Source: Halorarum halobium
Lineage (GTDB): Archaea > Halobacteriota > Halobacteria > Halobacteriales > Haloferacaceae
Direction of reading: 5' to 3'
Length of the DNA: 64,000 nucleotides
NCBI RefSeq assembly: GCF_032116555.1
Contig: NZ_CP134949.1
Span: forward strand, 2,108,001 to 2,172,000
The notes beneath the pieces are model-generated. The model saw only the letters and a list, made by a program, of their open reading frames with translations. It was not told where the DNA came from and searched no databases. Within the stretch, counting starts at the first letter, position 1, and each line of letters begins with the position of its first letter. Shown here piece by piece: positions 1-64,000 of the stretch. A program made the position numbers and the translations under genes.

Positions 1-685
1 CGACCCCGAGGATGGCCGGAAGCCCTCGGCCCGGCGCGCCGAACGCGACGGCGACACGCTTGTCGCGCAGTCGCGCGCGGAGGTCGCCCAGTCCTGACAC
101 GGACAGCGGTCGTCCGTGCCGTGACGTGGCGACCCCCACGTCGGCGGCGGCGAGGGCGTCCGAGATGTCCTCGCCCGCGACGCGGAACCCCGGCGAGGGG
201 CCCTCGACGACGCGGGCGCGGACGGGTTCTCGCGAAGAGACCCTGACGGTGACGCGCTCCCCCTCCGTCGCCTCCCGTTCGGGAGGCAGGCGAAGGGAGA
301 TCGGGTGTTGCAGTCCGCAATTGACCCGAACGCGGCCTTCAGGTCCGACCTCGGTCACGATTCCGTCTCGCAACTCCGACCCGTCGGGGCCGGAGGTGTC
401 GGGCCGCATGGGTGGAAGCACGCCGACGTGCCGGAGCTCGTCGCGCATCCCCCAGACCTCCTTCCGGAGGTAGGGGGGCGTCGCGCAGTACTCCAGCACC
501 GTGGTGACGTACTCGCCGCCCCAGCGGCGTTCGCCTTCCCCGTCGGGGAAGACGACCAACCGGTCGGCCCGGAAGATCGTCGCCGCGCGGGCGACGTAAC
601 CGAGTTTTCGCGTGGCCTCGCGGCCGTCCTCGGCCTCCCGGACGAGCGACGACGGCACGAGGACGTCGAGTCTCGTGTCGTCCAT
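1..685 (-). CDS. Putative SPOUT-class RNA methyltransferase (DUF171-like), truncated by window edge
   Basis: Hand translation MDDTRLDVLVPSSLVREAEDGREATRKLGYVARAATIFRADRLVVF...LEYCATPPYLRK...VGVLPP...VAFGAPGRGL. Open to position 1. Alternative GTG start at 694. Not in the ORF track because the stop lies outside the window. Confidence 0.8.
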   Translation of the reverse strand, partial: MDDTRLDVLVPSSLVREAEDGREATRKLGYVARAATIFRADRLVVFPDGEGERRWGGEYVTTVLEYCATPPYLRKEVWGMRDELRHVGVLPPMRPDTSGPDGSELRDGIVTEVGPEGRVRVNCGLQHPISLRLPPEREATEGERVTVRVSSREPVRARVVEGPSPGFRVAGEDISDALAAADVGVATSRHGRPLSVSGLGDLRARLRDKRVAVAFGAPGRGLPAILGV

Positions 686-917
686 GTCGCTCACACCGGA
701 CTGTATCGTACATCTCCTCAGCCACGCCCTAAAAGAACATCGGAACGCTGTGGGCGAGTGACGGCCTCTCACACCCGATTACGGGCGATTTGCATGTGAG
801 GTGGTGTCGTGGGCCAGTGGCGGCCGTGTGTGAGAAACCCCCACGCCCGCGTGCGGTTATTCGGATTCCATCCGACAGCGTTAAGTTGGTCCCTCGGGAA
901 TCGTTGGGTGTAGCAGG

Positions 918-988
918 GCGCTGGTAGTGTAGTGGTATCACGTGACCTTGCCATGGTCACAACCTGGGTTCAAATCCCAGCCAGCGCA
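918..988 (+). tRNA. tRNA-Gly (GCC)
   Basis: GCGCTGG/CCAGCGC acceptor stem, anticodon arm GTGACC-TTGCCAT-GGTCAC, T-arm CTGGG-TTCAAAT-CCCAG, discriminator A, no encoded CCA. TTAAG box at 881-885. Confidence 0.96.
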
Positions 989-1019
989 GTTCTGTCGCGT
1001 CCAATTCGGGAGCCGAGCG

Positions 1020-1298
1020 TCACTCCATATCCTCTCCCGAGTCGCCGCCGTATCCGACCGCGTTCTCCGTCTCGACCGTCTTCAGCCCGTCCAGCTCACA
1101 GAACTGGTCGACGGCAGTCTGGGGAAGCCGGAGCCGGTAGGAGTCGAACCGGAGCTCCGCCTCGACCTCGCCGTTCAGGTCAGCCACTGCGTCCCGGAGG
1201 TCGTCCGCAGAGAGCGACCCCAGTTCGACGACCAGCACGACGTCCTCCTCGGGGTGCGGGTCCGTTCGGAGCCGTCGGACCGGATGACTCAGGTACAT
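1020..1298 (-). CDS. Small acidic hypothetical protein (92 aa)
   Basis: Asp/Glu-rich halophilic composition, ATG start, fills the gap between the tRNA and the repeat. Confidence 0.65.
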   Translation of the reverse strand: MYLSHPVRRLRTDPHPEEDVVLVVELGSLSADDLRDAVADLNGEVEAELRFDSYRLRLPQTAVDQFCELDGLKTVETENAVGYGGDSGEDME

Positions 1299-1450
1299 AC
1301 TCTAGGGGTCGGGTGGACGACCAAGCCCGTTTCGACTCCGCTACTGAGTCGGTGGAACGCTAGCGAGTCGTGTGTGCCAGCTCGGTGGGACGACCCCGAG
1401 AGCCCCGCCGACGTTCGATTCGATATCGGCTCGGCCGTCGGGGCCCAGTC

Positions 1451-1668
1451 CTCGAAAGCCCCCGCGGCCCCGTTCAGTCCCACCCACACCGCAACCACAC
1501 GGCAAACCGCAGTCCCACGCCTCTCTTCCCTCGGAGCACATTCCTCGGAACTCTCCCTCGCATCGCTCGCGTGAGCAGCCGATTCGGTCGGCTCGCTCCC
1601 TTCGGTCGCTCCCCCACTCATCCCTCGCGCGACGGGTGGCCGCACACGAGGCGCGGCCGCCGCGCGCC
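1451..1668 (+). repeat. Modular intergenic repeat, copy A
   Basis: CTCGAAAGCCCCCG-CGGCCCCGTTCAGTCCCACCC...CTCGGAACTCTCCCTCGC...GCTCGCGTGAGCAGCCGATTCG...CTCATCCCTCGCGCG...GCCGCGCGCC, shared with the copies at 10126 and 18354. Confidence 0.85.
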
Positions 1669-1791
1669 TGAGAACGGGGTTCGCAGTTGATTTGCGACGG
1701 TTCGAAACGCAGCGAGCGCCCGCACCGAGGACCACGCGCCCGCGAACCTACGGGCCCCACAGTTAGGTGGCCGCGCGCCGAAACGGCAGCC

Positions 1792-2127
1792 ATGACAGTC
1801 ATCGCGCTCTTGAGCGTCGCACCGGTCACCGAGGGAAGCATGGCCGGCGAAGTCGCCAGGGCCGTCGCCGCGCTCGACGATTTCGAGGTGGGCTACGAGA
1901 CGAACCCGATGGGGACCGTGATCGAGGCCGACTCCATCGAGGAACTGATGGCCGCCGCCACCGCCGCCCACCAGGCCGTCGACGGCGACCGCGTGAGCAC
2001 GGTGCTGAAGATCGACGACAAGCGGACCAGCGACCAGCACGCGAACGAGAAGGTCGACGCCGTCGAACGGGAACTCGGCCGCCCGGCCAGAAGCGAGGGG
2101 GATGACGCGGTCGGCGACGACGACTGA
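1792..2127 (+). CDS. MTH1187/thiamine-binding family protein
   Basis: MTVIALLSVAPV...YETNPMGTVIEA...RVSTVLKIDDKR family pattern; start trimmed from ORF 1687..2127. Confidence 0.85.
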   Translation: MTVIALLSVAPVTEGSMAGEVARAVAALDDFEVGYETNPMGTVIEADSIEELMAAATAAHQAVDGDRVSTVLKIDDKRTSDQHANEKVDAVERELGRPARSEGDDAVGDDD

Positions 2128-2207
2128 ACCACCACGAGGCGGTCGCCACCGACACCCCACAGCGGAACGAGCGGGTGTCGAGGTAGCGACGACCGACCTA
2201 CCGCCAC

Positions 2208-2240
2208 GGGTGGGACTGAAAGGCGCCGCGGGGGCTTTCG
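2208..2240 (-). repeat. Modular intergenic repeat, core-only copy B
   Basis: GGGTGGGACTGAAAGGCGCCGCGGGGGCTTTCG is the near reverse complement of the first ~33 nt of copy A. Confidence 0.8.
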
Positions 2241-2350
2241 CGGTCATCACGGTGGAATCGAATTCCGCTGTCGCGTTGTGCCGTGTACACCCAACACATC
2301 GAACTCGCGAACTGACAAACTCTTTCCGTGGAACCGCCCAACCCCTCCGC

Positions 2351-3286
2351 ATGGACAGCCTCAATCGCATGGCGGTCGAACTCGTCGACGAGGCGCTCGA
2401 CTTCGCCGACGAGTTGAACCTGGCCGCCTACGAACTGGACTCGGGTGCGACCGTCATCGACTTCGGCGTCGAGGCGGACGGCGGCCTGGAGGCGGGCCTG
2501 CTGCTCGCCGAGATCCAGACCGCCGGGCTGGCGACCGTCCAGTCGCGGATGGACCGGGTCGCCGGCGCGCCGGTCCCGCACGTCGAACTGACGACCGACC
2601 ACCCGGGCATCGCGCTGCTCTGCTCGCAGAAGGCCGGCTGGGAGCTCGACATGGACGGCTTCGACGGCCTCGGCTCCGGCCCGGCCCGCGCCATCGTCGG
2701 GGAGGAGTCCGAGTTCGAGGCGGTCGGCTACTACGACGAGTTCGACCTCACCGTCCTGGGCGTCGAGAGCGTCGAACTCCCGGGCGACGCGGTCGCCGAA
2801 CACGTCGCCGAACGGACCGGCGTGAACGAGACCGCCGTCTACCTCCCGACCTGCGCGCTCGGCTCGACTGCCGGCAGCGTGACGACCGCGGCCCGCGCCG
2901 CGGAACTCGCCGTCTTCCGACTCTTCGAACTCGGCTACGATCCCCTGGACGTGCTCTCGGTCGCGGGCTCCGCCCCGGTCGCCCCCGTCAGCTACGACGA
3001 GACGGTGGCGATGGGGCGGACTAACGACGCGCTCGCGTACGGCGGCGAGGTCCACCTGACGGTCGCCGAGGACTTCGACCGGTTCGAGGAACTCCCCTCC
3101 AGCGCGGCCGACGAGTACGGCACCCCCTTCGCAGACATCTTCGCCCAGGCCGACTACGACTTCTACGAGGTGGACGAGTCCGTGTTTGCGCCCGCGTCCG
3201 TGACGGTGGACGTGGCGGACGGCCCGACGTACGCGCTCGGGGAGACGCGCGAGGACCTGCTCGCCGAGTCGTTCGGCCTCGCGTGA
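2351..3286 (+). CDS. mch: Methenyltetrahydromethanopterin cyclohydrolase
   Basis: MDSLNRMA..., SQKAGW, GSGPARA, AMGRTNDALAYGG, FYEVDESVFAPA motifs of Mch. Confidence 0.92.
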   Translation: MDSLNRMAVELVDEALDFADELNLAAYELDSGATVIDFGVEADGGLEAGLLLAEIQTAGLATVQSRMDRVAGAPVPHVELTTDHPGIALLCSQKAGWELDMDGFDGLGSGPARAIVGEESEFEAVGYYDEFDLTVLGVESVELPGDAVAEHVAERTGVNETAVYLPTCALGSTAGSVTTAARAAELAVFRLFELGYDPLDVLSVAGSAPVAPVSYDETVAMGRTNDALAYGGEVHLTVAEDFDRFEELPSSAADEYGTPFADIFAQADYDFYEVDESVFAPASVTVDVADGPTYALGETREDLLAESFGLA

Positions 3287-3290
3287 GTCC

Positions 3291-3857
3291 GTGAAGTTCA
3301 AACTCGTCCCGGAGCCGCCCTCGCCGACGGCAAACGGAGCGGATCCGGGTGAGGAGACCGGCGACGCCGGCGACGTGGAGTCGGTTCTCGCGGAGATGCA
3401 GGCCGCGGTGCCGCTCGTTCCGGGGAGCGAGGACGACTGCTGTGCCCGGCTGATGCGCCGCCGCGACCTGCCCTCCCGGGACGTCGCCCGGACGTGGCTC
3501 ACCTTCCTCCGGGCGCTCGGGCTGGCCGAGGAGACGCCCTCGGGGTTCAGACGCGTCCGCGAGTCCGCGAGCCTGGCGGACCTCCGGCGCGCGTTCATCG
3601 AGAGCGTGTACGGGGCCGACGTGGTCGCGGAGACGCTCGCTCAGGCGGACAGCGAAAACCCGCTGAGGGTCGAGGACGCGTTCGACGCGCTCCGCGACCG
3701 CGTGCCGACCTGGGAACGGAACCGGACCGACGACTGGGAGTCGGTGTGGCGCGAACGCGCCCGACGCCACCTCGACTGGTTCGTGTCCCTGGGCCTCGCC
3801 GAGCGACGCGGCGGGGGGTACGTGCCGACCGACGCGCTCGCCCCGGAGGAAGTGTGA
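3291..3857 (+). CDS. Haloarchaeal hypothetical protein (DCCARL motif, possible winged helix)
   Basis: 4 nt after the mch stop; GTGA overlap with the next gene; WLTFLRALGL and LDWFVSLGLAER helical repeats. Confidence 0.75.
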   Translation: MKFKLVPEPPSPTANGADPGEETGDAGDVESVLAEMQAAVPLVPGSEDDCCARLMRRRDLPSRDVARTWLTFLRALGLAEETPSGFRRVRESASLADLRRAFIESVYGADVVAETLAQADSENPLRVEDAFDALRDRVPTWERNRTDDWESVWRERARRHLDWFVSLGLAERRGGGYVPTDALAPEEV

Positions 3858-4567
3858 CGCCGAACGCAGTCACGTTCGACCTCGACGGCACGCTCCTGGA
3901 CTACCGTCGGTCGCCCGGGGAGATCCTCGCCGTCGCCTTCGACTCGGCGGGCGTCGACCCGCTGTTCCCGGTGACCGCCTACTTCGACCGGTTCGACGAG
4001 TTCAACGACCGGACGGACAGGATGGGTGAGCTACGCGCCGAGTGCTTCGCCGCGCTGGCCGAGGATCGCGGCCACGACCCCGACATCGGCAGGGCCGTCG
4101 CGGCCGCCTTCGCCGACGCGCGCGATCACGCGAACGTCGAGTGGTGTCCCGGCGCAGAGCCGCTCCTCGACGCCCTGGACCGCGGGGGCGTCCCCTGGGC
4201 CGTCGTCACCAACGGCCCGCGGGACGCACAGTCCGAAAAGCTGTCCGCGGTGGGGCTCGACCGCCGTGCCGACGCCGTGGTGTACGCGGGCCACGACACG
4301 CCCGCGAAGCCCGACCGCGAACCGTTCGTTCGCGCGCTCGAGGCGCTCGGAGCCGACCCCGCGGACGCCGCTCACGTCGGGGACTCCCACGGGACGGACG
4401 TCGTCGGCGCGCGGGCGGTCGGGATGGGAGCCGTCCACGTCCGCGACGGCACCGCGGACGGGAGCGAGCCCGCTCCGGACCTGCGGGTCGAGACGCTGGA
4501 ACAGGTGATCGAGGAGGGCTGGCCGGCTCCATCGTCCGACCGCGACCCCGACTACTCGTCCGCGTAG
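3854..4567 (+). CDS. HAD-superfamily hydrolase
   Basis: FDLDGTL motif I, VVTNG motif II, KP, HVGDSHGTDVVGA motif IV; GTG start at 3854. Confidence 0.9.
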   Translation: MTPNAVTFDLDGTLLDYRRSPGEILAVAFDSAGVDPLFPVTAYFDRFDEFNDRTDRMGELRAECFAALAEDRGHDPDIGRAVAAAFADARDHANVEWCPGAEPLLDALDRGGVPWAVVTNGPRDAQSEKLSAVGLDRRADAVVYAGHDTPAKPDREPFVRALEALGADPADAAHVGDSHGTDVVGARAVGMGAVHVRDGTADGSEPAPDLRVETLEQVIEEGWPAPSSDRDPDYSSA

Positions 4568-6177
4568 GTCACGTCGCTCACCGTGCCGACGCCCTTGCTG
4601 CGGCCCTCGCGGAACACGAACCGCTGGCCCTCCTCGACGAGGTACGGCCGGAACTTGAACTCGACCGTCGTCTCGCCGGTGTCGCCGGGCAGCAGCCTCC
4701 CGCCCTCGGGGTGGAACACCGCAGCCTCGCTCACGGTTTCGAGGTGGATGACCGGCTCGTACCCCTCCTGGATCCGGGTCGGGTGGTTGAGCACCATCAC
4801 CTCCGCCTCGAACGACCTGACTGGTCGGACGTCGGCGGTCCGGGGGACGAGCGCCATGCCGCGCTGGATCTCGGCCTCGCGGACGCCCTTCAGCGCGATG
4901 CCGACGATGCGGCCCGCCCTGGCCCTGTCGACCCGGTGGTAGTGCATCTCGATGGAGCGGACCTCCACCTCGCGGAACGAGCCGTCGGGCATCGGCCCGA
5001 GCAGGAGTTCGTCGCCCGCCTCGACCGTTCCGGCCTGGATGGTGCCCGAGGCGACCGCGCCGACGCCCTTCACGTCGTACGTCCGGTCGACGTACATCCG
5101 GAACGCCGCGTCGGCGTCGCTGGTGCGCTTCGGGAGCGCCTCCAGCAGGTCGTCGAGGTCGTCCAGTCCCTCGCGGGTGACCGCCGAGGTGGCGAACACC
5201 GGGACGACGCCGTCGCCGACCTCCTCGACGGCCGTCGGGACGCCGTGGCGCTCGGCCCGGAGCGGCGTCTGGTTGACGTCCCGGAGCATCGACTCGACCT
5301 CGTGTTCGACCTCGGCGGCGCGCTCGGCGGGGACGGCGTCGACCTTCGTCACCGCGACGAGCGTCGGGAGGTCCATCGCGAGCAGGATGCCGAGGTGCTC
5401 GCGCGTCGTCTTCGTCGGGCCGTCGTCGGCGGCGACGACGAGCAGTCCGTAGTCCAGTTTCTGCCCGACCAGCCCGCGGATGGTCGTCCGGAGCCACGGC
5501 TCGTGACCGACGGTGTCGACGAACGAGACGAGTCGGTCGGACTCCTGGACCACGCGGGCGCGGTCGGACTTGCGGTGCGGGTTGTCCATGCGGACCTGGC
5601 CGTCGTCGTCGAAGCCGTAGACGGCATACGAGAGGTCCGCCGAGAGGCCGCGTTCGACCTCGTGAGGCTGGACGTCGAGGAACGACCGGGTGCCGCCCTC
5701 GCCGTCGTCGGCCTCGCCCGTGACGAGCGAGCCGACGAGCGTCGACTTCCCGTGGTCGACGTGGCCGGCGGTGCCGACGACGATGTGCTCGTCGTCGGTT
5801 TCGAGCATCGCGCCCTCGCGGACGGTCGCAAGCCCGACCAGCCCCTCCTCGTCCGCGGGACCGGAACCGGCGCTCCAGGTCTCGACGTCGTGGATGTGCG
5901 CCTCCGCCTCCTCGGCCAGAAGCGACAGCACGTCCATGCTCTCGGAGAACTCGGCCGGCGAGATGCCGGCGACGCCGCCGTCGTCCCGGACGCCGACGAC
6001 GTACAGGGCCTCGCCCTCGCCGGAGAGGACGCGGTGGCGAAGTTGTGCGGCGAGACTCTCCAGGCGGCCGTCCGCGAGGTGGACGTCCCTGGAGAGGCGG
6101 GTCTTGAACTCGATGTGCCCGCCCTCCTCCTCGCCACGCTCGATTGCCCGTTCGAGCGCGGCGCGGTCAGCGCTCAT
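4552..6177 (-). CDS. GTPBP1-family translational GTPase
   Basis: GHVDHGKST, DTVGHE, TKVD; EF-Tu-like domains II/III (FVFREGRSKGVG); N-terminal HIEFK...VGVRDDG domain. Confidence 0.92.
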   Translation of the reverse strand: MSADRAALERAIERGEEEGGHIEFKTRLSRDVHLADGRLESLAAQLRHRVLSGEGEALYVVGVRDDGGVAGISPAEFSESMDVLSLLAEEAEAHIHDVETWSAGSGPADEEGLVGLATVREGAMLETDDEHIVVGTAGHVDHGKSTLVGSLVTGEADDGEGGTRSFLDVQPHEVERGLSADLSYAVYGFDDDGQVRMDNPHRKSDRARVVQESDRLVSFVDTVGHEPWLRTTIRGLVGQKLDYGLLVVAADDGPTKTTREHLGILLAMDLPTLVAVTKVDAVPAERAAEVEHEVESMLRDVNQTPLRAERHGVPTAVEEVGDGVVPVFATSAVTREGLDDLDDLLEALPKRTSDADAAFRMYVDRTYDVKGVGAVASGTIQAGTVEAGDELLLGPMPDGSFREVEVRSIEMHYHRVDRARAGRIVGIALKGVREAEIQRGMALVPRTADVRPVRSFEAEVMVLNHPTRIQEGYEPVIHLETVSEAAVFHPEGGRLLPGDTGETTVEFKFRPYLVEEGQRFVFREGRSKGVGTVSDVTYADE

Positions 6178-6391
6178 GCCTCCGGGTCAGTATCGGGCGA
6201 GTATAACGTTTTTCACGGTAGGGAGACCCAACCACGCGTACGTTTCACACGGTGAGCGCGGGGAATCGGCGGGTTCGACGACACCACGTCCCGGCAGGAA
6301 ACACCCACGATGTGACGCGGTGTCCGTCAAGATGCCGGCCCACTACTGCCCGGAAGTCGACCACGGTTCTCGAGCGGTCCGGGCCCCGATC

Positions 6392-6949
6392 TCACTCCCT
6401 GAGAACGTCGTACGCGCGGTTCACGCGCTTGAACGCCTCCTCGTCGCCGCCCGAGTCGGGGTGGGTCTCCTTGACCCGCTCGCGGTACGCGTCCTTCACG
6501 TCCGCCTGCGACGCGCCGGGTGACAGGTCGAGTTCCCGGTAGGCGTCCGCCGGCGGCATCCCGGTCCGCATCGTCGGGGAGCCGGTCGGCCCGCCGCTCC
6601 CGCCCGGCCCGCGCGCACGTCCCGATCGGGCACCGTTCGCGCGTGCGTCACCCGATTCCGCCCACGCGCCGCCCGCCTCCGCCCGTTCCCGCGCCTCCCG
6701 GGCGAACCGTGACCGGGGATCACGGGGACCCCGGTTCGCTCCGAATCCCGGTTCCCGCCGGGCGTCGCTCTCGCGCATCCGTCGGGCCAGCCTGCCCGTC
6801 GCGTGCTCCCAGAGGATCCACGACATGATGCCGAACGGGAGCGCCACGACTAGCAGGAACGGCGAGGAGGTGAACGCCAGCACGCCCATGAGGACGGCGA
6901 TGCCGGCGAACACGGCGGCCACCCCCAGCAGCAGCGGATCGCGGTCCAC
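6392..6949 (-). CDS. Membrane-anchored J-domain protein
   Basis: Two N-terminal TM helices; C-terminal AYRELDL...KETHPDSGGDEEAFKRVNRAY with HPD motif. Confidence 0.88.
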   Translation of the reverse strand: MDRDPLLLGVAAVFAGIAVLMGVLAFTSSPFLLVVALPFGIMSWILWEHATGRLARRMRESDARREPGFGANRGPRDPRSRFAREARERAEAGGAWAESGDARANGARSGRARGPGGSGGPTGSPTMRTGMPPADAYRELDLSPGASQADVKDAYRERVKETHPDSGGDEEAFKRVNRAYDVLRE

Positions 6950-7163
6950 GCCGGGAACTGGGCGTCCCGCGACCGTAAACCTCCCGTCGCGTGACCGTCA
7001 CCGGCCGCGCTGCGGTGCCGATCATCGACCGAACTGAAGTGCCGTCACCAGCAAGAGTGGGGTGGCTGTCGTTTTCCCGTGTGGCGAGCCGACACGGACG
7101 GGTCGTCGCACGCCTGCAGTGCCCTGAAGGGGGCGCGCGCCGAACCCGAACCCGGGAGTTCAC

Positions 7164-7400
7164 ATGAGTGTCAGCGGCCTCTGCCAGATCTGCGAGGCGA
7201 AGGAGGGTCGGTTCACCTGTGACAACTGTGGCGCGTTCGTGTGTGAGGACCACTACGACAGGACGGAGGGGCTCTGTGCCGACTGTCTGCGTCTCGTCCG
7301 CGGCGGCGACGAGGACCGACCGGGTGGCCGCGACGGGCCGGACACGGCGGACGGCGAGGACGACGTCGGCGACGGCGACCCCGGACCAGTCTCCGACTAA
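7164..7400 (+). CDS. Small Cys-rich zinc-finger protein
   Basis: CQIC...CDNC...CEDH...CADC and an acidic tail. Confidence 0.75.
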   Translation: MSVSGLCQICEAKEGRFTCDNCGAFVCEDHYDRTEGLCADCLRLVRGGDEDRPGGRDGPDTADGEDDVGDGDPGPVSD

Positions 7401-9100
7401 TCGGTCCCGACCGTCTCGTTGGAGGCGGGAAGTCGAAGCTCCACCGCGGTCCCTCGCGGTTCCCGATCGGCGAAGGTCAGCGTCGCCCCGAGCGCGCGGG
7501 CAGCCCACTGGACCAGCCACAGTCCCAGCCCGCTGCCGTGTGAGAGCGCCGTCTCCCGCCCGGCGCTCAGCGCCTCCAGTTCGGCCTCCGGGATGCCGGG
7601 GCCGTCGTCCTCCACCCGGAGAACGACCTCGTCGCCCTCGGGTTCGGCCGTGAGCGTTATCGACGTGGTCTCCCGGTCGGCGTGCTCGACGGCGTTTTCC
7701 GCGAGGTTCTCCATCGCCGCCCGCACGACCGCCGGTCGCGTGGTGACGACGAGCGACTCGGGGGCGTCCACGGCGACCGCGACTGCCGTCCCGTCGTCGA
7801 GTGCCGCCGCGAGTTCGCGGACCAGCGCCGCCAGGTCGGCATCCCGCCGTTCGCGTCGCTCGCCCCCATCGCTGGTGACGAGGTCCTCGACGTCCCGGGC
7901 CTTCTCGCCGAGTTCCTGGAGGTCCCTGCCGCGCTCAACGACCGCGCTCGCCCAGTCGCTCTCGGGGCCCTCCAGCCGGTCTTCCAGCATCTCCGCGCGG
8001 CCGACGACGACGGTCATCCCGTTCCGGAGGTTGTGTCTGAGCACCCGGTTGAGCACCTCGAGGCGCTGTCTTCGCCCTTCCCGCTCGGTGACGTCGGTGA
8101 ACGTCACCGTGTTGCCGACGACCCTGTCGTGGTGGTCCTCGATGCTCGAGACCGTCACCTCGTAGGTCCGGTAGCCGTCGGCGTCCGCGAACTCGAGGAG
8201 CTGACCGCCGTCCGCGTCCAGGTCGACGTCCGGTGCGATGTCGTCGAGCCGGTCACGCACGACCGTCCCCGCGGACTCGCCGAACACCGCCGCGGCCGCG
8301 CTGTTCAGTTCGATGATCCGGCCGTCCGCGTCCACCACGACGACGCCCACGCCGACGTCCTCGATGGCCGCGCGCCTGCCGAGCGCCTGCGTCGCCGGAA
8401 CGAGCCCGAGCAGTTCGAAGCGGAACAGCGCGAACGCGAACGCGACCCCCGTCAGCGCCAGCGCGAGCGGCGTCGGGTCGAGCGCGGGCGCCGGCGGGAG
8501 GAAGAACACCGACTTGACGTGCGCGGCGAAGCTGACGACCGCACCAGCCAGCAGCGCGAGCCCCTGGTCACGGTAGAGCGCGCCGTAGGAGACGACCGTC
8601 TCGAGCAGCAGCAACAGTCCCGCGCCGATGATCGCCCAGCCGTACGCGGCGTGGACGTAGTGCCAGATCTCGGGGTCGTACAGCACCGTCGCCGCGCCGA
8701 ACGTCGGGGCGATCCGGTAGTTCGTCCACAGGAGGTCGTGCGAGCCGGTCGTCGCAACCAGCACGAGCGTCGCGGCGGGGACGAGACAGGTGGCGACGAC
8801 GACCCTGCGGGTGACGTACTCGCCCCGCCCGGTGTACCCCAGCGCGAAGAACAGCCAGGCGGGCGCGACGATGGCCTTGCCCACCTCCAGGGGAACCTCC
8901 ATCGCCTCGCGCAGCAACGGGTCGAAGGTGACGAGCGCGACCGCGTACGAGAGCGACCAGACGGCGACGCCGACCATCAACAACACGAACGACGGCGCGC
9001 CGGGTTCCGCGCGTTCGCGCCAGGTGTAGCTTCCCACGGCGACGGCCGTGCCGGCGGCCACCAGGGCGAAAAACACCAGCACGGAGCCGGTCAACATCAC
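7397..9100 (-). CDS. Sensor histidine kinase with N-terminal 7TM domain and PAS domain
   Basis: Hydrophobic N-terminus, PAS-like segment, RVLRHNLRN H-box, ENAVEH N-box, DDGPGI, GSGLGL. Confidence 0.9.
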   Translation of the reverse strand: MMLTGSVLVFFALVAAGTAVAVGSYTWRERAEPGAPSFVLLMVGVAVWSLSYAVALVTFDPLLREAMEVPLEVGKAIVAPAWLFFALGYTGRGEYVTRRVVVATCLVPAATLVLVATTGSHDLLWTNYRIAPTFGAATVLYDPEIWHYVHAAYGWAIIGAGLLLLLETVVSYGALYRDQGLALLAGAVVSFAAHVKSVFFLPPAPALDPTPLALALTGVAFAFALFRFELLGLVPATQALGRRAAIEDVGVGVVVVDADGRIIELNSAAAAVFGESAGTVVRDRLDDIAPDVDLDADGGQLLEFADADGYRTYEVTVSSIEDHHDRVVGNTVTFTDVTEREGRRQRLEVLNRVLRHNLRNGMTVVVGRAEMLEDRLEGPESDWASAVVERGRDLQELGEKARDVEDLVTSDGGERRERRDADLAALVRELAAALDDGTAVAVAVDAPESLVVTTRPAVVRAAMENLAENAVEHADRETTSITLTAEPEGDEVVLRVEDDGPGIPEAELEALSAGRETALSHGSGLGLWLVQWAARALGATLTFADREPRGTAVELRLPASNETVGTD

Positions 9101-9157
9101 CGGACCGATGGAGGCCAGGGGCTTAAATCGCCACCAAGGAGCCGGAGCCGGCCCGGT

Positions 9158-9982
9158 TCAGCCGTCGTCCCGTTTCCGGTGCTCGTTCAGGCGGTCACGG
9201 AGCCGCTTTGCGGCCTGGCCGGCGACCGTGGCGAACTCCTCGCCAGCCTCGGAGCCGGCGAAGATGATGCCCCGCGAGGAGTTCACCAGCCCGACCCCGT
9301 CCGCGAGGCCGTACTCGACGGCTGCCTCGGCGTCACCGCCCTGCGCGCCGACACCCGGGACGAGGAACGGCAGGTCCGGCACCGCCTCGCGGACGTCCGC
9401 GAGTTCGTCTGGCGTCGTCGCGCCGACCACCAGCCCGACGTTGCCGGCCTCGTTCCACAGGTCCGCCAGCGCGGCGACCCGCCTGTACAGCGGTTCCCCG
9501 GAGTCGAGTTCGAGGTCCTGGAGGTCCGCGCCGCCCGGGTTGGAGGTGCGACAGAGGACGAACACGCCCTTCTCGTGCCGGGAGAGGAACGGGGAGAGCG
9601 AGTCGCGCCCGAGATAGGGGTTCACGGTGATGGCGTCGGCGTGATCGAGCAGTTCCGCGTACTTGCGCGCGGTGTTTCCGATGTCGGCCCGCTTGGCGTC
9701 GAGCAGCACCGGCACGTCCTTCCCGTGCGCGTACGCGATGGTTTCCCGGAGCGACCGCCACCCGTCGGCGTCCTCGTAGAAGGCGACGTTCGGCTTGTAG
9801 CAGGCGGCGTACTCGTGGGTCGCGTCGATGATGCGTCGGTTGAACGCCCAGCGCGGGAGATCTCTGTCGTGGAGGTGCTCGGGGAGTTTGTCGAGGTCGG
9901 CGTCCAGGCCGACCGAGACGACGGTGTTCTTGGCGTGGATTCTGTCGGCGAGGTCGGAGAAGAAGGGGTTGAACTCGGGCAT
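9158..9982 (-). CDS. pyrF: Orotidine-5'-phosphate decarboxylase
   Basis: YKPNVAFYE, LDAKRADIGNT, TVNPYLG, LVPGVGAQGG, NSSRGI. Confidence 0.96.
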   Translation of the reverse strand: MPEFNPFFSDLADRIHAKNTVVSVGLDADLDKLPEHLHDRDLPRWAFNRRIIDATHEYAACYKPNVAFYEDADGWRSLRETIAYAHGKDVPVLLDAKRADIGNTARKYAELLDHADAITVNPYLGRDSLSPFLSRHEKGVFVLCRTSNPGGADLQDLELDSGEPLYRRVAALADLWNEAGNVGLVVGATTPDELADVREAVPDLPFLVPGVGAQGGDAEAAVEYGLADGVGLVNSSRGIIFAGSEAGEEFATVAGQAAKRLRDRLNEHRKRDDG

Positions 9983-10125
9983 TCTTGAGTGGTGTGGGTG
10001 GTCGGGTGGGGCTAAGTGTTCCTGTTTTTCTTCTCGGGCGGTGTTGGATCGGTCCTGGTGTCGAACAGCTGGAAAGCCCCCTCGACCATCGGTTCAGGGG
10101 CTAGCTTCAATCCCCTGACGCACGC

Positions 10126-10399
10126 CTCGAAAGCCCCCCCGGCTGTCGGCTCGGTGCGGCCGCTGCGCTCCTCAGTCGCTCACTGCGTTCGCTCCTCATC
10201 GGTCGGCCTCCGGCCTCCCTCTTGCGGTGCTTGTCGGTCCGCGCCGTCGCCGACAGCCGCGGCCCCTTTCAGTCCCACCCGGACGGCACCGCAACCGCAC
10301 CGCACCCTCCCCAGCCTCCTGCGGTGCTCGGAACTCACCCTCGCTGCGCTCGCGTGAGCCACGCACGAGCGGCCGCGCTTCGCTTGGCCGCCGCGCGCC
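10126..10399 (+). repeat. Modular intergenic repeat, copy C (with long internal hairpin)
   Basis: CTCGAAAGCCCCCC[CGGCTGTCGGC...GCCGACAGCCG]CGGCCCCTTTCAGTCCCACCC...CTCGGAACTCACCCTCGC...GCTCGCGTGAGC...GCCGCGCGCC; extra GAAAGCCCCC at about 10072. Confidence 0.85.
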
Positions 10400-10460
10400 A
10401 TTCGGCTAGTTCCGTTCGTGAATCACGCGCGAAAACAAGAAACTGCGAATCCGAACTCAC

Positions 10461-13400
10461 CTAGTCGTCGCCCGAGACCGCGCCGCGCTCGAAGCCCGGA
10501 ACCGCGTCGCCGCCCGCCACCGGCTCCGGCAGTTCGTCGCGCACGTCGTCGCCGCGGCCCTCCGCGATGACTTCCGCGTAGGCGTCGGGCAGCACGCGGA
10601 CGAACTCGCCGACGGCCTCCGACCAGTTCTCCAGCAGGGCGGCCGCGCGCTCGCTGTCGGTCCGGGCGAGGTGGTTCTCGACCAGGCGGCGCAGCATCGC
10701 CTCGTCGGCATCGGTCAGTTCCTGGGAGAGCGACACCATCCCGCGGTTCACCTTCGCCGGGAACTCGTCGTCCGGGTCGAACACGTACGCGACGCCGCCG
10801 GACATCCCCGCGCCGAAGTTCCGGCCCGTCTCGCCCAGCACCGCGACGGCGCCGCCGGTCATGTACTCACAGCCGTGGTCGCCCAGCCCCTCGACGACCG
10901 CCTTCGCGCCCGAGTTGCGGACCGCGAAGCGCTCGCCCGCGACGCCGTTGACGTACGCCTCGCCGCTCGTCGCGCCGTAGAGCGCGACGTTGCCGACGAC
11001 GATGTTCTCGCTCGGGTCGAACGACGCGTCCGCGGGCGTCTCGACGGCGAGCGTGCCGCCCGAGAGCCCCTTGCCGACGTAGTCGTTCGCCGCGCCGGTG
11101 AGGTGGCTGCTCACGCCGGGCGCGAGGAACGCGCCGAACGACTGGCCCGCGGTGCCGTCGAACTCCAGGCTGACCGTGTCCCGGGGGAGCCCTTCGCCGC
11201 CGTGTTCGGAGGCGACGCGGTTCGAGAGCGTCGCGCCGACTGCCCGGTCCGTGTTCCCGAGCGTCCGCGAGACGGCGACCGGTTCGCCCGACGAGAGCGC
11301 CTCGTCCGCCGCCTCGATGAGCTCCCGGTCGATGCCGTCCGCGACGTCGGCGTGGTCCTGCTCGCGCACCTTCGTCCGCGCGCCGGGCGCGGGGTCGGCG
11401 AGCACCGTCGAGAGGTCGAGTTTCGCGGCCTTCCCCTCCAGGTCGTCGCGCTGGGTGAGCACGTCGGGCCGGCCGATCATCTCCTCGACCGTGCGGAAGC
11501 CGAGGTCGGCCATGATCTCGCGGAGCTCCCGTGCGATGAACGTCATGTAGTTGATGACGTGCTCGGGCTCGCCGGGGAAGCGCTCGCGGAGGTCCTCCCG
11601 CTGGGTGGCGACGCCGACCGGGCAGGTGTTCTGGTGGCACTGCCGGGCCATCACACAGCCCGAGGAGACGAGCGAGGCGGTGCCGAAGGCGAACTCCTCG
11701 CCGCCCAGCAGCGCGCCGACCGCGACGTCGCGGCCGGTCTTCATCCCGCCGTCGACGGCGACGCGGATGCGGTCGCGCAGCCCCGTCGCGCGGAGCATCT
11801 GGTTCGTCTCCGCGAGGCCGAGTTCCCACGGGAGGCCGGCGTTCTTGATGCTCGTCTTCGGCGACGCGCCCGTCCCGCCCGAGTGGCCCGAGACGTGGAC
11901 GACGTCGGCCTCGGCCTTCGCGACGCCGGCCGCGATGGTGCCGATGCCGGCCTCCGAGACCAGCTTCACGTTGACGTCGGCCTCCGGGTTCGCGGACTTC
12001 AGGTCGTGAATGAGCTGTTTCAGGTCCTCGATGGAGTAGATGTCGTGTTGCGGGGGCGGCGAGATGAGGCCCACGCCCGGCGTCGAACACCGGACGTGCG
12101 CGATGTACTCGTTCACCTTCGCGCCGGGGAGATGACCGCCCTCGCCGGGCTTGGAGCCCTGCGCCATCTTGATCTGGAGTTCGTCCGCGCTCGCGAGGTA
12201 CTCCGCGGTGACGCCGAAGCGGCCCGAAGCGACCTGTTTCACGTCGCACTCGCGCTCGGTGCCGAACCGCTCGGGCGGCTCGCCGCCCTCGCCGGTGTTC
12301 GACTTGCCGCCGAGCCGCCGCATCGCGATGGAGTTGTTCTCGTGGGCCTCCGGCGAGAGGCTGCCGAGGCTCATCGCTGCCGTGGTGAAGCGCGTGGCGA
12401 TCTCCGAGACCGGCTCGACCTCCTCGACCGGGATCGGGTCGCGGTCGGAATCGAACTCAAGGAGGTTCCGGAGTTCGGCCGGTTCGTCGGCGTCGTTCAC
12501 CTGTTCTGCGAACGAGTCCCACGACTCGCGGTCGTCCCCACGGACGGCGGCGTGGAGGTCCCGCACCGAGTGGGGGTTCCAGCCGTGGTGGAGCCCCGAC
12601 GAGCGGTTCTCGTACTCGCCGTGGGTCTCCAGTTCGGGGTCGTCGCCGAAGCCGACCGCGTGGCGCTCGCGGACGTCGGCCGCGAGTTCGTCGACGCCGA
12701 TGCCCTCCGTGCGGATCTCGGTCCCCTCGAAGTACTCGCGGACGAACGCGGAGTCGAGCCCCACCGCCTCGAAGATCTGTGCGCCGCGGTAGGACTCGGC
12801 CGTCGAGATGCCCATCTTCGCCATCGTCTTGAGGAGCCCCTGTTCGAGCGCCGCGCGGTAGGTGGCGAGCGCCTCCACCTCGTCCGCGCCGTCGGGGCCG
12901 GCGACGAGGTCCCGGACCGTCTCGTACGCGAGGTACGGACAGACCGCGCCCGCGCCGTAGCCGACGAGCGTGGCGACGTGGTGGACCTCGCGCGGGTCGC
13001 CCGACTCGACCACGAGGCCACAGCGGGCGCGCAGGCCCTCGCGGACGAGCGCGTGGTGGACCGCCGCGGTGGCGAGCAGGCTCGGGATGGGCGCGCGGTC
13101 GGCGTCGACCGCGCGGTCCGAGAGAACGAGCACGTCGGCGCCGTCGCGGACGGCCGCGACCGCCTCCTCGCGGAGGGCCTCGACCGCGGCCTCCATGTCG
13201 CCCTCGGGGTCCCAGGTCGTCTCCAGCGTCGTCGACGTCAGGTCGCCGTCGGTCCGGCCCGCGAGGTCGCGGAGCCCGGCCGTCTCGGCCTCGGTGAGGA
13301 TCGGCGAGTCGCAGACGACCTGCCGGGCGTGTTCGGGCGACTCGTCGAGCAGGTTCCGCTGGGGGCCGAGTCTGGCCTCGAGCGAGGTGACGAGTTCCTC

Positions 13401-15044
13401 GCGGATGTAGTCGATCGGCGGGTTCGACACCTGCGCGAACAGTTGCTTGAAGTAGGTGAACAGCGGCCGGTTGTACTCCGAGAGCACCGACAGCGGCGTG
13501 TCGTCGCCCATCGAACCGACGGGGTCCTTCCCGTCGTGGGTCATCGGCTCGATCATGTGGTTCAGCTGGTCGGTCGTGTAGCCGAACGTCGCCTGGAGCC
13601 CGCGGAGGTTCTCGGGAGCCTCGCCGGCGTTCGGAACCGTCCTCACCGCGTCGGCGTCACCCGGCCGGCCGTCCGCGTCCGTCTCGACCGCCACGGCGTC
13701 GAGTTCGCGCTGCTCGGCGTCGACGAACTCACCGTACCTGTCGTCGACGAGGTCCGCGAAGACGGCCTCGTCGGGGACGACCTCGCCGGCCTCGCGGTCC
13801 GCGACGAACACCTCGCCGGGCTGGAGCCGGCCGCGCTCGGCGACCGCGCTCGGCTCGTGGTCGAGCGCGCCGACCTCGCTGGCCATCACGAGCCGGTTGT
13901 CGGTCGTCACGTCGTATCGGCACGGACGCAGGCCGTTCCGGTCGAGCACGCCCGCGACGCGCTCGCCGTCGAAGCCGATGACCAGTGCGGGGCCGTCCCA
14001 CGGCTCCACGAGCGAGGCGTGGAAGTCGTAGAACTCCCGGCGCTCCTCGCTCATCGCGTCGTCCCCGCGGTACGCTTCGGGGATGAGCATCCGGAGCGCG
14101 TGCGGGAGCTCGCGGCCGCCCCGGAGCAGCAAGTCGAGCGTCTCGTCGACTGAGGCGGTGTCGGACTGGTCCGGATCGGAGATGACCGGCGTCACCGTCT
14201 CCAGTTCCGCGTCGGTGAAGCCGCCGTCCGCGAGGTCGGCCTCGCGGGCGCGCATCCAGTTCACGTTCCCCCGGATGGTGTTGAACTCGCCGTTGTGGAC
14301 GATGTTCCGGTACGGGTGCGCGAGGTGCCACGCGCCGAGCGTGTTCGTCGAGAAGCGCGCGTGGACGAGCGCGACGCCGGATTCGAGCCGGTCGTCGCGA
14401 AGGTCCGGGAAGTACGTCCCGAGCTGGCTCGCCTTCAGAAGGCCCTTGTAGACGAGGCGCTCGCGGTCGAGCGAGCAGACGTAGAATCGCCCCGCACCCT
14501 CCACGTCCGCGGCCGCCTTCTCCAGTTCGCGCCGGCCGACGTACAGTCGCCGGTCGAAGTCGTCGGTCGAGAGTTCCCCGTCGGGCGCGACGAACGCCTG
14601 CCAGACGGACGGCTCCGAGTCCAGCGCAGTCTCGCCCAGGTCCGCCGCATCCGCGTCCGTGGGAACCTCCCGCCACGCGACCGTCTCGACCCCGTAGGAG
14701 GCGAACGTCGTCTCGAACAGGTCCCGGAGCTCCGCCCGTACCCCCTCGTCGGTCGGCATGAACAGCGATCCGACCGCGTAGGTGTCCGGGAGGTCGCCGA
14801 CGACCGCCTCGAAGAAGCCGTCCGGCCGCTGGAGCATGACGCCCGCCCCGTCGCCCGTGTTCGGTTCCGCGCCCGTCGCACCCCGGTGTTCGAGGTTCTC
14901 CAGGAGTTCGATGCCATCCTCGATTACTGCGTGTGACCGACCGCCGTCGAGGTCGACGACGGCACCTACACCGCAGTTCGAACGCTCGTCCGCGGGGTCC
15001 GCCAGGCCCGCGGCCGGGCGCTCGCGCGCGTCCGGCTGAGTCAT
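10461..15044 (-). CDS. gltB: Glutamate synthase large subunit
   Basis: N-terminal CGVG amidotransferase, HARFSTNT, HNGEFNT, PWDGPA, QIKMAQGSKPGEGG, CVMARQCHQNTCPVG 3Fe-4S motif, GXGXG C-domain. Confidence 0.97.
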   Translation of the reverse strand: MTQPDARERPAAGLADPADERSNCGVGAVVDLDGGRSHAVIEDGIELLENLEHRGATGAEPNTGDGAGVMLQRPDGFFEAVVGDLPDTYAVGSLFMPTDEGVRAELRDLFETTFASYGVETVAWREVPTDADAADLGETALDSEPSVWQAFVAPDGELSTDDFDRRLYVGRRELEKAAADVEGAGRFYVCSLDRERLVYKGLLKASQLGTYFPDLRDDRLESGVALVHARFSTNTLGAWHLAHPYRNIVHNGEFNTIRGNVNWMRAREADLADGGFTDAELETVTPVISDPDQSDTASVDETLDLLLRGGRELPHALRMLIPEAYRGDDAMSEERREFYDFHASLVEPWDGPALVIGFDGERVAGVLDRNGLRPCRYDVTTDNRLVMASEVGALDHEPSAVAERGRLQPGEVFVADREAGEVVPDEAVFADLVDDRYGEFVDAEQRELDAVAVETDADGRPGDADAVRTVPNAGEAPENLRGLQATFGYTTDQLNHMIEPMTHDGKDPVGSMGDDTPLSVLSEYNRPLFTYFKQLFAQVSNPPIDYIREELVTSLEARLGPQRNLLDESPEHARQVVCDSPILTEAETAGLRDLAGRTDGDLTSTTLETTWDPEGDMEAAVEALREEAVAAVRDGADVLVLSDRAVDADRAPIPSLLATAAVHHALVREGLRARCGLVVESGDPREVHHVATLVGYGAGAVCPYLAYETVRDLVAGPDGADEVEALATYRAALEQGLLKTMAKMGISTAESYRGAQIFEAVGLDSAFVREYFEGTEIRTEGIGVDELAADVRERHAVGFGDDPELETHGEYENRSSGLHHGWNPHSVRDLHAAVRGDDRESWDSFAEQVNDADEPAELRNLLEFDSDRDPIPVEEVEPVSEIATRFTTAAMSLGSLSPEAHENNSIAMRRLGGKSNTGEGGEPPERFGTERECDVKQVASGRFGVTAEYLASADELQIKMAQGSKPGEGGHLPGAKVNEYIAHVRCSTPGVGLISPPPQHDIYSIEDLKQLIHDLKSANPEADVNVKLVSEAGIGTIAAGVAKAEADVVHVSGHSGGTGASPKTSIKNAGLPWELGLAETNQMLRATGLRDRIRVAVDGGMKTGRDVAVGALLGGEEFAFGTASLVSSGCVMARQCHQNTCPVGVATQREDLRERFPGEPEHVINYMTFIARELREIMADLGFRTVEEMIGRPDVLTQRDDLEGKAAKLDLSTVLADPAPGARTKVREQDHADVADGIDRELIEAADEALSSGEPVAVSRTLGNTDRAVGATLSNRVASEHGGEGLPRDTVSLEFDGTAGQSFGAFLAPGVSSHLTGAANDYVGKGLSGGTLAVETPADASFDPSENIVVGNVALYGATSGEAYVNGVAGERFAVRNSGAKAVVEGLGDHGCEYMTGGAVAVLGETGRNFGAGMSGGVAYVFDPDDEFPAKVNRGMVSLSQELTDADEAMLRRLVENHLARTDSERAAALLENWSEAVGEFVRVLPDAYAEVIAEGRGDDVRDELPEPVAGGDAVPGFERGAVSGDD

Positions 15045-15313
15045 GTGGGAGGGTGCGCGTGACCCACATAAAGCCGTGACCCTGAAGGACTAAGGGCGTA
15101 CCAATACCATACAAGGGAATAATAGGTCAAGGATGTACGGAATCGAGTAGTCAATTGACGATCAGCGTCCGATTACGACTCGGATAGTCGTGATAGCTGC
15201 AAATTTTCCTCTGATCGTCCAGCCCGAAAATCGTTCGGAATTTCGGTGGACGTTCGTCCAGTTCCAATCGGCGGTTCCCGTCCGATCGGACCCCCCGAGT
15301 TCGGACGGCGCGG

Positions 15314-16798
15314 TCAGTAGGACTTCGCGAAGTACGCGGTTCGTTCCGCGCGCTCCCCACAGACCGCACACGTCTCCTCGTCCTCGCCGCCGACGAGGTC
15401 GTCCTCGTCCTCGAACGGGACCATGACGATCTCGGCGGCGATCTGCTCTTTGATCTCGTCCTCGCAGCCCTCCTCGCCACACCACGGCGCATTGACGTAG
15501 CCGCCGTGCTGGCCGATGGTGCCCAGGATCTCCGCGCGATCCGACGCCTCGCGCACCTCGCCCTCGAGGTTCTCCTCGGCGGCGGCGTACAGCTTTGCGA
15601 ACACCTCGTCGAGGTGGACCCGCGCGGCGTCCGCGATGCCCTCGCGCTCGGCGGTCGCCTCCTCGCCGTCCGGGCGGTGGACGACCGTCACCTCGTCGTC
15701 CTCGACCTCGTGGGGGCCGATCTCGAACCGGACGGGGACGCCGTTGAGTTCGTGCTCGTTGAACTTGAAGCCGGGATTGCGCGTGTCGCGGTCGTCGAGT
15801 TCGACGCGGATGCCCGCCTCCTCGAGTTCCTCTGCGATGCCCTGGGCGTACGAGAGCACGTCCTCCTTCGTGTCGGCCTGCCAGATGGGGACGATGACGA
15901 CCTGCTCGGGCGCGACCGTCGGGGGGAGCACGAGCCCCTGATCGTCCGAGTGGGTCATGATGAGCGCGCCGAGCGCGCGCCAGGAGAGCCCCCAGGAGGT
16001 GGTGTGGGCGACCTGCTCCTCCTCGTCCTCGTCCGAGTAGTGGATGTCGAACGCCTCGGCGAACGAGGTGCCGAGGTGGTGGGACGTCCCGCCCTGGACG
16101 GACTTGCCGTCGGGCATCAGCGCCTCGACGGTCGTCGTGGTGTCCGCGCCGGGGAACTTGTCGTGGTCGGGCTTCTGGCCGCGGAGGACGGGCATCGCGA
16201 AGAACTCCTCGTACACCGACTCGTACTGATCGAGCCGGCGCATCGTCTCGTCCCAGGCGTCCTCGTGGGTGGCGTGGGCCGTGTGGCCCTCCTGCCAGAG
16301 GAACTCCTTCGTGCGGAAGAACGGCTTCGTCTCCGTCGCCTCCCAGCGCACGACCGAGCACCACTGGTTGACGCGCAGCGGCAGGTCGCGGTGGCTCCGC
16401 ACCCAGCGGGCGATGTACGGGGTGATGATGGACTCGGAGGTGGGCCGCACGGCGAGCCGTTCCTCGAGTTCGTCGTTGCCCGCGTGGGTCACCCACGCCA
16501 CCTCGGGGTCGAACCCCTCGACGATGTCCTTCTCGCGCTCGAGGTACGACTCGGGGATGAACATGGGGAAGTAGGCGTTCCGGACGCCCGTCTCCTTGAA
16601 CTTCGAGTCGAGGAACGCCTGCATGCGCTCCCAGAGCTCGTAGCCGCGGGGCCGGGTCACGATGAACCCGGACATGTTCTCGGGGCCGTAGTTCGCCAGG
16701 CCCGCCTTCTGGACTACCTCGGCGTACCACTCGCCGGTCTCATACTCCTTGGATTTCGTGACGCCGAGGTCCTGCTCGGCGCCGTCGTCGTCGTTCAT
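15314..16798 (-). CDS. proS: Proline--tRNA ligase (archaeal/eukaryotic type)
   Basis: RPTSE, VVRWE, PFFRTKEFLWQEGHT, QGGTSHHLG, SWGLSWR, C-terminal FAKSY. Confidence 0.97.
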   Translation of the reverse strand: MNDDDGAEQDLGVTKSKEYETGEWYAEVVQKAGLANYGPENMSGFIVTRPRGYELWERMQAFLDSKFKETGVRNAYFPMFIPESYLEREKDIVEGFDPEVAWVTHAGNDELEERLAVRPTSESIITPYIARWVRSHRDLPLRVNQWCSVVRWEATETKPFFRTKEFLWQEGHTAHATHEDAWDETMRRLDQYESVYEEFFAMPVLRGQKPDHDKFPGADTTTTVEALMPDGKSVQGGTSHHLGTSFAEAFDIHYSDEDEEEQVAHTTSWGLSWRALGALIMTHSDDQGLVLPPTVAPEQVVIVPIWQADTKEDVLSYAQGIAEELEEAGIRVELDDRDTRNPGFKFNEHELNGVPVRFEIGPHEVEDDEVTVVHRPDGEEATAEREGIADAARVHLDEVFAKLYAAAEENLEGEVREASDRAEILGTIGQHGGYVNAPWCGEEGCEDEIKEQIAAEIVMVPFEDEDDLVGGEDEETCAVCGERAERTAYFAKSY

Positions 16799-17050
16799 AC
16801 TCGTTGGTTTCGGACTGCGGTCTTAAACGCGGTGCGTTTCGGTCGCGCCGGGAGAAGTGATGGTGGGTGGCCTAGGCGCCACCCGGCGGGAGCGGGACTG
16901 GGACGGCGCGCTGGGCGGACTCACGTGCGTGACCCCGGCGCCGTGTCATGGTCGCCACTGGGATCGGCCCCCACAAGAACGTACCGGGGGGTCGTCACCG
17001 GCTGGCACGAACGACCAACGGTTATGCCCCTCCCAGCACAGCCGCGACGC

Positions 17051-17518
17051 ATGGACGCAGCCGACCTGGACGTGGTCGACCTCGACCGGAGCGACGCCGA
17101 GGAACTGCTGTCGCGCTACCGCGAGTACGGCTGGTGGGACGAGCGCGAACGCGAGGCGGTGGCCGAGGCGCTGGCACACACGGACCTCGCGATCGGACTC
17201 CGGGACGGGACGACCCTCGTCGCCTCGGCACGGGTGATCACCGACTTCGTCTACTACGCCCGGGTGTACGACGTCATCGTCGCCGCGGACCGGCGCGGCG
17301 AGGGGCTCGGCCGAAAACTCCTCTCGGCCATTCTCGCGGACGACCGACTCGCCGACGTGAACCCCGTTCTGCTGTGCCGGGACGGGCTCGTTCCGTTCTA
17401 CGAGTCGGTGGGCTTCGAGCCGTACCCGGAGACGGTCGATGCGCCCGAGGGCGAGGACGTCGAACTCCGGCAGCTGATCCACGTCGACGGTGAACTGGAG
17501 GACGCCGGGGGCGAGTGA
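17051..17518 (+). CDS. GNAT-family N-acetyltransferase
   Basis: DVIVAADRRGEGLGRKLL motif A, FYESVGF; start trimmed from ORF 15506..17518. Confidence 0.88.
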   Translation: MDAADLDVVDLDRSDAEELLSRYREYGWWDEREREAVAEALAHTDLAIGLRDGTTLVASARVITDFVYYARVYDVIVAADRRGEGLGRKLLSAILADDRLADVNPVLLCRDGLVPFYESVGFEPYPETVDAPEGEDVELRQLIHVDGELEDAGGE

Positions 17519-17529
17519 AGAGCCGTGAG

Positions 17530-17988
17530 TCAGTCGAGGGCGACGTCGCGCTCGACCTCGACCAGTCGGGGTTCGCCGTCGTGGTAGACGAACCGGCCGC
17601 GGAACGTCCCGCCCGCGAGCACCGTGGGGAGCCAGTCGCGGTCCGTCTGCCACATCTCCGCGAGCGGAAGGTCCCTGACCGGGAACCACTCCGGGACGGC
17701 CTCCTCGCTTTCGGTCGGTTCGCCGTCGTACGCGGTCGCGCGGTAGACGTGGACGAGCGCGTTCCAGTCCTCGGAGTAGTACTCGAACTCGCCGAGCTTT
17801 TCGGGGTCGCGCACCTCGATGCCGACCTCCTCCCGGACCTCGCGGACGACGCACTCGCGGGGCGTCTCGCCCGGTTCGACCTTGCCGCCGGGGCCGACGT
17901 ACTGGTCGCTGCCCACGCCGCGCTTCTTGTGGATGAGTAGCGTCCGGTCGTCGTCGGTGACGAGGTGACACAGCGTCGCGTCGCGCAT
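17530..17988 (-). CDS. Nudix hydrolase (8-oxo-dGTP diphosphatase/MTH1-like)
   Basis: [23 protein letters not shown]udix box; [20 protein letters not shown] as in MTH1-like enzymes. Confidence 0.9.
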
Positions 17989-18239
17989 CTCGTTGGGTTC
18001 CGGTTGGCCGGTGGTGAGTAAACGATGTCGGCCTCTCTGCTAGTTCGGTCGTCGCCTGGAACTGGTCGGTCGTCGCTTCGACCGCCTCGAAAGCTTTCGT
18101 GGCGGTCGACTCGGTGCGGCCGCTGTCGTTCGAAAATCGAAGAGTTTCGTGATGTGGTCGGATTCCGCCGGAATCCGACCGCGGACGGGAAACCGACGGT
18201 TTCCCGTACTGACGAACGACGCGAGCGCCTTTCGAACCA

Positions 18240-18325
18240 CGCTCCTCGCTCCCTCCGGTCGCGCTGTGGTGCTCGTCGGTCCGCGCCGTTCACGAGAGGC
18301 ACGGCGTCTCGTGAACGCCGCGCGC
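18240..18325 (+). repeat. Modular intergenic repeat, partial copy E
   Basis: CGCTCCTCGCTCCCTCCGGTCGCGCTGTGGTGCT matches the reverse complement of ~18577-18616 and the insert of copy C; hairpin GTTCACGAGA...TCTCGTGAAC; ends GCCGCGCGC. Confidence 0.7.
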
Positions 18326-18353
18326 TACGTGGATTGACTGGTCAAATGCGGTC

Positions 18354-18657
18354 GGCGCGCGGCTGGCGGACCTCCGTGTCCGCCGCCGGCGCGCGAGGGA
18401 TGAGACAGCGACGGCGAGCGCAGCGAGCCGAGCGAACGAATCGGCTGCTCACACGAGCGGAGCGAGGGTGATTCCGAGGAGCGTGCTCCGAGGTAAGGGA
18501 GGCTTGTGGCTGCCGTGCGGTGCGGGGCGGTGGGTGGGACTGAAAGGGGCCGCGGCGGTCGGCGAACCCCGAACTCGCAAGCACCACAGCGCGACCGCAG
18601 GGAGCGCGAGGAGCGCAGCGCGGTTCGCGGGAGCCGAGCGCCGCGGGGGCTTTCGAG
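18354..18657 (-). repeat. Modular intergenic repeat, copy D
   Basis: GGCGCGCGGC...CGCGCGAGGGATGAG...CGAATCGGCTGCTCACACGAGC...GCGAGGGTGATTCCGAG...GGGTGGGACTGAAAGGGGCCGCGGC...CGGGGGCTTTCGAG. Confidence 0.85.
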
Positions 18658-18709
18658 CCGTTAGCACCAGTGAACGCCCCCCAGTTCCGGAAAAGGACTA
18701 CTCGAAACC

Positions 18710-18889
18710 CTACTCCGACGAAGCCCGAGCACGACGGCGATACTCCCCGTACGGGTCCTCGGGCGAGAACGGCGCGGGCGCGGAGTTCACCGCCTCTGCC
18801 CCGCACTCGGGACACGTCGAAGCGAGCGTGTACACCGGGCGCTCGTGACGCCCCTTCCACGCCGAACACTCCTTGATGTCCGATTTCAT
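18710..18889 (-). CDS. nop10: H/ACA RNP protein Nop10 (59 aa; missing from ORF track)
   Basis: Hand translation MKSDIKECSAWKGRHERPVYTLASTCPECGAEAVNSAPAPFSPEDPYGEYRRRARASSE; YTL/CPECG/FSPEDPYGEYRR signature; follows eif2a. Confidence 0.93.
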   Translation of the reverse strand: MKSDIKECSAWKGRHERPVYTLASTCPECGAEAVNSAPAPFSPEDPYGEYRRRARASSE

Positions 18890-18926
18890 GAATTTCTCCT
18901 CCGGCTCCCGGCCAGCGAGATCGGCC

Positions 18927-19727
18927 CTACTCGTCCTCGGTCTCGCGCTCGCGGTGGAACGCCCCCACGCCGCCCGCGGTCTCGATGGACTGCCGGGCGC
19001 GGTCGGCCGACGCCTCCAGTTCGTTCTCGGCGGTCTTGTAGTCGGGCGCGCGGACGCGGATGCGGTACTCGGGCGCGCCGACGTACGAGACCTCCAGTTC
19101 GACCTCCTCGGGCACCTCGCCGTTGCCCTCGGCGGCCTCCAGGGCTGCCTTCACGTCGTCGACGCCGTCGGCCTCCGCGGACTCGAGGTCAACGTAGCCC
19201 GTGACGTTGACGTACGGGACCGAGACGTTCTCGCGGGCGGCCTCCACGATGGCGTCGATCTCGTCGTCGTCGAGGTCCGTGTCCGAAAGCGCCTCCTCGC
19301 CGTGGATGGCCGCCTCCTCGAAGCCGTCGTACATCGAGCCGAACGCCGAGTAGAGCGCCTCCGCGACGCGGGTGTACTGCTCGTCGCTCACGTCCTCGCC
19401 GAACGCGATGGTCATCCAGTTGTCCGCCTTGCGCTCGTTCTTCCACTCCTGGATCTTGTCCGAGCGCTGGTGGTCGTTGACGTCCTTGATCGAGAGGTCG
19501 ATCTGCTGGGACGACTCGTCGACGTCGAGCACCTTCGCCACGACGCGCTCGCCGACGCTCACGTGGTCCCGGATGTTCTTGATCCACCCGCTCGCGACCT
19601 CGCTGACGTGGGTCAGGCCGCGCTTGTCCTCGTACTCGTCCAGGTCCACGAACACGCCGAAGTCGGTGATCTCGTCGACCTCGCCGACGACGAGTTCGCC
19701 CTTCTCGGGCCAGCCGCTGAATTTCAT
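18927..19727 (-). CDS. eif2a: Translation initiation factor 2 alpha subunit
   Basis: [11 protein letters not shown]1 domain, [30 protein letters not shown]. Confidence 0.95.
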
Positions 19728-19851
19728 GGTCGGGGATAACGGGCGGAGCGTAATACGGTTTCCCTCTCGGGGCGGCGGAGCGGTGGCCGTGGACGACGCT
19801 GCTGCTCGGTCGTGACCCGGCTGGACGGAAAAACGGGAGGGGCGGACCGGT

Positions 19852-20028
19852 TCAGGCGCGCTGCTCGACGGTCTCGACGACCTCGCCGGCGAACGCGGCG
19901 TCGCCGCCGGTCGGCGACGCGAGCGTCGTCCCGCAGACCGCACAGTTCACCACGGAGGACGCCTTGCCGAAGACGACCTGCTCGTTCTCACAGTCCGGAC
20001 ACCGGACGCGGTAGAAGGCTCCTGCCAT
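19852..20028 (-). CDS. rps27e: 30S ribosomal protein S27e
   Basis: [24 protein letters not shown]...CAVCG...PTGG. Confidence 0.95.
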
Positions 20029-20030
20029 CC

Positions 20031-20312
20031 TTACTCCTGGAAGGTGAGTCGGCCGGCGCGCCAGCCCTCGCGCATGTGGGCCTTGCCGCACTCGCCACAG
20101 CGGTACTTCAGGTGGGTCTTCTTCGTCGGCTTGTCGCCGCCGGGCACCTTCGAGAACTTGCCGGCGTTCCCGATGACCGACGTGCCGCGGGCCTGCTGGC
20201 GGTCGGTCCACTTCATGCCGGTCTCGCGGCCCTTCCGGACCTTCTCGACCTCGACCTCGTGGTGTTCGTTACAGTGCGGACAGTACGTGTTCATGCGTCG
20301 TGGCATCTCCAT
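20031..20312 (-). CDS. rpl44e: 50S ribosomal protein L44e (eL42)
   Basis: TYCPHCNEH...[18 protein letters not shown]...CGECGK. Confidence 0.96.
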
Positions 20313-20454
20313 GGCGAGATCTCCTCTTGGCCACGACTACTGGTCGGGTGCTTAAAACGCATTTGGTCCGGCGACGCCGTGCGGGAGCGTCACGCGCGGC
20401 CCGCCCGGGTGTGGTCGGTCGCCCCGGCGCGTCCGGGTCCCCGTGAAACGACGC

Positions 20455-21450
20455 TCAGGCCAGCGGGGTCCGCTCGACGACCGTGCCGTCGTAGGTGGGG
20501 TACTGCTCGACGAGTTCCCCGTCCTGTAGGTCCCCCTCCTCGACCATCTCCTCGAGCAGCCACCAGGCCACCTCGACGTGGTCCGCCTTGACGGTGTAGA
20601 ACTCCTCGGGGACGCCGAGGTCGACGAGGCGCGCGGCGTCGGCGTACGTCTTCCCGTACACCAGGGTCCCGTCCTCGGTCACGTCGTCGAACGGCCGGCG
20701 GACGTTCTTCGCCATTCGCTTCAGCCGGTTCCGGTGCTGGGCGGCGTCCTTGAACACGCTCGTACAGAAGTAGACGCGCTCGTGGTCGCCCATCGCGTCG
20801 AGGATCTCCGCCTTCGAGCCGTCGACCGCCGACATGTGGCCCTCCTGGAGTTCGAACCCCTCCTGTTGCATCCGGCGGTAGTTCCCCTGGCTCATCTCGA
20901 ACTCGTTGACGTTACAGAAGTCCGCGGCACCCTCGTCGAGGAACTCGAGGAACTCCTCCTCGGCGCGGATGCCCGGAATCTCGAACGCGGGCGTGAGCCC
21001 CTCCTCGCGCGCGACGTGGAGGATCTCCTCCCACTCCGTGCCGTGCATCTCGCCCCACAGCTCGTAGGGCGGGTGGAAGCGAATCTCGTCGAGCCCCGCC
21101 TCGGAGAGCCGTCGCATGTTCTCCCGGCCGCCGGTGATGCCGGTGTACAGGTGCGTGTGGTGGTCCTCGCCGAACTCGTCTTTCAGCAGCGAGAGGTAGC
21201 GGCAGGTTCGGTCCATCGCCTCCTGTGGTTCTCCGCCGGTGATGGAGGTGCCCAGCGCGTCCATCCGGTGGGCCTCCTCCAGGACGTCCTCCTCGCAGGT
21301 GACCTCGCGCTCGTTGGCGTACACCGTGTTCACGTTCTTCCGGTTCTCGCCGAGCGGGCAGTAAAAGCAGTCGCGCTGGTCGCAGTAGCCGTAGACGAAG
21401 AGCACCATCTTGCCCCCCATCGCGCACTGTTCACAGCCCTTCGAGATCAT
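20455..21450 (-). CDS. Radical SAM protein (archaeal family)
   Basis: GCEQC, CDQRDCFYC cluster motif, ITGGEP, HLYT, LDEIRFHP. Confidence 0.88.
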   Translation of the reverse strand: MISKGCEQCAMGGKMVLFVYGYCDQRDCFYCPLGENRKNVNTVYANEREVTCEEDVLEEAHRMDALGTSITGGEPQEAMDRTCRYLSLLKDEFGEDHHTHLYTGITGGRENMRRLSEAGLDEIRFHPPYELWGEMHGTEWEEILHVAREEGLTPAFEIPGIRAEEEFLEFLDEGAADFCNVNEFEMSQGNYRRMQQEGFELQEGHMSAVDGSKAEILDAMGDHERVYFCTSVFKDAAQHRNRLKRMAKNVRRPFDDVTEDGTLVYGKTYADAARLVDLGVPEEFYTVKADHVEVAWWLLEEMVEEGDLQDGELVEQYPTYDGTVVERTPLA

Positions 21451-21630
21451 TTCGGTACCCGACGTTCGCCGCGGAACGGCAAAAACGCCCCGACTCGCAC
21501 CCGCGCACGTGGGTCACAGCCACGGTCACGGCGAGTGGACCCGTGAACGGGGAGTGCGTCCCGCGAAGACGCCGGGTCGAGCCGCACACACCACGAAACT
21601 CATTACGTTCGACCGCATCCGGTCACCAAC

Positions 21631-22287
21631 ATGAACAGACGAACGGTCCTTCGGACGGCCGGCATGATCGGCGTCGCCAGCGCGAGCGCGGGCTGTCTCG
21701 GCGTTCTTACCGGATCGCAGCCTGCCGAGTTCGCCTCGGGCACCGCGACCGTCTCCGGGTCGGCCCTCGAGGAGACCGGCTACGAGTCGGTCGGCGTGGA
21801 GTCGCTGGAGGTCGATCGGACGATCTCGGTCGCGGGCCAGGAGCGGCGGGTGATCGTGACGAACCGGCTGGCACAGTACGACAAGAGCGTCGATCTGCCG
21901 ACGGGCGACAGCTACCGCGGCGCGCTGTTCGCCCTGCTGGCGACGCCGGCGGTCGAGGTGCTGGGCCGGTCAGTGAACCCGGTGGCCGAACTCGGCACCG
22001 GCGAACTCGCCCGTCGCGTCCTGTCCCAGTACGAGGGCTTCGGCAGCCTCGACGAGGAGGGGACCGAGACGGTCTCCATCCTCGGGACGGACACGGAAGT
22101 CGGGCTGTTTCTCACCGAGGCCGAAGTCACCTCCGACGTGACGACCGAGGTCCGCATTCACGTCGCGGAGGCGGTTCGCGTCGAGGACGACTTCGTCGTC
22201 GCCGTCGGCGCGTACCCGACGCTCATGTCCGAGGAGGGCGACGCGGTGGGGACGCTGATGGAGTCCGTCGAACACGAACCCAACTGA
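21631..22287 (+). CDS. Tat-exported lipoprotein (DUF6517-like)
   Basis: MNRRTVL twin-arginine motif and SAGC lipobox; acidic beta-rich body. DUF assignment from recall. Confidence 0.75.
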   Translation: MNRRTVLRTAGMIGVASASAGCLGVLTGSQPAEFASGTATVSGSALEETGYESVGVESLEVDRTISVAGQERRVIVTNRLAQYDKSVDLPTGDSYRGALFALLATPAVEVLGRSVNPVAELGTGELARRVLSQYEGFGSLDEEGTETVSILGTDTEVGLFLTEAEVTSDVTTEVRIHVAEAVRVEDDFVVAVGAYPTLMSEEGDAVGTLMESVEHEPN

Positions 22288-22412
22288 GCCGCACGAGCGC
22301 CCAAACGGCCCGCGTGACACGAACTGAACCGCACCGAACCCGTCCGCCCGGGCGCGACGACTGCGACCCGTCCCCGAAAACAGATATACCCGGAACGTCC
22401 TAGCGCACCACG

Positions 22413-23546
22413 ATGCTGCTGGTCCTCCCAGTCGACCTCGACGACGACCTCGGTCGCAAGACCGGGCGGTCAACGCCCGTCATCGGGCGTGACGAGGTCG
22501 AGGACGCCGCAGTCGCGCTGGCGACGGCCGACCCGGAGGACTCCGACGTGAACGTGCTCTTCCAGGCGGTCCACACGTACGACGAACTCGTCGCGGACGA
22601 GTCCGTCGAGGAGGAAGTCGCCGTCGCCGCGGTGACGGGCGTCGACGGGGGGGACGTCCAGGCCAACCGCGCCGTCGGCGACGAGGTCGACACGGTGCTC
22701 GCGGCGCTGGCGACCGGCGAGGACGTGCGCGCCATCGTCATCACGGACGGCGCCCAGGACGAGTCGGTGCTGCCGGTCATCCGTTCTCGCGTCCCGCTCG
22801 ACGGCGTCCGGCGCGTCGTCGTCCGGCAGGCACAGGACCTCGAATCGATCTACTACACGATGAAGCAGGTGCTCGCGGACCCGGAGACGCGGGGGACCGT
22901 GCTCGTGCCGCTGGGCGTGCTGTTGCTCATCTACCCGTTCTCGGTCATCGCCGGCATCCTCGACATTCCCGGTGCGGTCGTGCTGGGGCTCGTCTCGGCG
23001 CTGCTCGGGCTCTACACCCTCTTTCGGGGGCTCGGCCTGGAGCGCGCCGTGGACTCGACGGTCGAGCAGGTGCGCAACAGCCTCTACGCCGGGCGGGTGA
23101 CGTTCATCACGTACGTCGTCGCGCTGGCGCTGCTGGTCGTCGGCAGCGTGCAGGGGTTCGAGACGCTGTCGAGGGTCGAATCGGCGACCGGACCGCTCCG
23201 GCTCGAGACCGAGGTCGCGGTGTTCGTCCATGCGGCGGTCCAGTGGGCCGCGGCAGCGGGGATCACCTCGTCGCTCGGCCAGGTGACCGACGAGTACCTG
23301 AACGACAGCTTCCACTGGCGCTACCTCAACGCGCCGTTCTACGTCGCCGCCATCGCCATCGTCCTGTACGGCCTCTCGGGCTACTTCGCACCCCCGGGTG
23401 CCGGCGACGTCCTCGTGCGCCTCACGCTACAGGAGCTGGCGATGGCGCTGACGGTCGGCACGCTGCTCGGGGTGCTCTCGACGCTCACGTTCGCCATCGC
23501 CGAGTCGCGCGAGGAGGGGGAAGAGGAGACGGCAAAGCCCGCATGA
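22413..23546 (+). CDS. DUF373 family membrane protein
   Basis: LVLPVDLDDDLGRKTG, DPEDSDVN, TDGAQDE, VVVRQAQDLES, then multiple TM helices. Confidence 0.88.
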   Translation: MLLVLPVDLDDDLGRKTGRSTPVIGRDEVEDAAVALATADPEDSDVNVLFQAVHTYDELVADESVEEEVAVAAVTGVDGGDVQANRAVGDEVDTVLAALATGEDVRAIVITDGAQDESVLPVIRSRVPLDGVRRVVVRQAQDLESIYYTMKQVLADPETRGTVLVPLGVLLLIYPFSVIAGILDIPGAVVLGLVSALLGLYTLFRGLGLERAVDSTVEQVRNSLYAGRVTFITYVVALALLVVGSVQGFETLSRVESATGPLRLETEVAVFVHAAVQWAAAAGITSSLGQVTDEYLNDSFHWRYLNAPFYVAAIAIVLYGLSGYFAPPGAGDVLVRLTLQELAMALTVGTLLGVLSTLTFAIAESREEGEEETAKPA

Positions 23547-23587
23547 GGACCCATCGCGGTCGCGGCGAAGGGGTCCGGGAGGACGAC

Positions 23588-24052
23588 TCACTCCCCCAGC
23601 GTGACGCTCTCGTCTGCCGCGTTCCGGAGGGCGTCCGAACGGCCGTACGTCCCGGGCGCGATGGCGAGCGTCCGAAGGCCGCGCTCGTTAGCGACCTCCA
23701 GTGCAGGCTTGAAGTCCGTGTCGCGGGACGCGACCGCGACGGTGCCGGCGCGGCCGGTGACCGCGAACGTGGCGACGTCGACCGCGAGCTTCACGTCGAC
23801 GTCGCCACTCGTCACGACGACCTGGAAGCCGCGGGCCTCCGCGGCCTGGATGAGTCCCGGCGTCGCGTGCTCGTCGAGGTAGAGCCGGGCCGTGACCAGG
23901 TCGCCGGCGTCGGCCGCGGCCGCCCGAATGTCGTCGAGGTCGACGTCGAACTCCTCCCGGAGGACGTTGGGGCCGTCGACGAACAGCGCGACGCCGCCAT
24001 CGGCGCCGACGCTTCCGCCGAGTCGGTCCCGAAGCCGCTCCAGCAGTTCCAT
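23588..24052 (-). CDS. NYN (PIN-like) domain protein
   Basis: LFVDGPNV, DVDVKLAVD, ASRDTDFKP, SDALRNAAD. Confidence 0.88.
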   Translation of the reverse strand: MELLERLRDRLGGSVGADGGVALFVDGPNVLREEFDVDLDDIRAAAADAGDLVTARLYLDEHATPGLIQAAEARGFQVVVTSGDVDVKLAVDVATFAVTGRAGTVAVASRDTDFKPALEVANERGLRTLAIAPGTYGRSDALRNAADESVTLGE

Positions 24053-24240
24053 GGCCGGAGGTCCGCTCGTGACCCGATACGCCTTCCGGTTCGAGGCTCC
24101 ACACGGCTCTGCTGGCCGCGACAGCGCAGTGCTGGGACGGGGCGACGGTGGCAACTGACGGCACACGGCGGGACACGGTCCACGTTCGGCGGTGGCGTGA
24201 GAGGGAAATTGACATACCCCAGGCCCACCATCGGTCGGGT

Positions 24241-24687
24241 ATGAGCGACTGGACCGACGCGATCGTCGGCGACAGGATGGCCGTGGACCGCGAGTTCACC
24301 GAGCGGGTCCGTGAATCCCGGTTCTCGAACCAGGAGTGGGGACTCATCATGACCGCCACGGAGTTCGAGATCGAGGACTCGGACGACCCGGAATCGGCAC
24401 GCATCGTCGCCGATACGAGCGATCTGCCGGGCATCATCCCGGAGCTGGACAACATCTCGAACCAGATGAACGCGATGGCGGGCGGCGGGTCGTCGGACGG
24501 CGGCGTGTTCGGCGGCATCCTCGAGGACATCAGGAGCCTCTTCGACGGCGCCTCCGGCGGCGGCGGCGTCGACCGGGAGAAGCTCCAGGCAGCGGAGCGA
24601 CTCACGGGCGAGTACGCCGACGAACTGCAGCGGCACCTCGAATCGAAGGGCACCTGGGAACAGGTCAGGATCGCCTACCAGGAGTAG
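24241..24687 (+). CDS. Haloarchaeal protein (DUF5799-like)
   Basis: MSDWTDAIVGDRMAVDREF...FSNQEWGLIMTA; acidic. DUF assignment from recall. Confidence 0.75.
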   Translation: MSDWTDAIVGDRMAVDREFTERVRESRFSNQEWGLIMTATEFEIEDSDDPESARIVADTSDLPGIIPELDNISNQMNAMAGGGSSDGGVFGGILEDIRSLFDGASGGGGVDREKLQAAERLTGEYADELQRHLESKGTWEQVRIAYQE

Positions 24688-24739
24688 CCGTTCCCGGACG
24701 GGTCGGCTCCGGGAGGCGACCGGGATCGGACGGCCGTGC

Positions 24740-24889
24740 TCACGGCACGTCGCCCGAGTGGAACATCGTCAGCTCCTCGGCCTCGTAGATGTTGATGAGC
24801 TCCTCGACCAGTTCGTCGTAGCTTTCGCCGTTCTCGCGGAGACCCTTCAGCCGTTCGAGCGTCTCCTCGCTCACCTCGATCTGGGGCAT
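24740..24889 (-). CDS. Small ribbon-helix-helix/VapB-like protein (49 aa)
   Basis: MPQIEVSEETLERLKGLRENGESYDELVEELI pattern; 3' end of ORF 24740..25288. Confidence 0.75.
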   Translation of the reverse strand: MPQIEVSEETLERLKGLRENGESYDELVEELINIYEAEELTMFHSGDVP

Positions 24890-24921
24890 GTCGGGTGAAG
24901 TTCGACTCGCAGGCGTAAAAA

Positions 24922-25902
24922 CTACAGGCGAGCCAGCACCGCGTCGGTCACCTCGTCGGTGCCGGCGTCGCCGCCCAGGTCCGGCGTCCGCGGGCCCTCC
25001 GAGAGCACGACCTCGACCGCCTCGCGGACCGATTCCCCCGCCGCGTCGTACCCGAGCGACTCCAGGAGCATCGCGGCCGAGAGGATCGTCGCCGCGGGGT
25101 TGGCGACGCCCTCGCCGGCGATGTCGGGCGCGGTGCCGTGGACCGGCTCGAACACGCCGCGATCGGGGCCGACGTTCGCCGACGGGAGCAGGCCGAGCCC
25201 GCCGACCAGTCCCGCCGCGAGATCCGAGAGCACGTCCCCGGCGAGGTTCGGACAGACGACGACGTCGAACTGCGCGGGGTCGAGACACACCTTCGTCGCG
25301 AACGCGTCCATCAGCACCTCCTCGGCCGCGACGCCGCGCTCGTCGGCGACGCCGACGACGGCGTCGCGGAACCGGCCGTCCGTCTCGCGCATCACGTTCG
25401 CCTTGTGCGCGACGTGGAACCCGCCCGTCCCGCGCTCGGCGACGAACTCGCAGGCGAACTCGGCCAGCCGTTCGGACGCCGACGTGGTGACGACGCGCGT
25501 CAGCGTCGAGAGGTCCTCCGAAAGTCGGTCCTCGTGGCCCGAATACACGCCCTCGGTGTTCTCGCGGAGGAACACGAGGTCCGTCTCCGGCCGGACCGCG
25601 TCGACGCCGGGGTAGGCCCGCGCGGGCCGCACGTTGACGAACGAGTCAACGGCCTCTCGCAGCGGGAGGATAACGTCAGCCGCGGTCTCGCCGGCCGCGC
25701 CGAACAGCGTCGCGTCCGCGGACGCGACGCGGTCGTACGTCTCCGCCGGCAACGCTTCGCCGGTTTCCTCGGCCACCGCGTCGCCCGCGTCGGCCTCGAC
25801 GAACTCGAACTCGCCGACGTGATCGAGCACACGTCGCGCCGCCGGGACGACCTCCGTCCCGATGCCGTCGCCCGGAATCACGACGATCTCCTCGCCCGCC
25901 AT
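24922..25902 (-). CDS. leuB: 3-isopropylmalate dehydrogenase
   Basis: [45 protein letters not shown]; operon context. Confidence 0.93.
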
Positions 25903-25903
25903 C

Positions 25904-26584
25904 TCAGTCGCTTGCCTCCGGAAGCTGGTCGTCGCACACGTACGGGAGCGACGCCGCGGTCTCGCGGACCGCGCCCGCGTTCGCGCCCATCAGCGCGGTC
26001 GTGTCCCACTCGCCCTCGACGAGCGCGCGCCGCTGGGCCTCGTCCACGGTGGCGTCGACGGTCGTACCGCCGTACGTTACCGTCTCGGCGGCGACGTCGA
26101 CGTCGATCTCGCCGTCGGGATGCTCGTCGATCCAGTCCTGCAGGGCCGTGAGCTCCTCGTGGCTCGCGGTCAGCGTCGGGACGCCGAGCGCGAGGCAGTT
26201 GCCCGCGAAGATCTCCGCGAACGACTCGCCGACGACCGCGTCGATCCCCCAGCGCATCAGCGCCTGCGGGGCGTGCTCGCGCGAGGAGCCGCAGCCGAAG
26301 TTCGCGTTCACCGCGAGCACGCTCGCCTCCCGGAACCGGTCCTCGTTGAACGGGTGATCCTTCTCCTCGTCGTCCTCGTCGAACCGCAGGTCGAAGAACG
26401 CGAACTGTCCGAGGCCGTCGAACGTGACCACCTTCATGAAGCGCGCGGGGATGATCTGGTCGGTGTCGACGTCGTTCCCGCGCACCGGGACGCCGGTGCC
26501 CGAGACGGACGTCACCGTCTCGGCGGGCCCGCCGCCGCCGTCGCCGTCGCTCCGTGGGGCGTCGCCGTTCGCGTTCGAACTCAC
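25904..26584 (-). CDS. leuD: 3-isopropylmalate dehydratase small subunit
   Basis: [34 protein letters not shown] start overlapping the leuC stop. Confidence 0.93.
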
Positions 26585-28008
26585 GCCTCCACCTCCGGAC
26601 GCTCCTCCAGGTCGCGCACGTCGGTCACCTCGCCCGTGACGGCCGCGGCTGCGACCATCCGGGGGTTCATCAGCACGGTGCGGCCGTCCTTCGAGCCCTG
26701 CCGGCCGACGAAGTTCCGATTCGAGGAGGACGCACACGCCTCGTCGCCCTCGAGCTGGTCCTCGTTCATTCCGAGACACATCGAACAGCCCGCGTTGCGC
26801 CACTGGAAGCCGGCCTCGCGGAAGGTGTCGGCCAGGCCCTCCTCCTCGGCGGCCCGCTGGACGCGCTGGCTGCCCGGGACGACGAGCGCCCGGACGTCCT
26901 CGTGGACTTCGCGGCCGCGCACGACCGCGGCGGCCCGCCGCAGGTCCGGCAGGCGCGCGTTCGTACACGAGCCGAGGAACGCCACGTCCACCCGATAGCC
27001 CGCCATCGTGTCGCCGGGGTCGACGCGCATATGTTCCTGTGCGCGTCGCGCGGAGTCCTGCTTGTCCGGGTCGAGATCCTCTGGGGCCGGAATCGGCTCC
27101 GTGATGCCGACGCCCTGGCCCGGCGTCGTCCCCCAGGTGACCGTCGGTTCGAGCGCGTCGCCGTCGATCGTGACGACGTCGTCGTACTCGGCGTCCCCGT
27201 CGGAGGCGACCGACTCCCAGTACGGCTTCAGCCGCTCGAACTCCTCGGGGTCGTCGACGAACGCCTGCGCGTCGGCGAGCCACTCGAAGGTGGTCTCGTC
27301 GGGGTTGACGTAGCCGGCGCGCGCGCCGCCCTCGATCGACATGTTGCAGATGGACATCCGCCCCTCCATGTCGAGCGACTCGACCGCCTCGCCCCCGTAC
27401 TCGTACACGTAGCCGACGCCGCCGTCGGTGCCGAGCTTCCGGATGATCTGGAGGATGACGTCCTTCGCCTCGACGCCCTCGCCGAGTTCGCCCGTCACCT
27501 CGATGCGGCGGACGTCCTTCTTCTCCATGGCGATACAGCCGGTCGCTAGCACGTCCCGGATCTGCGAGGTGCCGATGCCGAACGCCAGCGCGCCGAACGC
27601 GCCGTGGGTCGAGGTGTGCGAGTCGCCACAGACGACGGTCTTTCCTGGCTGGGTCAGGCCCTGCTCGGGGCCGACGACGTGGACGATGCCCTGGTCGCCC
27701 GAGGACGGGTCCGAAAAGTCGATGCCCGCCTCGCGGACGTTCCGCTCCAGCTCGCTCATCATCTCCTCGGCCGCGTCGTCGCCGTAGGGGCGCGATTGGT
27801 CGGCCGTCGGGAGGATGTGGTCCACCGTCGCGTGGGTCAGGCCGGGGTAGGCGACCTCGACGTCGCGCTCGCGGAGCATCCCGAACGCCTGCGGACTCGT
27901 CACCTCGTGGACGAGGTGGAGCCCGACGAACAGCTGGTCCTGCCCGGTCGGCAGCGTCGTCACCCGGTGTCGGTCCCACACCTTGTCGTACAGGGTTCCC
28001 TCGCTCAT
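26581..28008 (-). CDS. leuC: 3-isopropylmalate dehydratase large subunit
   Basis: [56 protein letters not shown]. Confidence 0.96.
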
Positions 28009-28391
28009 CCGTCGGCTCCCCCGTCGCCGGACCCTTCGTCGCCGGACCACTCGTCACTCGACCCTCCGTCGCCGGACCACTCGTCACTCGACCCTCCGTC
28101 GCCTGGCCGTTCGACGCCGCGCGTCCAGACGCGGTTCGTCTCCTCGTAGGGCGGGTCGTGGCTCACGTCCGCGAGGGTCCCGTCGGCCGCCGTCCCGCGC
28201 CCGCCGCCCGCCCCGCCGCGTCCGTCCTCACCCGTCCCGGCCGTCGACGCCGACGAGGTACCGTTCCGCCGGGCTCGTCGCTCCCCGCCGTCGGCCATCG
28301 CCGGCCCGCGGCGGTAGACGTCCCAGAACGTCTCGCTCGTCTCCGGGTGGACGTGGCTCACGTCCGCCAGCGTGTCGCTGCCGTCGGTCAT
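28005..28391 (-). CDS. Hypothetical protein inside the ilv-leu operon (128 aa, internal duplication)
   Basis: ATGA overlaps with both the ilvC stop and the leuC start; duplicated TLADVSH motif. Confidence 0.75.
28031..28103. repeat. 30-bp in-frame tandem repeat (about 2.4 copies)
   Basis: ACCCT(T/C)CGTCGCCGGACCACTCGTCACTCG at 28031 and 28061, partial at 28091; encodes [10 protein letters not shown] units. Confidence 0.9.
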
Positions 28392-29449
28392 TCTCGCATC
28401 CCTACCTTCGATTTGTCGTCGTCCTCGCGCTCCGTGTTCTCGGCGTCGTCCCAGGCGAACAGGCTCCGGAGCTCCGCGCCGACGGCCTCGATGTCGTGGT
28501 TCTTCTCCGCGGTACGCAGCTGCGTGTAGGAGGGACGGCCGGCCTGGTTCTCGGCGATCCACTCGCGGGCGAACGTGCCCTCCTGGACCTCGGCAAGCAC
28601 CTCCTCCATCCTGGCGCGTGCCTCCTCGTTCACCACGTCGTCGCCGCGGGTGAGCCCGCCGTACTCGGCCGTGTCAGACACCGAGTCCCACATGCCGCCG
28701 AGCCCGCCCTCGTACATCAGGTCGACGATGAGTTTCAGCTCGTTCAGGCACTCGAAGTACGCCATCTCGCGGCTGTAGCCGGCGTCGACGAGCGTCTCGT
28801 ACGCCTGCTTCACCAGGGCGGTGACGCCGCCACACAGCACAGCCTGCTCGCCGAACAGGTCCGTCTCGGTCTCCTCGCGGAACGTCGTCTCGATGACGCC
28901 CGCGCGGGTACAGCCGATCGCCTGGGCGTAGGCGAGGCCCTCCTCCCGTGCGCGACCGCTCTCGTCCTGATAGATCGCGAGCAGGCCGGGAGTGCCCTCG
29001 CCCGCCTCGTAGTTGCGGCGGACGAGGTGGCCCGGCGACTTGGGCGCGACCATCGTGACGTCGACGCCCTCGGGGGGCTGGATCTGGTTGTAGTGGATGT
29101 TGAACCCGTGGGCGAACTGGAGCGTGTCGCCCTCGTCGAGTTCCTCCCGGATCGCCTCGAACACGTCCGGCTGGACGGTGTCGGGCACGAGCATCGAGAC
29201 GATGTCGGCCGCGGCGGCCGCCTCGACCGGCGTCGCCACGTTGAGCCCGTCGGCTTCGGCGGCCGCACGCGAAGAGGAGCCCTCGCGCAGACCCACGACC
29301 ACGTCGACCCCGCTGTCCGCGAGGTTCTGGGCGTGGGCGTGGCCCTGGCTGCCGTAGCCGAGCACGGCGACCGTCTTGTTGTCGATGTAGCTTCGGTTCG
29401 CGTCGTCGTCGTAGTATACCGGGGAGTCGAAGGTGTCGTCGTCAGTCAT
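28388..29449 (-). CDS. ilvC: Ketol-acid reductoisomerase
   Basis: [56 protein letters not shown]. Confidence 0.97.
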
Positions 29450-30275
29450 CGTAGTTGGGTGTGGATTCGTCGGTTGTCGTCTCGTCGTCGGTCGGTTCGT
29501 CGGTCGCGGAGCCGCCGGCCGAGTGGCCGGGCTCCTCGCCGGGCGTCGTCGGGGAGTCGCCGCGTTCGAGCGCCGTCTGGCCGGTCCGGGCGATCTCGAT
29601 GATGCCGAACTGCCGGAACGCGTCGACCGCGTCGTCGATCTTCCGCTCGTCGCCCGTGATCTGGACGGTGATGGTTCGCGGCCCGGCGTCGAGCGTCCGG
29701 CCCTCGTACATCTCGGTGATGGCGTGGACCTTGTCCGGCTCGGTTCCGCGGACCTTCAGCAGCACCAGTTCCGCACGCACCGCGTCGGACTCGAGTTCGC
29801 CGACCGCGATGACGGGCGTGAGCTTCAGGAGCTGTTTTTTCGCCTGGTCGATGCCCGGATCCGTCTCCTCGACGACCAGCGTGATTCGGGCGTGTCCCTC
29901 GACGGTCGTCGGGCCGACCGTCAGGCTCTCGATGTTGAACTGCCGCCGGGAGAACAGCCCGGAGACGCGCGAGAGCACGCCGGGTTCGTGTTCGACGAGC
30001 GCGGAGATGACGGCCGTCCGTCGGCGGTGTTCGGCCCCCGCGTCGGGGTCGACCTTGATTCCCTGCGCGTTGCGCCGGGCGGTCGGCTGCGGGCGCTCGT
30101 CGGGCCGGGGGCCGGCCATCCCGCGCCGGGGAACCGGCCCGCCGTCGTCGCTCGGGGTGGCGTGTTCGGCCGCGGGCGCGTCCGCCGGGTGGGCGTCGAA
30201 CGTCGCGCCGCCCGCGTCGCCGCGGCCGGTTCCGTCCGTGGACGCCTCGCTTCCGGTGCCGTCCGCGTCGCTCAT
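29442..30275 (-). CDS. ilvN: Acetolactate synthase small (regulatory) subunit with extended termini
   Basis: [35 protein letters not shown] domain, EIARTG; ATGA overlap with ilvB. Confidence 0.92.
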
Positions 30276-32059
30276 AGCTGGTCCTCCGTGAGCGCGAACT
30301 CCCCGTTCGCGCCGCCGCTCGACACCATCGGGTAGACGTTCTCGCGCGGGTCGACGTGGACGTCGACGACCGAGGGGCCGTCGTACGCCAGCGACTCCGC
30401 GACGACGTCCGCGACCTCGTCGTACTCGTCGACCCGGAAGCCGCGCGCGCCGAACGCCTCGGCGAGCTTGTCGAACTCCGGCATCCAGTCGTACTCCGAG
30501 GCCATGTGCCGGCCCTCGAAGAACGCGTCCTGCCACTGGCGGACCATCCCGATGTACTCGTTGTTGAGCACGACGACCGTGACGTCGAGGTTCTCGCGGA
30601 CGGCGACCGAGAGCTCCTGGATCGTCATCAGGAACGAGCCGTCGCCGTCGAAACAGACCACGTCGCGGTCGTCGTCGGCCGCCAGGCGCGCGCCGATGGC
30701 TCCGGGCAGGCCGTAGCCCATCGTGCCGAGGCCGTGTGAGGAGACGAACGTCCGCGGCTCGGTGTACGTCCAGTACTGGGCGGCCCACATCTGGTGCTGG
30801 CCGACGCCCGTCGTCACGATCGCGTCGTCGTCGGTGGCGGCGTCGTACGCCTCCACGACGAACTGTGGCTTCACCGGTTCGTCCGGGTCGACCGCGTAGT
30901 CCATCGGGTACTGGTCGCGCCAGGTCGTACACTGCTCGCGCCACTCGCCGGCGTCGGGCGAACGGTCCAGAGCCGCGTCGATCTGGTCCAGGACCGTCCC
31001 CGCGTCGCCGACGACCGGGTAGTCCGCCTGGACGTTCTTCGAGATCTCCGCGGGGTCGATGTCGACGTGGACGACGTCCGCGCCGGGCGCGAACGTCTCG
31101 ACGCCGCCGGTCAGGCGGTCGTCGAACCGCGTCCCGACCGCGATCAGGCAGTCGGTGTGGCTGATCGCCATGTTCGCGTAGCCGGTGCCGTGCATGCCCG
31201 CCCACGAGAGACAGAGGTCGTCGTCCTCGGGGAACGAGCCGATTCCCGGCATCGTCGTCACCACGGGAATCCCGTGTTCGCGGGCGAACGCCCGCGCCTC
31301 GTCGGTCGCGTTCCCCTTGATGACGCCGCCGCCGAACAGGCAGAGCGGCTTTTCCGCGCGCGCGATGGTCCGGGCGGCCGCATCGACCGACTCGGGGTCG
31401 GCCTCGGGATCCGGCTTCGAACGCGCCGGGGGTTCGGGCGGCTTCGGCGCGCGATCGGTCTCGCCGAAGGAGACGTCCTTCGGGAGGTCGACGAGCGTCG
31501 GGCCGGGACGACCGGTCTCCGAGAGTGCGAACGCCTCGCCGACGACGTCGCCGACGGTCGTCGAGTCGCTCGCGAAGTAGTTGTGCTTCGTGATGGGCGC
31601 GGTGACGCCGGTCGTGTCGGTCTCCTGGAACGCGTCGGAGCCGACCATGTCGCTGGGCACCTGGCCCGTCAGGGCGAGCATCGCGTCCGAGTCCATCGAG
31701 GCGTCGGCGATGCCGGTGACGAGGTTCGTCGCGCCCGGCCCCGAGGTGGCGAGACAGACGCCGGGCGTGCCGGTCACGACGCCGTACGCGTCGGCGGCGT
31801 GGGCCGCGCCCTGCTCGTGGGCCATGGTCACGTGATCGATGCTGGAACCGTACAGCGCGTCGTAGACGGGCATGATCGCGCCCCCCTGGACGCCGAAGGC
31901 CGTCTCGACGCCCGCGGATTCGAGGGCGGCGACGACGGCTGCCGCGCCGTTTTCGGGGATCGCCGCGGCGGTCGCGGCCCCCGCTTCCCCGGTCGCGTCC
32001 GGGTCGGGGTCGACCTCCTCATCGGTCGCGTCGACGGCGGGTTCGGCTGACTCGCTCAT
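30272..32059 (-). CDS. ilvB: Acetolactate synthase large subunit
   Basis: HEQGAAHAADAY, TSGPGATN, DAFQE, GMHG, RFDDR, GQHQMW, GDGSFLM ThDP motif, GMVRQWQ. Confidence 0.97.
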   Translation of the reverse strand: MSESAEPAVDATDEEVDPDPDATGEAGAATAAAIPENGAAAVVAALESAGVETAFGVQGGAIMPVYDALYGSSIDHVTMAHEQGAAHAADAYGVVTGTPGVCLATSGPGATNLVTGIADASMDSDAMLALTGQVPSDMVGSDAFQETDTTGVTAPITKHNYFASDSTTVGDVVGEAFALSETGRPGPTLVDLPKDVSFGETDRAPKPPEPPARSKPDPEADPESVDAAARTIARAEKPLCLFGGGVIKGNATDEARAFAREHGIPVVTTMPGIGSFPEDDDLCLSWAGMHGTGYANMAISHTDCLIAVGTRFDDRLTGGVETFAPGADVVHVDIDPAEISKNVQADYPVVGDAGTVLDQIDAALDRSPDAGEWREQCTTWRDQYPMDYAVDPDEPVKPQFVVEAYDAATDDDAIVTTGVGQHQMWAAQYWTYTEPRTFVSSHGLGTMGYGLPGAIGARLAADDDRDVVCFDGDGSFLMTIQELSVAVRENLDVTVVVLNNEYIGMVRQWQDAFFEGRHMASEYDWMPEFDKLAEAFGARGFRVDEYDEVADVVAESLAYDGPSVVDVHVDPRENVYPMVSSGGANGEFALTEDQL

Positions 32060-32169
32060 CCGTCCGCTCCATGCTGGTGTCGTGTCATTTCTGGTGTGCT
32101 GGCTGGGTCGCTGTCGGGTGAACTGTCGGGCGTCGATACGGTCGAACCGGGTCGTGAGAACGGTGTGGT

Positions 32170-32191
32170 GTAGGGGTGGCTAGACCCCTAC
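32170..32191 (-). promoter_or_regulatory. Perfect 8-bp hairpin covering the end of the ilvB leader ORF
   Basis: mRNA GUAGGGGU-CUAGCC-ACCCCUAC; the leader UAG stop lies in the loop. Confidence 0.75.
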
Positions 32192-32254
32192 AATGATCGA
32201 GACGGCGGGCGCTACGCCGGGACCGCCGACGCGAGCGACCGGAGCTGTCTTCAT
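32180..32254 (-). CDS. Putative ilvB leader peptide MKTAPVARVGGPGVAPAVSIIVGV (24 aa)
   Basis: ATG 26 nt downstream of TTTTATA; 6 Val + 2 Ile, ending GTC TCG ATC ATT GTA GGG GTC TAG; below ORF-track length. Confidence 0.7.
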   Translation of the reverse strand: MKTAPVARVGGPGVAPAVSIIVGV

Positions 32255-32279
32255 CTCGACCGACCGTATCGGGGCCACG

Positions 32280-32286
32280 TATAAAA
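32280..32286 (-). promoter_or_regulatory. TATA box of the ilvB operon
   Basis: TTTTATA, the only strongly AT-rich element between leuA and ilvB, at -26 to -32 from the leader ATG. Confidence 0.75.
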
Positions 32287-32377
32287 TCCTGTCCCGGACG
32301 GCAACGGTTGCATCCGGGAGACCTGTCGCGGCCGCGATTCACCCGTCGCTGGCCGCGGGTGGCCGACGCGGCGGGCG

Positions 32378-33589
<1,212 letters not shown>

Positions 33590-33644
33590 TGGATACCGAC
33601 GAGTCCTGATTATGGGACATCGACTGGAGCAAGAGCGGAACTCC

Positions 33645-33651
33645 TTGTAAA
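33645..33651 (-). promoter_or_regulatory. TATA-like box of the leuA-family gene
   Basis: TTTACAA at -25 to -31 from the ATG at 33620. Confidence 0.6.
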
Positions 33652-33944
33652 GCGTTGTGGTCGGACAGTTCACCCGATCGGTCGTCCCGTCGACCCCGGA
33701 CGTAACGACCCGAAAACCGCAGGAGGGCGTCGACTATCATCCGGACGTAACACCTTATACAGAATAATACTCTTGTCAGGGTCCGGTTCGTGTTCGTCCA
33801 GTTTTCGGTTCCCCGGGCGCTCGTTTGCGGCCGACGGCCGGTTCCGTGCGGAGCGGATCCGACGAACTCGTCCGACAGGCGTCGACAGACGCGCGTCGGA
33901 CGGAGTACCGAACCCTTTTGCCCGGTCACTCCGAGTGACGCCGT

Positions 33945-34235
33945 ATGACCGACTTCGGCCTCGACCTCCAGGACGCCGAGGAACTGCTGGACGAGGAGGT
34001 CGCGGGCGAGGTCGTGCTCGGGCTCCTCGACGGGAGCACGGATCCGACCGAGTGGATCCGCACGGTCGAGTACGGCAACGTGCTGATCCTCTCGGTCGAG
34101 GGCGACCTGAACGAGCTGGCGGCCGGGTTCGCACGAGAGATCAACGACATGGGCGGGGAGCTCTCGCACTTCCGTGGGTTTCTGATCGTCTCCCCGCCGA
34201 ACGTCCCGATCAACACGGACCGGCTCGGCGACTGA
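33945..34235 (+). CDS. Haloarchaeal protein (DUF5779-like)
   Basis: MTDFGLDLQDAE...GGELSHFRGFLIVSPP; acidic. DUF assignment from recall. Confidence 0.75.
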   Translation: MTDFGLDLQDAEELLDEEVAGEVVLGLLDGSTDPTEWIRTVEYGNVLILSVEGDLNELAAGFAREINDMGGELSHFRGFLIVSPPNVPINTDRLGD

Positions 34236-34267
34236 CGGCGAGCCTCCACCCGTCGACGGCTGGACGG

Positions 34268-35035
34268 TCACGTCCGTCGCGGCGACGCCGGTGAGAGAAC
34301 GAGGTGGTGACCGTCGGGGTCGTACAGTTCGACGCTGCCGTCCTCGCGTTCCAGAATCCGGACCGAGGGCAGGTCGCCGAACGCGCGCTCGGCCGCCGCG
34401 AGCGGCTCCGCGAGCCTGATTCCGAAATCGACGTGGACGCCGCCGCGTGCGCCCGCGAGACCGAGCTGTGGCTCCCAGAGTTCCAGGTCGAACGGGAGGG
34501 GGGCGTCCGGCCGTGAGTCGGCGGCGGCCCGCTCCCCGCCCTCGTCGTCCGGGACCGGCCCGCGAAGTCGCACCCGCCGGCGCTCGATGCCGCGGTCGAC
34601 TTCCACGAAGCCGAGTTCCCGATACGCCCGCTCGGCCGCATCGACGTTCGCCACCTCCAGGACGACCTCGAAGACGCCCACGAGCCCCCGGCCGCCGTCC
34701 GCGAGGCCGGCGATCTCCGGGCAGTGGCCGTCCCCGTCGAACGGGTACACCGAGCGGAACGAGTCGAACGCCACTTCCTCGGCGTCGGGGAAGCGAGCCC
34801 GCCAGGCATCGTACTCCCCGCCGGTCGTCTCGAACGCGAAGTGGACGTGGAGCCCGCCGCGCGGGACCGATTCCGGGCGACGACACACGAGTTCGGTGCC
34901 GCCCACGTCGAACGCGAGCTCCGTTTCGCTCCGCCGTCCGGGGACGAGGCCGAGCCGGTCGGCGTAGAAGCCGGCGGCCCGGTCGAGGTCCTCCACCTCC
35001 AGGGCGAGATGGGCGAGCGCGGGGGTCCGTGTCAC
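34268..35035 (-). CDS. VOC/glyoxalase family protein (two domains)
   Basis: LAHLALEVEDLDRAAGFY...LGL, GGLHVHFAF, GGVHVDFG, YDPDGH; GTG start. Confidence 0.85.
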   Translation of the reverse strand: MTRTPALAHLALEVEDLDRAAGFYADRLGLVPGRRSETELAFDVGGTELVCRRPESVPRGGLHVHFAFETTGGEYDAWRARFPDAEEVAFDSFRSVYPFDGDGHCPEIAGLADGGRGLVGVFEVVLEVANVDAAERAYRELGFVEVDRGIERRRVRLRGPVPDDEGGERAAADSRPDAPLPFDLELWEPQLGLAGARGGVHVDFGIRLAEPLAAAERAFGDLPSVRILEREDGSVELYDPDGHHLVLSPASPRRT

Positions 35036-35089
35036 GTCCGAGGCTGCGCGTCGCCGGCACTTAAGCCCGCGGCGTTCCTCGGTCCGAGC

Positions 35090-35770
35090 ATGTCGATGAA
35101 AGGGTCCGACGGGACCGACCTGCAGGAGATCGACGAGTTCGACGGCGGCGTCGGCTGGCTCGCGTACCCGGCCGAAAGCATGCGACGAGCGAGCCACGCG
35201 CTGTCGGTCGACGGGGAAATCTGGGTGCTCGACCCGGTGGACGCGCCCGGCGTCGACGAACTGCTCGCGGACCTCGAGGGCGACGTCGCCGGCACGGTCG
35301 TCTGTCTCGACCGGCACGGGCGTGACGCGGCCGCCGTCGCGCGACGCCACGACGTCCCGGTCCACGTCCCCGACTGGATGACCGGCGTCGCGTCGGAACT
35401 CGACGCGCCGGTCGAGCGGTTCGGGAGCGAACTGGGCGGGCTGACGGCGATCCGCGTCCGTGACTCGTCGATCCCGCCGTGGCAGGAGGTCGCGCTCGCC
35501 GACGAGGATCGCGGGACCCTGTACGTTCCCGAGGCCCTGGGGACGGGATCCTACTTCCTGGCGAACGACGAACGGCTCGGCGTACACCCGATGTTGCGTC
35601 TCATCCCCCCACGCCGTGCACTCGGGGGACGGTCGCCCGAGCGCGTCCTCGTCGGGCACGGTGCGGGCGTCCACGAGCGGGCGAGCGAGGCCCTGGAGAC
35701 GGCGCTCCGTCGGTCGCGGGGGAACGCCCCACGGCTGTACCTGGGGACCATCGCGTCGCTGATACGCTGA
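35090..35770 (+). CDS. Hypothetical protein, metallo-beta-lactamase-like fold
   Basis: WVLDPV, LDRHGRD, VLVGHG; acidic; TTAAG box upstream. Confidence 0.7.
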   Translation: MSMKGSDGTDLQEIDEFDGGVGWLAYPAESMRRASHALSVDGEIWVLDPVDAPGVDELLADLEGDVAGTVVCLDRHGRDAAAVARRHDVPVHVPDWMTGVASELDAPVERFGSELGGLTAIRVRDSSIPPWQEVALADEDRGTLYVPEALGTGSYFLANDERLGVHPMLRLIPPRRALGGRSPERVLVGHGAGVHERASEALETALRRSRGNAPRLYLGTIASLIR

Positions 35771-35896
35771 GTCCCCGCGAACTGTCGTCTCGCTACACGC
35801 CGAGTCGCGCCCGCTCGAACTGCTTCCCGCCGCGGCGAGGGAGCGTTTCGCCGGCTCGTCCGCGGGTTTTTGGTCGGTGAACCCCACGTAATACCC

Positions 35897-36325
35897 GTGG
35901 TACTGCTCACGCGCGGCCTCGTCACGGTGTTGCTCGAACGCGCCAGCGAGGCCGAACCGGGTGGGGTGAACGTGCTGCTCGATACGACGCCGGCCGGCGA
36001 ACTCGCCGGAGAAACGGCCGGCATCGACCCGGACTCGCCCGTGCTCACGCACTTTTACTTTCCCGAGGCCGGCGGGTCGGTCAGGGCCGTCTTCGGGATG
36101 GACATCGGGACCCCGGCCGGTCGGGCACGGTTCCTCTCGCACCCCGACGGCGACTCGACGTTGCGACAGACGGACGACCTCGCCGGCGTCGTGCTCGTCG
36201 CGGTGCCGCCGTTCGGGGAGTCGGACGTGTCGGCGTACGACCGGCGGGGACGCGAACTGGACCTGCAGGTCCTCGACGCCGAGCCGCCGGAAGAACACAT
36301 CGGGGAAGCTCGGACCGACGAGTGA
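35897..36325 (+). CDS. Hypothetical protein, possibly degenerate JAB/MPN fold
   Basis: LTRGLVTVLLERASEAEP...FLSHPDG...TDD...AYDRRG. Confidence 0.65.
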   Translation: MVLLTRGLVTVLLERASEAEPGGVNVLLDTTPAGELAGETAGIDPDSPVLTHFYFPEAGGSVRAVFGMDIGTPAGRARFLSHPDGDSTLRQTDDLAGVVLVAVPPFGESDVSAYDRRGRELDLQVLDAEPPEEHIGEARTDE

Positions 36326-36393
36326 TCGGGGAGGCGGGCGATCGGGCGCTATCGTCCCGAATCCTCCCCCGTGCCCGGTGACTCCCGAGCCTG

Positions 36394-36603
36394 CTACTCC
36401 AGATAGCCCAGGTCGCGCAACTGGTCGGTGATCTCGCCGAACTCCGCCTCCGTCAGTTCGCCCTGTTTCTGGTGCTGGATGACGATGCTGCGCAGGAGGA
36501 ACCTGACGAGGTCGCTCGTCGAGGAGAAGCTCGTCCCCTCGATGGTCTCTTCGACCCGTTCGGCGAGGTCCTTGGGGATGGAGACGGTGGTGTACTCGGT
36601 CAC
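36394..36603 (-). CDS. Ribbon-helix-helix (CopG-like) protein
   Basis: YTTVSIPKDLAERVEETIEGTSFSSTSDLVRFLLR...LRDLGYLE; GTG start. Confidence 0.85.
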   Translation of the reverse strand: MTEYTTVSIPKDLAERVEETIEGTSFSSTSDLVRFLLRSIVIQHQKQGELTEAEFGEITDQLRDLGYLE

Positions 36604-36735
36604 GGTTCCCGATGTGGCCGACACGGGGATAAACGCGACGCCTCCGCGGGTCGAATCCCACGTCGAGCCAGCTCCCACCGCCCGGCCTCGTGTGCTCCCC
36701 CGTGTTTTAGGAGCCGGGGGAGTAACGAACCTCTC

Positions 36736-37062
36736 ATGGCCATCAGACCGCCACGAGGGGACTCCGGGGAGCGCGAGTCCGTCGAGTTCGGCATCGCGGC
36801 GCTGAACGCCCGGCTCGACGACGCGGGGGTGGCGTTCCCGGCGACGACCGACGAGATCCTCGCGGCGCTCGGGGAGACCGAGGTTCCCTACGACGCCGCC
36901 GGTCACACGCTCGACCTGCGTGACGTACTCCACGACGCCGAGACGGACAGCTTCGAGACCGAGACGGAACTGCTCGACGCGCTGTATCCCGCCTTCGAAG
37001 CGCGCCGCCAGGGGCGGGCCGACACGCTGTTCAACCGGATCCGATCCCTTCTCCCGGTGTAA
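36736..37062 (+). CDS. Haloarchaeal hypothetical protein (DUF5789-like)
   Basis: VEFGIAAL...FPATTDEI...VPYDAAG...ELLDALYP; acidic. Confidence 0.7.
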   Translation: MAIRPPRGDSGERESVEFGIAALNARLDDAGVAFPATTDEILAALGETEVPYDAAGHTLDLRDVLHDAETDSFETETELLDALYPAFEARRQGRADTLFNRIRSLLPV

Positions 37063-37085
37063 CTGGTCCCGTCGGGCTCAGCTCC

Positions 37086-37997
37086 CTACTCGTCCCGCTC
37101 GATCCGGTCGAGCGTCTCCGCGTGGAGCGTGACGATGAGATCCGAGAGCACGCCGAAGATGAGCAGCTGGACGCCGAGGATGAGCGCGACGCCCGCGACG
37201 ACGGCGAGTACGTTGTGGGAGATCCCCCTGATGAACCACTCGTACGCGACGTAGGCGGCGATCATCACGCCGACCAGTCCCGAGAGGCCGCCCGCGCTCC
37301 CGAAGTAAAAGAGCGGGTTGGACGTCTTCGCCTGCCGGTAGATCGCCATGAGGATGATGCCCCCGTCCTTCACCGGATGGAGGTTCGTGTTCGACCCGTC
37401 GGGACGCGGGAGGTACGTCACCGGGACGACCGCCGTGGGGACGCCGTGGCGAGCACACTCGACCGAGAGCTCGGTCTCGATGCCGAACCCGTCGGCCGAG
37501 AGGGTGAGCCGCCGGAAGGAGTCCCGCGAGAAGGCTCGATAGCCCGAGAGGATGTCGCCGAAGTCCTCGCGGTGGATGAGATCGAACAGCCAGTTGAAGG
37601 CGCGGTTTCCGACCCTGTTGAACCCCGTCATCGCCCCCTCGCGCATGTCGGCGAACCGATCGCCGACGACGTGCTCGGCCCCGCCGTCGAACAGCGGTTC
37701 GAGCATGGCCTCGGCGTCTTCCGCGCGGTAGGTCCCGTCCGCGTCGGCCATCAGCACGTACTCGGTCTCGATGTGGTCACGGACGGCCTCGCGGATGGCC
37801 TGGCCCTTGCCGGTTCCCGTCTGGGTGACGACGCGCGCACCGGCGGCTTCGGCGAGTTCCCGCGTGTCGTCGGTGGAGTTGCCGTCGATGACGAGGACGT
37901 TCGAGAAGCCGTGGTCTCGAAAGTCGGTGACGACGTCCGCGACCGTCTCGGACTCGTCGTAGGTCGGAAGGAGTACGCAGACGGCGTCCCTGTTCAT
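37086..37997 (-). CDS. aglJ: Dolichol-phosphate glycosyltransferase AglJ (GT2)
   Basis: VCVLLPTYDE, IDGNSTDDT, GKGQA, MADADGTY, DILSGYRAF, GFGIETEL, TNLHPVKDG, two C-terminal TM helices. Confidence 0.9.
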   Translation of the reverse strand: MNRDAVCVLLPTYDESETVADVVTDFRDHGFSNVLVIDGNSTDDTRELAEAAGARVVTQTGTGKGQAIREAVRDHIETEYVLMADADGTYRAEDAEAMLEPLFDGGAEHVVGDRFADMREGAMTGFNRVGNRAFNWLFDLIHREDFGDILSGYRAFSRDSFRRLTLSADGFGIETELSVECARHGVPTAVVPVTYLPRPDGSNTNLHPVKDGGIILMAIYRQAKTSNPLFYFGSAGGLSGLVGVMIAAYVAYEWFIRGISHNVLAVVAGVALILGVQLLIFGVLSDLIVTLHAETLDRIERDE

Positions 37998-38113
37998 TAC
38001 AGGGTTGGTTATATGGGTGGGGGATAAACGGTTCGGGACCGCGCCACGTGGGACGCCTGGTTCGCCGGGGAAACTACACTGACGACCGATCACGTTCTGT
38101 TCGACGCCGGCGG

Positions 38114-38930
38114 CTAGCTGCACGGGACGGTCCCGTGACCCGGTCGCTCGAGGGCGACGGTCGAGCCGTATTCAACCTGGACGGCGTCCTCTGCGAGCAG
38201 CAAGTTGCCGTCGAGTCGACGTACGAGAACGCGCCGGTGCCGGCGACGACGTGCGCGCTGGCGTGGATGCCCAGCGCGGACTCCAGCATGCATTTGACCA
38301 TCAGTTCCAGGTTGGCCGCCTCGGCGATGGCGGCGATCTCCACGGCGGCGAGCGGCCCGGACTTGCTGAGCTTCATATTGGGAACGTCGGCCATGTACAC
38401 CTGCACGACCGCCAGCGCGTCAGCCGGGGTCAACACCGCCTCGTCGACAGCCACCGGGACCGTCACCTCGTCACAGACTCGCGCTAGGCCGGCGAGGTCG
38501 TCGGCACGCACGGGCTGTTCGAGCAGCACCAGGTAGACGCCGCGCTTCCGGACCGCACGTGCGAACTGGATCGGCTCGTGTACCGTCCACTTCTGTTGGC
38601 GTCGACCTTGACCACGGCGTCCAAGGTGATCTCGACGACGGCGACGACACGGTCCACGTCGCTCCCGGCCTTTTACCTTCTGGTGCTCGAACCCTGCCGC
38701 GGCGGCCGCTTGAGTCGTCTCTGCGGCCTCGTCAGGCGAGACGATTGGGACGGTGAGGTCGGTCTCCATCAGCGTGGAGGGACAGCCGAACAGGTCGCTC
38801 AGCGCGAAGTCCTCGGCCCCAGCAGTAGGAGTCGAGCAGCGTCGTCTCGACCGTGAACGGCGCCGACATCACATGGCGAACCGCCTCGGCCGCAGCATCG
38901 ACCGCCCGCGCAACCTCGCCAAGAGCGTCA
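38114..38930 (-). pseudogene. Degraded dipeptide (L-Ala-D/L-Glu) epimerase, enolase superfamily
   Basis: Motifs KVK, KVDAN, LEQPV, VAVDEAV, NMKLSKSG, CMLES and DGNLLLAED lie in different frames (at least 3 frameshifts); N-terminal domain largely absent; 5' limit approximate. Confidence 0.8.
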
Positions 38931-39791
38931 CCGTCGAATGAGTTCGTCCAGGAGGTCAGATTCTCGATTATTTGGTTTGAACAGTTCCGGTCAAACTCCG
39001 AACACGACTCGCTGCTTCGAGTTTGTCTATCTGGGGAGTGGGTGTCATCGAACTTCTCGAACCTCCGCTACACAGACAGTCACAGTTCCAAACTCGGTAC
39101 GAGGCCATCCAAACCGGCTGGAGGTCTTCTCAAGCGGTTTCAGGGACTCACTTGGCTTCCAAAATCACTGTTCTCGTCCGCAAGGATAGCCGTGTGCCAC
39201 TTTGGGAACGAACTTCGGAACTGGAAGATGGACGTCGACAGCTTGAATGGAAACCATGTATCGCCCGAACGAACGCGTCTCGGGCCATCTTTCACCACTT
39301 GAGGTTCGTTCTGACTCGCGGGGACCTGTCCCATTTCGCATTCGAAGTTCCAAAATCGGTTCCCTGCGTGCGGTTCCCCTCGTCAGTCCAGGGATGAAGT
39401 GAGGAGGGTCTATACCCTGAACTGGCATACGATGGAAACCGATCCACTCCCGCGTTGCTTCTGGAAGGTGAGTCGATGTTCAGGATTCGAGCGCGCCTGA
39501 TTGTCCCGAACCCGTGGCGAACCGCGATCCTTGCGGAACTAAGGACAAACTTGGATAGCCTGTCACTGATTCTCCGACCAGCAGATGTCGTCTCGTCCCC
39601 TCTGTGCTAGTCAGACCGGTTTTGGATTTGGACGGATCTTGGCCCGGAGTACTGATATAACGCGCTTGAAACGGTGCGTCACACCCTTCACACAGTTCAT
39701 CCGGGATCTGGGCGCTCCATCCTCGAAGGAACTTCGACTTGGAGATTGACAGTAGTTCCGATCCCTGTGTCTATCCATTCGGAAGACCCTG

Positions 39792-41084
39792 CTACCAGCA
39801 GAGTCCCTCGTACACGTCCAGTGCCCCGGTATCGACGTCGACACGGCGACCGTCGATAACCACCGAGCGGTCCATTCCGTCGAACGAGAGACCGTCGAAC
39901 TCCGGCCATTCGGTCGTGAGCAGTGCCGCGTCAGCCCCTGACAGGGCCCCGGACACCGAGTCAGCATACTCGATGTCGACCTCCAGTGCGGTTCGTGCGT
40001 TCTCGGCCGCCACGGGATCGTAGGCGACGACGTCGGCACCTGCATCGTCGAGCTGTTCGATCACGTCGAGCGCGCGGGAGTTTCGAACGTCGTCGGTTCC
40101 GGGTTTGAACGCGAGCCCCAGGACGGCGACGCGAGCGCCGTCGGGATCGACGTGTTCGCGGAGAAGTCCGACCATCCGTTCGGGCTGGCGGTCGTTCACG
40201 TCGACGGCGGCGTCGAGGAGTTCGGGGGGGTACTCTTGCTGGCGGGCGAACGCTCGCAGTGCGTCGACGTCTTTCGGGAAGCAAGAGCCGCCCCAGCCAA
40301 GTCCGGATCGCATGAACGCCGCACAGATACGGTCGTCGAGGCCGAGTGCGTCCGCAACCTCGTAGGAGTCGATGTCGGCCCGTTTGCAGACGTTCCCCAG
40401 TTCGTTCACGAGCGACACCTTCGCGGCGAGGAACGCGTTGTTCGCGTACTTGATCATCTCGCCGGTCCGGACGTCCGTCTCCACGACCGGGACGTCCGCG
40501 AGTCGCTCGTCCGCGTGGTAGAGATCGCGCACGGTTGCTGCCGCTGACGGCTCGCTCGTGCCGACGACGATCTTGTCCGCGTTCCAGAAGTCCGAGACAG
40601 CGGTCCCTTCGCTCAGGAACTCCGGGTTGGCGACGAATCCGATCTCCTCCGTCCCGGTTCGTTCGGCGGCCCCGCGTACCGCCGGGACGACGACGTCCTC
40701 GATCGTACCGGGCAACACGGTGCTCTTGACCGCGACGACGTGTGCGTCCGTTTTGCCTCCGAGTGCCTCGCCCGTCATCTCAGCGGCGGCCTCCACGTAC
40801 GAGTAGTCGAGGCTTCCGTCTTCCCGGGACGGTGTCTGAACGGTGATGAACGTCACGTCCGTCTCCGGGACGGCGTCGTAGGATGTCGTCGCCCGCAGGT
40901 TGTCACCGGCGTGTTCGGCGACGAGTTCCGGGAGACCCTCCTCGTGTATGGGGGATTCGCCCGCGTTGATGGCGGCGACGACGTCTTCGTCGATGTCGAC
41001 GTTCACCACGTCGTGGCCGACCGCCGCGAGACAGGCCGCGAGCGTCGTGCCGACGTAGCCGCTACCCACGACTGAGACGTTCAT
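39792..41084 (-). CDS. aglM: UDP-glucose 6-dehydrogenase
   Basis: VVGSGYVG, KSTVLPG, NPEFLSEG, KYANNAFLA, GWGGSCFPKD, GLAFKPGTDDVR. Confidence 0.92.
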   Translation of the reverse strand: MNVSVVGSGYVGTTLAACLAAVGHDVVNVDIDEDVVAAINAGESPIHEEGLPELVAEHAGDNLRATTSYDAVPETDVTFITVQTPSREDGSLDYSYVEAAAEMTGEALGGKTDAHVVAVKSTVLPGTIEDVVVPAVRGAAERTGTEEIGFVANPEFLSEGTAVSDFWNADKIVVGTSEPSAAATVRDLYHADERLADVPVVETDVRTGEMIKYANNAFLAAKVSLVNELGNVCKRADIDSYEVADALGLDDRICAAFMRSGLGWGGSCFPKDVDALRAFARQQEYPPELLDAAVDVNDRQPERMVGLLREHVDPDGARVAVLGLAFKPGTDDVRNSRALDVIEQLDDAGADVVAYDPVAAENARTALEVDIEYADSVSGALSGADAALLTTEWPEFDGLSFDGMDRSVVIDGRRVDVDTGALDVYEGLCW

Positions 41085-41193
41085 TCGTACACCGTCCCCG
41101 GGAGGCGGCCACTCTCGAAGGCGAGTTCTACGGTTACTGTGAGCGAGGGCATGAGATAACCATGTTCAGCGTCGAATTTGTCGGTTCTGGTCG

Positions 41194-41928
41194 TCACTCG
41201 GAGTCCGCTGGTTGAGCCGTCCCCGCGAGTCGCTCCTCCGCACGGTCCCGATCCTCGGGGAAGCCGATGTCCATTCGCCATCCGTCGATCGGGATGGCGT
41301 CGATGGTCCGACCACTTTCGATCAGCAGTCCAACCGCGTCCGATATTTCGTACTCGTTTCGATTGGACGGCTGAACCAGATGACACGCATGGAAGATAGC
41401 CGGTGTGAACGTGTAGAATCCGGTCATTACTAGATTCGACGGGGGATCCCCCGGTTTCTCGATGACGTCGACGATTTCCCCGTAGTCGTTCGTATCACAA
41501 ACGCCGTATCTCGATGCCTCATCCCAGGGGACTTCCTCCACGAGGAACGCAGCGTCCGCACGATCTTCTTGCTGACGCTGAACTACGTCCTCGAGGTTCG
41601 CCGCAAAGATGTTGTCCCCCAGGATGAGCATGAAGTCGTCGTCAATGTGGTCTTCAACGGTGAGTAGTGCATGGGCTAGCCCCTTTTGTTCACGTTGGTG
41701 TGCATAGGTGATGGGGACGCCTTCGTACTCGTCACCGTAATGTTCGATGATGTCTTGCTTTTTGTAGCCGACGACGACGATGAGTTCGGTCGCACCGAGT
41801 TCGATTAGTTCGTCGAAACACCGGGTGAGAATCGGTGCGCCTGCCACTTCGACCATCCCTTTCGGTTTATCGTCGGTAAGTGGTCGCAGTCTTGTTCCCT
41901 GCCCAGCTGCGAGGACAACCGCTTTCAT
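41194..41928 (-). CDS. aglF: UTP--glucose-1-phosphate uridylyltransferase
   Basis: LAAGQGTRLRPLTDDKPK, GLAHA, LGDN, EKP, EYEISDA. Confidence 0.92.
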   Translation of the reverse strand: MKAVVLAAGQGTRLRPLTDDKPKGMVEVAGAPILTRCFDELIELGATELIVVVGYKKQDIIEHYGDEYEGVPITYAHQREQKGLAHALLTVEDHIDDDFMLILGDNIFAANLEDVVQRQQEDRADAAFLVEEVPWDEASRYGVCDTNDYGEIVDVIEKPGDPPSNLVMTGFYTFTPAIFHACHLVQPSNRNEYEISDAVGLLIESGRTIDAIPIDGWRMDIGFPEDRDRAEERLAGTAQPADSE

Positions 41929-42119
41929 AGATACGCAACTCGATGATGGATACTAAAGCCTACGTATCGCTCATCAGTGATCCTGAGCAAGTTTACTCAG
42001 GAGAGAGTTACCGAATCCCTCCGGTGTGTCACTATGAATGCAGAGGCATCCAAAGGGTAAAGATGCGATCATGGGGCCTCGATGAACGAGTTCTACTGCA
42101 CCCTGTGATCCAGATCGGT

Positions 42120-43562
42120 CTACTGAACCGGAATGTTCTCGGTTACCTTCAACCTGAACCTTCCCGAGATCAAGAAGAGGAGACCGAAATATACCGTAGC
42201 ACCGAAGGTCACCGCCGGGATGACGATCCTGACCTCGAACGGACTTGCTCCGATAGTCTTAGAGGAGTACAGTACGGCCTTTACCAGCAATCCCATGATG
42301 ATTGCGGCGACCACTTGCTTCCGAATCTCTTTCCAGGGAATAGTGAAGGTGAGAATCCTCCCGAGGAGGAAGTAGGCGAAAACGAACCCACAAACCACCG
42401 AGACGAGGGTTGCTACAGCAGCACCAAGCCATCCAAAGTAGAAGACTAAGAGGAAGTTCAACACGATGTTCGACCCGACGAAGAGGATGTTCGCCTGGAA
42501 GGAAAGGTCCGGTCTGTCGAGGGCATCAATCGTGCTAACTACCTGTCGGTAGTAACTGTGAACGAGAATGGATGCGACCAGCAACACCAAAATGGCGTAC
42601 CCTTGCCTGAATTCGCTGCCATACAGGTTCAGAACCCCTTCACCAACGACTACCGATCCGACGAAACCGGGGATCACGAACAGTCCGGAAAAAGCGAGGG
42701 TGTCATCGAGGTAGTTGACGATCCTCGGCCGGCCGGCTTCACCCGATAGCCTGCTCATTTCGGGGAAGAACGTACTGCTCAACGATTTCGAAAAGATCCC
42801 CATGACCGTCGCGATATTCCAGCAGATCGAATATATCCCGATCAGACTGGATGAGACGAAAAACCCAAGCACTAATTTGTCCATTAAGCTATATGTTCCG
42901 CCCTTCGCCCGCTCCAACCAGGAATACTTCGCAAAGTTAGTGATACTAGAAAAATGGCTCCTATCCGGCACTGTCATACCCAATGAACGGCCGAAAAGAG
43001 TGGGGAGGAGGATGATCGCGGCCAACCCGACCGAAATAAAACTCACAATTTCGCCGCCGAGTAACGCAAAGATCGAAAGACCAGCGGCTACACCTGCAAC
43101 CTGAAGTGTGATACGAGATACGCTCTGAGAGATTCCAAGCGCAGCTTCTATGTGAACGAGGTGGTCGCCTCGGAACACGGCCATCACCACGGAGAAACCG
43201 ATCCGCCCAAAAAGCAGTAAGATCACCACCCAATACAGCGGTGCCCCCAGATATTGGTTGATCTGACCGCGAAACAGGAAGATTCCAGTCGACGTCGCCG
43301 AGGTAAGAGCGAGGATCAAAACCGCTCCGGCGACGATGTGTTGACTCTTATCGACGCCTTCGCTCACACGTTTCGTGATGGACTTGGTGATCCCTGCCTT
43401 TGCGACGATGGTCAACCAACCGACGACGGCAAGCACGAGAAAGTAGTCACCGAGTATTGCTGATCCGAGTTCACGTGCGAAATAGACCGTCGCAAAGAAC
43501 CCCAGTACTGAGGAACCGATCTTCGAGGCGAAGAATATCGCAGACTTTTGACCGAGTCGCAC
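42120..43562 (-). CDS. Oligosaccharide flippase (Wzx/MOP superfamily)
   Basis: Many TM helices; YFARELG...LG, DKLVLGFF...IGIY, GWLGAAVAT. Confidence 0.88.
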   Translation of the reverse strand: MRLGQKSAIFFASKIGSSVLGFFATVYFARELGSAILGDYFLVLAVVGWLTIVAKAGITKSITKRVSEGVDKSQHIVAGAVLILALTSATSTGIFLFRGQINQYLGAPLYWVVILLLFGRIGFSVVMAVFRGDHLVHIEAALGISQSVSRITLQVAGVAAGLSIFALLGGEIVSFISVGLAAIILLPTLFGRSLGMTVPDRSHFSSITNFAKYSWLERAKGGTYSLMDKLVLGFFVSSSLIGIYSICWNIATVMGIFSKSLSSTFFPEMSRLSGEAGRPRIVNYLDDTLAFSGLFVIPGFVGSVVVGEGVLNLYGSEFRQGYAILVLLVASILVHSYYRQVVSTIDALDRPDLSFQANILFVGSNIVLNFLLVFYFGWLGAAVATLVSVVCGFVFAYFLLGRILTFTIPWKEIRKQVVAAIIMGLLVKAVLYSSKTIGASPFEVRIVIPAVTFGATVYFGLLFLISGRFRLKVTENIPVQ

Positions 43563-43697
43563 GGTTTAGCGGGCGCCCGGCGAACACATATCCTTTTCTG
43601 TCTACACGGGGACCGAGCCAGAATCCAGCCCGCGATCGGGGCAACCGACCGAAAGTATCAATCCCTTGGAATCATTCGAGTCGTTCACCCATCTCGC

Positions 43698-44498
43698 TCA
43701 TCTGCTGGCGACGATGTGGTGCGTGTTGAGTTCATCGAGCTTCCGTCCTGGCCAGCTCTGCTGGTAATGTTCTCGGATCCGTGTCACATTATATCCATAG
43801 TCCTGAAATAGATCTTCGATTTCTTCGGGGGAGCGACCTTCTGCCGCCTGCACGTCCACGTCGTGGTGAAGCTCTATGATCCACGTGCAGTCAGTGTTCA
43901 GCAATTCCTCCGAGGACGGCAGCACTTCATACTCCCAGCCATCGATATCCATCAGGACTACGTTCGGAGTACCGAACTGGTCGACGTAGTCGTCGAGGGA
44001 CAGGACCGATTCCTCGACGATCGAAATGTTGTCGAAGTCGTTCCGGTCAATCGACCTGCGAAGAAGCTCTGTCCGCGACTCATCCGGGTCGAACGCAACC
44101 GCTCTGTTTATCGATTCGCTCAGTAAAAGAGAATGATAACCCCACCCTGCACCGACTTCCCAGAAGTCGTCTTGCTCGTCCAGATTCGCGATCAGTTCTT
44201 CAACTACCTCCGTTTCGTACTCGCCAAGCACTCGGTGATGAATGTGGGGCGAATCAAGTTCGTACCAGAAACTGAACGCGGGAGTATTCTCGATGACGGG
44301 CGAGACGTTATACAGCGCGGTATATCCGATCGCCAAGGGCGATGAAACCATCCGCCCAGCATACCAGTCAGCGAATTTGTAATAAACGAGTTGAAGCTCT
44401 TTGAGAAGGAAGATCAAAGCACGAACGACGAGCCGAGAGAACCCTTTATCGCGGCGGATCCGACGAGCTTCCCTTGTTAATGAGAGTTCGGTGTCCAT
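43698..44498 (-). CDS. FkbM-like SAM-dependent methyltransferase
   Basis: GEYE, FWEVGAGWGYHS, AFDP, LDD, LMDIDGWEYEVL, IIELH. Confidence 0.8.
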   Translation of the reverse strand: MDTELSLTREARRIRRDKGFSRLVVRALIFLLKELQLVYYKFADWYAGRMVSSPLAIGYTALYNVSPVIENTPAFSFWYELDSPHIHHRVLGEYETEVVEELIANLDEQDDFWEVGAGWGYHSLLLSESINRAVAFDPDESRTELLRRSIDRNDFDNISIVEESVLSLDDYVDQFGTPNVVLMDIDGWEYEVLPSSEELLNTDCTWIIELHHDVDVQAAEGRSPEEIEDLFQDYGYNVTRIREHYQQSWPGRKLDELNTHHIVASR

Positions 44499-44715
44499 GG
44501 GTCGAACGGACAATCGAAGATTGATAAAATCCCGCCCCCGGAAATCAGGATTGAGAACCAGGCCATCGAGAACTATAAGGATGATTCTGCATGTGATTTT
44601 GAAGTTATACTCGTTCGTTCTTTTCAGTCTTAGTCGTGGCGCTGGCCGGTGGGATGTACTAGGTCCGGAAGAGCTAACCGTATTTTTAAGCATATGGGCG
44701 GACTGCTGCAGTTCA

Positions 44716-45693
44716 ATGGCCCGTCATTACACACTCTCCAATCTGTCTCGTGTGCTGCAGGACCCAAGTCTGCTCCAAAACGAGTTTCGCCGAATCAATC
44801 GAAAACTCAACTCCACGTTGTTTCGAAACCGACAACAGAACGGTTTCGACGTGTTGAGCGCGGACTGGGACAACCTGATAATTCTTGACGGGTGCCGCTA
44901 CGAGGTTTTCGAGGACCATCATACGTTCTCGGGAGATCTTTCTCCCATCTATTCGCAAGGGGCTCATAGCAACGAGTTCATGCAGGCAACGTTCGCTGAT
45001 CGACAACTCCACGATACGATTTACATCACGTCCAACCCGTGGTCGGAACAACTCAGTGATGACACGTTCTTTCTCACGAGGACAACATACACGGAGAGCG
45101 AACAGGGTGGCGAGGCGAGACTTCCCGAGGACGTTGCCAAACTAACACTTGAGACGTTTGAGGAGTACCCGAACAAGCGGTACATCATCCACTTCATGCA
45201 ACCGAACAACCCGTACGTTGGACCGATTGCGGAGGAACTTCGGGAGAAATTATTGACGAGGAACGGCGTCCTCTGTACTGAACTTGGCCTGACGAGTGCG
45301 AACACAACTACGACCATAACCGATGAAGTCCCCCACCTCAGGCGTGCGCTCAGGAAAGGATACATCACTCGACAGCAGATGCTTGAAGTGTATACTGAAA
45401 ACTTGAAGGAAGTCACTCGACACTCGAAGCGCGTCATCAACGAATTGGGTGGGAAAACAACACTAACGAGTGACCATGGAGACATGTTCGGAGAACGCCT
45501 CCCCCCGCTCTATCTGAAGGACTACTCTCACTGGGAAGGGGTCCACAGCGACGTGTTACGGCGTGTCCCATGGTTCGAAATGGACTCACAGAATCGCCGG
45601 GACATCGAGGGCGGTGAGCCGATTCGAGAGGAACGAATCGGGGCGAGTGGTGTCGAAGAACACTTGAAGAGCATGGGATATCTCGCGGATTGA
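44716..45693 (+). CDS. Alkaline phosphatase/sulfatase-fold protein
   Basis: WDNLIILDGCRY, IIHFMQPNNPY, LTSDHGDMFGE, RVPW, C-terminal LKSMGYL. Confidence 0.8.
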   Translation: MARHYTLSNLSRVLQDPSLLQNEFRRINRKLNSTLFRNRQQNGFDVLSADWDNLIILDGCRYEVFEDHHTFSGDLSPIYSQGAHSNEFMQATFADRQLHDTIYITSNPWSEQLSDDTFFLTRTTYTESEQGGEARLPEDVAKLTLETFEEYPNKRYIIHFMQPNNPYVGPIAEELREKLLTRNGVLCTELGLTSANTTTTITDEVPHLRRALRKGYITRQQMLEVYTENLKEVTRHSKRVINELGGKTTLTSDHGDMFGERLPPLYLKDYSHWEGVHSDVLRRVPWFEMDSQNRRDIEGGEPIREERIGASGVEEHLKSMGYLAD

Positions 45694-45846
45694 TTGTGAT
45701 CAACAAGACGATCGTAGTGAAACAAGAGAGACCAGCCAGAGAAGACCCATGAGAAGAACTAAATCGACCATCGAGACGACCACGGAGAGTCACATCGGGA
45801 GAGTACAACAGCGAAGTGCGATCCGGCATCATTCCAGTGCTCAGAA

Positions 45847-46914
45847 ATGTTAGACATCCGTAGCCAGCTGGCGAAATCCGATCTGATCAAGCGAACATTC
45901 GAAGGGAGCCGGGAGAAAGTATCTCAACTCTATCGAGCTCTACACGAGAGCGATAGTATGGAAGAGTACAGATCACTTCGCACCGAGTCTAGCATTGGAC
46001 TGAAACCGTTAGAATCCGAGGAAGGAGTATTCCGGAAAGGAGCTAATTTGAAGCCACACCCTGACGCTCCGAATCCAGTGTTGACCAAGGATGACGTTGA
46101 CGACGTCCTCACTCGGTTCGTCGCCGATCCATTCATTGTTTATGAAAGTGGCGTGTACAATCTCTTTTTCGAAATAAAATCAATTGGTGGAAACGTCTTT
46201 ATCGGTCACGCCTTCAGCGAAGACGGACTCGAGTACACTTACAATCAAGTCGTTATTGAACCCGAGTTTGCTCAGCACACCTACCCATATGTCTTTAAGT
46301 TGGATGGGCAGTGGATGATGGTTCCGTCCCCAGGAGCCAACGTCAATGGTCAGTTTCGCGTCTACGAAGCAGTCGATTTTCCCATTGAATGGCGACTGAG
46401 AGCCGTACCAATTCAAGAACGTGTGCGACAGGATCCCACACCGATCTTCCACGACGACAGATGGTTCCTTATATACCAAGATACAGACACATGGGACGTC
46501 GAACTGAAGCATTCCGATTCCCTTTTTGCGGACGAATGGAACACCCATCCGGCCAGTCCAATATTCGAAAACGACCCAAAGGAGATAGCAAACTGTTCAA
46601 TCGGTGGTGCCGAGATGGTTCCTTCGGGGCGACCGATTTACAACGGCGATTCCGTCGATCTATTTTACAGATCCCACATCAATCGAGAGGTCTACCACTA
46701 CCGGATTACAGCGCTAACTGAGGACACGTTCGAGCAGCACCGGTTCTCCGACTCGACCGTTTTTGAAGGCTTGAAAACGAACGAGTGGAACCGACGGTTC
46801 ATGCACACGGTGAATCCAGTTTACCCGTGGATGTCTGATGAGCCCAGAGTTGCCGTCGACGGGCTCAAAGCCGATAGCTACGAGTGGAGCATCGGGATAT
46901 ATACCATCGATTGA
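45847..46914 (+). CDS. Five-bladed beta-propeller glycoside-hydrolase-like protein (GINT1 N-terminal-like)
   Basis: NPVL, VADPFIV...LFFE, HTYPYVF...MMVP, FPIEW, DPTPI, HPASPI. Confidence 0.65.
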   Translation: MLDIRSQLAKSDLIKRTFEGSREKVSQLYRALHESDSMEEYRSLRTESSIGLKPLESEEGVFRKGANLKPHPDAPNPVLTKDDVDDVLTRFVADPFIVYESGVYNLFFEIKSIGGNVFIGHAFSEDGLEYTYNQVVIEPEFAQHTYPYVFKLDGQWMMVPSPGANVNGQFRVYEAVDFPIEWRLRAVPIQERVRQDPTPIFHDDRWFLIYQDTDTWDVELKHSDSLFADEWNTHPASPIFENDPKEIANCSIGGAEMVPSGRPIYNGDSVDLFYRSHINREVYHYRITALTEDTFEQHRFSDSTVFEGLKTNEWNRRFMHTVNPVYPWMSDEPRVAVDGLKADSYEWSIGIYTID

Positions 46915-47023
46915 CTTCGGGAACGATTGGCAGTGAATCTGTAATGTACTGACCTTGAACCATGACGCAGGCCCAATACTGAGAAAGGATTAAATCCTAA
47001 CGAGCACGGGCCTTTGCATAGAC

Positions 47024-48046
47024 ATGGTTGGCCAAATTGAATTTCTCAACGGGAACGAACCCTACATAATAGCGGAGGTCGGCGGAAACCACGGCGGCAG
47101 CGTAGACAAGGCGAAAGACTATGCAACTGCCGCTGCGGAGGCCGGTGTCGATTCGGTCAAGTTTCAGCTCTATCAGGCAGAGAACTTGATAACGAAGGAT
47201 GAACCTCCGCTTCCACTTGCCGGTGACGAGTACGAGTCGCAGTACGAACGGTTCAAAGAACTGGAGTTGACGCGGTCGGAATGGCGGGACGTTATCGATC
47301 ACTGTTACTCCCTCGGGGTCGATTTTTCCGCTAGCGTCTTCGATGCCGAAATGCTCGAATTTGCGATAGACGATATGCCGTTTATTAAAATCGCATCGGG
47401 TGACCTCACAAATCTTCCGCTCCTACGAAAGGTACAAGAAACTGGGAAGCCGATCGTGCTCTCTACCGGATTTTCGACCTTCGAAGAGATTCGGCGAACG
47501 ATGACCCTCCTTTCCGACGCCAGCGTCGTCCTCCTCCACTGTATGGGGTCGTACCCGACATCCGATGAGGACGCGAACCTCATGATGGTTGAAGCCCTCC
47601 AGAATGAGTTCGACACACCGACCGGATATTCCGATCATACGGTGGGGATACTTGCCCCGATCGCTGCCGTAGCTAGGGGGGCGCAAGTCGTTGAGAAACA
47701 TTTCACACTGGATAAATCCAAGAAGGTAGGTGACCACCGCCTATCGGCAACACCTGAACAGATGGAGGAACTGGTGGACGAAAGTCGGCGCGTTGCCAGG
47801 ATGAGCGGTCGGGCACGCGATAATGAGGTATATCTCCCGGAAAAGGAGATACGTAACGATATGCGTCGGAGCCTGGCGACGAAAAAATCAATTAAAGAAG
47901 GAAAAACGATCACTGAGGAGGACTTGACAGCGTTGCGCCCTTCCGACGGCGTCTCACCGATGCGTCTGGATGAGGTCATCGGTACTTCCGCGACGAGGAA
48001 CATCAACGCCAATCAGATCCTCCAAGAGTCCGATTTCGGGGGCTAA
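47024..48046 (+). CDS. neuB: Nonulosonic acid (N-acetylneuraminate-family) synthase with C-terminal SAF domain
   Basis: IIAEVGGNHGG, VKFQ, KIASGDLT, LSTG, LHCMGSYP, GYSDHT, EKHFTLD, RRSL. Confidence 0.93.
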   Translation: MVGQIEFLNGNEPYIIAEVGGNHGGSVDKAKDYATAAAEAGVDSVKFQLYQAENLITKDEPPLPLAGDEYESQYERFKELELTRSEWRDVIDHCYSLGVDFSASVFDAEMLEFAIDDMPFIKIASGDLTNLPLLRKVQETGKPIVLSTGFSTFEEIRRTMTLLSDASVVLLHCMGSYPTSDEDANLMMVEALQNEFDTPTGYSDHTVGILAPIAAVARGAQVVEKHFTLDKSKKVGDHRLSATPEQMEELVDESRRVARMSGRARDNEVYLPEKEIRNDMRRSLATKKSIKEGKTITEEDLTALRPSDGVSPMRLDEVIGTSATRNINANQILQESDFGG

Positions 48047-48102
48047 CTCGGTTAGAACGGACGGAACACAGTTCCAGAACAAAAGCACGATATAAATACT
48101 CA

Positions 48103-49545
48103 ATGACAGGTACAAAGGTCAGCGTCATCATCACTGCACACAACTATGCAGAATATCTGGAAGAGTCGATAGATAGCGTCATAAACCAAACATACGACGA
48201 ATTCGAATTAGTAGTCGTTGATGACGGTTCTACGGACGAGACACCACAGATACTCCGAGAATACACTTTTGAATACCCCGAGAAGATCAAGGTAGTTACA
48301 TTAGGTGGGGAGGGCCTCCCGACTGCCTGTAATCGAGGTATCGAGGCTGCGGATGGAGACTACATTATCCGGCTCGACGCAGACGATTACTTCGACGAAA
48401 ACGTACTGACTGTTGAGGCATCGTACCTCGATGCCAACCCCGACGTCGATCTGGTCTACCCTGATTACTACACGGTCGACGAAACCGGCGATCTCATCGA
48501 TCACGTAAGACTTCCTAAAGTTGGTGACGAAGTGAAACTGCTCGACAGATCACCGCTGGCAGCAGGTGCGATGTATCGCCGCGAATCCTGGGAGAAACTC
48601 GGAGGATACAATGAATCACTCAGTTATCAAGAGGATTACGATTTTTGGATTAAATTCGTAACAGAGTTTGAAGTCCGTAACGTCAACTTGCCACTCATGT
48701 ACTATCGCCAACACGGCGAGAGTATGTCGACAAATTTCGCCGAACGGATGAACGCTCGTCGGAACGTCAAGCGTGATTTCGTCGAGGAAAACGTCGACTA
48801 TGGTGACATCGAAGTGTTAGCGATGATTCCAGCAAGAAGGGAGAAACGAGTCGATTTACCTGACGGAGGGACAGATTCGCTCGCCCTGAAAGAATTGGCT
48901 GGACGGCGATTGATCGAGTATACCATAAAGGAAGCACAGAGTTCGAACCACATAGATCGCTTGATCGTCTCCACCGAGGACGAGGAGATAGCAAGCGTAG
49001 CGAAAGCAATAGGTTCAGAGGTTCCATTCCTTCGTGACTCTGAGCTAAGCTCACCAACTACACAGCTCTCAGAAGTCACCGCTTCACTTCTCGAGAGACT
49101 ACGACGTGAGGAAGGATATGATCCCGACGTTATTGTCGTTCTTCCGTACGTTTCTCCACTTCGGTCCACAGACCACATCGACGAAGCAGTTGACACTAAG
49201 GTTATGTTTTCAGTGGATTCAGTTATCAGTGTTTACGAGAATAACGAGTTCCTCTGGCGACCCGGAAAGTACGGATTGGAGCCTCTGTTCGAGGAACGCC
49301 TCCTCCGGCGGGAGCGGGAGACAACTTACCATGAAAACGGTGCCATCTACGTTACGACACCGAACGTTGTCCTCAACCAAGACGACCTGATCGGCCGACA
49401 CGTGGGACACGTCCTCATGCAAGAAAGCGTCTCGGTTCACATCGACTCCGTGTTCGATTATCGTACATGTGAGAATATTATAATGTCCGGCGAGATGACC
49501 ACGTTCTCGAATACCGAACTCGACGGATCCGGTGAGGACTCCTAA
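48103..49545 (+). CDS. Fusion of GT2 glycosyltransferase and NeuA-like acylneuraminate cytidylyltransferase
   Basis: N-half VSVII, VVVDDGSTD, LDADD, EDYDFW, YRQH; C-half AMIPAR, LAGRRLIEYTI, IVSTEDEEI, VPFLR, SPLR, ENGAIY, IDSVFD. Confidence 0.88.
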   Translation: MTGTKVSVIITAHNYAEYLEESIDSVINQTYDEFELVVVDDGSTDETPQILREYTFEYPEKIKVVTLGGEGLPTACNRGIEAADGDYIIRLDADDYFDENVLTVEASYLDANPDVDLVYPDYYTVDETGDLIDHVRLPKVGDEVKLLDRSPLAAGAMYRRESWEKLGGYNESLSYQEDYDFWIKFVTEFEVRNVNLPLMYYRQHGESMSTNFAERMNARRNVKRDFVEENVDYGDIEVLAMIPARREKRVDLPDGGTDSLALKELAGRRLIEYTIKEAQSSNHIDRLIVSTEDEEIASVAKAIGSEVPFLRDSELSSPTTQLSEVTASLLERLRREEGYDPDVIVVLPYVSPLRSTDHIDEAVDTKVMFSVDSVISVYENNEFLWRPGKYGLEPLFEERLLRRERETTYHENGAIYVTTPNVVLNQDDLIGRHVGHVLMQESVSVHIDSVFDYRTCENIIMSGEMTTFSNTELDGSGEDS

Positions 49546-50261
49546 TCCATATTGTGCTCACCTAACTCAGTATTATCTACGTATGTAACTGCATCCGTGA
49601 TGTCCAAGAGACCGTCGTAGTCGACGTTGGCATACACTTCTTCGAACAGTTGGAAGTCATCGGGAGTATCAAGAGTGAAACGGAGATCAGTCCTATTTTG
49701 CATATATCTCTCGTCAAACACCTGATCGGAGGACACGTTCGATGTTGTGAACGAATCGGAGGACCGGTAGTATGGCGTGACGTGCTCCCGCTCGTGTGGA
49801 GTTTTAGCTTCCTTGTTGACACGTTTGAAACTCTCGTACGTGAACACCTCCACGTCCAGACCCGCAGGAAACGTTCGTTCGATCTTGTTCGAAACATAGT
49901 CCACTTGGTCCTCGCGTGCCAATTGGATGGCGACATCGAGCACTTCGGGCGATAGTAGTGGGTTATCCGCCGTTATCCGCACGATCAGATCCGCTTCGTT
50001 CACCGTCGCTGACTCGAAAACACGGCCAAGAACGTCCGTTTCCTCTCCCCGATACACTTTCACCTCTTCTCTACGTGCGTGGCGTGCCACGATGTCGTCA
50101 CGACTATTGTTTGACGTCGCGACGACGACATCGTCGACATCGCTTGCACTGGTCCGCCGAATCACGTGCTGAATGATCGGAAGACAATTCAGCGAGATCA
50201 TGACCTTTCCGGGGAGTCGTGAGGAGCCCATTCGGGCCTGTATAACGGCAACGACGTTCAT
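49542..50261 (-). CDS. SpsF-like cytidylyltransferase (CTP_transf_3)
   Basis: IQARMGSSRLPGKV, VVVATS, DVLGR, VRITADNP, GLDVEV, EREHVT, TLDTPDD. Confidence 0.88.
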   Translation of the reverse strand: MNVVAVIQARMGSSRLPGKVMISLNCLPIIQHVIRRTSASDVDDVVVATSNNSRDDIVARHARREEVKVYRGEETDVLGRVFESATVNEADLIVRITADNPLLSPEVLDVAIQLAREDQVDYVSNKIERTFPAGLDVEVFTYESFKRVNKEAKTPHEREHVTPYYRSSDSFTTSNVSSDQVFDERYMQNRTDLRFTLDTPDDFQLFEEVYANVDYDGLLDITDAVTYVDNTELGEHNMD

Positions 50262-50286
50262 TGTGGGTAACGAAAACTCACACCAC

Positions 50287-51714
50287 CTACGTCTTATAAC
50301 CGTCCTCTCGCGCTTCCCCGAGATCGTTGATAGACTTAACGAAGTCTCCAGGAGATTTGCTCGCAAAGAAGTAATCGGTCTCAAAGGAGTTGACATTCGT
50401 CTCCTGCCTGGTAGCGTAGTCTGCTGGGTCCGAGATCAGTTTTGCACAGCCAAGTTCCAGAAGTGGACCCAGATATTCGTGCCCCGGCAGGTCCAGTACG
50501 TACGTGTCCAGATCGAAATAGAGACCTTCGAACAGAGCCGTGGAGTACACACCGATTTGGGCGGACGATTCGGAGAGGAGTTGATAGAGCGGAACTTCGT
50601 CACTCACTACCTCTACGTCCGCGGTTTGAAGCCAGGGGTACTCCTTGGTCCACGTGTCATACTCCTTCGGGTGGAGTTTATAGACGATGTGCTGGTGATG
50701 GTCGTCCCGGTCGGCCAAGGCAACTGCAAATCGCGAGAGCTCCTCCGCGATCACCGATTGGGAGATGAAGACGACCTGTTCCGTTTCACGTTCGTCGGCA
50801 TACTCCTTGGCCCTCTGTTCGAGGAAGGGGTATCCAACCGAGTGAATGCGTCCGTCCGGCAACGGAAAGTCGACCGTCTCCCTCCAGAAATCACCGAAGG
50901 CGAAAAAGTAGTCGGGGAAGACGCGCTTCGTCCCTCCAGGGTAAGAGTACCCGAGGTGGTACTTTGTTATCACGCCGTGCTGCAGTTCGACGACGGGGAT
51001 ATCCTCAAGGTGACAAGCTTCGACGAACGTTTCCCGCCCATTGTAGCTGGTTACGAGAAATGCGATTTCTGGCGAAAGGCGGCCAAGCAGTTGGCGGAAC
51101 ATTGGGAGACGCACACGTCGTCGAGACAAGTCGCGTCTCACTAGATTCGTCAGCGGGATTTCGACGCCAAATCGGGAGTCAATCTCTGCTGCGATGTCTG
51201 CCAGGAAGGTGGAGTCCTCACGAGATAGCAACACCGTACCGACCCCTAGTTTCTCACACAGTGTTCCAGTGTACTCTATGAGATCCGTGTATCGGAGGTT
51301 CTCGGTCTTGGCTGGTTTTCGGTGAGATATTTGATAGGGGCGTTCCAGGCACTCGTAGCTCTTATCAACGCGTTCAATGATGGGGTCCAGATAGATGTCC
51401 CACCAGAGCCCATCGTCCAGCTGCTTTCGACGTCCAGTCCCGTAGAAGACTAATTCCGTATCGGCCCCGAGGTACGGGTTTCTGAACAATGCGTTCCTGA
51501 GGAGAAGACCGGCACCCGAGAGGTACTCGTCGATTCCATCACCCGAGTCACCGCCTCCCTCGTTGGGGTGGAGTTTCTCGACCAATCGTTGATGGATTCT
51601 GAACCGGACTCGTTCCCAAAAGTACACGCCACATATCTTCCTGTCCAAAAGCTCCTTCTCGTCTTCCAGACGGATGAACTCCTCATAGAGATTCCCGAAG
51701 CTCTGTCCGCTCAT
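50287..51714 (-). CDS. GT-B-fold protein, putative nonulosonate (sialyl-like) transferase
   Basis: VVELQHG, PDYFFAFGDFW, VGYPF, VFISQ, YKLHPKE, YSTALFEGL; adjacent to neuB/neuA-like genes. Confidence 0.6.
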   Translation of the reverse strand: MSGQSFGNLYEEFIRLEDEKELLDRKICGVYFWERVRFRIHQRLVEKLHPNEGGGDSGDGIDEYLSGAGLLLRNALFRNPYLGADTELVFYGTGRRKQLDDGLWWDIYLDPIIERVDKSYECLERPYQISHRKPAKTENLRYTDLIEYTGTLCEKLGVGTVLLSREDSTFLADIAAEIDSRFGVEIPLTNLVRRDLSRRRVRLPMFRQLLGRLSPEIAFLVTSYNGRETFVEACHLEDIPVVELQHGVITKYHLGYSYPGGTKRVFPDYFFAFGDFWRETVDFPLPDGRIHSVGYPFLEQRAKEYADERETEQVVFISQSVIAEELSRFAVALADRDDHHQHIVYKLHPKEYDTWTKEYPWLQTADVEVVSDEVPLYQLLSESSAQIGVYSTALFEGLYFDLDTYVLDLPGHEYLGPLLELGCAKLISDPADYATRQETNVNSFETDYFFASKSPGDFVKSINDLGEAREDGYKT

Positions 51715-51882
51715 TGTCGTCGGATGGACGATCGTATGCTCATATTTCGCTCTGACGATCCTGTAGCCTGATCGTACATTTGACGGATCCTTTGGGGAGT
51801 TCGTTACCGCACTGTCCTCAGATGCTGCCGACAACACTTATAACTCCCCGATAACGAACCATATCACCAACTCCAAACTCAG

Positions 51883-52428
51883 ATGATATCGAAGCTCCTT
51901 GCGGACTCATACGATGTATTCTACACGATCCGAACGTGGTTGGAGAGAGAATATTACACGTTCAAACTCACTCAACAAGCTCAGGAAGTCGGGGACGATT
52001 TTATCGTGAACGGCCCCAGCCGACTCTCCCCGAACTCGGTGATCGGAACCAACGTGAAGTTCAACGGAATGGAAGTACGTGGTGACGGCTACCTGAAAAT
52101 CGGCGATAACTTTCGGTCAGCTCCAGGGTGTAAGATCGTCACCAGAAATCACGACTACGATGACAGCGATGCCGTTCCCTATGACCATTCCTACGTGCGG
52201 AAGGACGTGGAAATCGGAGACAACGTCTGGTTCGGTGTCAACGTCATCGTGGTTCCGGGAGTGGAAATCGGGGAAGGTGCGATCATCCAGGCGGGGTCAG
52301 TGGTAACTCAGGACGTTCCAAAGGGAGCAATCGCGGGTGGCCACCCTGCTGAAGTTTTCTCTTACAGGGACATGGAGCATTACGAACGGCTGAAAGAGGA
52401 AGGGAAGTTCGTTCCACCTTCCGCATAA
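51883..52428 (+). CDS. Hexapeptide-repeat O-acyltransferase
   Basis: [18 protein letters not shown]...[22 protein letters not shown]...GGHPA. Confidence 0.9.
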
Positions 52429-52434
52429 CCCGAC

Positions 52435-53946
52435 CTACAGATACCCCAGCGCTTCGAGCCTGGAAACGTCTTCCTCGGACATCGGTCCGTCCCCGTCCCG
52501 GTCCCGCAGTTCGGACAAGTGTTGCTCCGCGGTCTCGGTCAGCAGGTCCGGTGCATCGGCGTAGGGTCGTTCCTCCCGGGCAGTACCGGCCCAGCGTGCA
52601 CCGGTCGATTCAGCGATCACCTTCCACGAGGCGTCGTACGTGACCACGGAGTGTTCCGCGACCCGGTGATCGATCGTCTCCTCAGCGACGTCCGGGTGCC
52701 GTTCGTAGAACTTCTGTCCACCCGTCGCTGGATAGTGACTCTCCGTCACCCCTTCGAACGGCAACAGGCCAGGGATCACGGAGCCGCCCGTCCCGATCAG
52801 TTCCGAGGTTCCCGTCAGGAACAGGTGGTAGAGATCCTTCAGTGACACCGGCTCGGAGACGGTCCGTTGTTCGAGCGAAGGGTGAGCAAGGAGCAGCGGG
52901 ACGTGGAGAACGGCGTCGCTCACGGACGCCTCGTGTCCCATCCGTCGCCACCCCCGCTCGTCAGTCTCGCCGAGGTTCTCGCCGTGGTCGCTCGTCACGA
53001 CGACGAGCGTGTCTTCGAGAACGCCCGCCTCATCGAGCGAGTCTCGAACCCGCTTCAACTGTTCGTCGGCGGTTTCGACCTCGCCGGCGTACAGGCCGCG
53101 GACTGTTTCGACGTCCTCCTCGTCGATCGACCCGTTCTGTAGTTCGTCCGCGAATTCCCAGGGATACGCGACGTGTTCGTTCAACCGGCGAATCTCCGAG
53201 AACGAGAGTCGTCTTCCGAGATGTTTTTCCTGCAGTTCCGGACGGGGCTTGTACGGCCTGTGGGTGTCCATGAAGTTCATGAACACGAAGAACGGGGAGT
53301 CGCCGTGTCGATCCAGCACGGTCCGCAACCGACGAGTGTTTCGTTCGGGCGAGTAACAGTACCCGCTATCGGGCGAAACGATCGGATGGGGGATGCGCTG
53401 AACGACGTCGAACTCGGTAGCGACCTCGCCGATACCGACCGAGAGGAGGTTCGCGGCGCTCCGGAACGGGCGTCGATGGTCGGCGATCGCTTTGAGCGTG
53501 TCGACCAGAACGTCAACCCTGGAGTTGTCGGCGGAGTCGAGCTGTCGTTGGGCGAACCCGGAGACGTCCATCCCGTCGGCGTACAACTCCCGACCACCCG
53601 TGTAGTAGAACTCGTCGAAACCCTCATGGAACCCCGTGCGCTGGCTCGCGAAGCCGTTCGCCGAGATTCCGTACGTGCTGAATCCGCGTTCTGAAAGCTC
53701 GACGGCGAGCCTGGCGTCGATCGTTCCATCTAGTCGATGACAGCCGTGCTCGTGGGGATACTGGCCGGTGAACAGGGACGCGTGGGACGGCAACGACCAG
53801 GGACTCGGCGCGATCGCCCGTTCGAACCAGACGTTCTCGGACGCGAGTTCGCGGAGTTCGGACGCGTGTTCGCGGGCGTAGTCGAACCGGCACGCGTCCA
53901 GGGTAACCAGAACGATGTTAGGTGGAGATTCGCTGCTGGAGTTCAC
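52435..53946 (-). CDS. Sulfatase-like hydrolase/transferase
   Basis: PNIVLVTLDACR, PWSLPSHASLFTG, FMNFMDTHRPY, TSDHGENLGE, HVPL, RLEALGYL. Confidence 0.88.
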   Translation of the reverse strand: MNSSSESPPNIVLVTLDACRFDYAREHASELRELASENVWFERAIAPSPWSLPSHASLFTGQYPHEHGCHRLDGTIDARLAVELSERGFSTYGISANGFASQRTGFHEGFDEFYYTGGRELYADGMDVSGFAQRQLDSADNSRVDVLVDTLKAIADHRRPFRSAANLLSVGIGEVATEFDVVQRIPHPIVSPDSGYCYSPERNTRRLRTVLDRHGDSPFFVFMNFMDTHRPYKPRPELQEKHLGRRLSFSEIRRLNEHVAYPWEFADELQNGSIDEEDVETVRGLYAGEVETADEQLKRVRDSLDEAGVLEDTLVVVTSDHGENLGETDERGWRRMGHEASVSDAVLHVPLLLAHPSLEQRTVSEPVSLKDLYHLFLTGTSELIGTGGSVIPGLLPFEGVTESHYPATGGQKFYERHPDVAEETIDHRVAEHSVVTYDASWKVIAESTGARWAGTAREERPYADAPDLLTETAEQHLSELRDRDGDGPMSEEDVSRLEALGYL

Positions 53947-54027
53947 GCACCGGAGAGTGCAGACGAGAAGACTATGAACCCTTCGCTCCCGCCCTCGAGA
54001 GCCGGCGTGGAGGAACTCGGAGGGCGC

Positions 54028-55398
54028 TCACTTGTACCCCAGATCCTCCAGTCGCTGCTGGGTTTCGTCGTCGATCGCCACCTCCGCGACCGACCTGTCA
54101 GTTTCTTCCAGGGTCCGCTTGTGGGCCAGCACGGCGTCCCGGAACTCGCTCGCCCGCCCCGGAACCGCCTCGACGACGTTTTCTCGTTCTTCAGGGTCCT
54201 CGACGAGATCGTACAGCTCCTCCTCGGGCTTTGCGTCCGCCCGTTTGTGGTCCCCACCCCGGATGTACTTCCAGGAGTCGGTTCGGTACGCACAGCGGAA
54301 CTCCTCGTCCGCGAGGGTCCCCGATTCGGCGATCACCGCGTCCTTGTTCCAGTCGCCGTGCTCCACCAACGAAACCAGGCTGTCACCGACGAACGTCTCG
54401 GGAACGTCCACGCCGGCGTAGTCGAGGAGGGTCGGTGCGAGATCCAGCAAGCTCACGAGTTCGTCGTATCGACCGCTTCCGTCCGCGTCGATCACCAGCG
54501 GAACGTGAAGGAGTTCGTCGTAGAACGTGTCGTAGTGTGCGAACCCGTGGTGATCGTTGAACTCGTCGCCGTGGTCGGAGGTGATGGCGACGACCGTCTC
54601 CCCCGACAGGGAAGCCCTCGTCTCCCGGATGAGCCTGTCCATCTGCTCGTCGAAGAACCTGACCTCCCCGTCGTAGATGTCCAGGATCGTCTGCAGTTCC
54701 CCGTCCGTGATCTCGTCGGGGGCCTCGAGCATTTTCCGGCGGAGTTTCACCGACTCACGCTTCGAGACTACCGAGTCCCTGAACTCGAGCTGATGTTCCG
54801 CCGGCGGGTGGTACGGGTGATGAACGTCCATGTAGTGGACCCAGAGGAACGCGGGCTCGCTGACGTCACTGACCCATTCGAGCGCCTTGTCGGTCTTCAC
54901 GTCGGCGGGGACCGACGATTCTCCGGGGTTGTAGCCCAGCGCCCGTTCGCTGAAATCGAACGCCGACTTGAGAAGCTGGAACGCGGCGCCATCCTCGTCG
55001 AACGACTGTTTCACGAACTGGCGGAGCTTCGACGTCGAGGACGCCTCGGCGTTCGAACCGAAGTAGTGGTCGTAGCCACGCCCGTACCCGAACTCCGCCA
55101 GGAGGAACGGGTTCGACTGGAACCCGCCGGTCTCGTATCCTTGTTCGGCAAGCGCTTCGGAGATCAACGTCCGGTCCTCGGTGATCCGTTCGAATCCGCC
55201 GTGCATGAGCGGGTACGTCGAGGACAGGATCGAGGGGAACGACCGGCGTGTACTACATCCGTTGGAGAACGCGTTCGAGAAGACGTGGGCGGACTCGGCC
55301 CGTCGATCAAGGTTCGGCGTCGTGTCACGGTCGTACCCGTGATAGCCGACGTGGTCGGCCCGCAGGGAGTCGACGGTGACGAGAAGGACGTTCTTCAT
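54028..55398 (-). CDS. Sulfatase-like hydrolase/transferase
   Basis: NVLLVTVDSLRADH, TTPNLD, HYMDVHHPY, YDGEV, TSDHGDEF, ELYDLVEDPEE, RLEDLGY. Confidence 0.9.
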   Translation of the reverse strand: MKNVLLVTVDSLRADHVGYHGYDRDTTPNLDRRAESAHVFSNAFSNGCSTRRSFPSILSSTYPLMHGGFERITEDRTLISEALAEQGYETGGFQSNPFLLAEFGYGRGYDHYFGSNAEASSTSKLRQFVKQSFDEDGAAFQLLKSAFDFSERALGYNPGESSVPADVKTDKALEWVSDVSEPAFLWVHYMDVHHPYHPPAEHQLEFRDSVVSKRESVKLRRKMLEAPDEITDGELQTILDIYDGEVRFFDEQMDRLIRETRASLSGETVVAITSDHGDEFNDHHGFAHYDTFYDELLHVPLVIDADGSGRYDELVSLLDLAPTLLDYAGVDVPETFVGDSLVSLVEHGDWNKDAVIAESGTLADEEFRCAYRTDSWKYIRGGDHKRADAKPEEELYDLVEDPEERENVVEAVPGRASEFRDAVLAHKRTLEETDRSVAEVAIDDETQQRLEDLGYK

Positions 55399-55549
55399 TA
55401 CGGCAAGGTCCCAACCGTCACCGAATATTCTTTTCGACCTCGCACCGGCCCACGTTCGTCGCTCCGCACCCGGACCCGGCGGTGGCTGACCCGGTTTCGG
55501 CGGTGGAATGGTGTCGTAACGGCAACTGGCGTCTCGTGCGTCCCAGCAG

Positions 55550-56599
55550 TTAATGTGGCGCGTCGTGGGCACGAGAACCTCCGTACCTGCGAGAAATGTC
55601 CGAGAATAGCTCGTCGTACCCGTCCGCGATCTCCGCCCAGCTCCAGCGCCGCGCGATCGACTCGCCGGCGTTTGCGTACGATTCCCGCAACTCCTCGTCG
55701 TCCTCGAGGCGAGAGAGCGCGTCCGCGATCGCGTCCGGTTCGGGCTCGACGAAGAGCAGTTCGTCGGACCCGTACCACTTCGAGAGGTTCCCGGGGCGGA
55801 CGATGATCGGGAGCCCGGCCGCCCCGTACTCCTTGAGTTTCAACGGCTGTTCCCCGTCCTTGAAACAGAAGCCGACGTCGGCGTGCGCGAGGAACCCCGG
55901 CATCAACTCGTACTCGAACGCCCCGGGATAGTACACGTTCTCGTGCGTGTCCGCGGCACGGCGGACTTGGTCCTCGAGTTCCCCCTCTCCGACGAAGAGG
56001 AACTCCCACCCGGGAGCGGCGTCAGCGGTGGCGAGTATCTCCTCGATCTCGTATCTCGATGAGAAGACGCCGATGTAGATGGCGACGGGCCCGTCCAGCG
56101 TGACTCCCTCGCGTTCGAGGACCTGCCGGGACTCCCGAACGGCGTCCTCGTCCGGCTCCGCGAAGAACTCGTAGTTCACCGCGTTCGGCAACCGCGCTGC
56201 CTCCTCGATCCCGCGTTCCATCGCCTCCTCGTGTGAGGATTCGTAGACGAACACGGTCGCGTCTGCTCGACGCAGAACCTGCCATTCGTACCACTCGAAG
56301 AACCGAAACAGCGGTCCGGACAGGTAGTCGATGTCGGAGATGGGGTCGCTCACGTCGCCGAGAAACGGCTTTCCGAGCAGTTTGGAGAGCGGGTACCCTA
56401 TGTAGAGGCCGATCCTCACGTTGCCCGCGATGACGTCGTACTCGCCGGTGATCGCCCGCCGAACGGCCCGGAGGGCATCGAGTCCGCTGGCGTCCTGAAT
56501 GTCGATCTCGTACCCCGCAGCTTCGAGTTCCTCGGCGATGCGTTCACGACGAACGCTGATGTTGTCCCCCTTCGAGGGTCGGAGCCACAGTATTCTCAT
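55550..56599 (-). CDS. GT4-like glycosyltransferase
   Basis: RLPNAVNY, IYIGVF, FVGEG, PLKLKEYGAAGLPII, WSWAEIADGY. Confidence 0.85.
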   Translation of the reverse strand: MRILWLRPSKGDNISVRRERIAEELEAAGYEIDIQDASGLDALRAVRRAITGEYDVIAGNVRIGLYIGYPLSKLLGKPFLGDVSDPISDIDYLSGPLFRFFEWYEWQVLRRADATVFVYESSHEEAMERGIEEAARLPNAVNYEFFAEPDEDAVRESRQVLEREGVTLDGPVAIYIGVFSSRYEIEEILATADAAPGWEFLFVGEGELEDQVRRAADTHENVYYPGAFEYELMPGFLAHADVGFCFKDGEQPLKLKEYGAAGLPIIVRPGNLSKWYGSDELLFVEPEPDAIADALSRLEDDEELRESYANAGESIARRWSWAEIADGYDELFSDISRRYGGSRAHDAPH

Positions 56600-56830
56600 C
56601 CTCTCACACCCCAGTTTTCCGGAGACTCCCTTCAATGCCGATGATGGGCTCCCCCGCGGTTCGCCCCGTCGCTGCCGTGGCGCGTGGACCGGTCCGGAAC
56701 AGACTCCGGTCGTCCCGATGGTTACGGACTGGCCGCCGTGCCGCCGCGCGAAGCTCCCCCGTCCTCCGCATGATCGAACCGATAACGGAAAGTGCGAAAC
56801 GGGGGAGCGATGGCGGCGCACGCGTGGGAA

Positions 56831-57790
56831 TCACGACCGATCACCACCGGGGGTGGCTCCCGGCGTAAACGTCCACTTACACAGCCCGTAGACGTAGCCG
56901 AGCCCGACAGCGCCGGTAAAGACGAAGATCGCGGCGAGCCTCCCGGCACTCGTCGGCGAGCGGGCCTCGACGAGATCGTTCACCCTGGCAGGGACGGCAT
57001 CCGAAGCGAGCGTCCCCAGATACGACGCCTCCTCGTCGCCCCCGGCACCCGACACCAGTTTCTCGAAGAGGAGCTTCGAGTACCCCTGCCAGAACGCCCG
57101 ATCCAGCAACCACCAGAACCCGGTCCGGTACTCGAACACCTTGTGTTCCACCTCCGCTTCCGGCACGTACCACACGCCCTGTCCGTACTCCTCGCGCACG
57201 CGAACGGCGAGCTCAGTCTCGCCGCCCTGCATGTTCACGTCGCCCTTTCGGCCGCCGATCTCGACGTCGAACCCACCGAGCTCCAGAAAGACGTCCCGCC
57301 GGAACGAGATGTTCGACCCGAAGGTGTTGCGAACCTCACCTTCACCATCGGCGAAACCGCGGTGGGTCACTCCCACCAGCCAGTCGAACTCGGCGGGCAG
57401 GTACGCCGGCCGGCCCGCGACCCAGCGGCCGGTCATCTTCCCGCCGACGGCCACACGGTCGTGCTCCTCGTACGCCCCGACCAGCAGTTCCACCCAGTCC
57501 GGGGCCGGCACCGCGTCGTCGTCGATGAACGCGACGACGTCGCCAGTCGAAAGCTCCCCACCGGTGTTTCGGCTCTCCAGCAGCCCGACGTTCTCGTCGT
57601 TACAGTGGAGCACGACGTCTTCCCGGTCGCCGTAGTCGTCCCGGACCCGCTCGAACACCGCCTCCGTCCCGTCGACCACAACCACCAGCTCCACGTCGTC
57701 GTACGTCTGGTCGAGGACGGCGTCCGCGGCCTCGCGGAAGTCGTCGTACATCGACTCGGCGTACGTACAGAGGACGACGGAGACGCGCAT
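56831..57790 (-). CDS. aglG: GT2 glycosyltransferase AglG
   Basis: VSVVLCTY, GLLESRN, AFIDDDA, EFDWLVG, VRNTFGSNISF, GGETEL, RAFWQGYSK; divergent from aglB. Confidence 0.85.
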   Translation of the reverse strand: MRVSVVLCTYAESMYDDFREAADAVLDQTYDDVELVVVVDGTEAVFERVRDDYGDREDVVLHCNDENVGLLESRNTGGELSTGDVVAFIDDDAVPAPDWVELLVGAYEEHDRVAVGGKMTGRWVAGRPAYLPAEFDWLVGVTHRGFADGEGEVRNTFGSNISFRRDVFLELGGFDVEIGGRKGDVNMQGGETELAVRVREEYGQGVWYVPEAEVEHKVFEYRTGFWWLLDRAFWQGYSKLLFEKLVSGAGGDEEASYLGTLASDAVPARVNDLVEARSPTSAGRLAAIFVFTGAVGLGYVYGLCKWTFTPGATPGGDRS

Positions 57791-57899
57791 GCTCCGGGTA
57801 TGAGATGCGACGGTCATACCTGTTTCCGTCTCGCCCGAGTGCCGACCGCCGAGTCACACTTCACAAGGCTTATTCACGCTTTCCGAATCCTACACCGTA

Positions 57900-60800
57900 A
57901 TGAGTAACGGCAGCGATAGTGACGCGAGCGCCGGGGACGTCCCCTCCCGCCTCGGCCTCGACTACGACTTCGAGGGGAAGTCGGTCCTCGACGTCGCCCG
58001 GGACGTCTACCACGTCCCGGCGCTCCTCGTCGTCGTCGCCACGATGCTGTGGATCCGCCTCCAGTCGTACGATCGCTTCACCCGGGGCGGCGAGATCTAC
58101 TTCAACGGCAACGACGCCTGGTACCACCTCCGCGAGACGACCTACGCCGTCCAGCACTGGCCGTTCACGATGCCGTTCGACCCCTGGACCGGGTTCCCGC
58201 TGGGGAACGCCTCGGGCGGCCAGTTCGGGAGCCTGTTCGACCAGCTCGTCGCGCTCGCCGCGCTCGTGCTCGGCCTCGGTAACCCGTCGCCGGAGCTGAT
58301 CACGCGAACGCTGCTCGTCTCGCCGGCCGTCTTCGGCGCGCTGACGGCGATCCCGGTGTACCTGCTCGGGAAGCGACTCGGCGGCCGCATCGGCGGCGTG
58401 TTCGCGGCGGTCGTCCTGATGCTGCTCCCGGGGACGTTCCTGCGGCGCACGCTCGTCGGGTTCGCCGACCACAACGGCGCGGAGCCGTTCTTCCAGGCGT
58501 TCGCCGTCGTGGCAATCATGATCGCGCTGGCGGTTGCCCAGCGCGACCGACCCATCTGGGAACTCGTCGAGGCACGCGAGTGGGACGCGCTCCGGTCGTC
58601 CGCGAAGTGGAGCGCGCTGGCCGGCGTCGCACTCGGCCTCTACCTCTGGGTGTGGCCGCCGGGCATCCTCCTGATCGGCGTGTTCGCGGTGTACCTCACC
58701 CTCCAGTCGGTGAGCGACTACGTCGGCGGCCGGTCCCCCGACCACGTCGCCTTCGTCGCGGCCGTCTCGATGGCGGTCACGCTGCTGTTTGCCGTCGTCG
58801 GCTTCGACGGCGCATCGTTCAGCCCCTCCCGTATCAGCCTCCTCCATCTCACGTTCATTCCGGGCGTCGCGCTCGGGGCCGCCGGGCTGGCCTGGCTCGC
58901 GCGCCAGTTCGACGCGCGCGACTTCTCGGACGACCGACTCGATTCCCACGGGTTCCCGCTCGCGGTCGTCGGGCTGGGATCGTTGGCGGTTCTCGCCGTG
59001 ATCTTCGTCGACGCGGAGCCGTTCTCGACGATCAGTTCGAACCTGCTCCGCTTCATCGGCTTCTCGGCGAACGCACAGGCACGGACCATCGGCGAAGCCC
59101 AGCCGTTCCTCCAGTCCGCGCTCGCCCAGTACTACTCCGCCACGGGCGTCGTGCTGGCCGAGTACGGGTTCGCGTTCGTCACCGCGCTCGTCGGCGCCGT
59201 CTGGCTGCTGGCCAAGCCGCTCTGGCAGCGCGGCGAGGACGACGACTACCTGCTGCTTGGCGGTAGCGCGTTCGTGATCCTGTTCATGTTCCTCGGCAGG
59301 GGCATCTACAACGGCTTCGCGGGCGCGATCGGCGTCGACCCGCAGCTTCTCGGGCTTGCCATCGTCGCCGTGCTCGTGTTCCTCGCGGTCGTCCGGGTCC
59401 GCTACGAGGCCGAGTACCTGTTCGCGTTCGTCTGGGTCGCGTTCATCACGAGCGCGGCGTTCACCCAGGTCCGCTTCAACTACTACCTCGCGGTCGGGGT
59501 GGCGGCGTTCAACGCCTACTTCCTCCGCGAGGTGCTCCGCGCGCTCGACGTGAACCTCTCCCGGGAGACGGTTCCCGACGTGGAGACGTACCAGCTGATC
59601 GCGGTTGCGATGGCCATGATGGTCGTGCTCGTCCCGGTCCTGATGCTCCCGCTGTCGCTTGGCAACACCGGAAACCAGGGGATCGATCAGACGAGCACCG
59701 CCTGGCAGACCGGCAACAACACTGGCCCGGGCGCGGTCGTCCAGTGGGACGGGAGCCTGGACTGGATGTCGGACAACACGCCCCCACAGGGGACGCTCGG
59801 CGGCGCGAACAACGCCGATGAACTCGAGTACTACGGAACGTACGACCGACCGCCCGAAGCCGACTACGACTACCCGAGCGGCGCGTACGGGACGATGTCC
59901 TGGTGGGACTACGGCCACTGGATCACCGTCCAGGGCGAGCGCATCCCGAACGCCAACCCGTTCCAGCAGAACGCCCGCGACGCGGCGAACTACCTCCTCG
60001 CGCCGAACGCCTCGCAGGCCGACGCCGTTCTCGAGGAGAACAGCGAGGACGACGCCTCCACCCGCTACGTGATGGTCGACTGGGAGATGGTGACGCCGGG
60101 CGCGAAGCTGAGCGCCCCGGCCGTATTCTACTCCGAGGGCAACGTCTCCGCCGAGGACCTGTACGCGCGGAACCACCCCGTCCTGCAGCAGACCGAGCAG
60201 GGGTACTCGTTCGCCTTCTACGAGCACCCGCAGCGGTACTACGACAGCCAGATGATCCGGCTGTATCTCCACCACGGGAGCCGGGCCGACCCGACCATCA
60301 ACACCGTGTTCGGCGAGCGAGTCGTCGTGTTCGACTACGAAGCGGTCCCGCAGGCGCCCGACTACAAGGCCCTGCCGACGGGACAGAACGCCACCGCGGT
60401 CCGGACGTTCGCGAACATGAGCGCCGCCGAGCAGTTCGTGGAGGAGGACGGCACCGCCCAGATCGGCGGCATCGGGGCGTTCCCGCGCGAACCCGTGCCG
60501 GCGCTCCAGCACTACCGCCTCGTGCAGGCGAGCCAGTCGTCCGCGTACAGTTCGAGCCAGTACGCACAGTCCGTGCTCCGTGAGTCGCGCGCCCTGGGGG
60601 TCTCCCCGCAGGTGCTCCAGCGGAACTCGCCGCGCTGGGTGAAGACGTTCGAGCGCGTGCCGGGCGCGACCGTGAGCGGGTCGGGCGCGGACCCGAACGA
60701 GACGGTCACCGCGACCGTTCGGATGGAGATGCCGGTCGATGGCGGCAACGCGTCGACGTTCACCTACGAACAGCAGACGACCGCCGACGCGAGCGGGAAC

Positions 60801-61247
60801 TTCGAGTTCGTGCTCCCGTACTCGACGACGGGCTACGACGAGTACGGCCCCGAGAACGGGTACACGAACGTCAGCGTCCGGGCGTCCGGTCCCTACCGGA
60901 TCACCGGCGAGGCGGAGTCGAACGAGAGCGCTTACGTCCTCCGGAACCAGGCGACGCTGAACGTGGCGGAGGGTGACGTCAACGGGGACGGTGACGGGAC
61001 GACCTCGGTCACCCTGGAAGAGCAGGTGATCCAGCAGCCGGAGGGCGCGAACGAGTCCGGCGGCGACGAGACCGCCGGAAACGAATCAGCCGGCAACGGA
61101 ACGACAGGAAACGAAAGCGGGGCCATCATCGGCACGGGCATCCAGTCCGCGACGGACGGTGGAGCCTCCGGTGACGCGTCGGCGCTCGGTTCTACCGAAG
61201 CCGCGCCGGCGGTCCGCGCCAGCGACGGCCGCTACGTGACGCCGTAG
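57900..61247 (+). CDS. aglB: Oligosaccharyltransferase AglB (STT3 family)
   Basis: GNDAWYH, FDPWT, ADHN, TIGEAQP, SWWDYGHWI, ANPFQ; many TM helices. Confidence 0.97.
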   Translation: MSNGSDSDASAGDVPSRLGLDYDFEGKSVLDVARDVYHVPALLVVVATMLWIRLQSYDRFTRGGEIYFNGNDAWYHLRETTYAVQHWPFTMPFDPWTGFPLGNASGGQFGSLFDQLVALAALVLGLGNPSPELITRTLLVSPAVFGALTAIPVYLLGKRLGGRIGGVFAAVVLMLLPGTFLRRTLVGFADHNGAEPFFQAFAVVAIMIALAVAQRDRPIWELVEAREWDALRSSAKWSALAGVALGLYLWVWPPGILLIGVFAVYLTLQSVSDYVGGRSPDHVAFVAAVSMAVTLLFAVVGFDGASFSPSRISLLHLTFIPGVALGAAGLAWLARQFDARDFSDDRLDSHGFPLAVVGLGSLAVLAVIFVDAEPFSTISSNLLRFIGFSANAQARTIGEAQPFLQSALAQYYSATGVVLAEYGFAFVTALVGAVWLLAKPLWQRGEDDDYLLLGGSAFVILFMFLGRGIYNGFAGAIGVDPQLLGLAIVAVLVFLAVVRVRYEAEYLFAFVWVAFITSAAFTQVRFNYYLAVGVAAFNAYFLREVLRALDVNLSRETVPDVETYQLIAVAMAMMVVLVPVLMLPLSLGNTGNQGIDQTSTAWQTGNNTGPGAVVQWDGSLDWMSDNTPPQGTLGGANNADELEYYGTYDRPPEADYDYPSGAYGTMSWWDYGHWITVQGERIPNANPFQQNARDAANYLLAPNASQADAVLEENSEDDASTRYVMVDWEMVTPGAKLSAPAVFYSEGNVSAEDLYARNHPVLQQTEQGYSFAFYEHPQRYYDSQMIRLYLHHGSRADPTINTVFGERVVVFDYEAVPQAPDYKALPTGQNATAVRTFANMSAAEQFVEEDGTAQIGGIGAFPREPVPALQHYRLVQASQSSAYSSSQYAQSVLRESRALGVSPQVLQRNSPRWVKTFERVPGATVSGSGADPNETVTATVRMEMPVDGGNASTFTYEQQTTADASGNFEFVLPYSTTGYDEYGPENGYTNVSVRASGPYRITGEAESNESAYVLRNQATLNVAEGDVNGDGDGTTSVTLEEQVIQQPEGANESGGDETAGNESAGNGTTGNESGAIIGTGIQSATDGGASGDASALGSTEAAPAVRASDGRYVTP

Positions 61248-62312
61248 ATGGTGACCGACCCGGCCGACGGCACCGACGCGGGCGAGGAAACCGACTCGGC
61301 TACCGCCGGCGATAGCGTCGGTCCGAGCGCGACCGCCGACGGAACCGGAACGGGTAGCGCTGTCGCCGACGGGGACCACGTCACGTCGCTCGGCGTCTTT
61401 CTCCGCGGGCTCTGCATGGGGACGGCAGACGCCGTGCCGGGCGTCTCGGGCGGCACCATCGCGCTCATCACGGGAATTTACGATCGGCTGATCGCGGCGG
61501 TGACGTCGCTGGACGTCGATCTCGCCCGGCGGGCGCTGGGCGGACTTGCGGGCGACCGCGAGGAGATACGGGACGCCTGGCGCGACGCGGATCTGACGTT
61601 CCTGCTGGTGCTGGGCGTCGGCATCTTCGCCGCGGTGCTCACGGTGACGCGGGTGCTCCACGTCGCCATCGAGACCAGACCGGCCCCGACGTTCGGCTTC
61701 TTCTTCGGGCTCATCGCGGCCTCGGCGCTCGTCCTCCGGGGGGAGCTCCACCTCGACTCCCGCCGGCGAATCGTGGCGGGGCTCGGCGGCGTCGTTCTCG
61801 CGTTCGTCGTCTCCGGCGAGGCGTCCGCGGTGTTGCCGGGCACCCCCCTGACGACCGCGTTCGCGGGTGCCTTCGCCGTGAGCGCGATGATCCTGCCCGG
61901 GATATCGGGCTCGCTGGTGCTCGTCATCCTCGGCCAGTACGAGCGGATGTCGGGCGCGCTCTCGGCGTTCCAGGACGCGCTCGTCGGCGTCGCCGGCGGC
62001 GCGGACCCCGCATCGGTCGTCGGCCCGGGCGTGACGGTCGTCTCGTTCATCGCGGGCGGCGTCGTCGGGCTGTTGACGGTCGCCCACCTGGTCCGGCGCG
62101 CGCTGACCAGGGACCGCGAGACGACGATGACGTTCCTCGTCGGGCTCATCGTCGGGGCGCTGCGCGCGCCGGTCGTGAGCACCGGGCAGCGGCTCGCGGA
62201 ACTCGGACGCGGCTGGACGCCGGAGGCGCTCGCGCTGTTCGGCGTGGCGGCGCTGGTCGGCGGGTTCGCCGTGCTTGCGCTCGACCGCGCTGCCGGCGGC
62301 ATCGAGCTGTAA
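61248..62312 (+). CDS. DUF368 family polyprenyl-phosphate translocase
   Basis: MGTADAVPGVSGGTIALITGIYDRLI, FFFGLI, AMILPGISGS, FLVGLIVG. Confidence 0.9.
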   Translation: MVTDPADGTDAGEETDSATAGDSVGPSATADGTGTGSAVADGDHVTSLGVFLRGLCMGTADAVPGVSGGTIALITGIYDRLIAAVTSLDVDLARRALGGLAGDREEIRDAWRDADLTFLLVLGVGIFAAVLTVTRVLHVAIETRPAPTFGFFFGLIAASALVLRGELHLDSRRRIVAGLGGVVLAFVVSGEASAVLPGTPLTTAFAGAFAVSAMILPGISGSLVLVILGQYERMSGALSAFQDALVGVAGGADPASVVGPGVTVVSFIAGGVVGLLTVAHLVRRALTRDRETTMTFLVGLIVGALRAPVVSTGQRLAELGRGWTPEALALFGVAALVGGFAVLALDRAAGGIEL

Positions 62313-62416
62313 GACCCGAGATGGCACCGTTCACCATCGAGGTGTGAGACCCGAGACGCCGCGATGGGCAGGCGGCGATCGGCGGGGCTTTCCCGGCCAC
62401 CGCCGTTGGTCAGGTC

Positions 62417-62836
62417 GTGACGCTGGAAGAGGTCGTCCGGGCGCGGGGTCACGAGCACGTGCGCGCCGAGCACGCGAGCACGTTCGAACTGACGACCGAC
62501 GGCTGGCTCACGCCGGCTGGCGACTGCATCCTCGCGGTCGAGGCCGATAGCACGCCGGCGGAGTTCGACGACGAGTTCGTGGCCGCCTGCCGCGACGCGG
62601 AGGCGACGATCACGGCGACGTTCGAGGCGGCAGGCGTCGAGGACGTGGTGACCGGGCGCGGCCACCCTGAGCTGACGTTCACGGGCGACCGGAGCCTGGT
62701 CGGCCGGACGAGCGAGTACGTCGACGGGCGGACCGTGATGGTCGATGCGGACGGGGCGGCCGCGGACCTCGACCGGAAGCTGGTGACCGCGCTCTCGCGG
62801 GGCGCGCCGCTGACGGCCACGTTCCGGGTGGAGTGA
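62417..62836 (+). CDS. DUF371 family protein
   Basis: ARGHEHVRAEHASTFELT...LTPAGDCI...SLVGRTSEYVDGRT...AAADLDR. Confidence 0.88.
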   Translation: MTLEEVVRARGHEHVRAEHASTFELTTDGWLTPAGDCILAVEADSTPAEFDDEFVAACRDAEATITATFEAAGVEDVVTGRGHPELTFTGDRSLVGRTSEYVDGRTVMVDADGAAADLDRKLVTALSRGAPLTATFRVE

Positions 62837-62910
62837 ACCGCCACGACGCTTGACGACCCAATCGTGGTGCGGTGGCGGCGTGACGCGAGCCCCCTCGTGG
62901 GGCTCGCTCT

Positions 62911-62981
62911 CGCGCGCGAGGGATGAGCACCGGAGCGAGCCTGCGAGCGAGGAGCGCAATCGGTTGGGGAGGCTCGTGGGC
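62911..62981 (-). repeat. Modular intergenic repeat, partial copy F
   Basis: CGCGCGAGGGATGAG...GCGAGC...AATCGG(T/C)TG matches copy D; preceded by hairpin GCGAGCCCC-CTCGT-GGGGCTCGC. Confidence 0.7.
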
Positions 62982-63145
62982 TATACTCACCGCCAGCAGC
63001 AGCGGATACGTCCTATTCGGCCAGTCGGCCGAAGCATCGTGGTCAGTCATTCGTGACATCCGAATCGGTCGTCCGTACAGCGACGCGATCGACAGACACC
63101 CCCCGACCCCGACGGTTCTTGTAGCAAGCCGACCGAAGCGAACCC

Positions 63146-63973
63146 ATGAGCGACGACGAGCCGGACGTGAACATCAGCGGCGGCGCGGACGGCGGCGGCT
63201 CGGTCGCCGAGTTCGCGACCGACGAGGCCGACACACGCGCGGAGGCGGTCGTCGACGAGCTCGGCGAGCTGTACTGGCGGAAGGCGTACGGCGGCCAGGA
63301 CGCGTTCGAGTGTCTCGTCCGGACGATCCTCTCACAGAACACGAGCGACGTCGCCAGCCAGCCCGCACACGACGAGCTGATGGCGCGGTTCGGGCCGGGC
63401 GGCACCGCACCGGACGCCGGACCGGACCTGGCCGCGACGCTCGCGGACGCCGCGCAGGACGAGGTGGCCGAGACCATCTCGTCGGCGGGACTGTACAACC
63501 GGAAGTCCGAGACGATCGTCCGCCTCGCCGGGCGAGTCCGCGAGGAGTACGGCGGCGCGGCCGGGTTCGACGAGTTCGTCACACGGAAGGAGCCGGCGGC
63601 CGTCCGGGACGCGCTGCTCGAGATGAACGGCGTCGGGCCGAAGACCGCCGACTGCGTGCTGCTGTTCGCCGGCGGCCGCAGCGGGGTGTTCCCCGTCGAT
63701 ACGCACGTCCACCGGATCGCGCGCCGGCTGGGAATCGCACCCCCGGACGCCGATCACGAGACGGTGCGCGAGTGGATCGAGGCAGCCGTCCCCCCGGAAA
63801 AGTGCGGCTTCGGTCACACCGCGATGATCCAGTTCGGACGGGAGTACTGCACCGCTCGCGAGCCGAAGTGTCTCGACGGTCCGGAGGCCTGCCCGCTGTA
63901 CGACCTGTGTGACCGCGTCGGCGTCGACGAACTCGCCGGGGAGTTCGTGGACCCCGCCGAAACCGTCGAGTGA
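63146..63973 (+). CDS. Endonuclease III-like HhH-GPD DNA glycosylase
   Basis: LVRTILSQNTSD, AGLYNRK, GVGPKTADCVL, FPVDTHVHRI, FGREYCTAREPKC...CPLYDLC Fe-S motif. Confidence 0.9.
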   Translation: MSDDEPDVNISGGADGGGSVAEFATDEADTRAEAVVDELGELYWRKAYGGQDAFECLVRTILSQNTSDVASQPAHDELMARFGPGGTAPDAGPDLAATLADAAQDEVAETISSAGLYNRKSETIVRLAGRVREEYGGAAGFDEFVTRKEPAAVRDALLEMNGVGPKTADCVLLFAGGRSGVFPVDTHVHRIARRLGIAPPDADHETVREWIEAAVPPEKCGFGHTAMIQFGREYCTAREPKCLDGPEACPLYDLCDRVGVDELAGEFVDPAETVE

Positions 63974-64000
63974 GGGTCAGTCGACCGAACAGTTCGCCTC

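Follow-up and report, generated by a model that had tools for sequence, protein, structure and literature searches.

The leader element that precedes ilvB is real and class-wide in haloarchaea. Its parts are a short ORF that closes on Ile-Val(GTA)-Gly(GGG), a hairpin of GGGG and CCCC arms formed around the stop codon, and a G-free tract, and it was present at 106 of the 110 ilvB loci compared. We regard it as reasonably probable that this element is a ribosome-operated attenuator, in which a leaderless mini-gene gates the choice between an RNA end about 47 nt past its stop codon and read-through into ilvB-ilvN-ilvC-leuCDB.

At the Halorarum halobium locus all features lie on the minus strand of the window, i.e. 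the whole stretch of 64,000 nt that was analysed. The leader ORF (32180..32254) reads MKTAPVARVGGPGVAPAVSIIVGV, 24 codons ending in SIIVGV and a stop at 32180, and is the orthologue of Haloferax volcanii HVO_1509. A sequence-only reading of this DNA had proposed that the leader has its own promoter, is rich in Val and Ile codons and ends 120 nt before ilvB. All of this was borne out: the TATA-like box TTTTATA (32280..32286) stands ahead of the ATG at 32254, 8 of the 24 codons are Val or Ile, and the ilvB ATG lies at 32059, 120 nt past the leader stop. An AT-rich box is likewise found 22-36 nt upstream of a leader ATG at 99 of 106 loci. The first regulated gene, ilvB (30272..32059), encodes the large subunit of acetolactate synthase (TIGR00118, above cut-off), and the rest of the operon (24922..30275) comprises ilvN, ilvC, an unassigned ORF, leuC, leuD and leuB. 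The ORF between ilvC and leuC (28005-28390) encodes an acidic product of about 127 aa with short internal repeats and gave no Pfam or NCBIfam match. Profile searches with the leader ORF returned no Pfam, NCBIfam or Rfam match, and Rfam scans of 31000-33500 and 33300-34300 found no family at threshold.

All 151 genomes of the class Halobacteria yielded an ilvB gene. The comparison covers 110 ilvB upstream regions from 108 genomes (the 30 best-scoring loci plus 80 that were fetched); twelve genomes were left out as redundant and the remaining ones of the 151 are also outside this set. GTAGGGG read as Val-Gly and then CCCC is present at 106 of these 110 loci, so that both the ORF and the stem are kept in relatives, although the loci are related and the counts overstate their independence. 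The four misses are L084, with CCC; a second ilvB copy (L100), with Ile-Ile-Gly; L058, where the hairpin is shifted; and L092, which is without the element. Three further genomes gave one leader and two absences. Outside Halobacteria the motif occurs at chance level, in 5 of 174 genomes versus 8 of 174 for the reversed pattern. The second ilvB copies L096 and L100 keep variant leaders, ending Phe-Val-Gly-Ala and Ile-Ile-Gly-Ala.

The 106 loci were picked by the pattern GTN-GGGG, and therefore the G-run is fixed by construction; the third base of the Val codon was left free. It is nevertheless GTA in 106 of 106 cases and never GTC, which would preserve the residue in both frames. In a crude set of H. 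halobium ORFs, GTA makes up 2.5% of the Val codons, GTC 66%, and ATT 6.9% of the Ile codons; ATYGTAGGGG occurs a single time in the 3.68-Mb genome. Ile precedes this Val at 102 of 106 loci, as ATT in 80 and ATC in 22, and in H. halobium the control codons are ATC-ATT-GTA (Ile-Ile-Val, 32189..32197). Near-invariance is confined to a single Ile and a single Val, and no conserved Leu codon was seen in the 106 ilvB leaders. The Val/Ile richness that had been proposed stands as to the count, while sensing would rest mainly on one Ile-Val codon pair. TnaC is an arrest peptide that stalls the ribosome at the stop codon when a free amino acid binds. One could imagine that the nascent peptide I-V-G-x acts in the same way, all the more as the conserved residues lie at a near-fixed distance from the stop; we hold this for very improbable, given that the synonymous codons themselves are fixed (GTA 106/106, GGG 106/106) and that the residues upstream of the Ile vary widely.

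The hairpin of the H. halobium leader (32169..32192) has a 9-bp stem running from 32192 to 32169 with the loop CUAGCC and a predicted energy of −14.7 kcal/mol. Folding thereby confirmed the earlier proposal that the leader stop UAG sits in the loop. Its z-score is −3.47 in a 41-nt window chosen around the hairpin, while the whole 200-nt leader folds no better than shuffled sequences (z only −0.13), and the case for the element consequently rests on conservation. Over the 106 loci the stop codon lies between the hairpin arms in 101, the remaining five having an in-frame TAG 12 nt later, and the pairing probability of the core exceeds 0.5 in 103. A covarying stem had also been anticipated; the stem is indeed kept, but covariation is slight because its core is invariant. 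The inner pair is C-G in 70 loci, U-A in 7, U-G in 5, G-C in 1 and unpaired in 23. RNAalifold run on an alignment of 63 sequences retained just a 3-bp core with no compensatory pair, a poor result due to loop lengths that misalign, and the per-locus pair count was used instead.

The hairpin is followed by a G-depleted C/U/A tract (32154..32172). Over the 106 loci the 13 nt past the C-run contain 3% G versus 35% in the leader body, and 88 have a pyrimidine run of at least 5 in the tract. The first AUG past the leader stop is at least 56 nt away at 104 of 106 loci, mostly 62-80 nt. As for the claim that the spacer has no U-tract, it holds in H. halobium, where the window contains 0 terminator-like sites with a hairpin directly followed by a U-tract, but not across loci: TTT follows the hairpin within 50 nt at 63 of 106 loci and within 22 nt at 28, and is missing from the 50 nt at 43, H. 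halobium among them. A second candidate motif, G[CT]A[CT]C[GC], was present at 66 of 106 loci as compared with 42 for the following 60 nt, a signal too weak to support a claim.

Published data for H. volcanii show where such a transcript begins and where it can end. The leader peptide of this species is HVO_1509, annotated as 'uncharacterized'. The start-site data of Babski 2016 (PMC4983044) place a TSS 3 nt upstream of its ATG, and they list no TSS in 1376900-1377199; a TATA sequence lies at −28 from the leader TSS. Transcription therefore starts at the leader and not close to the ilvB ATG. A 3′ end in the spacer between leader and ilvB, as one would look for in an attenuator, is also on record: two algorithms of one study, Berkemer 2020 (PMC7237163), report an RNA 3′ end at 1377114/1377115, which maps to a TTTTC motif, 47 nt past the leader stop and 96 nt upstream of ilvB. 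Together the two ends define a leader RNA of 152 nt. The 3′ end fits premature termination; it can instead be a processing product. By homology, the corresponding zone in H. halobium, which has no U-tract, is predicted at 32128..32138 (stop plus about 47 nt). Conservation across loci is of the coding type and speaks for translation of the leader, whereas table 5A of Hadjeras 2023 (PMC10117724) records no detection of HVO_1509 in either Ribo-seq or MS, and the supplement of Gelsinger 2020 gave no match. The sequence-only reading had allowed for control of either read-through or ilvB initiation. A start at the leader and a 3′ end in the spacer favour the former, so that this interpretation is supported in part, its anatomy, conservation, TSS and 3′ end having held.

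In the ribosome-gated scheme that we prefer, plentiful Ile and Val would let the ribosome finish the leader and leave, and the hairpin would close on naked RNA. The polymerase would then cross the AUG-free, G-poor stretch, where the RNA would be ended; aCPSF1/FttA is the most plausible factor. A shortage of Ile- or Val-tRNA would make the ribosome dwell on AUU/GUA and hold the G-run, keeping the hairpin open, and termination would fail through occupancy, without an alternative helix. A gene of the aCPSF1/FttA family lies just past the right end of the window, about 32 kb from the leader (G000:C1:2172564-2174459, minus strand). The factor is described as a U-selective nuclease, and ribosome exclusion has been put forward as a hypothesis for it (PMC11616081; part of a review on termination by aCPSF1/FttA, PMC13675443, was also consulted). 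Predicted folding of the 106 loci revealed no antiterminator, which counts against the scheme: at just one locus does the end zone have more pairing with the ribosome stalled at Ile than with it at the stop. With imposed ribosome footprints the freed C-run stays unpaired (0.85 unpaired in the stalled state and 0.05 in naked RNA), and the tract goes from 0.61 unpaired in naked RNA to 0.83. Stalling thus opens the tract, the opposite of what a simple 'exposed loading site' model needs. Together with the absence of TTT past the hairpin at 43 loci, this makes the link from ribosome to termination, which is probably occupancy-gated and carried out by aCPSF1/FttA, the weakest step of the scheme. A model in which upstream and downstream segments form a duplex was unsupported by locus folding.

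The same design recurs ahead of a second biosynthetic gene. When the genome was scanned, untargeted, for short ORFs that have a TATA box ahead of them and carry a G-run, a stop and a C-run, three matches emerged, namely the ilvB leader, an Arg-rich leader before argG (G000:C1:3147039, minus strand) with the hairpin-and-tract design, and one that was unconvincing. Under a strict TATA filter, argG leaders of this type were found at 22 of 30 loci. They mostly end CGA-CGA-(CCG)-GG, stop, CCC and a G-poor tail, and their stems vary in sequence while the arms stay complementary. With Ile-Val before ilvB and Arg before argG, the codons follow the pathway. This bears on the idea that the ORF is incidental and that UAUUGUAGGGG, the hairpin and the tract are what a protein or small-molecule-binding RNA element recognizes. 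GTAGGGG is invariant at the nucleotide level, and the lack of detection of the leader by Ribo-seq or MS (PMC10117724, table 5A) would suit such an element; against it, leaders of many lengths preserve frame, start and stop, third positions take up the variation, back-up stops are present and Arg codons are used instead ahead of argG, so that we find it quite improbable. A looser genome scan returned 20 of 151 candidates, and among these none was convincing by eye beyond ilvB and argG. A leader ending GRKPKRA and a stop at G000:C1:1831778 (minus strand) has a 3′ side without a G-free tract and hence a different design.

Like the classical attenuators of the trpL/ilvL type, the haloarchaeal leader places a short ORF first on the mRNA of a biosynthetic operon, uses control codons that match the product of the pathway (Ile-Val for ilvB, Arg for argG) and has, in the published H. 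volcanii tables of one study, an RNA 3′ end between leader and first gene. The H. halobium window has no hairpin with an immediate U-tract, and predicted folding of the 106 loci gave no antiterminator helix on ribosome stalling; on these two features the leader falls outside the classical class, while being alike in outline. It shares with factor-dependent attenuation of the Rho/FttA type an unstructured, G-poor tract past the leader stop and a genome that encodes the factor. In E. coli tnaC, a ribosome positioned close to the leader stop gates access of the termination factor Rho to the tract downstream of it, which is rich in C and poor in G. The haloarchaeal arrangement would work similarly, but with biosynthetic polarity, codon-level constraint and an archaeal host, and with a candidate factor, aCPSF1/FttA, that is a nuclease described as U-selective (PMC11616081). 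The closest resemblance in layout is to M. tuberculosis ilvB1 (PMC13236596) and the Corynebacterium ilvB-II motif (PMC10272879), where a short ORF with branched-chain codons heads the ilvBNC operon and a short leader RNA ends before ilvB; GUA is also a regulatory codon in M. tuberculosis ilvB1 (PMC13236596). As these sources describe them, the actinobacterial attenuators use mutually exclusive terminator and antiterminator helices and a U-tract, whereas we found no antiterminator in the haloarchaeal leader, where the stop is enclosed by a single hairpin some 35-40 nt ahead of the 3′ end and a further reading frame overlaps (see below). Our literature search, which covered few subscription journals, turned up neither a leader-peptide attenuator from archaea nor a paper that names HVO_1509. 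If the scheme is correct, ribosome-mediated amino-acid attenuation, a type of control known from bacteria, would also operate in archaea. HVO_1509 would acquire a function and offer a natural, tractable locus for the competition between ribosome and aCPSF1/FttA on nascent RNA that was hypothesized in PMC11616081.

Between the end zone and ilvB lies a second short ORF, MTRHQHGADG (32056..32088), whose stop overlaps the ilvB start as ATGA; an equivalent is found at 79 of the 104 loci with an assignable start. On read-through RNA, ribosomes would load at the first AUG beyond the end zone and would be handed on to ilvB by re-initiation at ATGA. The conserved hand-off, together with the demonstration of ATGA/TGATG termination-reinitiation coupling in H. 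volcanii (PMC6728339) and the weak conservation of the U-tract, could also mean that the leader senses Ile/Val but controls translation, i.e. ribosome loading at the second ORF or at ilvB, the +47 end then being a decay product of untranslated RNA. We consider this unlikely. There is no covarying anti-SD pairing, tract/SD duplexes scoring −8.19 within loci versus −8.56 across loci, so that a leader segment pairing specifically with its own SD, as in a translational attenuator, was not found; the hairpin lies at least 60 nt from the nearest downstream AUG in most loci, and the relay is mostly absent from argG leaders (1 of 22).

Attenuation at the leader may be combined with a signal from upstream. 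The adjoining leuA gene and two overlapping frames were not part of the sequence-only reading. A bridge ORF of 98 codons (32085..32381) connects the leuA stop with the start of the second ORF; it is in the −1 frame relative to the leader and has an ATGA overlap at both ends. An ATG at the leuA stop is present at 92 of 105 loci, in 91 of them in the leader's −1 frame; a crude control of gene pairs gave 7 of 197 as compared with these 91 of 105. The frame is kept in 41 of 42 length classes and passes the hairpin at all 91 loci, and 10 of the 13 loci without an ATG at the leuA stop have ATG, GTG or TTG nearby in the bridge frame. The 91 bridges end by ATGA on ilvB (64), within 8 nt of the ilvB start (11), by relay via the second ORF (8), or in neither or an unassignable way (8). 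Both the bridge and the second ORF start and end in overlaps like those of the known coupling (PMC6728339), but the bridge frames are unconserved in sequence and length (73-182 aa) and overlie the promoter and the leader. A bridge of this kind also bears on the notion that ribosomes, when starved, shift out of the leader into the frame of ilvB or that of the bridge. It has in its favour that ilvB is in the +1 frame at 78 of 104 loci, that the −1 frame is open to ilvB at 72 of 104 and that leuA itself appears to use a slip; however, the bias in ilvB frame arises because the bridge has an upstream ATG, the +1 frame has a TAG at GTAG in every locus and is then open in just 56 of 104, and inspection found no re-pairing codon for a −1 slip at the Ile or Val. 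Slippage from the leader, the reading to which we give least credence, was discarded since no consistent frame is kept at ilvB loci or in argG spacers.

The leuA gene (32378..33577, isopropylmalate-synthase family) lacks an in-frame start codon within 90 nt of the conserved N-terminus. It is preceded by an out-of-frame leader, CGAGTTCTTCCAGGG (33546..33620), with a candidate +1 slip site GTT-CTT-C at 33575-33569. Of 30 leuA loci fetched, 27 were parsed; an out-of-frame ATG ahead of an invariant GTT-CTT-C is present in all 27, and 21 have no in-frame start within 90 nt. Leader and invariant motif, both read from the sequence, suggest a +1 slip in leuA. Pfeiffer and Dyall-Smith (PMC8305020) had already raised the start-codon problem of HVO_1510 (leuA2), the same gene that lies upstream of the haloarchaeal leader, with its out-of-frame ATG, slippage and possible leucine control; the searched text and supplement of that paper do not mention HVO_1509, HVO_1508, ilvB or attenuation. 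Ribosomes that finish leuA on its longer transcript would continue in the bridge frame and occupy the end zone. The bridge may thereby carry a leucine signal via leuA's own slip site, adding a leucine input if translation of leuA depends on its Leu-codon slip, and the start-codon problem of leuA2 would then be tied to control of the whole operon. More tentatively, we can envisage a general haloarchaeal leader design without antiterminator, consisting of rare cognate codons, a G-run, stop, C-run and G-free tract, in which ribosome dwell gates a nuclease-type termination; the ilv-leu operon would be an OR gate, sensing Ile/Val at the leader and Leu by the leuA frameshift and a bridge ORF free of sequence constraint. 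This wider proposal we would rate as possible but somewhat doubtful.

A few loci depart from the common arrangement. In two genomes of family f2 (G003 and G026; loci L173 and L174) a longer leuA abuts ilvB directly by ATGA and there is no leader, which is possibly the older arrangement. In genome G146 (L171, about 1030-1435) leuA and the ilv leader have been lost while the leuA leader and its slip site are kept, and the shifted open frame ends GTGA on ilvB.
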